Shown here in pieces: positions 1-24,000 of a stretch of 24,000 nucleotides of DNA. Each line of letters begins with the position of its first letter. Position 1 is the first letter of the stretch. Origin of the DNA: Pseudolactococcus piscium (GTDB taxonomy: Bacteria; Bacillota; Bacilli; Lactobacillales; Streptococcaceae); NCBI RefSeq assembly GCF_002441695.1, contig NZ_JXJW01000002.1:64060-88059 (forward strand). The letters are read 5' to 3'. The notes beneath the pieces were generated by a model. The model was not told where the DNA came from, did no database searches, and was given only the letters and a program-made list of their open reading frames with translations. The translations under genes and the position numbers were made by a program.

Positions 1-65
1 TAGTACAAGTAACTTACACAAACTTAATTATTTAAGTATATATAAGTTAACTATGAGGAGCGAGT

Positions 66-833
66 ATGAATCAAAAAGAACGTTTGGAACAGATATTAAA
101 GATATTAGAAAAGCAACAAACAATTTCTCAGGAAGAAATGGTATCGATTTTTGCCATATCAAAAGATACAGCGAGAAGAGATATTGTCAAGTTAGTAGAT
201 AGTGGGCTGGTAGAGCGATATCCAGGTGGCGTATCGCTACCAGTTCTAAAGGCAAAAATTGAAGATTATGCCAATAGATTGATAAAAAATGCAGGAGATA
301 AAAAAAGGATTGCTGAAAAAGCTTCTAGTCTACTAGAGTCAAATATGACCATATATTTAGACGTTTCCACTACAGTAAACTTTTTGGCCTCTGCTATTGA
401 TAAAAAAGAAGTGGCAGTCGTTACGAATTCTATTGATAATGCCATGTCAGTGAATAGAAAAGTCTCCAAGCAAGTCTATTTATTAGGTGGTTTTCTAAAT
501 TCTGATTCACATCTCATATCAGGTGCCTCAGTTTTACAGCAACTACAAAGATTTAACTTTGATTATGCCTTTATAGGAGGTGGCGGTATAACTGAGCAGG
601 GGGTATTTTATTCAGAGTTAACAGATATCAGTTTAAAAGAAGAAATTATCAGTAATTCCCAAAAGGTATGCTTGTTGGTTGACGGCACAAAAATAAATAA
701 GGTAACAGGATATAAACTAGATTTCTCGGGTATTGATATAATTATTACTAACCGGATATTTCCAGGTGATATATCGAGTAAATTGATGTCACTTGGCATT
801 GAGGTGATTAATATTGGTGAGGGGATAGCATGA
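66..833 (+). CDS. DeoR/GlpR-family transcriptional regulator
   Basis: 255-aa ORF with a GAGGAG SD at 55-60, 5 nt before the ATG. N-terminal DeoR-type wHTH (ISQEEMVSIFAISKDTARRDIVKLVDSGLVERYPGG) and a C-terminal DeoR sensor-like domain. The stop overlaps the next start (ATGA at 830-833). Confidence 0.85.
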   Translation: MNQKERLEQILKILEKQQTISQEEMVSIFAISKDTARRDIVKLVDSGLVERYPGGVSLPVLKAKIEDYANRLIKNAGDKKRIAEKASSLLESNMTIYLDVSTTVNFLASAIDKKEVAVVTNSIDNAMSVNRKVSKQVYLLGGFLNSDSHLISGASVLQQLQRFNFDYAFIGGGGITEQGVFYSELTDISLKEEIISNSQKVCLLVDGTKINKVTGYKLDFSGIDIIITNRIFPGDISSKLMSLGIEVINIGEGIA

Positions 834-1990
834 CACTTATTAAAAATGTAAAGTTTTATCAAGACAATCAAAAGGTGGAGGCATCTATCTTTGTTGAAGG
901 AAATAAAATTAACCGTATTGTTGATCAGTATGACTTACGGACTTTAGATGAACGTAATGAACAAGTGATTGATGGTAAAGGCTGTTTACTGATACCTGGT
1001 ATGATTGATGTTCATATTCATGGTGCTAAAAATTTTAATATGATGGATGGTACGACAGAAAGTATTCAAGCAGTTTCAAGAGCTTGTGCTGAAACAGGTT
1101 GTACGCATTTTCTAGTCACCTCAGTGAGTGCTACTTTAGAAGAGTTACTGCAAATGATTAAACAAACAAAACAGGTCATTGGTAAGGAAGAAGGTGCAAA
1201 AATTGCTGGTATTCATTTGGAGGGACCATATCTAAATATTGAGAAAAAAGGGATGCAAAATGCTAAATATTTGAGACATCCGGATTTGAATGAAATGGCG
1301 AAAATTTTTGAAGAAGCTGATGGCCTAATTAAGATGATGACCATTGCGCCAGAACTCCCTGGTGGTATTGACCTAATCAACTATTTAAAAGAGAATGGTG
1401 TTATTGTTGCAATAGCACATTCTAATGCCAGCTATGAAGAAGCTCAAAAAGCCTTTGAGAGTGGTGCTAGCCATATTACACATTGCTTTAATGCGATGCC
1501 TGTCATACATCATCGCTCACCTGGGTTGGTGACGGCAGCATTGGAGAATGATGATGTCAGTGTGCAAGCAATTGTAGACGGTATACATCTTCATCCTGGA
1601 ATTGTTCGCTTACTCTTTAAGGTAAAGGGTGCAGACAAGATGGTTTTGACAACTGATGCACTTCAAGCAATGGGTGTAGGTGATGGCAATTATCTATTTG
1701 GTGGTCACCAAGTCACTGTTAAAAATGGGGTGGCACGTTTAAAAGATGGGACGCTAGCGTCCAGTACGGTTACAATGAACAAGTCGCTAGAAAATAGTGT
1801 TGCGTTTGGCATTCCGTTAGCAAATGGCATTCAGATGGCATCTACAACACCAGCAAAACTATTAAATCTAGCGTCTGTTGGAGAAATTAGAGAAGGGTAC
1901 ACTGCTGATTTAGTCTTACTTGATAAAGAGTTTAATGTTTTAAGGACATGGATTTCTGGAGAAATTTACTCAAAAAACAAGAATAATTGA
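830..1990 (+). CDS. nagA: N-acetylglucosamine-6-phosphate deacetylase (NagA/AgaA-type amidohydrolase)
   Basis: 386-aa ORF. Has the metal-binding motif DVHIHG near the N-terminus, plus IAPE, AHSNA and HITHCFNAM motifs typical of NagA. Translationally coupled to the upstream DeoR regulator. Confidence 0.8.
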   Translation: MTLIKNVKFYQDNQKVEASIFVEGNKINRIVDQYDLRTLDERNEQVIDGKGCLLIPGMIDVHIHGAKNFNMMDGTTESIQAVSRACAETGCTHFLVTSVSATLEELLQMIKQTKQVIGKEEGAKIAGIHLEGPYLNIEKKGMQNAKYLRHPDLNEMAKIFEEADGLIKMMTIAPELPGGIDLINYLKENGVIVAIAHSNASYEEAQKAFESGASHITHCFNAMPVIHHRSPGLVTAALENDDVSVQAIVDGIHLHPGIVRLLFKVKGADKMVLTTDALQAMGVGDGNYLFGGHQVTVKNGVARLKDGTLASSTVTMNKSLENSVAFGIPLANGIQMASTTPAKLLNLASVGEIREGYTADLVLLDKEFNVLRTWISGEIYSKNKNN

Positions 1991-2173
1991 TTTTTTGAAT
2001 AGATGATGCAATTGAAAAACTGAATCATTTAATTATTTGATAGCAACAAAAACTAGCCTAAGAGATTGGTTAGCATAGCGTAGATGATTGTAGTACCGTG
2101 ATTGTAAATGGTCTATAACTCCCTATATAATGGCTTTATAGTACATTAGAACGTCGTATAGAGATAGTAAGTG

Positions 2174-2182
2174 TGTTATAAT
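2174..2182 (+). promoter_or_regulatory. Extended -10 promoter (TGtTATAAT) directly abutting the exonuclease start codon
   Basis: TGTTATAAT at 2174-2182. Only 6 nt (TAACCT) separate it from the ATG at 2189, and no SD is present. No good -35. Confidence 0.5.
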
Positions 2183-2188
2183 TAACCT

Positions 2189-2785
2189 ATGAAAACCTTA
2201 GAAAAATATGTTGCGTTTGATGTTGAATTTAACACAGTAGATGAGATTGAACATCTGATTCAAGTATCGGCTGTTAGCTTTGAAAATGGTCAAGAAATTG
2301 CGGCCTTCGATTCATATGTCTACTCGGATGTGCCTGTTAATTCCTTTGTCGTTGGCCTAACTGGTATTACCCAAGAAAAAGTGCTAACCGCGCCTAAAGC
2401 GAGTGAGGCACTTAGCAAGTTAAAAAGTTTTGTTGCCGACTTACCTGTCATTGGCTATAATGCACACAAGTCAGACCTGCCTATTTTACTTGAAAATGGT
2501 CTTGATTTAACTCCGCTGTATGCTTTAGATGTCTATGAAACAGCTGATAGTATGCGGGACAATAAACTCCATGGTATCAAAAACTTTCAATTAAAGTCTT
2601 TAGCTGAATTTTTTGGTGTCGCTGAAAAGAACGCGCATAATGCCCTAGCAGATGCTAGGATGACTGCACGTATCTATGAGGCCATGAAAGATACGCAAGA
2701 TGCTGAGAAGTTATTAGAAAAGCAAAATGAAAAATCAGTTACTGATGATACGAATCCTTTTGCAGGGTTAGCGGGCTTATTTTAG
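2189..2785 (+). CDS. DEDDh-type 3'-5' exonuclease (DnaQ / Pol III epsilon-like, stand-alone)
   Basis: 198-aa ORF. ExoI-like motif VAFDVEFN at the N-terminus, an internal GYNAHKSDLPIL motif and a C-terminal HNALADARMTARIY (H-x4-D ExoIII-epsilon motif). Confidence 0.75.
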   Translation: MKTLEKYVAFDVEFNTVDEIEHLIQVSAVSFENGQEIAAFDSYVYSDVPVNSFVVGLTGITQEKVLTAPKASEALSKLKSFVADLPVIGYNAHKSDLPILLENGLDLTPLYALDVYETADSMRDNKLHGIKNFQLKSLAEFFGVAEKNAHNALADARMTARIYEAMKDTQDAEKLLEKQNEKSVTDDTNPFAGLAGLF

Positions 2786-2814
2786 AGTTAATCTTTTAAT
2801 GAGGCAGGACCATC

Positions 2815-2847
2815 AAAAAAGACTATCTGTGAGTAGATAGTCTTTTT
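2815..2847. terminator. Bidirectional intrinsic terminator between the convergent exonuclease and TetR genes
   Basis: AAAAAA-GACTATCT-gtgagt-AGATAGTC-TTTTT: a perfect 8-bp stem flanked by an A-run and a T-run. Confidence 0.75.
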
Positions 2848-2849
2848 GA

Positions 2850-3398
2850 TTAGACATGCCCTTGAGATGCAAGCATTAGCATGAGGATGTCTCTAATTTC
2901 CTGTGGGCTTTCTTGCTTGCCTCTTTTAATCCAGAGCTGTAGGATACCAAATATCGCCTGAGATAGGTAAGTCGTCCGGTAATCAAGATTAACTTGATCA
3001 AGCGATTTTTGACCGAAGTTTGGGAAGATAACATCAGCTAAAAAATTTTTAATTTGTTGTATCAAGTACATATGAATTTCACGCGTTCCATTTTCAGAAA
3101 GTAAGGCTGACTCAACAGGACAGTCCGTGTCAAGAAACTTAAACAGTTCATAGATGGCAGCGCCTAAATCTGTATCATTTTCGCTAAATATGGCGGCTAG
3201 TCTTAAAAAAAAGGCGCTCTGATATTTGTCGATCATTTCATACTTATCTTGATAGTGGGTGTAGAAACTCGACCGACTAATGCCTGCACGTTTGACCAAT
3301 TCCGTCGTCGTGATATGGTCAAATGATTTTTCTTTGAGCAAGTCGCTCATGGCATGTTCGATAGCTTGATGTGTCTTTAGGATGCGAATGTCAGTCAT
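2850..3398 (-). CDS. TetR/AcrR-family transcriptional regulator
   Basis: 182-aa ORF with the N-terminal TetR HTH signature (FDHITTTELVKRAGISRSSFYTHYQDKYEMI). Divergent from the YhgE/Pip gene. Confidence 0.85.
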   Translation of the reverse strand: MTDIRILKTHQAIEHAMSDLLKEKSFDHITTTELVKRAGISRSSFYTHYQDKYEMIDKYQSAFFLRLAAIFSENDTDLGAAIYELFKFLDTDCPVESALLSENGTREIHMYLIQQIKNFLADVIFPNFGQKSLDQVNLDYRTTYLSQAIFGILQLWIKRGKQESPQEIRDILMLMLASQGHV

Positions 3399-3468
3399 AA
3401 TGAAAGCCTTTTCTATCTGTTTTTTTGAACAATAAGGTGCATACTGTCCAGTTTAGCCTATATAATTC

Positions 3469-3496
3469 TTGCTATATCTCATACAAGTATTATAAT
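3469..3496 (+). promoter_or_regulatory. Sigma-A-type promoter for the YhgE/Pip gene
   Basis: TTGCTA (3469-3474), 16-nt spacer, TATAAT (3491-3496). An AAAGGAG SD lies just before the ATG at 3556. Confidence 0.55.
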
Positions 3497-3555
3497 AAAA
3501 AAGGTAAATAAAGACAAGGTGTCCAAAAAATAAAACGATTAAAAAGGAGTTAGTA

Positions 3556-5904
3556 ATGTTAAAAAAAGAGTGGCAAGCAATACGTAAAAATAAATTTTTT
3601 ATTGTCATTATCATCGCGTTGATGACAATTCCAGCCCTATATAATCTGATATTCCTCAGTTCGATGTGGGATCCATACGGTAAAATATCTGATTTACCTG
3701 TTGCTGTGGTTAACCAAGACCAGTCAGCAGAAATTAACGGCAAGTCGGTCAATCTCGGAAAAGACCTAGCAGATGAGATGGCTAAGGGAAATGATCTAGA
3801 TTATCATTTTGTCAGTGATAGTACGGCACAAAAAGGATTGAAAGATGAGACCTATTTTATGGAGATCAAGATTCCAAGCGATTTCTCAAAAAATGCAGGT
3901 AGTCTGGTCAGTGATAAGCCAACATCGTCTACGATTCATTATCAAACCTCTAAAGGACATAACTTTATCGCCAGTAAGATGAGTGATTCGGCGATGGAGA
4001 AACTTAAAGAGAAGGTCTCTAAAAATATTACAGAAACCTATACAAAAACGATTTTTGAAAATCTGACGACCTTAGCTAGTGGCGTGACCAAAGCAGCAGA
4101 CGGTAGTAATCAATTAGTCGACGGTAGTCAAACTTTAAAATCAGGTTCTAGTGAAATTTCTAGCAACTTAGATAAATTAGCGACATCTAGCCTGACCTTT
4201 AAAGATGGTGCAGATACCCTAAATGTCGGCCTTGGCCAGTATATGGCTGGTGTATCGACTGTAAAAGATGGCTCAGCCGATTTATCACAAGCCGTAATGA
4301 AATATACTGATGGTGCAGCACAAATTGCTAATGGTACAAACCAACTCGCAACAGGAACAGCTAGTCTAGCAGCTGGTGTCTCTCAATTATCAAATAGTAA
4401 TGATAACGTACAAAAATTACTTGATGGTAGTGCAGCCCTTAGTGAGGGGATAGGAGATATATCAGCTGGCATTTCTATACCAAATCTGTCAGGCTTGAAA
4501 ACAGGAATAGCTAGTCTACAAAATGAAATTAATAGTGTTGAACTGGCTAAAATACCAGCAAGTTTGACTACGGATCTAGCTTATTTGAATACAGCGATTG
4601 ATACTTTAAAAACTGATCAAGAAAAAAATCTTGCAACACTTAAAGATACAGAAGCTTATAAATCACATCCGGAGGAACAAGCAACACTGGAGAGTTTAAT
4701 GAGCCCTTCCCCATCACTAGTTAAAAATATTAAGGATACAGCGACTGATATCCAAGCACAGATCACTTCATTGAGTACACATTTAGGGACTATTTCTGCT
4801 ATAAGTGCTAAAGCCTTACCAGGTGCAAATGTTGCTATTGATGGCTTAACAGGAATTAAAACAGGTGTTGATAGTAAACTTCAACCGGGTGCTATTCAGC
4901 TGAATGCTGGGCTTACTCAACTGCAAAGCGGTTTAGTTGATGGTGCCTCACAATTATCAGATGGCGCTAACAAACTCAACCAATCAACAGCGCAATTAAA
5001 CACGGGTGCGCAAACACTTGTTAGTAAAAATGCGGCGCTTAACGCAGGTAGTAGTAAACTTGCGACTGGTGCTGCGCAACTGACACAGAATTCACCTAAG
5101 TTATTAGATGGGTCAGCTCAGTTAGCAAGTGGTGCGGCACAAATTACAGATGGGTCAGGAAAACTTGCAAATGGTAGTAACACCTTAACAAGTGGGATCG
5201 GGACGCTAACAGCTGGTGCGACAACACTTAACACTGGCCTAACAGATGCTAAAACTAAACTTGCTGAAAATGCAACGGCTGAATTAAACGCTAAAAAAAT
5301 AGCAAGTCCGCTTAATATCACGCATCAAGACAAGGATAATTCACCAGAAAATGGTGTTGGTATGGCACCTTACATGATCTCTGTTGCCCTATTTGTTGGT
5401 GCTGTTGCAACCAATATGATCATTTCAGGCACTTTATCAGGAGAAAGTCCTAAGAGTCGTCGTGATTATCTACTTGCTAGAATCGGTGTGAATGGCTTGA
5501 TTGGTCTGGGAGAAGGCGTGCTAGTCTATCTAGCAGTTCATCTGCTTGGCTTGTCTGCCAATCATGAATTGGCTATGTTTGGCTTTACTGTATTAGTTGC
5601 GGTGTGCTTCATGTTCATCGTCACCTTCTTCAACACCTGGTTAGGCAAACCAGGCGCCTTCCTGATGCTGATTTTACTCCTGTTACAACTCGGCGCTAGT
5701 GCAGGGACTTACCCACTCGCCTTGACCAGCAATTTCTTCCAAAAATTAAATCCTTGGATGCCAATGACTTATGCTGTAAAAGGCTTTAGACAAGTGATTT
5801 CTTTGACAGGACAGATTGGTCAAGAAACTGGTATTTTACTTGCTATAACAGTCGTTTGCTTCATCTTACTATCGTTTGTCGGCTATAGAAAAGCAAAGGC
5901 TTAA
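3556..5904 (+). CDS. YhgE/Pip-family membrane protein (phage infection protein homologue)
   Basis: 782-aa ORF. Has one N-terminal TM helix, then a long Ala/Gly/Ser/Thr/Leu-rich ectodomain with degenerate repeats (e.g. DGSNQLVDGSQTLKSG, NGTNQLATGTASLAAG, DGANKLNQSTAQLNTG), then a C-terminal cluster of TM helices. This is the YhgE/Pip architecture. Confidence 0.85.
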   Translation: MLKKEWQAIRKNKFFIVIIIALMTIPALYNLIFLSSMWDPYGKISDLPVAVVNQDQSAEINGKSVNLGKDLADEMAKGNDLDYHFVSDSTAQKGLKDETYFMEIKIPSDFSKNAGSLVSDKPTSSTIHYQTSKGHNFIASKMSDSAMEKLKEKVSKNITETYTKTIFENLTTLASGVTKAADGSNQLVDGSQTLKSGSSEISSNLDKLATSSLTFKDGADTLNVGLGQYMAGVSTVKDGSADLSQAVMKYTDGAAQIANGTNQLATGTASLAAGVSQLSNSNDNVQKLLDGSAALSEGIGDISAGISIPNLSGLKTGIASLQNEINSVELAKIPASLTTDLAYLNTAIDTLKTDQEKNLATLKDTEAYKSHPEEQATLESLMSPSPSLVKNIKDTATDIQAQITSLSTHLGTISAISAKALPGANVAIDGLTGIKTGVDSKLQPGAIQLNAGLTQLQSGLVDGASQLSDGANKLNQSTAQLNTGAQTLVSKNAALNAGSSKLATGAAQLTQNSPKLLDGSAQLASGAAQITDGSGKLANGSNTLTSGIGTLTAGATTLNTGLTDAKTKLAENATAELNAKKIASPLNITHQDKDNSPENGVGMAPYMISVALFVGAVATNMIISGTLSGESPKSRRDYLLARIGVNGLIGLGEGVLVYLAVHLLGLSANHELAMFGFTVLVAVCFMFIVTFFNTWLGKPGAFLMLILLLLQLGASAGTYPLALTSNFFQKLNPWMPMTYAVKGFRQVISLTGQIGQETGILLAITVVCFILLSFVGYRKAKA

Positions 5905-5926
5905 TCATACGATGACATATCAAGAG

Positions 5927-5954
5927 AGACTTTCCAAATAGGAAGGTCTTTTTT
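5927..5954 (+). terminator. Intrinsic terminator after the YhgE/Pip gene
   Basis: AGACTTTCC-aaata-GGAAGGTCT followed by TTTTT: a 9-bp stem with one G-U pair. Confidence 0.7.
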
Positions 5955-6029
5955 ATGTGTCCAACTTATCACTTGCGATGACTACCTGTAAGTCGAGAGG
6001 GTAAGGATGAGTTGACTTTAACGCCTAAC

Positions 6030-6058
6030 AAAAAAAATCAAGCAGTCAATACTTGATT
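6030..6058 (-). terminator. Intrinsic terminator (minus strand) downstream of the HAD hydrolase gene
   Basis: On the minus strand this reads AATCAAG-tattgactg-CTTGATT followed by an 8-nt T-run (the plus-strand A-run at 6030-6037). Confidence 0.55.
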
Positions 6059-6136
6059 TCAAAAGTTTATATTTAAGGGTTCACATCACTAAGACTTGCG
6101 TTTCATCGGTTAACCTTTACATGCTAGGTAGCATGC

Positions 6137-6949
6137 TTATAGGAATAACCTTTCTAGTGTTTTTGCGACACCATCTTCATCATTTGTATAAGCAATTTGG
6201 TGATCAGCATGGGCAAGTAACACATCACTGGCATTTTGCATGGCATAGCCAGTACCAGCAAATTCAAGCATTTCGACATCGTTATGCTCGTCACCAAATG
6301 CAATCAGATTTGATACATCTTGACCCGTCACATCAAGGTAGTGGGCAAGTGCGGATGCTTTACTGATGCCTTTTGGTACAATTTCTAATATGCCATTTTG
6401 GCCACCCCAAGCACTGATGTTGACTTGATTGTCAAAATGGTCATTGATTTGGCTAGCAAGTAGCAGTTTATCAGTGATCCGCGTTTGGAGTAGGATGGCA
6501 TTAGGATCATCATCTAGTTTGTCCATCCGCATTTGATGATAGGCCTCGAAACTGTCGATACCAAAAATTTGCGGATTTGCTTTATCAAAGGCATTAATAA
6601 AAAATTTACGTCTGAATTCGGCAGCTAAAAAGTCCAGTTCGAATCTTTCTTCTTCTTTGATTAACTCGAAGACCATTGCCTTATCGACATGCTTAGATAG
6701 GGCATGCGGCCAATGTTGGCCAGGGATGGAAATCATGGCCCCATTAAAGTTAATCATCGGCGTGTCTAACGCAAGCTCTTGATAAATTTGTAGCGCCATC
6801 CGATAAGGCCGGCCTGTCGCGATGATGATGTGATGTCCTTGATCCTGGACTGATTTAAAAATGTGTTTCGTGTAGTCTGAAACGGTTACGCCATCAGAAT
6901 ACAAGGTTGTCCCATCAAGGTCAATGGCAATTATTTTTTTGTCTGTCAT
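6137..6949 (-). CDS. Cof-type HAD-IIB family phosphatase
   Basis: 270-aa ORF. HAD motif I IAIDLDGTTL at the N-terminus, ATGRP, and motif IV GDEHNDVEML near the C-terminus. Confidence 0.85.
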   Translation of the reverse strand: MTDKKIIAIDLDGTTLYSDGVTVSDYTKHIFKSVQDQGHHIIIATGRPYRMALQIYQELALDTPMINFNGAMISIPGQHWPHALSKHVDKAMVFELIKEEERFELDFLAAEFRRKFFINAFDKANPQIFGIDSFEAYHQMRMDKLDDDPNAILLQTRITDKLLLASQINDHFDNQVNISAWGGQNGILEIVPKGISKASALAHYLDVTGQDVSNLIAFGDEHNDVEMLEFAGTGYAMQNASDVLLAHADHQIAYTNDEDGVAKTLERLFL

Positions 6950-7089
6950 AGTTGCATGCTAAATGAATCAAAGTAGTGGATGATTCAAGCCTTTCTACAC
7001 CGATAGGTGTTTGTTTACTAGCCAGTTATGGCTAGTTTAAGTGATAACTTACTTAGTTTGTTCACCTCCGATAAGAGGGAGTCCTAATT

Positions 7090-7098
7090 ATTATAACA
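7090..7098 (-). promoter_or_regulatory. Extended -10 promoter (minus strand TGtTATAAT) for the HAD gene
   Basis: Plus-strand ATTATAACA at 7090-7098 is TGTTATAAT on the minus strand. It predicts a leader of about 130 nt with several short hairpins before the start at 6949. Confidence 0.45.
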
Positions 7099-7153
7099 TG
7101 TTTATGCCGTATCTTCAGCAAGTAACCTAGCGAACTCTCAGAATTATAGAGAA

Positions 7154-7166
7154 AAAACCGAACGTT
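7154..7166 (+). promoter_or_regulatory. PurBox-like PurR binding site upstream of the purine permease
   Basis: AAAACCGAACGTT matches 12 of 13 positions of the PurBox consensus AWWWCCGAACWWT (consensus recalled from memory). Its centre lies about 76 nt upstream of the TSS predicted from the 7201-7229 promoter. The 12-mer AAAAACCGAACG recurs upstream of purF. Confidence 0.6.
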
Positions 7167-7200
7167 TAAATCGAAAGTGATGTAAAAAAAGGGGAATACG

Positions 7201-7229
7201 TTGCAAGTCAGGGGGAGATACTTTAGAAT
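7201..7229 (+). promoter_or_regulatory. Sigma-A-type promoter of the permease gene
   Basis: TTGCAA (7201-7206), 17-nt spacer, TAGAAT (7224-7229). A GAAGAGGAA SD-like stretch precedes the ATG at 7272. Confidence 0.55.
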
Positions 7230-7271
7230 AGTTAAGTAATCAATTATTGTATTTATAGAAGAGGAATCATT

Positions 7272-8714
7272 ATGGATAAGTTTTTCAAACTTAAGGAAAA
7301 CGGTACAACAGTCAGTCGCGAGATTGTGGCTGGTTTAACAACATTTTTTGCAATGAGCTATATCTTGTTTGTCAACCCTGCGATTTTATCGCAAACAGGG
7401 ATGAACTATCAAGCAGTTTTTCTAGCAACAATCATCGCATCAATCATCGGTACGCTCATCATGGGACTTTTTGCTAATGTACCCTATGCACAAGCACCAG
7501 GTATGGGCTTAAATGCCTTCTTTACCTTCACAGTTGTCTTTGGCCTAGGTTATTCATGGCAACAGGCCCTTGCCATGGTCTTCATCTGTGGTATCATTAA
7601 TATCATTATTACGGTCACAAAAATACGTAAATTAATCATCAAATCAATTCCAGAAAGCTTGCAACATGCTATCGGTGGTGGTATCGGTGTCTTTATCGCC
7701 TATATCGGTATCAAATCAGCAGGCCTACTTCATTTTACAATCGATCCAGGGACTTATAAAGTCGTTGGTGAAGGTGCTGATAAAGGTAAGGCGACGATAG
7801 ATGCCAGTGCCGCAGCGATTCCTGCCTTAGTTAACTTTAACAGCCCAGCAGTCCTAATCGCTATTGTTGGTATTGTGTTGACAGCTGTATTAGTTGTTAA
7901 AAACTTCAAAGGTGCGATTTTAATCTCGATCATCACAACAACAATCTTAGCCATTATTTTTGGTGTAGTTGACCTTGGCTCAATCGACTTTAAGGCTAAC
8001 TCTTTAGGCTCTGCAATCGGTCATCTTGGTGATACCTTTGGTGCAGCCTTTGGTCACAAAGGGATGGGGACTTTATTCTCTGACTCTTCTAAAATTCCAC
8101 AGGTCTTGATGACGATTTTAGCCTTTTCATTATCAGATACCTTTGATACGATCGGTACTTTCATCGGAACAGGTCGTCGGACAGGCATTTTCTCTAAAGA
8201 AGATGAAAAATCTCTTGAAAATGGGTCAGGTTTCTCATCTAAGATGGATAAAGCCTTGTTTGCGGATGCAGTCGCAACTTCTATCGGTGCAATCTTTGGG
8301 ACATCAAATACAACAACTTATGTGGAGTCTGCAGCAGGTATCGGAGCTGGCGGTCGTACTGGTTTGACATCAGTCGTTACAGCGATTTGTTTCCTTTTCT
8401 CATCTTTCTTACTCCCATTTATCTCAGTTGTCCCTAGTGCAGCAACAGCGCCAGTTTTAATCGTCGTTGGTGTGATGATGCTAGGCTCATTTAAAGAAGT
8501 GAATTGGTCTGACCTAGAAGAAGCAATCCCTGCTTTCTTCGCCTCAATCTTCATGGGCTTTGCCTACAGTATTTCTTACGGTATCGCCGCAGGGTTTATC
8601 TTCTACACAATCATCAAAGTAGCTAAAGGTAAAGCAAAAGAAGTGAGTCCAGTTATCTGGGTCATCGATGTGTTATTCATTTTAAACTTTGTTATATTAG
8701 CAACCATTCAATAA
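7272..8714 (+). CDS. NCS2/AzgA-family purine (guanine/hypoxanthine/adenine) permease
   Basis: 480-aa polytopic membrane ORF. The N-terminus MDKFFKLKENGTTVSREIVAGLTTFFAMSYILFVNP is typical of PbuG/PbuO/AzgA-type permeases, and a PurBox lies upstream. The last 47 codons lie inside the island direct repeat. Confidence 0.85.
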   Translation: MDKFFKLKENGTTVSREIVAGLTTFFAMSYILFVNPAILSQTGMNYQAVFLATIIASIIGTLIMGLFANVPYAQAPGMGLNAFFTFTVVFGLGYSWQQALAMVFICGIINIIITVTKIRKLIIKSIPESLQHAIGGGIGVFIAYIGIKSAGLLHFTIDPGTYKVVGEGADKGKATIDASAAAIPALVNFNSPAVLIAIVGIVLTAVLVVKNFKGAILISIITTTILAIIFGVVDLGSIDFKANSLGSAIGHLGDTFGAAFGHKGMGTLFSDSSKIPQVLMTILAFSLSDTFDTIGTFIGTGRRTGIFSKEDEKSLENGSGFSSKMDKALFADAVATSIGAIFGTSNTTTYVESAAGIGAGGRTGLTSVVTAICFLFSSFLLPFISVVPSAATAPVLIVVGVMMLGSFKEVNWSDLEEAIPAFFASIFMGFAYSISYGIAAGFIFYTIIKVAKGKAKEVSPVIWVIDVLFILNFVILATIQ

Positions 8715-8730
8715 CAGATACTAAAAGCGC
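8574..8730. repeat. Left direct repeat (attL-like) of the integrative island
   Basis: 157 bp, identical to 16613-16769 except at 8696 (A vs C, a synonymous ATA/ATC Ile change) and 8721 (C vs T). It covers the last 141 nt of the permease ORF plus 16 nt downstream. Confidence 0.9.
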
Positions 8731-8812
8731 ATAAACTTACAGCGATACATGCGATACTTAAAAAAGCATATTTTTGTTTTGATTAAATTTAAAACAAAGG
8801 TGTGTTTTTTTC

Positions 8813-9727
8813 ATGGAAATAAATGAATATCTAAAAGAGTACTTACTAGAATGCAAAATAAGAAATTACAGCGCTCAAACAATCAAAGCAAAATCAATAA
8901 TTCTAAATGTGTTAATTAATTATTTATATAGTGAATTTGGAATCAATGATCTTGAAAAAATAAAAAAGGTACATATTCAATCTTACATTATTTTTGAAAT
9001 CGACAGGGGTAGAAAATCATCGACCGTTAACACTAAATTGAAAACATTAAAACCATTTTTTGATTATGCGCTTGACGAAGGTTATATAAAAGTAAATCCA
9101 TCTCGAAGTATTAAACTATTAAAAAATGAAAAAGCAGTTTTTACAGTCTTTAATGACAACGAGGTTTTGAAAATGATAGGCTATTGGAAAGGTGCATCAT
9201 ACACAGCAATTAAAAATAAACTTGTCATCTCAATGTTAGTTGATACAGGGATAAGGATAGGGGAGCTTACAAGCTTGTTGTTTGATGATGTTCAAGATAA
9301 TTGTATAAAGGTTCATGGTAAGGGCAACAAATGGCGTATAGTGCCTATATCACCCCAATTAAGAAAACTGATGCTGAAATATGAACGAAAAAGAAAAGAA
9401 ATCCTAGCAAAAAATAGCAAGGAGTCTGATTATTATTTCATTAATCAGTATAAGAATAAGATAGATGCAGTATCATCTTTTCAAAAAATGATAAAATACA
9501 CAGCAATTAAAGCAGGTGTTAGGGATAGTGTGAGGGCATCACCGCATACTTTTAGACATTATTATGTTATCAAAAGCCTAAGTCTAGGTACTCCTATTTA
9601 TCAAGTTTCAAAAAATATTGGGCATGAATCAATTAAGACAACTGAGATATACCTTAAACAGATAACAAATGAGCAAGTCGTTAATGAGCAAATTCAGAAA
9701 ACTATTTCACCATTATCTCACTTGTAA
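8813..9727 (+). CDS. Tyrosine recombinase / phage-type integrase (XerC/D-like size)
   Basis: 304-aa ORF with an N-terminal SAM-like domain. Catalytic-type residues are visible in DTGIRIGEL (Arg), HGKGNKWRIVPI (Lys), HTFRHYY (His-x-x-Arg) and GHESIKTTEIYL (His, Tyr). Confidence 0.85.
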   Translation: MEINEYLKEYLLECKIRNYSAQTIKAKSIILNVLINYLYSEFGINDLEKIKKVHIQSYIIFEIDRGRKSSTVNTKLKTLKPFFDYALDEGYIKVNPSRSIKLLKNEKAVFTVFNDNEVLKMIGYWKGASYTAIKNKLVISMLVDTGIRIGELTSLLFDDVQDNCIKVHGKGNKWRIVPISPQLRKLMLKYERKRKEILAKNSKESDYYFINQYKNKIDAVSSFQKMIKYTAIKAGVRDSVRASPHTFRHYYVIKSLSLGTPIYQVSKNIGHESIKTTEIYLKQITNEQVVNEQIQKTISPLSHL

Positions 9728-9787
9728 AATTCAAGTTTTATCAGGTATTTTGCAGTTTTAAATGTAGTAAATTACTAGGTTCAAAAA

Positions 9788-9796
9788 TGGTATAAT
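9788..9796 (+). promoter_or_regulatory. Extended -10 promoter (TGgTATAAT) of the KAP NTPase gene
   Basis: TGGTATAAT at 9788-9796. A GAGGTGA SD lies 6 nt before the ATG at 9831. Confidence 0.5.
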
Positions 9797-9830
9797 TATT
9801 TAAATAGACATAATTATATGAGGTGAAAAA

Positions 9831-11111
9831 ATGAAGAGACAAGATACAAACACAGCTGATGATGGTCAAATATCAGACCTATTTAAGAAAGATTTACTAA
9901 ACCGAAATGAAAACTTGTATGCACTCATTAATTTCATTAATGGTATTGAAGGGCAAATGATATTAAACATAGATGGTGCTTGGGGGACTGGGAAGTCAGT
10001 TTTTTTAAGGCAGTTAGAGTATATCTCTAGTACAAAAGAATATATTGATTATAGAGGAACTTCATATCAAAATATGGTAGATACTTTTAAGAAAGAATAT
10101 TTTTTATTTTATTTTAATTCATGGGAACATGATTTATACAACAATCCAATGGAATCACTGATTAGTGAATTATTGATGAAGATAGCATCTGAAAAGGACT
10201 ATGAAGATAAAATAAATGATGTTAAAGATGAGATAAATAATAAATTCAAGAAATTTACTGGTGATGGATTAAGAAGAGGAATAAAAATAATTTCGGGTGG
10301 TTTTATAGATTTAAATGATAAAAAAGTAGATGATACACTTGAAATAACTTCAGTAGGTTCTCAAAAAGAAGCAGTAAATAGTTTATTACAATTATTGTCA
10401 AGTATTACAGAAAAAAGAATACTAATTATAGTTGATGAACTAGATAGATGTAAGCCATCCTATGCAGTTGAATTATTAGAGGTTGTTAAGCACTTTTTCA
10501 CTCATGATGATGTCGTATTTTTATTTGGTACTAACAAGAATGAACTTGAGCATACTATTAAATCATTATACGGACAAGGATTTAATGGCTATAAATACTT
10601 AAATAGGTTTTTTGATTTTGAATTTTCATTACCAAATATTGATAAAGATAAATATATCGATAGAAAATATAGTGATGATTCCAATTTATTATTACATGAT
10701 TTTACTAAGTATTCTATTGACTATTTTAATCTTAGTATGCGTGATATTGAAAGATTATATGCGTTAATTAATGTTATAGGAACTAAAAAGAATTATCAGA
10801 ATAATCAAGATTATATCTTTATTGATTTTGTAATTGTAGTATATGCTATATGTCTTAAAATCGACAACGGAAATGGCTATAAAAAATTTATGGATGGACA
10901 AGGTAGAGATGATTTTTTACTATTTTGTGATGATTCTTTTCAAACAATTAATGAGATATATTATCGAAAAGAAAAAGATGAAATTATGGAAAAAATCAAC
11001 AATTTTTATAGTATGTTTCCTAACTTTTCTTATGATGGTCTTTATGGAAGAGATAGGGCATCTGAATATTTAAAAAACTCAATGAAATTACTTACGATGT
11101 TAAGTATATAA
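9831..11111 (+). CDS. KAP-family P-loop NTPase (soluble form, no TM insert)
   Basis: 426-aa ORF. Walker A GAWGTGKS (nt 9975-9998), the FNSWEHD motif, Walker B with the KAP signature IIVDELDRC (DELDRC = nt 10434-10451), and YLNRFFDFEFSLP (compare KAP YLEKIIQxPFxLP). No hydrophobic helices lie between Walker A and B. Confidence 0.8.
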   Translation: MKRQDTNTADDGQISDLFKKDLLNRNENLYALINFINGIEGQMILNIDGAWGTGKSVFLRQLEYISSTKEYIDYRGTSYQNMVDTFKKEYFLFYFNSWEHDLYNNPMESLISELLMKIASEKDYEDKINDVKDEINNKFKKFTGDGLRRGIKIISGGFIDLNDKKVDDTLEITSVGSQKEAVNSLLQLLSSITEKRILIIVDELDRCKPSYAVELLEVVKHFFTHDDVVFLFGTNKNELEHTIKSLYGQGFNGYKYLNRFFDFEFSLPNIDKDKYIDRKYSDDSNLLLHDFTKYSIDYFNLSMRDIERLYALINVIGTKKNYQNNQDYIFIDFVIVVYAICLKIDNGNGYKKFMDGQGRDDFLLFCDDSFQTINEIYYRKEKDEIMEKINNFYSMFPNFSYDGLYGRDRASEYLKNSMKLLTMLSI

Positions 11112-11131
11112 TATAGTTAAATAGCAAGAAG

Positions 11132-11166
11132 ACCAAATTATCGTAACTGATATTTTTGGTTTTTTT
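11132..11166 (+). terminator. Intrinsic terminator after the KAP NTPase gene
   Basis: ACCAAATTATC-gtaac-TGATATTTTTGGT is an imperfect hairpin, followed by a T-run at 11161-11166. Confidence 0.6.
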
Positions 11167-11360
11167 ATATTCAAATTCAACTATCAATCATACTATCTAT
11201 TAAACAGTTCAAATGCCTACCGCACACCTTACGGTGATTGGTGCTATAACGAGCTTTTCTATCGAAAACTCTATAGCGAATATATAATATCAAGTATTAT
11301 TTTGTGGGTTTTTGGATCTTGAATTATATCTTTATATCAGTTTAGTATATATTTATTCTT

Positions 11361-11383
11361 ATACCAAACCAATGTACACCTAT
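11361..11383 (+). repeat. Iteron-like 23-bp direct repeat, copy 1
   Basis: ATACCAAACCAATGTACACCTAT matches the copy at 11429-11451 at 19 of 23 positions. The last 12 nt (ATGTACACCTAT) are identical. Confidence 0.6.
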
Positions 11384-11428
11384 AATTTTATATATATATA
11401 CAAGTAAATTATACTTATAGTTATCTAT

Positions 11429-11451
11429 ATACAATACTGATGTACACCTAT
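11429..11451 (+). repeat. Iteron-like 23-bp direct repeat, copy 2
   Basis: ATACAATACTGATGTACACCTAT, starting 68 bp after copy 1. A degenerate third core (GCACACCTTA) lies at 11222-11231. Confidence 0.6.
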
Positions 11452-11648
11452 TTTCAATCACAACAATTAAAATTAATTTACAAAAAAGCTATTTTTGAGG
11501 GCCATTGGGCATGTCGCTCTGGGTTTATTATTAGGAGAATAAATATTTAAATTAATTTGTAAATTTACCCCCAAAAAATTGGCCATTTTGAAAACTTTTT
11601 GGCAATATAAGTAGATAGATATACAATTTAATTTAAAATAATTAACAC

Positions 11649-11687
11649 TATATATTGTGCCTTATAATTTCCAAACCACAATATATA
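11649..11687. promoter_or_regulatory. Operator-like 11-bp inverted repeat upstream of the small-ORF operon promoter
   Basis: TATATATTGTG (11649-11659) and CACAATATATA (11677-11687) are perfect reverse complements separated by 17 bp. The spacer contains a TATAAT (11663-11668). The right arm ends 10 bp before the -35 at 11698. Confidence 0.5.
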
Positions 11688-11697
11688 TTTGAGTGAG

Positions 11698-11725
11698 TTG
11701 ACAAATTATTATGAAATGGTATATT
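11698..11725 (+). promoter_or_regulatory. Near-consensus promoter of the small-ORF operon
   Basis: TTGACA (11698-11703), 16-nt spacer, then TGgTATATT (TG at 11717-11718, hexamer at 11720-11725). It predicts a 5' UTR of about 90 nt before the ATG at 11823. Confidence 0.65.
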
Positions 11726-11822
11726 AGATTAGGTATTAATTAAAAAGTTAATTATATTTAAAAAACACTCGACAATTTTTAAAAAATAAAAATAAAAATA
11801 AACAAATAAGGAAAAACGAAAT

Positions 11823-12098
11823 ATGCAAATTACATTAGAAGAATTATTTTATGATGATGAGTTTAAAGACATCATTAAAGAAAAATGGATAGTACAACTT
11901 CAGAAATTAGGTAAGTTACAGAGCAATACTAAAAATGGAATAATTACAGAATTGCTTAAGCAATATCAATCAGTTGAATATGTTAAAGGTAATAGAAGCA
12001 ACAAAGCACACTTTCAAATTGGTAGCAAGCGATCACAAGAAATAAGTCAAGCTGATATGATTGAAAAGGTTACTACAAAGCTAACGCTAATAACATAA
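11823..12098 (+). CDS. Hypothetical small protein (91 aa), first gene of the island operon
   Basis: ORF with an AAGGA SD (11808-11812) 10 nt before the ATG. No domain recognised. Confidence 0.5.
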   Translation: MQITLEELFYDDEFKDIIKEKWIVQLQKLGKLQSNTKNGIITELLKQYQSVEYVKGNRSNKAHFQIGSKRSQEISQADMIEKVTTKLTLIT

Positions 12099-12124
12099 AA
12101 ATTCATAACATCATTGCCTTGAAA

Positions 12125-12460
12125 ATGTTAAAAAAATATATTGTTGGTTTAGATGATGATGTGAAAGTCATGTCATTTACACGCTTAAATTGGCTTAAAG
12201 CAGCTGGGATCACTAGCAACATCAAAAACTTAAATGAAGTGGATGAAATGAAAAATATTGATTCAACTTTCAGAAGCTACTATAAAGATGATGTTGCATC
12301 AAGTTTGAAAAATGTGTTTAGTTTTTGCTTAAAGCAATTAAAAGTAAAAGAAGTTGATGCACCAGATTATTATTGCGATGCAGCTAATGATGATCAAGCA
12401 GATAGTGATGAAATGGTAATAAGAAAAGATTGCTGGATGACATCGAAGTTAAGAAAATGA
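12125..12460 (+). CDS. Hypothetical protein (111 aa from ATG 12125; the track starts at TTG 12119)
   Basis: ORF in operon orientation with an acidic C-terminal half (DAPDYYCDAANDDQADSDEM). No clear SD. Its stop overlaps the next ATG (ATGA at 12457-12460). Confidence 0.4.
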   Translation: MLKKYIVGLDDDVKVMSFTRLNWLKAAGITSNIKNLNEVDEMKNIDSTFRSYYKDDVASSLKNVFSFCLKQLKVKEVDAPDYYCDAANDDQADSDEMVIRKDCWMTSKLRK

Positions 12461-12681
12461 AAAGTTTTGTGGATGTTTTGAAGGCTAAACATAATGTTAC
12501 AAAATTCATGTTAGCGACAAGTGAATTCAAAAATGAGCTACGAGACAACTATAGAAATAATCTTAGATCTGAATCAATTTGGATTGAAATAGAATTAGAT
12601 ATTTCTAAACTAAAAAATGATATTAGTGATGCTGAATTAGCAAGTGATGAACTAAGATCACAATTCATGCTTGAGTTTTAG
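12457..12681 (+). CDS. Hypothetical small acidic protein (74 aa from ATG 12457; the track starts at TTG 12430)
   Basis: The ATGA overlap with the preceding ORF suggests translational coupling. Predicted helical and charged sequence. No domain recognised. Confidence 0.4.
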   Translation: MKSFVDVLKAKHNVTKFMLATSEFKNELRDNYRNNLRSESIWIEIELDISKLKNDISDAELASDELRSQFMLEF

Positions 12682-12744
12682 AAATATCGTAATAGCACCT
12701 ATATAAGACGAGAATTTAAAAGGAAAATTAAAGGCAAAAAAGAA

Positions 12745-13029
12745 ATGTTCTGGCGTTATGAAACAGGGTTACAAGAACAACCATCGAACTTTTCGCCTTA
12801 TTTACAGATGGAAAATAGAACCTATTTCAAGTTTATGACTGTGCTTGATCAACAAATCGGATTTGCTGAAGCTGATGTGACTGAGTATTCCAAAATGGAA
12901 AAAGAATATAAAGCAACAGTTGAAGACAATGAAGCGATTAAACTTGTAGATGATTGCAAGCAAAATAATATCATTTACTTGCATACACATACGAAAACAA
13001 ATAATGAATTAGACAAATTGTTTAAATAG
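12745..13029 (+). CDS. Hypothetical small acidic protein (94 aa)
   Basis: ORF in operon orientation with an AAAGG SD-like sequence about 10 nt upstream. No domain recognised. Confidence 0.45.
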   Translation: MFWRYETGLQEQPSNFSPYLQMENRTYFKFMTVLDQQIGFAEADVTEYSKMEKEYKATVEDNEAIKLVDDCKQNNIIYLHTHTKTNNELDKLFK

Positions 13030-13047
13030 AAAAAGGAATATAAGAAA

Positions 13048-13149
13048 ATGGAAATGATTACACTTAAACAACACATGACAAAAACAGCTGATAGCAAAGT
13101 TAAAGTTCTAAATGTTGATAAAGAAAAATTGGATAAAAAAGCAGCTTAA
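13048..13149 (+). CDS. Hypothetical micro-protein (33 aa, MEMITLKQHMTKTADSKVKVLNVDKEKLDKKAA); not in the ORF track
   Basis: AAGGA SD exactly 10 nt before the ATG, the same SD spacing as neighbouring ORFs. Read by eye from the sequence. Confidence 0.4.
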   Translation: MEMITLKQHMTKTADSKVKVLNVDKEKLDKKAA

Positions 13150-13203
13150 TTAATAGTTGATAAGTTGTTTAACTAATATAATAGAAAAAAGGATAATATA
13201 AAT

Positions 13204-13368
13204 ATGACTAAAACAGAAAAAGAACTACTAAACGAAGAATTTTTAAAGACTTTGAAAATGGGTCTACAAATTTCAAATATTCAAGCTGATTTGCTAGAAA
13301 GCAACATGAGTGAATTAGATAAGAAAATGACTAAACTAGACGATGATATGAACGAAGCAATAAAATAA
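13204..13368 (+). CDS. Hypothetical coiled-coil-like micro-protein (54 aa, MTKTEKELLNEEFLKTLKMGLQISNIQADLLESNMSELDKKMTKLDDDMNEAIK); not in the ORF track
   Basis: AAGGA SD 10 nt before the ATG. Lies opposite the implausible antisense track ORF 13281-13544. Confidence 0.45.
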   Translation: MTKTEKELLNEEFLKTLKMGLQISNIQADLLESNMSELDKKMTKLDDDMNEAIK

Positions 13369-13450
13369 ATAGTAACATATGTTGTAAATGTTTTTAAATG
13401 GGAGATTAAAAAATATAAGTGGGGTTCTTTAGTTGAAGGAAAACTAAAGA

Positions 13451-13561
13451 ATGAACAAGACAGAATTAGAAAAAGACACAGTACAAATAGCTGGAATGGT
13501 TGCAAAAGATGGAATAGAAGAACGAGTATATAGCGCTCAAACAAGTTGTGATGATATTTAA
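13451..13561 (+). CDS. Hypothetical micro-protein (36 aa, MNKTELEKDTVQIAGMVAKDGIEERVYSAQTSCDDI); not in the ORF track
   Basis: GAAGGA SD 10 nt before the ATG. Its 3' end overlaps the start of the next ORF (13548/13551). Confidence 0.4.
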   Translation: MNKTELEKDTVQIAGMVAKDGIEERVYSAQTSCDDI

Positions 13562-13742
13562 AGTTTTAGCTGACATGTATGACAGCATGCTAAGTTACTT
13601 ATTTAGCAAAGCGTTTAGTCATGTTGACAAAGGAATTGCATTGCAAAGTTTTAAAGAAAATCAAGTCAAACAGTTTGCTTATATGTTAGTAAATGTATTA
13701 TACGATGAAAAAGAATTGTTGGAAATGAAGTTGGTGGCATAA
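13548..13742 (+). CDS. Hypothetical small protein (64 aa; GTG 13548 or ATG 13551), last gene of the operon
   Basis: The ORF overlaps the preceding micro-ORF, suggesting coupling, and is followed immediately by a strong hairpin terminator. Confidence 0.4.
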   Translation: MMIFKVLADMYDSMLSYLFSKAFSHVDKGIALQSFKENQVKQFAYMLVNVLYDEKELLEMKLVA

Positions 13743-13743
13743 T

Positions 13744-13779
13744 AAAACTCTTTACCCTAAAAAAATGGTAAGGAGTTTT
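13744..13779. terminator. Bidirectional intrinsic terminator between convergent island genes
   Basis: AAAACTCTTTACC-ctaaaaaaat-GGTAAGGAGTTTT: a 13-bp stem with one G-U pair and A/T-rich flanks on both sides. Confidence 0.75.
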
Positions 13780-13785
13780 ATTTAA

Positions 13786-14169
13786 TTAAAAAATTAGTTT
13801 GTAATCAGATATGGCAATAGTAATATCATAGTCATAGCGATAGTTATGAATACCTTTATAATTAGTTGTTTTTATAAGGATATGATTTATTATATCCTCT
13901 TTTGGTATTTTAAAAATTTCACGAAATACATCAAAACCACTATATAAAATTCTGCCTTTTTCATCATTTTTTTTAAAAAGTGCGTTTAAATTAGAATTTA
14001 TTTTGTTTTCTTCTAAGAGGAATCTAAAAGTATTTTTTTCTATTTCTTTAAACAGAATTAAATTTTCTTTATTATCTAGTTCATTGTATTCTTTTAGGGT
14101 AACAAGATTAGATTTTTTTAGCAATGTGGTTAATTCGGTAATAGCAACATTATAGTCATTATCAGTCAT
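13786..14169 (-). CDS. Hypothetical protein (127 aa), island orphan
   Basis: Minus-strand ORF bounded by the terminator at 13744-13779 and its own extended -10 promoter at 14201-14209. The SD is weak. No domain recognised. Confidence 0.45.
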   Translation of the reverse strand: MTDNDYNVAITELTTLLKKSNLVTLKEYNELDNKENLILFKEIEKNTFRFLLEENKINSNLNALFKKNDEKGRILYSGFDVFREIFKIPKEDIINHILIKTTNYKGIHNYRYDYDITIAISDYKLIF

Positions 14170-14200
14170 TGTTATTCTTCTATCTATTTTATTTAAGTAT

Positions 14201-14209
14201 ATTATAGCA
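14201..14209 (-). promoter_or_regulatory. Extended -10 promoter (minus strand TGcTATAAT) for ORF 13786-14169
   Basis: Plus-strand ATTATAGCA at 14201-14209 is TGCTATAAT on the minus strand, about 32 nt upstream of the start codon. Confidence 0.5.
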
Positions 14210-14257
14210 TATAATTAAGATCAAACAGACTGATTATATGTTATTACTAAAGGTTAA

Positions 14258-14286
14258 TTGCTTTAGCTTTTTTATTGTATTATAAT
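14258..14286 (+). promoter_or_regulatory. Sigma-A-type promoter for ORF 14309-14641
   Basis: TTGCTT (14258-14263), 17-nt spacer, TATAAT (14281-14286). Sits back-to-back with the minus-strand promoter. Confidence 0.55.
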
Positions 14287-14308
14287 TAAATTAGAAAGCG
14301 GTGATGCA

Positions 14309-14641
14309 ATGACAATAGAAAAATATAGAATTTTATATTATGAAGATATTATTAAAGAACTTGAAAATGATGAGTGCATGTTTTTTCTAGAAATTCAAAA
14401 CTGTGAAATAGTTAGACGAGTATATAAAAAGGTACATAAAGGATTTGGTGGAAAACATAAGGTAGTTTATTATAATTTTACTAAATCCATGATGAATTTT
14501 AATGATATTAATGTATATTTTCAAAGTGAAGATTGTGAACAAGAGCTAATAAATTGTAAAGAAACAGATAAAATAAATAAAGTTGATTGGATAAAGAATA
14601 ATACAAGATATATTGTATTTAAATATAAGATTAGTATTTAA
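14309..14641 (+). CDS. Hypothetical protein (110 aa), island orphan
   Basis: ORF with a GGTGA SD-like sequence 4 nt upstream and its own promoter. Lys/Asn/Tyr-rich. No domain recognised. Confidence 0.45.
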   Translation: MTIEKYRILYYEDIIKELENDECMFFLEIQNCEIVRRVYKKVHKGFGGKHKVVYYNFTKSMMNFNDINVYFQSEDCEQELINCKETDKINKVDWIKNNTRYIVFKYKISI

Positions 14642-14669
14642 TTTTGAAATATCTAAAAGAGAATAGAAC

Positions 14670-14851
14670 ATGGAAAGATACCTTTTAAAAGCTGATGAGA
14701 GTGATTCAGAGAGAGCAAGATATAATGGCAGTTTAGAAGAAAAGAACTTTCTTTTGAAGAGTATGTGTACAATTATTCGTACTTGATAGAGAAATTATAT
14801 GAAGACAATGAAAGTAAATTTAAAGACTCTGACATTATGTCAAGTTCTTAG
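14670..14851 (+). pseudogene. Small ORF with an apparent frameshift; its final codon and stop come from the IS terminal repeat
   Basis: Frame 1 reads MERYLLKADESDSERARYNGSLEEKNFLLKSMCTIIRT and stops at 14784-14786. A second frame with no start codon continues as RRKELSFEEYVYNYSYLIEKLYEDNESKFKDSDIMSSS. Its TCT-TAG (14846-14851) lies inside the IS left inverted repeat. Confidence 0.4.
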
Positions 14852-14878
14852 AGTAGAAATAGTATAAATTCTCTTAAA

Positions 14879-15739
14879 TTAAGCAGTCATCTTTTCAAAC
14901 TGATTAGGAGTTAAATATCCTAAACTTTGATGAATGCGTTTTGAATTGTAAAAAGCTTCAATATACCAAAAAATGCTTTGATAGGCTTCTTCAAAATTTC
15001 TGTACTTAAATTGGTAAGTCCATTCTCTCTTTAAATGTCCATGCCACGATTCAAGGGTAGCATTATGATAAGGATAGCCTTTTCTGCTAAATGAGTGAGC
15101 CATGCCATGATCCTCAACTAACGTTTGATATTCATTGCTTGTATATTGACTTCCCTGATCAGAATGCAAGATAATTGAGCTCGTCTCTCCTTGAGACACA
15201 ATAGCTTTCTTCAAGGTACGTTGGAATAACTTAACAGTCATATGTTTATCTAAATCCCAAGCAATAATTTGTTTAGTATAGCGGTCCATAATGGTTGAGA
15301 GGTAGCACCAGCCTTTGCTAGTTGAGATATAAGTAATGTCAGTTGACCAGACCTTGTTCTTCGCTATAGGTTCAGTTAACACCATATTTTGACGGTCAAT
15401 GGTGTTAACTGAAGTGTGTGCTGGTTTGAAGTTTTTAGTGACGAGGGACTTCAAAGAGAGCTCCTTCATCAATTTTTGAACAAGTTTTATGCCAATTTTT
15501 TCTCCCTGCTTAAGTAACAGTTGATGAACTTTAGGTGCACCATAGATAGCTCGATTCTATTTGAATAGCTGACCAATCTTCAAGGATAACTCTTGACGTC
15601 TTAATTGGGTTTTGGACGGGAGATGATTGATTCGTTTATAATAACTTGACTCTGGAACACCAAGTAATTGACAACTTAATCTGATATTGAGTGCTAAAAT
15701 TTGTATTGTTTGCGTCATATCCACAGCACTCAATTCATT
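14879..15739 (-). pseudogene. IS3-family transposase OrfB (DDE/rve domain) interrupted by one in-frame TAG
   Basis: The frame is open from about 15739 and is -1 relative to orfA, overlapping it at GAGAAAATGA. The only interruption is an in-frame TAG (minus strand, 15559-15557) in QLFK*NRAIYGAPK. DDE residues are visible in WSTDITY, HSDQGSQY and NATLESWHGHLK. Confidence 0.8.
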
Positions 15740-15990
15740 TTCTCTGCGAATATGGTCAATACTTTTTTTAAGATATCTCGTTCCTCTTTAACCTGTGTTA
15801 GCTGTCTTTTTAGTTCAAGATAGTCAGATTTTGATATTGAGTTGTCATTAGGCTTTGAATAGAGGTCAATCCATTTATAGATGGTTGCAGGAGATATACC
15901 ATATTCTTTAGCTAGATGAGCTACCGATTGACCTGTTTGATATAAGTCAACAATTGTTTCTTTAAAATCTTTTGAGTATCGTTTTTGCAT
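15730..15990 (-). CDS. IS3-family transposase OrfA (HTH DNA-binding, leucine-zipper-like C-terminus)
   Basis: 86-aa ORF, MQKRYSKDFKETIVDLYQTGQSVAHLAKEYGISPATIYKWIDLY... Typical IS3 OrfA. It resembles lactococcal and streptococcal IS3 members from memory (unverified). Confidence 0.85.
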   Translation of the reverse strand: MQKRYSKDFKETIVDLYQTGQSVAHLAKEYGISPATIYKWIDLYSKPNDNSISKSDYLELKRQLTQVKEERDILKKVLTIFAEKMN

Positions 15991-16139
15991 AGTTTCTTCC
16001 TTCTGTATAAATTATACAATATCGACTCTAAGATTTTAGGATAGCATCAATTGTACTTATAAATTTTTTAGAGAAAATACTTGAGAGGTTAAAAATATAT
16101 TTAGAAAATAAAAGAGTAAAAAAGGGTTTTAATAATATA

Positions 16140-16373
16140 ATGATGACTTTAACAGATTCTGAGAAAAGGATAGTTTACTTAATTTTTGATAATGATACGT
16201 ACAATTTCAATGTCTGGGGAGATGCATCCTTAACAAAATTAACTAAACTCGGTGTAATATATTCAAATAGATTAGGTGGATTGACTACAGGACTTTCTTA
16301 TGGCTTGCAGCCTATGACAAGACAGTATTTAATTGATAATTCTAGTTATTTGTCTGATATAAAGAGTAAATGA
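16140..16373 (+). CDS. Hypothetical small protein (77 aa), last island ORF
   Basis: ORF between the IS and the right end of the island. The SD is weak and distant. No domain recognised. Confidence 0.35.
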   Translation: MMTLTDSEKRIVYLIFDNDTYNFNVWGDASLTKLTKLGVIYSNRLGGLTTGLSYGLQPMTRQYLIDNSSYLSDIKSK

Positions 16374-16460
16374 AATTTAAGCTTACATTAAGCCATTATT
16401 TGTATACTGTACTTACCCCAAAATTAGTAACATACTTTTTTCATAATTACAAACTCCTTT

Positions 16461-16496
16461 AAAAAAACATCTTGATGTGAATTGAGATGTTTTTTT
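16461..16496. terminator. Bidirectional intrinsic terminator near the right end of the island
   Basis: AAAAAAACATCT-tgatgtgaattg-AGATGTTTTTTT: the stem ACATCT/AGATGT extended by A-U pairs. Confidence 0.6.
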
Positions 16497-16561
16497 GTTT
16501 CAAATTTAAGCAAACTTACGGCTTTCCAACACCTATTTTGATAGATTTTTGCTTTTATATA

Positions 16562-16581
16562 TGCTATAATAGCGGTATAAT
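16562..16581 (+). promoter_or_regulatory. Outward-facing tandem -10 elements at the island right end
   Basis: TGcTATAAT (16562-16570) and GGTATAAT (hexamer 16576-16581), 32-50 bp before the right direct repeat and pointing out of the island. Confidence 0.45.
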
Positions 16582-16612
16582 CAAAACAAAAATATAATTT
16601 TTTAAGTTCTAA

Positions 16613-16769
16613 TCTTACGGTATCGCCGCAGGGTTTATCTTCTACACAATCATCAAAGTAGCTAAAGGTAAAGCAAAAGAAGTGAGTCCAGTTATCTGGG
16701 TCATCGATGTGTTATTCATTTTAAACTTTGTTATCTTAGCAACCATTCAATAACAGATATTAAAAGCGC
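16613..16769. repeat. Right direct repeat (attR-like): an orphan copy of the permease 3' end
   Basis: 155 of 157 positions identical to 8574-8730. Encodes the same last 47 codons (SYGIAAGF...ILATIQ*) but is preceded by an in-frame TAA, so it is a non-functional gene fragment. Confidence 0.9.
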
Positions 16770-16809
16770 TATTTTGTTTAACTTAGGTTAAGTAAAGTCG
16801 CTTTTTTTT
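16762..16809 (+). terminator. Probable native terminator of the permease gene, displaced to the right of the island
   Basis: A long imperfect hairpin with outer stem AAAAGCG...CGCTTTT and inner stem TTAAC/GTTAA, followed by an 8-nt T-run (16802-16809). Confidence 0.5.
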
Positions 16810-16866
16810 ATTTTGTAGCAGTCATTAGCTGACTATCATACTGCTCCAGAAAAGGTGCTGAAAACG

Positions 16867-16901
16867 ACTTGATTTTGAAATCAAGTTAATCATGATATAA
16901 T
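16867..16901 (+). promoter_or_regulatory. 20-bp perfect palindrome plus extended -10 promoter upstream of the small membrane protein operon
   Basis: ACTTGATTT-tg-AAATCAAGT (16867-16886), followed by TGaTATAAT (16893-16901). Confidence 0.45.
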
Positions 16902-16998
16902 AGAGCTGTTAGTTTTTTTAAGGATAACAGATATGAAGTCTATTCATCGATATCTCAGTGTATCATGACACTATTTCTAAGGACAAGAAAGGACGAGG

Positions 16999-17118
16999 AT
17001 GAACAAGGGCATTCTGATTTTAGCAATTATATTAACAATAGGACTAGGATTTCTTAATCCTTTACTTGCACTGATAGCAGCAGGCGTTATTATTTTTAAG
17101 GTAGTCAAAGGGGATTGA
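16999..17118 (+). CDS. Small hydrophobic membrane peptide (39 aa, MNKGILILAIILTIGLGFLNPLLALIAAGVIIFKVVKGD); not in the ORF track
   Basis: AAAGGACGAGG SD directly before the ATG. The peptide is almost entirely one or two TM segments. It ends 4 nt before the next ORF. Confidence 0.45.
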   Translation: MNKGILILAIILTIGLGFLNPLLALIAAGVIIFKVVKGD

Positions 17119-17122
17119 ACAG

Positions 17123-17749
17123 ATGTTTTTATTAAAGGGGTTTAAAAAAATGTTAACGCTAAAGGTTGCCTTAGGCTGGTTAATTTTAGTGGCGGTTGGC
17201 TTCCTTGTGTTCTCAGTGATTAATGCCGGTGCTTATAAGCAGAAAGAGAATAAGCAATCATATTCTCTAGTTAAATATATTAAGCAAGCCAATGAGACCG
17301 TCTTTTTAAATGTTGGTGTGCAATCGATCGAGACGAAAGCAAACAACACAACGATTCCTTGGACTAAAATCGGCATTCCACTTACTGAGAAAAAAGCAGT
17401 CATCATCCTGAATTTTGAGGCAAAGTTAGGGATCAAAAAAGCAGTTGACGTGGCTAAATTAAGTGAGAACAGCTACAAGATTACAGTACCAAAGTATGAC
17501 GTGATTGGTATCGCTTTAGATAAAACAGCGCCTTATCAGCTATATGATGCGAGTGGTGAGTTGTTGAGCTACTCTACTTCTGATATTGATACAGGGGAAC
17601 TGGTCACAAAAAAATTGTCTAATGCTAAGCAAAAAGACTATTTGAAGCAGTATAAGGATCAAATGAATAATGCGGCAAAGGCCTACTATCAAGCACTATT
17701 TAGCGCAATTGATAAAAATATTAGGTTAACATTTTCCTTTGCAGAGTAA
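17123..17749 (+). CDS. Membrane-anchored hypothetical protein (possibly DUF4230-like)
   Basis: 208-aa ORF (alternative start ATG 17150) with one N-terminal TM helix (LGWLILVAVGFLVFSVI) and a soluble domain. The family assignment is from memory of the general architecture only. Confidence 0.6.
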   Translation: MFLLKGFKKMLTLKVALGWLILVAVGFLVFSVINAGAYKQKENKQSYSLVKYIKQANETVFLNVGVQSIETKANNTTIPWTKIGIPLTEKKAVIILNFEAKLGIKKAVDVAKLSENSYKITVPKYDVIGIALDKTAPYQLYDASGELLSYSTSDIDTGELVTKKLSNAKQKDYLKQYKDQMNNAAKAYYQALFSAIDKNIRLTFSFAE

Positions 17750-17805
17750 GACATATTAGCATGAGTTTAAGTGAATTTTCTAGTTTTTCTCATCAAATAG
17801 TAAGG

Positions 17806-17834
17806 CACTTGTAAACTTTAACAGGTGTTTTTTT
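17806..17834 (+). terminator. Intrinsic terminator after ORF 17123-17749
   Basis: CACTTGTAA-acttt-AACAGGTG is an imperfect hairpin, followed by a 7-nt T-run. Confidence 0.55.
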
Positions 17835-17842
17835 GATATAAT
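17834..17842 (+). promoter_or_regulatory. Extended -10 promoter (TGaTATAAT) of ispG
   Basis: TGATATAAT at 17834-17842, about 48 nt upstream of the TTG start at 17891. Confidence 0.45.
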
Positions 17843-17890
17843 TTAAGAGGTACGACTAGTAGTTGTCAAATAAAGAAAGTAGGTCGAGTT

Positions 17891-19024
17891 TTGACTTTAA
17901 CACATAGAAGAAAAACGCGCGCTGTCATGGTAGGCAGTGGCGAGAACGCAGTTGTCATTGGTGGCCGTAACAAGGTCATCTTACAGTCCATGTGTACGAC
18001 GAAAACACAGGACGTGGCAGCAACTGTCGAACAGATTCATCAGCTAGAGGAAAGTGGTTGCCAACTGGTACGTGTTGCTGTACCAGATATGGAAGCTGCC
18101 CTAGCGATTAAAGAGATTAAAGCTCAGATTAATATCCCTTTAGTGGCAGATATTCATTTTGATTACCGTCTGGCCCTTCAAGCGATCGAATCTGGTGTTG
18201 ATAAGATTCGGATTAATCCTGGTAACATTGGTCGTAAAGACCGTGTGGCAAAGGTTGTAGAAGCTTGTAAAGCACGTAACATTCCGATTCGTATTGGGGT
18301 TAATGCGGGATCTTTAGAAAAAAAATTCTTGCAAAAATATGGCTATCCAACAGCTCAAGGTATGTTGGAATCAGCGATTGAACATGTGGAAATATTAGAA
18401 GAACTAGATTTTCACGATATTATCATCTCTATGAAGGCATCAAATGTTGAATTGGCACTAGAAGCCTATAGATTAGCCGCAGAACGCTTTGACTATCCGC
18501 TTCATCTTGGGATTACAGAAGCAGGTCCCTTGTTCTCTGGCTCCGTAAAATCAGCAGCAGGCATGGGGGCATTACTCTCATTAGGTATCGGTGATACCAT
18601 GCGTATTTCATTATCTGCAGATCCGCGTGAAGAAATCAAAGTCGGCCGTGAAGTTTTGAAATCATTTGGTTTGATCGATAATGCAGCGACGCTTGTCTCA
18701 TGTCCAACCTGTGGTCGTATTGAAATTGATTTAATCCCGATAGCAGAAGAGTTAGAAGCTTATATCGATAATATTAAAGCACCGATAACGGTTGCCATTC
18801 TGGGTTGTGGTGTAAATGGTCCTGGTGAAGCGCGTGAGGCAGATATCGGTCTTGCAGGTGGTGCAGGTAAAGGTATGCTCTTTAAAAAAGGCAAGATTAT
18901 CAAAACAGTTGATGAAGCTGTCATGCTAACCGAGTTTAAAGCAGAGATAGATGCCATGTACAAACTGTTCCAGGAAACAGGTAAGTTACATTTAGATGAG
19001 GATTCTGAGACTGCTGAAGTTTAG
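17891..19024 (+). CDS. ispG: 4-hydroxy-3-methylbut-2-en-1-yl diphosphate synthase (IspG/GcpE, MEP pathway)
   Basis: 377-aa ORF with a TTG start. The N-terminus [12 protein letters not shown]...VIGG...[10 protein letters not shown] parallels Bacillus IspG. Fe-S ligand motifs CPTCGR and GCGVNGPGE are present. Confidence 0.9.
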
Positions 19025-19046
19025 GAAAGAAGTGGGTAGTTAGCGC

Positions 19047-20069
19047 GTGTCAATTTTATTGAGTATATTGGGGATCAGTACGACGATCACACTAATTACT
19101 GGATTTTTATATGTTAGGCAACTTAAAACGGAGTTACGTACTTTAAAAACGGGCTCACGTTTTATTTTGTTACTAGTCATGTCATTCATCACGATTAATC
19201 TCCTGTTTTTATTATTGAGATGGGATAAAGTATTAATCACCGAAGCTATCCTCGGGCTTATCCTATTGTTTGTTGGCGGGATCGTCTTATTTATTTTACT
19301 GATTGTTGAAAGTATCAAAGTATGGCGTTTGGAAAATCATAGTCTAGGGAATTTACTCCTGCCCTTATCAGTAATTGCGTTTTTCCTAATCGGTAGACTA
19401 ACGAATGCATTAGTTGTACTCCCAGAGGAATATGATTGGCTCAAATATTTTAGCGTCTTTTATGGCTTGTTTTTACCCTTCATGATTTGGAATTTTGTGG
19501 TATTTCTAGTGTCTAGTCTAATTTATGCGAAGCAAGCCCCATTACAAAGCAAGAACAAACAGTATTTTGTCGTATTAGGTGCTGGCTTGGTAAATGGTGA
19601 TCAGGTTGGTAAACTATTGGCTGCTCGAATTGAAAAAGCAGTCAGGTTAGCGCAAGCAGAAACAATCATCATTTTTTCTGGAGGACAAGGGGCTGATGAG
19701 AAACAATCAGAAGCAAGCGCCATGCGAGCCTATGCGGTATCAGAATTGCATTTTCCAGAGCATCGGACGCTGTTAGAAGATAAAAGTCGTACGACTTATG
19801 AAAATCTCGTCTTCTCATCGGCACTCATCCAGGAAAACCCCTTTTCTTTCTTTACCTCTGATTATCATGTCTTACGTGCAGCTATTTTTGCTAAATCGTT
19901 AGGCTTAGATGCACAAGGGTATGGTGGTAAGACTGCCCTTTATTATCGAATTCCTGCCTTTATCAGGGAATTCATCGCCATCGTTAATGCAAAGAAAAAG
20001 ACATATGCCATTCTGATTGTCTTGATGCTCATCTTACCTCTTATTTTCCTGCTTCTCTTTGCTGTGTAA
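19047..20069 (+). CDS. DUF218 (YdcF/SanA/ElyC-like) domain protein with N-terminal polytopic membrane region
   Basis: 340-aa ORF with a GTG start, 22 nt after the ispG stop with no terminator between them. Several N-terminal TM helices are followed by the DUF218 core (VVLGAGLVNGD, IIFSGGQGADEKQSEASAMRAY, TTYENL, FTSDYHVLRA). Confidence 0.75.
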   Translation: MSILLSILGISTTITLITGFLYVRQLKTELRTLKTGSRFILLLVMSFITINLLFLLLRWDKVLITEAILGLILLFVGGIVLFILLIVESIKVWRLENHSLGNLLLPLSVIAFFLIGRLTNALVVLPEEYDWLKYFSVFYGLFLPFMIWNFVVFLVSSLIYAKQAPLQSKNKQYFVVLGAGLVNGDQVGKLLAARIEKAVRLAQAETIIIFSGGQGADEKQSEASAMRAYAVSELHFPEHRTLLEDKSRTTYENLVFSSALIQENPFSFFTSDYHVLRAAIFAKSLGLDAQGYGGKTALYYRIPAFIREFIAIVNAKKKTYAILIVLMLILPLIFLLLFAV

Positions 20070-20088
20070 TAAAACGCTATAATAAATC

Positions 20089-20119
20089 GTATGGGAAATA
20101 TAGACCCATACTTTTTTTT
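20089..20119 (+). terminator. Intrinsic terminator after the DUF218 gene
   Basis: GTATGGG-aaatataga-CCCATAC followed by an 8-nt T-run. Confidence 0.75.
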
Positions 20120-20386
20120 ATAGAAGTGCACTGACAGCTATCCTGCAAGTTACTAATTCATAGCAAAGGGAAAAAACCTATACCGCCTGTTGCTTATTAT
20201 CCTGATATAAGAGTCTAAGGGCTCTTTTTTTGATTTAATCAGTAGCAAAAACCGACGTTTTGGGACGATTATCAGTTATCTAAGGGTGTCGATTAATGAA
20301 GCGCAGTGCAGTCATACCCTGATCAAATAAGAAAAGTCGTGCGCCTAAACGAATAAGTAGCTTGGAAAAAGGATTAAAGTGTCACA

Positions 20387-20399
20387 AAAACCGAACGAT
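20387..20399 (+). promoter_or_regulatory. PurBox-like PurR binding site upstream of purF
   Basis: AAAACCGAACGAT matches 12 of 13 positions of AWWWCCGAACWWT. Its centre lies about 77 nt upstream of the TSS predicted from the TAGAAT -10 at 20458-20463. Confidence 0.6.
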
Positions 20400-20457
20400 A
20401 GCTACTTGTTATTACTAAAAGTAGTGGAATTTACTATTTTTCACCAAATGATAAGTG

Positions 20458-20463
20458 TAGAAT
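20458..20463 (+). promoter_or_regulatory. -10 element (TAGAAT) of the purF promoter, with a poor -35
   Basis: It is the same TAGAAT hexamer as in the permease promoter. The -35 position reads TATTTT, which is consistent with an activator-dependent promoter. Confidence 0.4.
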
Positions 20464-20550
20464 AAGATACATGAGATATTTCTAAAGCTTTGATTGACCC
20501 AGTCAAAAAAAGTACCCTGAAGTGCCAGAAAATTAAAAGAATGGTGTAAA

Positions 20551-21978
20551 ATGACTTACGAAGTAAAATCACTTAATGAAGAATGTGGCTTATTTGGTGT
20601 ATGGGGCCACCCTGATGCAGCAAAATTGACTTATTTTGGTTTACATGCCTTACAGCATAGAGGGCAAGAGGGTGCAGGGATTATCGCAAATAATAACGGT
20701 CACCTTAAGGGACACCGAGACTTGGGATTGCTGTCAGATGTGTTCAAAGATGAGAAAAACTTTGACCGATTAGCAGGAAATGCGGCCATTGGTCATGTTC
20801 GCTATGCGACAGCAGGATCTGCCTCTATCGATAATGTACAACCCTTTCTCTTTAATTTCCATGATGCTCAGCTGGGACTTTGCCATAATGGTAATCTGAC
20901 AAATACACGCACTTTAAAGCGGGATTTGGAGTCAAAAGGGGCTATTTTTCACAGTAACTCAGATACTGAAATCTTGATGCATTTAATTCGTCGTGGCTTG
21001 TCACCGAATCTAATGGATAATGTCAAGTCAGCGCTTAACACAGTTAAGGGTGGCTTTGCCTACCTACTGATCACTGAGGATCGAATTATTGCTGCACTTG
21101 ATCCAAATGGCTTTAGACCACTGGCTATCGGCAAGTTGGCCAATGGGGCTTATGTCATTGCCAGTGAAACGTGTGGTTTGGACGTCGTAGGTGCGACATT
21201 TGTGCAAGACGTCTTGCCAGGTCAAGTTGTGACAATCGATGATGCCGGTGTTCATATCGATACCTACACAAATGAAGTTGATCTTAAAATTTGTAGCATG
21301 GAATTTATTTATTTTGCCCGTCCGGATAGTAATATCTATGGGGTGAATGTTCACACTGCCCGAAAAAATATGGGTAGACTGTTAGCCAAAGAGAATCCAC
21401 ATATCGAAGCGGATATCGTCGTGGGGGTACCTAACTCGTCACTATCAGCAGCGTCAGGTTTTGCAGAAGAATCAGGCTTGCCTTATGAGATGGGCTTGGT
21501 CAAAAACCAATATATCCAGCGCACTTTTATTCAGCCAACCCAAGAACTTCGTGAGCAAGGGGTTCGGATGAAACTATCAGGTGTTCGTAGTGTTGTTGAA
21601 GGCAAACGCGTAGTTATGGTGGATGATTCGATCGTTAGGGGAACGACATCGAAGCGAATCGTTGCCTTACTTAAAGCAGCGGGGGCAGCAGAAGTCCATG
21701 TTGTGATTGCCAGTCCACCGCTTGCCTATCCTTGTTTCTACGGGATTGATATTCAAACACGTCAGGAGTTAATCGCTGCCAATCATTCTGTAGCAGAGAT
21801 CAATGAGATTATAGGGTCAGATACCCTACATTTCTTATCAATAGACGGTCTTAAAGCTGGTATTGGCTTGGGAGATCAAATCTGTACCTCTTACTTTGAT
21901 GGGATTTTCCCGACCCCGCTCTATGATTATGAACATGACTATAATCTTGGCTTAAAAGAAAAAGTGTCCTTCTATTAA
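20551..21978 (+). CDS. purF: Amidophosphoribosyltransferase (glutamine PRPP amidotransferase)
   Basis: 475-aa ORF. The N-terminus MTYEVKSLNEECGLFGVWGH parallels the B. subtilis PurF propeptide plus the catalytic Cys. The PRPP-binding motif VVMVDDSIVRGTT is present. A PurBox lies upstream. Confidence 0.92.
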   Translation: MTYEVKSLNEECGLFGVWGHPDAAKLTYFGLHALQHRGQEGAGIIANNNGHLKGHRDLGLLSDVFKDEKNFDRLAGNAAIGHVRYATAGSASIDNVQPFLFNFHDAQLGLCHNGNLTNTRTLKRDLESKGAIFHSNSDTEILMHLIRRGLSPNLMDNVKSALNTVKGGFAYLLITEDRIIAALDPNGFRPLAIGKLANGAYVIASETCGLDVVGATFVQDVLPGQVVTIDDAGVHIDTYTNEVDLKICSMEFIYFARPDSNIYGVNVHTARKNMGRLLAKENPHIEADIVVGVPNSSLSAASGFAEESGLPYEMGLVKNQYIQRTFIQPTQELREQGVRMKLSGVRSVVEGKRVVMVDDSIVRGTTSKRIVALLKAAGAAEVHVVIASPPLAYPCFYGIDIQTRQELIAANHSVAEINEIIGSDTLHFLSIDGLKAGIGLGDQICTSYFDGIFPTPLYDYEHDYNLGLKEKVSFY

Positions 21979-22001
21979 GCAAGTGCGTAACTAAAGATAA
22001 T

Positions 22002-22042
22002 AGACAAGCGCCTCATAAACGAGGAAAGGCTTGTCTTTTTTA
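22002..22042 (+). terminator. Intrinsic terminator after purF
   Basis: AGACAAGC...GCTTGTCT is an 8-bp outer stem with an inner CCTC/GAGG stem, followed by a 6-nt T-run. Confidence 0.75.
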
Positions 22043-22134
22043 TTGTCAGGCGTCAGCAGATAAAAAGCTTGATTGGCTATCCTATCAGCTGTAAGTCAAA
22101 CGGGTCCGCTTTGACTGAGCAAGTAAGCTCAGTA

Positions 22135-22143
22135 TGTTATAAT
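22135..22143 (+). promoter_or_regulatory. Extended -10 promoter (TGtTATAAT) abutting the start codon of ORF 22149
   Basis: TGTTATAAT at 22135-22143. Only 5 nt (AAACT) separate it from the ATG at 22149, and no SD is present. Confidence 0.5.
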
Positions 22144-22148
22144 AAACT

Positions 22149-23132
22149 ATGATAATTTTTCCTAAAGGATTTAAGATAGGTGCTAGGACGGTTAAAACAG
22201 TTATTGCAGCCAGCTTAGCGATTTTTATAGCAGATCTGCTTGGTTTAGAATACGCGACGGCAGCAGGTGTTATCGCCATTTTGAGTGTCACGAATACAAA
22301 GAAATCAACGTTTAAGAGCGGTAAAAATCGCCTCTTAAATTTTTTGTTTGCCATGCTGCTGTCAACGATACTGTTTAATCTACTCGGTCATCACGTCCTT
22401 ATCTTTAGTCTCTTTTTGTTAGTTTTTATTCCGTGTTCCGCTGCCTGGGGTATGTCTGAGGCAATCGCACCAAACGCTGTTTTGGTGACGCACCTATTAG
22501 TTGCACCTCAGATTACGACATCCCTTTTGTTAAATGAATTTTTACTGAACTTTATCGCCATATCGCTTGCTTTTATCGTCAACTGGAAGATGCCTAATTT
22601 TCAGGATGAATTGACTGCACGAGAAAAACGCGTTGAGCACCATTTTCGGGATCTCTTTAAGCGCTTAAGTTTTATCATGGATAAAAAAATAGAGCAGACA
22701 CATTTTTTACATAAGGTCGAAGATTTAGAAGGCTATATCCTGGATAGTTTGGTGATCGCTAGAAGACATATGGATAATAAACTGAGTGGGAATACCAGTG
22801 GTAGTTATGATTATTTGACCATGAGAGCGACACAGGTTGAACTCTTTCGGGAAATAACTGAAATTTTGATTCAGATCGATATGACCGGTCAAGACCAACA
22901 GTTTCAATCACTAGAACAGCTTTTTAAGGCCATTAGTGACACCTATGCGCGTGATAATAATGGTAAGGCACTGATGGCACAAACTGAAGAGATATTAAGG
23001 CACTATCGTGCCAGTGAGCTACCAAAAACAAGGGAAGAATTTGAAGTCCGTGCTAGGCTATTCCAAATACTCCAGTTAATTCAAACCTTTATCCAAATCA
23101 AGCATGATTATGTAATAGAAAGTAGAGCTTAA
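22149..23132 (+). CDS. FUSC / aromatic-acid-exporter-like membrane protein (UPF0421, YgaE/YqjA-like)
   Basis: 327-aa ORF. The N-terminal half has about 5 TM helices beginning FKIGARTVKTVIAASLAIFIADLL, and the C-terminal half is a soluble helical domain. The family call is from memory of this architecture. Confidence 0.6.
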   Translation: MIIFPKGFKIGARTVKTVIAASLAIFIADLLGLEYATAAGVIAILSVTNTKKSTFKSGKNRLLNFLFAMLLSTILFNLLGHHVLIFSLFLLVFIPCSAAWGMSEAIAPNAVLVTHLLVAPQITTSLLLNEFLLNFIAISLAFIVNWKMPNFQDELTAREKRVEHHFRDLFKRLSFIMDKKIEQTHFLHKVEDLEGYILDSLVIARRHMDNKLSGNTSGSYDYLTMRATQVELFREITEILIQIDMTGQDQQFQSLEQLFKAISDTYARDNNGKALMAQTEEILRHYRASELPKTREEFEVRARLFQILQLIQTFIQIKHDYVIESRA

Positions 23133-23136
23133 GATA

Positions 23137-24000
23137 ATGACAAAAAAACAACTTGAGTCGAGCTTATTATTAGGGCTAACAGCCTTCATTTGGGGGATTG
23201 CCTTTGTTGCTCAGAAATCAGGTGCGCGTGATGTAGGCCCGCTCACCTTTAGCGCAAGTCGTTACTTTTTGGGTGCCATCGCTATCTTACCGTGTGCCTA
23301 TTTTTTCAGTGAGAAAAAGATGCCGACTGCAAAACGACGCCTCTCTTTATTAGCTGGTAGCCTTTGTGGTGCCCTGTTATTTGTCGCTAGTTTCTTACAG
23401 CAGATCGGTATCCAGCAGACAACTGTTGGTAAGGCAGGCTTTATCACAACGCTTTACATCATCATCATTCCCTTGATTGGCTTGCTATTTAAGCAACAAG
23501 TTGCCAAGCACGTCTGGTTTAGTGTGCTGTTAGCGCTAGTTGGTATGTATCTGCTTTGTTTGACAGATGGTAGATTCAGCATCCAATCTGGTGATGTCTA
23601 TGTCTTTTTTTGCGCGATTGGCTTTGCCTGTCAAATCCTGATTATCGATTATTTCCTACCCAAGGTAGATCCTATTTATTTTGCCATTACGCAGTTTTTT
23701 GTAGCGGGTCTGATCGCACTGATTTTCCTGCCTTTCTTTGAACCGCTAGATTTCTCAGGCATCATGTCAGCTAAAGTCTCTATTCTATACGCTGGTGTCA
23801 TCTCAGCTGGTATCGGCTATACCATGCAAATCATCGCGCAAAAACACGTACAACCAGTTCTTGCCTCTATGATTATGAGTCTGGAAGCTGTCTTCTCGCT
23901 ACTGGCAGGATTTCTGATTTTAGGAGACCGATTAACTATCCGAGAACTACTGGGCTGTCTCCTGGTATTTATGGCCATCATCTTTGCCCAATTACCGATC
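23137..24000 (+). CDS. EamA/DMT-superfamily transporter (3'-partial, runs off the window); not in the ORF track
   Basis: An ATG at 23137 opens a frame of 288 codons with no stop up to 24000 (read by eye). The product is polytopic and hydrophobic (MTKKQLESSLLLGLTAFIWGIAFVAQKSG...), typical of EamA repeats. Confidence 0.75.
   Translation, partial: MTKKQLESSLLLGLTAFIWGIAFVAQKSGARDVGPLTFSASRYFLGAIAILPCAYFFSEKKMPTAKRRLSLLAGSLCGALLFVASFLQQIGIQQTTVGKAGFITTLYIIIIPLIGLLFKQQVAKHVWFSVLLALVGMYLLCLTDGRFSIQSGDVYVFFCAIGFACQILIIDYFLPKVDPIYFAITQFFVAGLIALIFLPFFEPLDFSGIMSAKVSILYAGVISAGIGYTMQIIAQKHVQPVLASMIMSLEAVFSLLAGFLILGDRLTIRELLGCLLVFMAIIFAQLPI

Follow-up and report, generated by a model that had tools for sequence, protein, structure and literature searches.

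Insertion site

The window, a 24,000-nt stretch of Pseudolactococcus piscium DNA, carries an island of about 7.9 kb between two direct repeats in the 3′ end of a permease gene (Table 1). The repeats, recognized in an earlier note on this DNA, agree at 155 of 157 positions (the differences are 8696 A/16735 C and 8721 C/16760 T), and identity ends abruptly beyond the 157 nt when both copies are compared. As claimed there, the target gene is preserved: the left copy gives permease codons 435-480 and the stop, the first difference is synonymous (ATA/ATC, each Ile) and the other lies 7 nt past the stop. In the right copy a hairpin with a U-run comes after the orphan fragment; its stem has its 5′ half within the last 8 nt of the repeat, and this terminator is kept in 10 of 10 empty sites. 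The interior is AT-rich, with a GC content of 0.23-0.31 against 0.37-0.43 in the flanks, apart from an insertion sequence (0.35-0.38). Searches of the whole window with Rfam (gathering thresholds) and tRNA/tmRNA scans gave no match; no RNA gene coincides with the att site.

Table 1. Features of the permease locus and its island (window coordinates)
Feature	Position	Strand	Remarks
NCS2-family purine/nucleobase permease gene, 480 aa	7272..8714	+	Integration target; Pfam Xan_ur_permease 1e-43; identical protein at ten unoccupied sites
attL, left 157-nt repeat copy	8574..8730	+	Both variant bases here (8696 A, 8721 C)
Left arm, 30-nt inverted repeat	8756..8785		25 nt inside attL; 93% complementary to 16578-16607; arrangement also in independent island L015
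23-bp AT-rich hairpin, then U-run	8760..8811	+	-25.1 kcal/mol, z -4.4; ends 1 nt before int ATG
XerD-like tyrosine integrase (int), 304 aa, intact	8813..9727	+	Pfam Phage_integrase 3e-26 and SAM_1; PHROG integrase 2e-46
KAP-family P-loop NTPase, 426 aa, intact	9831..11111	+	Pfam KAP_NTPase 5e-34; candidate anti-phage moron cassette
Terminator-like hairpin and U-run after KAP gene	11126..11166	+	-13.2 kcal/mol, z -3.3
Best promoter-like site of the island, TTGACA-16-TATATT with TG	11698..11725	+	11/12 consensus match alone; upstream of early genes
Pseudogene of conserved 367-aa phage early protein	11823..13029	+	Two frameshifts and one in-frame stop
Small early gene o54, retained	13204..13368	+	76% identical to 54-aa gene at same position in L148
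o64, C-terminal stub of ~300-aa early gene	13548..13742	+	Matches C-terminal end of L020 297-aa ORF and L148 303-aa gene (62%)
Orphan ORF o127	13786..14169	-	No Pfam/PHROG match; marginal PADLOC JetD, E 0.003
Orphan ORF o110	14309..14641	+	No credible family match (Pfam, PHROGs, PADLOC)
IS3-family insertion sequence, about 1.22 kb, TG...CA ends	14830..16049	-	HTH_Tnp_1 and rve domains; terminal inverted repeats
Orphan ORF o77 in 0.56-kb right-end DNA	16140..16373	+	No family match (Pfam, PHROGs, PADLOC)
Extended -10 element ATGCTATAAT	16561..16570	+	Aimed into attR; scan gives 16554-16581 as promoter-like
Right arm, 30-nt inverted repeat	16578..16607		5 nt before attR; also in L015
attR, right 157-nt repeat copy, orphan permease fragment	16613..16769	+	Matches L009 empty site exactly
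Orphan permease fragment within attR, 46 codons and stop	16613-16753
Native permease terminator, hairpin and U-run	16762..16812	+	-14.2 kcal/mol, z -2.9

Unoccupied sites were found at ten loci, where a DUF4230 gene comes directly after the permease gene; the first variant position is C in all ten. The closest of these, contig L009, was 100% identical to the in-silico excised site over 1157 nt and to the right flank of the window over 7388 nt. On the left the two attL variants were the sole differences over 2695 nt, while strains other than L009 differ from the window flanks by 4-12%. Since these near-identical genomes differ only by the island, the comparison indicates that it was gained or lost recently as one unit. 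The repeat is not an assembly duplication: a separately assembled contig, L011, is 100% identical to the window across the junction of attL with the integrase and over 6.4 kb of the island, and may come from the same strain as the window or even from the same reads. Homologous islands occupy the same site, integrase relatives being present in the permease end of other species (L012, L013, L015, L020). The L015 island has a perfect 139-nt repeat and the same inner inverted repeat as the window.

Integrase and its control region

The island opens with a tyrosine recombinase, as had been noted. The catalytic residues R148, K170/173, H245, R248, H271 and Y280 are all there and are invariant across the clade; together with an N-terminal SAM-like core-binding domain they place the protein among the simple Xer-like recombinases, and a separate arm-binding domain is lacking. 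Comparison with a 90%-identical relative gave a dN/dS of 0.086. The protein is a candidate for catalysis of integration and excision at these att sites, with which the near-isogenic empty site is consistent; no excisionase was recognized in the island.

The predicted hairpin in front of int buries its ribosome-binding site (probability of being unpaired 0.08). It is kept in five relatives with compensatory changes at six pairs, and probably both silences int and terminates the permease gene in place of the native terminator. At the other end, the start of the extended -10 element precedes the right repeat copy by exactly 52 nt in the window and L015 alike, and in a circular form the element would read over attP toward int. 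An exact-match search of metagenome and viral contigs, in which the species is poorly sampled, gave no match to the circular attP junction. The conserved arm beside int, used as a probe for a more intact copy, likewise had no exact match in viral contigs. The motif ACTTACRGC, which recurs by both att ends, was considered as an integrase-binding site and rejected, since its 12 matches against 7 +/- 2.7 expected do not exceed chance.

KAP NTPase and the slot after int

The gene following int bears out the presence of a defence-type gene on the island. Its product matched the PADLOC profiles PDC-S20 (7e-62), PifA (5e-12) and QatA (3e-10), contains an intact Walker A (49-56) and Walker B (197-203), and is of full length, homologues being of 425-431 aa. 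The literature yielded no mention of PDC-S20. Experiments on a different KAP NTPase, from Enterococcus faecalis, showed that it blocks phages and that the effect depends on Walker B (PMC13552941).

The cassette and its upstream spacer (9722-10633) are 80% identical in nucleotide sequence to the Lactococcus carnosus prophage L148, whose KAP protein is 59% identical to that of the window. In other relatives the slot after int holds AbiH (L020) or, in Enterococcus, SLFN/AlbA_2 (PDC-S50), and KAP homologues at 42% identity occur in type I restriction operons, flanked by hsdS and hsdR. Homology and context together suggest that the most likely role of the cassette is to defend the host from other phages by an NTPase-dependent mechanism.

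Early region, insertion sequence and right end

Beyond the KAP gene the island is largely decayed. The pseudogene consists of ORFs of 91, 113, 83 and 94 aa, which align one after another along a single protein of L013, L020 and L146; almost all of the 87 members of this family are 367-408 aa long. One of the frameshifts is the loss of a single A. The frameshifts rest on the window and L011, possibly the same strain or reads, unlike the in-frame stop and the deletions. The 367-aa protein has a confidently predicted fold with no solved structural relative. Upstream of o64 a gene for a 264/272-aa protein is gone, as is most of the ~300-aa gene, and window 13367-13489 joins L148 12592-12702.

No relatives of o127 and o110 were present in viral contigs. 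A phage origin of these two ORFs and of the right 0.56 kb, for which the searches made returned no relatives, is assumed. Direct repeats of 36 nt at 11348-11451 (core ATGTACACCTAT), considered as iterons, were found in the window and L011 only and are not conserved in relatives; nothing was concluded from them. In agreement with the earlier note, no replication, capsid, relaxase or conjugation families were detected in the island with Pfam, PHROGs and PADLOC.

The 1.2-kb insertion sequence is real and belongs to the IS3 family by its OrfA HTH_Tnp_1 domain, OrfB rve DDE domain and TG...CA terminal inverted repeats; its extent was set by comparison with L046 and L047. Its transposase is not intact: orfB, which in L047 is an intact gene of 284 aa, is interrupted and inactivated here by a stop in frame. 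A target-site duplication of 3-4 bp is also lacking, the flanks being CTC and ATT. A megablast search against plasmids gave no match that would name it. The element occupies the place where packaging, head, tail and lysis genes should start.

Comparison with intact prophages

The left-end order of the window recurs in intact prophages of Lactococcus carnosus (L148) and Pseudolactococcus laudensis (L013, L020, L146), which run on into HNH, terminase, portal, capsid and tail genes. L148 is collinear with the window in the order int, KAP, spacer, early genes, followed by HNH, TerS, TerL and portal. Downstream in L020/L145 are portal, protease, major head, adaptor, tail terminator, major tail and tape-measure genes, and L146 has Skunavirus-like head-tail genes. 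The early module of these relatives encodes proteins of no known family. The full-length prophages are known from their left parts alone (contigs or 10-kb flanks), and the searches recovered no relative that is complete, with the two att sites and the whole set of phage genes. The L148 integrase is just 31% identical to that of the window and lies at a different site; the window is therefore a mosaic of at least two phage lineages and not a truncated copy of one known phage.

Origin of the island

We consider the island to be a decayed (cryptic) prophage of a temperate siphovirus, an ordinary kind of element, with a probability of roughly 0.85. Its att repeats lie at a site that related prophages also occupy and that is empty in relatives, its gene order is collinear with prophages bearing packaging, head and tail genes (L148, L013, L020/L145, L146), and its essential genes are broken or missing (the pseudogene, the deletions, and the absence of structural and lysis genes). 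The earlier note had described an integrase-bearing element in the permease 3′ end with a regenerated target, and this description stands; an unoccupied site exists, and the island carries a defence-type gene. The resemblance that the note saw to a defence islet or phage satellite, as a distinct compact class, does not hold: the island is collinear with full-size prophages, its main early gene is broken, two more are deleted and no satellite hallmark is present. It is small because of decay, not design.

The events may be reconstructed as follows. A temperate siphovirus from the Lactococcus piscium / carnosus / Pseudolactococcus laudensis pool would have integrated by means of its XerD-like integrase. 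Its attP presumably carried a copy of the last 46 permease codons plus 16 nt; the gene would therefore have been rebuilt at attL and an orphan copy left at attR. We infer a crossover near the left edge of the repeat, because both variants lie in the right part of attL while attR equals the empty site, and because a relative that is 52% diverged has its left edge of homology at the same codon. The 367-aa gene would then have gained its two frameshifts and stop, two early genes would have been deleted, and all the DNA between the start of the HNH/terminase genes and a point near the right end, about 25-30 kb judged from relatives, would have been lost. The presence of an IS3-family element lacking a target duplication at the loss junction suggests an IS-associated deletion. 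Int and the KAP cassette, in the variable slot just after int, are the intact survivors. The whole island could be lost if Int excised it or if the two 157-nt repeats underwent homologous recombination.

A more active remnant may also be envisaged, in which a minimal unit of att, integrase and one defence gene is still mobile and selected for defence, with int tied to topology; we regard this as unlikely. The right-end extended -10 promoter would read across attP only in the circle, where the right inverted-repeat arm would pair with the left arm in the transcript and free the int ribosome-binding site, while in the integrated state that site would stay buried in the hairpin. Modelling of this switch for the window raised the probability of an unpaired ribosome-binding site from 0.08 to 0.43 in the circular form (maximum of the shuffled-prefix control 0.19). 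For L015 the change was marginal, from 0.13 to 0.23, and the minimum-energy fold retained the hairpin. If true, the island would be an intermediate between prophage and defence islet with an RNA-level sensor of the integrated and excised states.

Also unlikely is a self-standing integrative defence islet, that is, a minimal int-att vehicle for defence cargo, carried passively in transduction or transformation and then inserted by Int, and linked to phages through shared modules only. Other small islands with integrases of the same clade and no recognizable phage structural genes would fit it (the 9.0-kb L015 with its perfect repeats, Enterococcus L017-L019 with SLFN/AlbA_2, and L151 with type I R-M and KAP), as would the survival of int and KAP where all else is broken, and the difference in presence between near-identical genomes. 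Against this, dead phage DNA together with a dead IS makes up more than half of the island, unlike a streamlined vehicle, and collinearity with intact prophages explains the layout; L015 itself may be a remnant, its int appearing frameshifted near the N-terminus.

We think it very improbable that the island is an active phage satellite, whether a PICI or a capsid-forming PICI, which would have kept its integration, regulation and replication genes in a compact form and would hijack helper particles. Its small size, the int at one end beside a site-specific att in a gene 3′ end, and the many IMG/VR integrase relatives located terminally on 'viral' contigs of 12-17 kb are in keeping with a satellite, although those contigs may be truncated prophage calls. 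L013 at first resembled an int, a short early region and a head module, but the capsid-forming type was ruled out by the major tail and tape-measure genes of L020/L145 and L146, which make the nearest relatives complete siphoviruses. The island has no primase/replicase, repressor, small terminase or capsid-related gene; neither an intact replication module (Pfam, PHROGs) nor packaging-redirecting genes were found, the biggest early gene being a pseudogene and two others deleted. Relaxase, coupling protein and transfer genes of an integrative conjugative or mobilizable element were absent by Pfam. An assembly artefact, or core DNA deleted in other strains, is hardly credible: the exact integrase occurs on only two contigs of the collection, but the L011 contig reproduces the junction, GC content breaks at the edges, the repeat is a gene 3′ end with the integrase immediately alongside, and homologous elements with other cargo occupy the same site in other species.

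The appropriate annotation of the locus is that of a defective prophage carrying a candidate defence gene, and not of a new element class. Read as a decayed prophage, it is a case of decay sparing exactly an integrase and a defence moron, and such decay would be one route to the small 'defence islets' found beside integrases. It also draws attention to understudied temperate siphoviruses of L. piscium, L. carnosus and P. laudensis, with XerD-like integrases, long att sites in gene ends, a defence-gene hot spot right after int, and early proteins of no known family. Their hosts are of importance in dairy cultures and in the spoilage of meat and fish. The KAP cassette is a candidate phage-resistance determinant.

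Comparison with known systems

The island resembles PICIs and capsid-forming PICIs in size range, in int at one end and in site-specific insertion. It differs from them in lacking an intact replication, regulation or packaging module, in having pseudogenes and in having complete phages as relatives.

With the KAP defence proteins (the PADLOC candidate PDC-S20, PifA of the F plasmid, EF_KAP) the KAP protein of the window shares the KAP_NTPase domain, Walker A and B, and its organization as a single-gene cassette on a mobile element. In EF_KAP of Enterococcus faecalis the KAP region is followed by a 322-aa region (PMC13552941). The window protein resembles this layout of domain plus unknown effector, its C-terminal ~150 aa having no known domain, but it is shorter than EF_KAP, and shorter than PifA (profile length 720). 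Clear transmembrane helices at the N-terminus and within the domain are lacking; there is only one weakly hydrophobic segment (aa 327-345).

In lactococcal P335-type temperate phages a resistance gene beside int, such as Sie2009 of Tuc2009, shields the lysogen. The family of the window similarly has a variable slot by int with putative lysogen-protecting genes, here KAP, AbiH or SLFN/AlbA_2. Unlike in P335-type phages, int is codirectional with the early genes and no cI/Cro-type repressor pair was recognized; unlike Sie2009, a membrane protein, the cargo is a cytoplasmic NTPase.

A further parallel is e14 of Escherichia coli K-12, a cryptic prophage remnant of about 15 kb with a tyrosine integrase, located in the 3′ end of icd. 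It supplies a substitute for the last ~50 icd codons, so that the gene stays functional, and it keeps int and the anti-phage genes Lit and McrA, most phage functions being gone. The island differs in host, in target (a purine permease gene), in integrase clade (XerD-like, 304 aa), in its KAP NTPase cargo, in its size of 7.9 kb and in the IS at its deletion junction, and its excision is only a candidate activity. It is like e14 in being a tyrosine-integrase remnant in a gene 3′ end that replaces the end of the gene and has kept int and a candidate defence gene.

Insertion polymorphism at the permease gene

The analysis identified the island as a cryptic prophage remnant that retains its integrase and a candidate KAP-NTPase defence cassette. 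The earlier note described an AT-rich element bounded by direct repeats in the 3′ end of a permease gene, and this description of the locus was accurate. The repeats are identical at 155 of 157 positions and similarity ends sharply at both edges. The target gene is kept: a 480-aa ORF (Pfam Xan_ur_permease, 1e-43) runs into the left copy, which encodes its codons 435-480 and carries its stop. One difference between the copies is synonymous (ATA/ATC, Ile in both) and the second lies 7 nt past the permease stop. The right copy is the orphan fragment noted before, 46 codons and a stop, with a hairpin and U-run after it. GC content falls from about 0.40 in the flanks to 0.23-0.31 between the repeats, the IS excepted.

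The exact permease protein was located at ten distinct places, and the DUF4230 gene directly follows the permease in all of them. The unoccupied site sought in relatives was found in a near-isogenic contig, L009, which matches the in-silico excised site at 100%. Its right flank is identical to that of the window over all 7388 nt, and in 2695 nt of left flank the only differences are the two attL variant positions; other strains diverge from the window by 4-12% in the flank comparison. The attL-int junction and 6.4 kb of the island recur at 100% in contig L011, from an independent assembly, and the repeat therefore does not stem from duplication during assembly. Near-identical genomes are truly polymorphic for the insertion of this island. 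Among read sets, ERR3330784 has the occupied site and ERR5321934 the empty one.

Other empty-site strains (L007:11844-13960, L008:11078-13194, L010:7052-8571) have short additional runs of genes, without Pfam match, at two further variable loci in this neighbourhood: the gap between an EamA gene and queA and that between a DUF218 gene and purF. Upstream of the permease, the gene for an ABC-2 membrane protein is intact in the window, is represented by two ORFs in strain locus L001 (6317-8677) and has no gene call in L003 (6173-8864), which suggests that it may be a pseudogene in these two strains.

Features of the island and its flanks (window coordinates)
Feature	Position	Description
ABC-2 gene	3556-5904	782-aa membrane protein
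Permease gene	7272-8714	480 aa
attL	8574-8730	left repeat copy
Inverted repeat, left arm	8756-8785	30 nt
Integrase (int)	8813-9727	304-aa tyrosine recombinase, SAM-like N-domain, full R-K-H-R-H-Y set
KAP NTPase	9831-11111	426 aa; Pfam 5e-34; Walker A and B intact
Spacer	11112-11822	0.7 kb, AT-rich; holds the island's best promoter-like site
Spacer direct repeats	11348-11383, 11416-11451	36 nt, 78% identical
Small ORFs	11823-14641	without family match
Pseudogene	11823-13029	ORFs of 91, 113, 83 and 94 aa
o54	13204-13368	homologue of a 54-aa gene of L148
o64	13548-13742	C-terminal stub
Last patch collinear with L148	14243-14294	
IS	about 14830-16049	IS3 family
Right end	16050-16612	0.56 kb, one orphan ORF
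Inverted repeat, right arm	16578-16607	30 nt
attR	16613-16769	right repeat copy
DUF4230 gene	17123-17749	

Attachment sites and the predicted crossover

At position 8696 attL has an A, whereas all ten empty sites have a C; the second variant is polymorphic among the empty sites. The attR sequence is identical to the L009 empty site. Since attL consists of a bacterial left part and a phage right part, both variants would lie in its phage-derived part, which places the crossover, as judged from sequence, to the left of 8696; its predicted position is near 8574-8590. The left edge of homology is at the same codon in L015, a locus of another species whose integrase is only 52% identical; this fits the usual arrangement in which identity extends from the crossover to the gene end.

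The inverted repeat located just inside both repeat copies is 93% complementary, and its L015 counterpart is a 20-nt pair (90%). In the window and L015 alike, an extended -10 element, ATGCTATAAT, precedes the right repeat copy, its start exactly 52 nt upstream, and is the predicted right-end promoter. A 23-bp hairpin with a U-run, ending 1 nt ahead of the int ATG, includes the left arm of the inverted repeat. This hairpin, which is kept in five relatives, buries the int ribosome-binding site in the predicted fold. The simplest reading would be a phage-supplied terminator that stands in for the displaced native one and keeps int from being expressed in the lysogen. For the window, an RNA switch linked to the circular form is also predicted; for L015 the prediction is only marginal.

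Related elements are temperate phages

As the earlier note stated, the first gene of the island encodes a tyrosine recombinase. The exact protein is annotated in Lactococcus (now Pseudolactococcus) piscium. Its clade is small, about 25 proteins (36-100% identity), with ordinary XerD well apart at about 30%. In other species (L012, L015) clade members adjoin this permease gene as well; the homologous elements at this site that the earlier note proposed to look for were found. In L015 both ends of a small island are present: the permease 3′ end is repeated perfectly over 139 nt, the copies being 9,038 nt apart. The L015 integrase (L015:6120-6296) aligns to that of the window in two frames near the N-terminus; it may therefore be damaged, and L015 may be another remnant. 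Comparison of the window (7272-9727) with L012 (3612-6069) gave a synonymous divergence of 0.73 for the integrase, below the 1.33 of the adjacent permease, which hints that the elements are closer kin than their hosts, i.e. at transfer between species.

Two Pseudolactococcus laudensis prophage contigs, L013 and L020, have a permease 3′ fragment at their start, then the integrase, and beyond it genes for HNH, small and large terminase, portal, protease and major head protein; L020/L145 further includes adaptors, tail terminator, major tail protein and the start of the tape-measure gene. Their early-gene module recurs in a P. laudensis prophage with a different integrase and Skunavirus-like head-tail genes. 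The layout closest to the island is that of the Lactococcus carnosus prophage L148 (GCA_022828655.1, JAAECS010000001.1): int, KAP NTPase (59% identical to the window's), spacer and early genes, then HNH, TerS, TerL and portal. The contig JAZHKY010000005.1 carries a P. laudensis prophage. The satellite-type element suggested by the earlier note is therefore not supported, as the relatives of the island carry full phage genes and are complete temperate siphoviruses.

In a P. laudensis prophage (L146:6701-7449, L147:1311-2059) a 38-aa ORF and a DUF4230 gene, 59% identical to that of the window, directly follow the integrase. In L. piscium the same two genes border the permease attB, and the prophage copy may be host DNA taken by an ancestral phage via imprecise excision.

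Enterococcus members of the clade are sited after the enolase gene, the 3′ side of which is a second insertion hot spot (L017:8566-10936, L018, L019, L152:3543-5192). At this site Enterococcus devriesei has the same integrase clade with SLFN/AlbA_2 cargo, and Vagococcus jeotgali has an island with type I R-M and KAP.

Decay of the prophage

The four consecutive ORFs of the pseudogene align in turn to stretches of a single 367-aa protein that L013, L020 and the P. laudensis prophage L146 encode. The reading frame changes twice, once by loss of a single A in GATGAAAATGG, and an in-frame stop follows. The family has 87 members, nearly all of 367-408 aa, encoded by the first gene past the early promoter region (L013:2450-3553, L020:3975-5078, L146:10001-11104). 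It has no Pfam or PHROG match. Its AlphaFold model is confident (pLDDT 88, pTM 0.81); the matches in structure searches were all uncharacterised siphovirus proteins, with no solved structure among them. The protein may act in replication or regulation and may have a new fold.

By the gene order of L148, a 272-aa gene is expected after o54 and is absent from the island; of the gene after that, which has about 300 aa in L148, only the stub o64 is left. Collinearity ends with a patch that matches sequence just ahead of the L148 HNH gene. The IS ends in TG...CA, and its orfB has an in-frame stop, whereas a relative has an intact 284-aa orfB. Its flanks, CTC and ATT, differ and so show no target duplication, which fits an IS-associated deletion that would have taken out the packaging, head, tail and lysis genes.

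Retained genes and the defence slot

The integrase has every catalytic residue, and its dN/dS against the 90%-identical L012 relative is 0.086, similar to that of the permease (0.065). The KAP protein is full length (homologues, 425-431 aa), with PADLOC matches to PDC-S20 (7e-62), PifA (5e-12) and QatA (3e-10). No mention of PDC-S20 was found in the literature. The KAP cassette and its upstream spacer share 80% nucleotide identity with L148 while the integrases are only 31% identical, which indicates, at the sequence level, that the KAP gene moves as a cassette. Each of the spacer direct repeats ends in ATGTACACCTAT; they are located between the KAP terminator and the early promoter and are not conserved in relatives.

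The defence-type gene in the slot directly 3′ of int differs from relative to relative: KAP NTPase (PDC-S20) in the window, AbiH (Pfam 1e-31) in L020, SLFN/AlbA_2 (PDC-S50) in the Enterococcus islands L017-L019, and in L151 a type I restriction operon in which a KAP gene separates hsdS from hsdR, an order also found in Vagococcus. In Enterococcus viikkiensis and Vagococcus jeotgali (L150:6801-12478, L151:1978-9198, L152:5192-12432), the KAP genes of such type I restriction-modification operons are 42% identical to that of the window. In E. coli, PrrC takes this position within the prr locus. A different KAP NTPase, of Enterococcus faecalis, blocks phages in a Walker B-dependent, non-abortive manner (PMC13552941). 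The changing genes of the slot, the hsdS-KAP-hsdR operons and the E. faecalis result together mean that a candidate defence role of the window's KAP gene is well supported by association.

Mobility and comparison with known elements

The extent of decay implies that the remnant is old; despite this decay, a genome with identical flanks lacks it. Either the island was precisely lost from the L009 lineage, via Int or because the 157-nt repeats recombined with each other, or it was gained as a unit by the lineage of the window; the bases of the empty site are compatible with both routes. The circular junction had no match in public contigs and no excisionase was recognised in the island. The odds that the remnant continues to be mobilised by Int are roughly even.

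No earlier description of this phage family, its target gene or its cargo slot was found in the literature. Cryptic prophage remnants of this kind are well known, and in this respect the island can be likened to e14 of E. coli K-12, a close analogue.

Follow-up and report, generated by a model that had tools for sequence, protein, structure and literature searches.

Directly downstream of an integrase gene, Lactococcus piscium carries a gene for a P-loop NTPase of the KAP family, apparently on its own. Is such a protein an anti-phage immunity gene in itself, part of a multi-gene system, or a servant of the mobile element in which it is found? We analysed the 24-kb stretch of DNA around the gene (24,000 nucleotides, hereafter the window), together with homologues of the protein in genomes and in viral contigs. 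Coordinates of the features are collected in Table 1.

Table 1. Features in and around the KAP gene (positions are those of the window)
Feature	Position	Strand	Remarks
attL-type direct repeat	8574-8730	.	final 141 nt of the permease gene (7272-8714) and a further 16 nt
Tyrosine recombinase (integrase), intact, 304 aa	8813-9727	+	Pfam Phage_integrase E 3e-26; PHROG 1 E 2e-46
Extended -10 element TGgTATAAT	9788-9796	+	TG 9788-9789, TATAAT 9791-9796; read from sequence
Shine-Dalgarno GAGGTG	9820-9825	+	5 nt upstream of ATG; kept in alignment of homologous loci
KAP-family P-loop NTPase gene	9831-11111	+	426 aa; ORF call, Pfam, PADLOC PDC-S20 models
NTPase domain, residues 32-275	9924-10655	+	Pfam match; Walker A, FNSWEHD, Walker B and YLNRFFDFEFSLP inside
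Disordered, poorly conserved insert, residues 145-172	10263-10346	+	AlphaFold pLDDT <50; mean identity 29%
All-helical C-terminal module, residues 269-426	10635-11108	+	fast-evolving; conserved scaffold motifs, R304 invariant
Hairpin and T-run, probable weak intrinsic terminator	11126-11166	+	-13.8 kcal/mol, z = -4.1 vs shuffles
Early-gene remnants common with the L. carnosus phage-like element	13168-13746	+	blastn 70-78% identity to L001
IS3-family insertion sequence within the island	14879-15990	-	orfA 15730-15990, orfB 14879-15472
attR-type direct repeat	16613-16769	.	displaced copy of the permease 3' end

The KAP gene and the prophage remnant that carries it

The encoded protein is 100% identical to Lactococcus piscium RU86_GL001034. 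Its membership of the KAP family, proposed in a first-pass annotation of the window, was supported by profile search: Pfam KAP_NTPase (PF07693) matched residues 32-275 with 118.3 bits against a cutoff of 20 (E 5e-34), above the gathering score. The four motifs named in that annotation were each found in place, namely Walker A GAWGTGKS (residues 49-56, nt 9975-9998), FNSWEHD (residues 95-101, nt 10113-10133), Walker B IIVDELDRC (residues 199-207, nt 10425-10451) and YLNRFFDFEFSLP (residues 256-268, nt 10596-10634). Over 48 sequences, positions W51, G52, G54, K55, W98, D101, D202, E203, D205, R206 and C207 were invariant and N235 near-invariant; the signatures GxWGxGKS/T, FNxWExD and hhhhDELDRC, all present in the protein, did not vary across the 48 relatives. 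The catalytic set comprises Walker A K55, Walker B D202/E203, a sensor-1-like N235 and R206/R304, and the numbering of K55 and D202/E203, suggested earlier as targets for mutation, agrees with the motif coordinates. The protein is acidic throughout, with a pI of ∼5.0. Judged from its sequence, the protein is a cytoplasmic P-loop NTPase that is intact, under selective constraint and equipped with the full catalytic set, and hydrolysis is predicted.

The original description of the family reportedly has transmembrane (TM) segments inserted in the NTPase domain or next to it. Between Walker A and Walker B of the L. piscium protein, the highest Kyte-Doolittle value in a 19-residue window was 0.45, so that no TM insert is present; the spot where the originally described members are said to carry TM segments is occupied by the insert of residues 145-172, a disordered loop in the model. 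The absence of TM helices between the Walker motifs had been correctly read in the first-pass annotation. Its presentation as a departure from the family was overstated, as PifA, one of the two namesakes, is also devoid of TM helices (PMC13001434). A helix at residues 326-347, whose hydropathy (KD19 1.72) is just over the usual threshold, was considered as a possible TM helix and rejected on family hydropathy and on the model: the equivalent helix remains below 1.6 in 36 of the 48 relatives, and it bears a conserved amphipathic motif, PYAIGLKI, modelled with a pLDDT of 93-95.

The gene had also been credited with its own transcription unit. The upstream part of this claim stands: the extended -10 element at 9788 is kept as TGGTATAAT or TGTTATAAT across five homologous loci, its positions being invariant or near-invariant, and it is followed by a conserved Shine-Dalgarno sequence. 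The -10 element was missed by a consensus promoter scanner because it has no good -35 element. As for the terminator, it is plausible but weak, because the hairpin is GC-poor, has a long loop and failed the scanner criteria.

The gene lies on an island of 8.0 kb, bounded by 157-nt direct repeats that are 99% identical, and GC drops to 0.24-0.31 from ∼8500 to ∼16500. It is indeed the first cargo gene after the integrase on an AT-rich island, as initially noted: the recombinase, which also has a SAM-like N-terminal domain, is directly upstream. The int-KAP pair recurs in an L. carnosus phage-like element (locus L001), where genes for HNH, TerS, TerL, portal, protease and capsid come after it; the integrase of that element is just 31% identical to the one in the window. 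Segments 13479-13715, 14592-14702 and 15441-15579 of L001 match the early-gene remnants of the island, in which a 303-aa gene of L001 is represented by a 64-aa ORF. The insertion sequence was assigned to the IS3 family on Pfam matches to rve, rve_2, rve_3 and HTH_Tnp_1.

On the 3′ side of the KAP gene are found 710 nt of non-coding DNA and then small ORFs. None of the small ORFs of the island had a significant match in Pfam, PHROG or PADLOC (E <= 0.001), the marginal ones being JetD (E 0.003), phrog_26556 (E 0.005) and Cas7 (E 0.03), in keeping with the earlier remark that no partner gene is adjacent. A megablast search with the island DNA against 50,697 phage records found no match, and the search for a tRNA-type att site or a structured RNA yielded none. 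The island is what is left of a prophage; among the genes of the element, IS3 aside, only those for the integrase and KAP are intact.

The C-terminal module

The C-terminus had been described as rich in Asn, Tyr and Asp, and as resembling nothing recognisable. The composition of residues 276-426 fits the first statement (D 11.3%, I 9.9%, Y 9.3%, L 9.3%, N 8.6%), and structure prediction agrees with the second. A full-length AlphaFold model of the protein was confident (pLDDT 84, pTM 0.83), and its best PDB matches as a whole were the RdrA rings of the RADAR system (Foldseek E 3e-5, TMq ∼0.5). When the C-terminus was modelled alone (pLDDT 86, nine helices), Foldseek found nothing better than E 1.7 in the PDB and E 0.84 in BFVD, and a profile of the family matched zero PDB sequences. 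A recognisable effector fold in the C-terminus was rejected on these results. Likewise, no nuclease, protease, pore or NADase domain was recognisable in the KAP protein with Pfam or Foldseek.

A search for the module turned up 763 representatives (clusters at 50% identity). That it might be a promiscuous domain was also rejected: the matches listed have the ∼400-490-aa KAP architecture or are fragments thereof, with the single exception, among them, of a chimera of a Recombinase fragment and SEC-C (P0141). The C-terminus is most readily understood as a helical module belonging to the ATPase and specific to its family, and it does not resemble an unrelated effector.

This module evolves differently from the rest of the protein. 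Compared to the L. carnosus homologue, it is 33% identical, versus 69-89% for the N-terminal part. At the nucleotide level, the match to the L. carnosus locus, 80% identical over the N-terminal module, stops at 10633, exactly at the domain boundary. Relative to four relatives, dN/dS was 0.05-0.14 in the core and 0.34-0.53 in the C-terminus, and remained below 1 in all regions. The mosaic of dS values across the domain boundary indicates that C-terminal modules have been swapped between alleles. Two parts make up the proteins of the family: an ATPase core that evolves slowly, and a helical C-terminal module that evolves fast and recombines between alleles.

Genomic settings of the family and possible functions

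At least 596 loci of the family were found in species-representative genomes and at least 420 in viral contigs; among 50,697 deposited phage genomes, only 5 encode relatives. Neighbourhoods were counted over 6 kb at 78 genome loci and 79 viral loci. The commonest families among 150 immediate neighbours were Methylase_S, N6_Mtase, AAA_21/AAA_15, Eco57I, type ISP, GmrSD, Mrr and ApeA-HEPN. On viral contigs, where the KAP gene adjoins integrases, CI-type repressors and the ends of P2-like prophages, neighbours were Phage_GPD (14), Peptidase_S24 (8) and integrase (7), as well as AbiEii, YoeB, RES and RloB. The family resides in restriction-modification (R-M) operons, defence islands and prophage accessory slots. 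The survey of homologues, recommended in the first-pass annotation, did not reveal housekeeping contexts.

We propose, with a probability of about 0.6, that the L. piscium gene is a prophage-carried single-gene anti-phage immunity gene, a short soluble KAP of the PDC-S20 type (see below), kept together with the integrase in the decayed 8-kb remnant. It is in any case a credible candidate. The variable, acidic C-terminal module would serve as a specificity surface recognising a phage-made protein, and recognition would switch the ATPase, which would probably work as a ring of subunits comparable to those of RdrA and QatA. As no effector domain is recognisable, the phage block would come from the ATPase itself, which would either consume ATP or use it to remodel or sequester a complex of the phage or of the host.

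A different function is suggested by the homologues found in R-M operons. The KAP protein could be non-autonomous and guard a type I R-M system, in the manner of PrrC/EcoprrI, firing when an anti-restriction protein disables the enzyme; the prophage copy would then act in trans on the R-M system of the host, or be inactive in a host without one. The order hsdM-hsdS-KAP-hsdR was observed in Enterococcus viikkiensis, Vagococcus jeotgali and a MAG, with KAP proteins 39-42% identical to that of L. piscium and gaps of 3 to ∼40 nt in the hsdS-hsdR slot, consistent with co-transcription; more homologues are embedded in R-M systems or flanked by them (L011, L015, L042, L070, L086), and PrrC itself has been classed as lying inside type I R-M systems in nearly all cases (10.1101/2024.01.29.577857). 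Yet Hsd-like genes were present within 6 kb at 17 of the 78 genome loci (raw count) and absent from the other 61 and from all 79 viral loci, as they are from the window. The closest relatives (72-87% nucleotide or 58-59% amino acid identity) are all without adjacent R-M genes, and the protein has no nuclease domain comparable to that of PrrC. We consider such a guard function unlikely for this gene.

Less probable still is that the ATPase serves maintenance or regulation of the mobile element (control of integration or excision, partition, exclusion of competing elements) rather than immunity of the host. The KAP gene does follow the integrase directly, in the same orientation, in L. piscium, in L. 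carnosus and in two metagenomic contigs, and a tyrosine integrase, present within 6 kb at 24 of the 79 viral loci, is directly adjacent in eight. However, one and the same KAP N-terminal module, at 80% nucleotide identity, goes with integrases that are only 31% identical and use different att sites, a tyrosine integrase lies within 6 kb at only 6 of the 78 genome loci, and many homologues lie in chromosomal R-M operons that no recombinase gene directly adjoins. About as improbable, or slightly more so, is the idea of a gene that is intact but presently a functionless passenger of a dying prophage. The state of the island is in line with this, as replication and structural genes have gone, an IS3 has inserted, and once KAP, the integrase and the transposase of the IS3 are set aside, the ORFs that are left are short and without matches. 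The gene itself tells otherwise: the ORF is full length with all catalytic residues intact, promoter and Shine-Dalgarno are conserved, dN/dS calculated with four relatives stays well under 1, and KAP is one of just two genes of the element, IS3 aside, that survived decay.

Within the reading as an immunity gene, a bolder version can be formulated, which we regard as speculative and would not favour, although it is less doubtful than any of the alternatives above. The effector-less, 426-aa KAP ATPase might be a complete immune protein, its hypervariable, allele-swapping helical C-terminus reading a phage protein and its ATPase ring being the weapon, through ATP exhaustion or the ATP-driven dismantling of a phage complex. 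R-M-embedded relatives might, by the same switch, guard the type I enzyme against phage anti-restriction proteins, making the family a KAP-based analogue of PrrC, captured by phages and satellites for use as a portable module.

If active, the L. piscium gene would provide a first functional handle on PDC-S20, a widespread family of minimal KAP ATPases in which no effector can be recognised. This minimal design poses the question of how an ATPase and a 158-aa helical bundle stop a phage, for which natural swaps of C-terminal alleles would be ready-made specificity chimeras. Occurring both as a prophage moron and embedded in R-M operons, the gene is also a test case for the movement of defence modules between hosts and mobile elements. 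Should it be protective, it would have practical relevance to phage resistance of lactococci in food fermentation and spoilage settings.

Comparison with named systems

The first-pass annotation had held that a one-gene KAP defence would be unusual. This was overstated, as PifA, Tmn, EF_KAP with three metagenomic KAPs, and Reve are all single-gene systems. Validated KAP defences differ in architecture from the L. piscium protein, having TM helices and/or long C-terminal regions. PifA of the F plasmid is likewise a TM-less KAP NTPase encoded by a single gene on a mobile element; it excludes T7 and is reported to act at the membrane, with depolarisation and nucleotide leakage (PMC13001434). The PADLOC PifA model matched the L. 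piscium protein with E 5e-12 over the NTPase region only (profile positions 40-256 of 720), so that membership by full-length similarity was rejected. The long C-terminal part of PifA is missing from the L. piscium protein, and nothing suggests its association with the membrane. EF_KAP and three metagenomic KAPs protect E. faecalis as single genes in a Walker-B-dependent manner (PMC12632615, PMC13552941), and are, like the L. piscium protein, KAP NTPases from Bacillota that adjoin recombinases. Compared by description only, EF_KAP has TM helices, a 322-aa region of unknown function and adjacent serine recombinases, whereas the L. piscium KAP is soluble, with a 158-aa C-terminal module and an adjacent tyrosine recombinase. 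Reve, a reportedly strongly protective single-gene system from P4 hotspots that combines ATPase and KAP P-loop domains (PMC13586616), resembles it, by description, as a single KAP protein in a defence hotspot of mobile elements.

Among multi-gene systems, RdrA of RADAR, a ring-forming defence ATPase, is the best structural match, but at 11-14% sequence identity; it is roughly double the length and acts together with the deaminase RdrB, which has no counterpart at the L. piscium locus. Membership of RADAR was rejected, with no deaminase gene and no match to a RADAR model in PADLOC. QatA is described, in line with the first-pass annotation, as a KAP-family NTPase; it is heptameric or octameric (PMC13279940). 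Its similarity to the L. piscium protein is local, around Walker B: NCBIfam NF041923 scored 50.2 bits against a cutoff of 600, with only residues 184-247 aligned, and none of qatB, qatC (QueC-like) and qatD (TatD) was found in the island, so that membership was rejected here too. QatA also binds DNA, whereas the L. piscium protein is acidic. Tmn (YobI-family) is a P-loop NTPase defence with no recognisable effector domain, in which ATP turnover is part of the mechanism. It carries two TM helices within its P-loop domain and assembles as a decamer in the membrane; the L. piscium protein has no TM helices there, nor was a Tmn model among its PADLOC matches, and Tmn/YobI membership was discarded. 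The R-M-embedded anticodon nucleases PrrC and RloC share the hsdS-hsdR slot with the ∼40%-identity KAP homologues, and their NTPase regulates a C-terminal module. PrrC joins an ABC-type ATPase to a nuclease domain, and the L. piscium protein a KAP ATPase to a helical module lacking a nuclease signature; with neither hsd genes in the window nor nuclease similarity, assignment to the PrrC-like, R-M-embedded guards was rejected.

The closest counterpart is PDC-S20. PDC systems, 145 candidates in all, were defined from genes that lie inside BREX, DISARM or type I R-M systems (10.1101/2024.01.29.577857); PDC-S20 is not named in the text-form supplementary tables of that paper, and a literature search for PDC-S20 returned no papers and no experiments on the L. 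piscium protein or on any member. The PADLOC check proposed earlier placed the KAP protein in this single-gene candidate class: model PDLC04959 matched residues 15-361 (E 7e-62, 208 bits; judged by E-value), and three further PDC-S20 models gave E 1e-39 to 4e-28. The L. piscium copy differs in that it is not embedded but integrase-proximal in a prophage remnant, and in that its last ∼65 residues are outside the profile match. It has the same length class, and the habit of type I R-M embedding is common to its homologues. By its profile matches, the gene is a member of the already catalogued PDC-S20 candidate family, and not a new kind of system.

The KAP gene and its product

The open reading frame of the KAP gene was confirmed, and the four motifs quoted for its product in the first-pass annotation were found at residues 49-56, 95-101, 199-207 and 256-268, so that the numbering of K55 and D202/E203 is correct. 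Membership of the family, until then based on these motifs, was supported by a profile search (Pfam KAP_NTPase, residues 32-275, E 5e-34; 118 bits, gathering score 20). An identical protein is on record (Lactococcus piscium RU86_GL001034). The transmembrane (TM) insert is indeed absent: from Walker A to Walker B, no 19-residue window exceeds a Kyte-Doolittle mean of 0.45; at its position, residues 145-172 form a disordered loop in the AlphaFold model. A hydrophobic helix at residues 326-345 was rejected as a TM segment, as it is not TM in most relatives. Coordinates are collected in the table below. The extended -10 and the Shine-Dalgarno (SD) sequence are both seen directly in the sequence and are kept in four related loci; the promoter was missed by the consensus scanner because it has no -35 element. 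The proposed terminator stands as a fold (-13.8 kcal/mol, z = -4.1), but the hairpin is GC-poor and falls short of the scanner's criteria.

Features of the KAP region (window positions)
Feature	Position	Strand	Remark
Xanthine/uracil-permease gene	7272-8714		last 141 nt within the repeat
Direct repeat, attL	8574-8730		157 nt
Tyrosine recombinase	8813-9727	+	intact; KAP gene next
Extended -10	9788-9789, 9791-9796		TG, TATAAT
SD	9820-9825		GAGGTG
KAP gene	9831-11111	+	426 aa
Non-coding gap	11112-11822		710 nt
Terminator hairpin	11126-11166		
Imperfect 36-nt direct repeat	11348-11383, 11416-11451		78% identical
Gap portion like L. carnosus element	~11550-11770		weak similarity
Sigma-70-like site	11698-11725		TTGACA-16-TATATT with TG; upstream of ORF 11823
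Early-gene fragments, L. carnosus type	13168-13746, 14243-14294		
127-aa ORF	13786-14169	-	
IS3-family element	14879-15990	-	inside island
IS3 orfB	14879-15472	-	rve
Short ORF	15557-15733		between orfA and orfB
IS3 orfA	15730-15990	-	HTH_Tnp_1
Direct repeat, attR	16613-16769		157 nt
39-aa ORF	16999-17118		
DUF4230 gene	17123-17749		intact

A check against the PADLOC library, as had been proposed, placed the KAP protein in PDC-S20 (residues 15-361, E 7e-62), under which name its short soluble architecture is already catalogued. PifA (5e-12) and QatA (3e-10) matched far less well and in the NTPase region only, and identity with QatA was ruled out (NCBIfam QatA, 50 bits against a cutoff of 600). 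The PDC systems are 145 untested candidates, single- and multi-gene, drawn from genes that lie within BREX, DISARM and type I restriction-modification (R-M) systems (10.1101/2024.01.29.577857); a literature search found neither mention nor experimental validation of PDC-S20.

The full-length model is confident (pLDDT 84.2, pTM 0.83) and has a P-loop core, after which residues 272-423 are entirely helical. Its best PDB matches are the RdrA rings of RADAR (E 3e-5, TMq ~0.5), then ORC4, clamp-loader and STAND proteins. In 48 relatives, the invariant residues lie in Walker A, the WExD motif and DELDRC-P and include E217/K220/H221, with R304 as the one in the C-terminal part; N235 is nearly invariant. 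N235 would be a sensor-1-like residue and R304 a lid arginine. Both halves are acidic (pI ~5.0), which makes a QatA-like binding of nucleic acids somewhat less likely.

A conserved core and a recombining C-terminus

The C-terminal 158 residues carry a conserved scaffold (YFNFsMRDIxR, PYAIGLKI, FxxGxG, Y393, LxMLS). As the first-pass annotation had anticipated, this region resembles nothing familiar: a C-terminus-only model (pLDDT 86.3) had no match in PDB (best E 1.7) and none among predicted structures of viral proteins (best E 0.84). With a profile of the module, 763 representatives were found in 1.84 billion proteins and, among the matches listed, the module occurs in the same architecture or fragments thereof, with one exception. 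That protein (P0141, 479 aa) holds the module at residues 85-274, with an N-terminal Recombinase-domain fragment and a C-terminal SEC-C motif, and might be a true fusion or a chimeric gene call.

Compared to the L. carnosus homologue, identity is 69-89% over the N-terminal ~270 residues, disordered insert excluded, and 32-33% over the C-terminus; across the family, the core averages 58% and the C-terminus 17-26%. The nucleotide match to L. carnosus stops at 10633, exactly the domain boundary. dN/dS stays below 1 throughout, with values of 0.05-0.14 for the core and 0.34-0.53 for the C-terminal part. Synonymous divergence is mosaic: relative to one related locus (L169), dS falls from 0.79 in the N-terminal part to 0.17 in the C-terminus, and relative to another (L170) it rises from 0.27-0.48 to 0.93, which indicates that recombination reassorts C-terminal modules. 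The gene has its own promoter, and its product is a cytoplasmic NTPase under constraint, with a complete catalytic set, in which a conserved core is joined to a fast-evolving, recombining module restricted, P0141 apart, to the PDC-S20-type family.

The island and the genomic context of relatives

The position of the gene beside an integrase on an AT-rich island was verified. GC content drops from ~0.40 to 0.24-0.31 at roughly 8500-16500, and the two copies of the direct repeat (99% identical), made of the permease gene end plus 16 nt, are what is left when an element integrates into the 3′ end of a gene, here the permease gene; they mark the exact ends of the element, hence a length of 8.0 kb. 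Searches of the island found no tRNA and no Rfam family, and its small ORFs had no Pfam, PHROG or PADLOC match. The largest unmatched minus-strand ORF, IS3 genes aside, encodes 127 aa; it had only a marginal PADLOC JetD match (E 0.003) and none in Pfam or PHROG. The short ORF intervening in the IS3 element suggests that the start of orfB is frameshifted or disrupted.

In L. carnosus, a 59%-identical KAP gene likewise directly follows an integrase, and precedes early genes, then HNH, TerS, TerL, portal, protease and capsid genes. The whole element (L001, 8936-21281) is transcribed one way, with a weak replication-initiator match between KAP and HNH; either a small temperate phage or a satellite that forms capsids would fit, the locus stopping before the region where tail genes could be seen. 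Since only fragments of such early genes are left in the window, the island is a decayed phage-like element whose own intact genes are the integrase and KAP only. The gap 3′ to the KAP gene contains the region's best sigma-70-like site and, because part of it resembles the L. carnosus element, may be the early promoter/operator region of an element of that type. The integrases upstream of the two KAP genes are only 31% identical, so that the KAP cassette, on sequence grounds, is one that moves between elements. DUF4230 is found just right of attR, past a 39-aa ORF, and as a 3′ fragment (1485-1787) between integrase and KAP gene on viral contig L089, which suggests that att sites close to one another in this part of the chromosome serve related elements, or that elements were captured in tandem.

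Relatives were found in species-representative genomes, at no fewer than 596 loci, and in IMG/VR, at no fewer than 420, with a very uniform ORF length (median 467 aa; 450-499 aa in 113 of 157). Among 150 immediate neighbours at genome loci, the commonest Pfam families were Methylase_S (7), N6_Mtase (6), AAA_21 (6), AAA_15 (5) and Eco57I (4), with type ISP, GmrSD, Mrr and ApeA-HEPN at 2 each; housekeeping families occurred only 2-3 times each. Hsd-like genes, detected with locally iterated HMMs, lie within 6 kb at 17 of 78 genome loci, and at several of these the KAP gene sits between them. Neighbours on viral contigs (L089-L168) included Peptidase_S24 repressors (8), integrases (7, plus 4 Int_N), AbiEii, YoeB, RES and RloB. 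A tyrosine integrase is found within 6 kb at 24 of 79 viral loci, directly adjacent in 8 of them, and a homologue in a deposited Vibrio prophage is likewise integrase-proximal. Conserved housekeeping contexts, which would have spoken against the earlier proposal, were clearly not what the survey found; the habitat, judged by raw counts of neighbours, is typical of immunity genes.

Particular neighbours deserve mention. Phage_GPD, gpD-type tail genes, made up 14 of 150 immediate neighbours at the viral loci, which places the family often in an accessory slot at the ends of P2-like prophages, which a recent paper describes as a defence hotspot (PMC13586616). In Vagococcus jeotgali (L005, 7192-15110) and a MAG (L008, 1878-9776), hsdM-hsdS-KAP-hsdR is directly followed by an EcsC-domain gene (PF12787, 215-218 aa); given this conserved five-gene order, EcsC may be a partner of KAP within that subclade. 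Among the window ORFs scanned, no such gene was seen. At L170 (1787-4204), a 72%-identical homologue is followed 250 nt further on by an 805-aa AAA_13 protein (ABC-type, RloC/PrrC-like family), which may make a small defence cluster with it; such a neighbour is absent from the window and L. carnosus.

Function and known systems

We consider that the KAP gene is probably an autonomous single-gene anti-phage gene (probability about 0.6). Homologues embedded in R-M operons speak for an R-M-dependent, PrrC-like guard, yet most loci have no R-M nearby, and we hold this to be unlikely. A role in maintenance of the element is more doubtful again, as KAP is paired with unrelated integrases and is also found in R-M operons. 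Least probable is a functionless relic, against which stand the purifying selection on the gene and its conserved promoter.

How an autonomous anti-phage protein of this kind would act is considerably less certain. The variable C-terminal module may recognise a phage protein, and recognition would switch the ATPase inside a ring-like assembly, on the model of RdrA and of QatA, a heptamer or octamer (PMC13279940). Because no nuclease, protease, pore or NADase domain is recognisable, ATPase activity itself might block infection, through ATP consumption or complex remodelling; Tmn, a related transmembrane NTPase of the YobI family, is a precedent for ATP turnover as a component of a defence mechanism.

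Literature searches found no prior account of the sharp split between conserved core and recombining C-terminus, nor of the family's dual life as an integrase-proximal phage-element cassette and an R-M-embedded gene. The gene is a good and inexpensive experimental target. The first-pass annotation had regarded a one-gene sensor-effector as unusual and had set the missing TM insert against the family's original description; with PDC-S20 and single-gene KAP defences known, neither is surprising. EF_KAP and three metagenomic KAP proteins are single-gene, Walker-B dependent defences (PMC12632615, PMC13552941), Reve is a single-gene KAP defence from P4 hotspots (PMC13586616), and PifA, which excludes T7, is like the window protein a KAP NTPase without TM helices encoded by one gene (PMC13001434).
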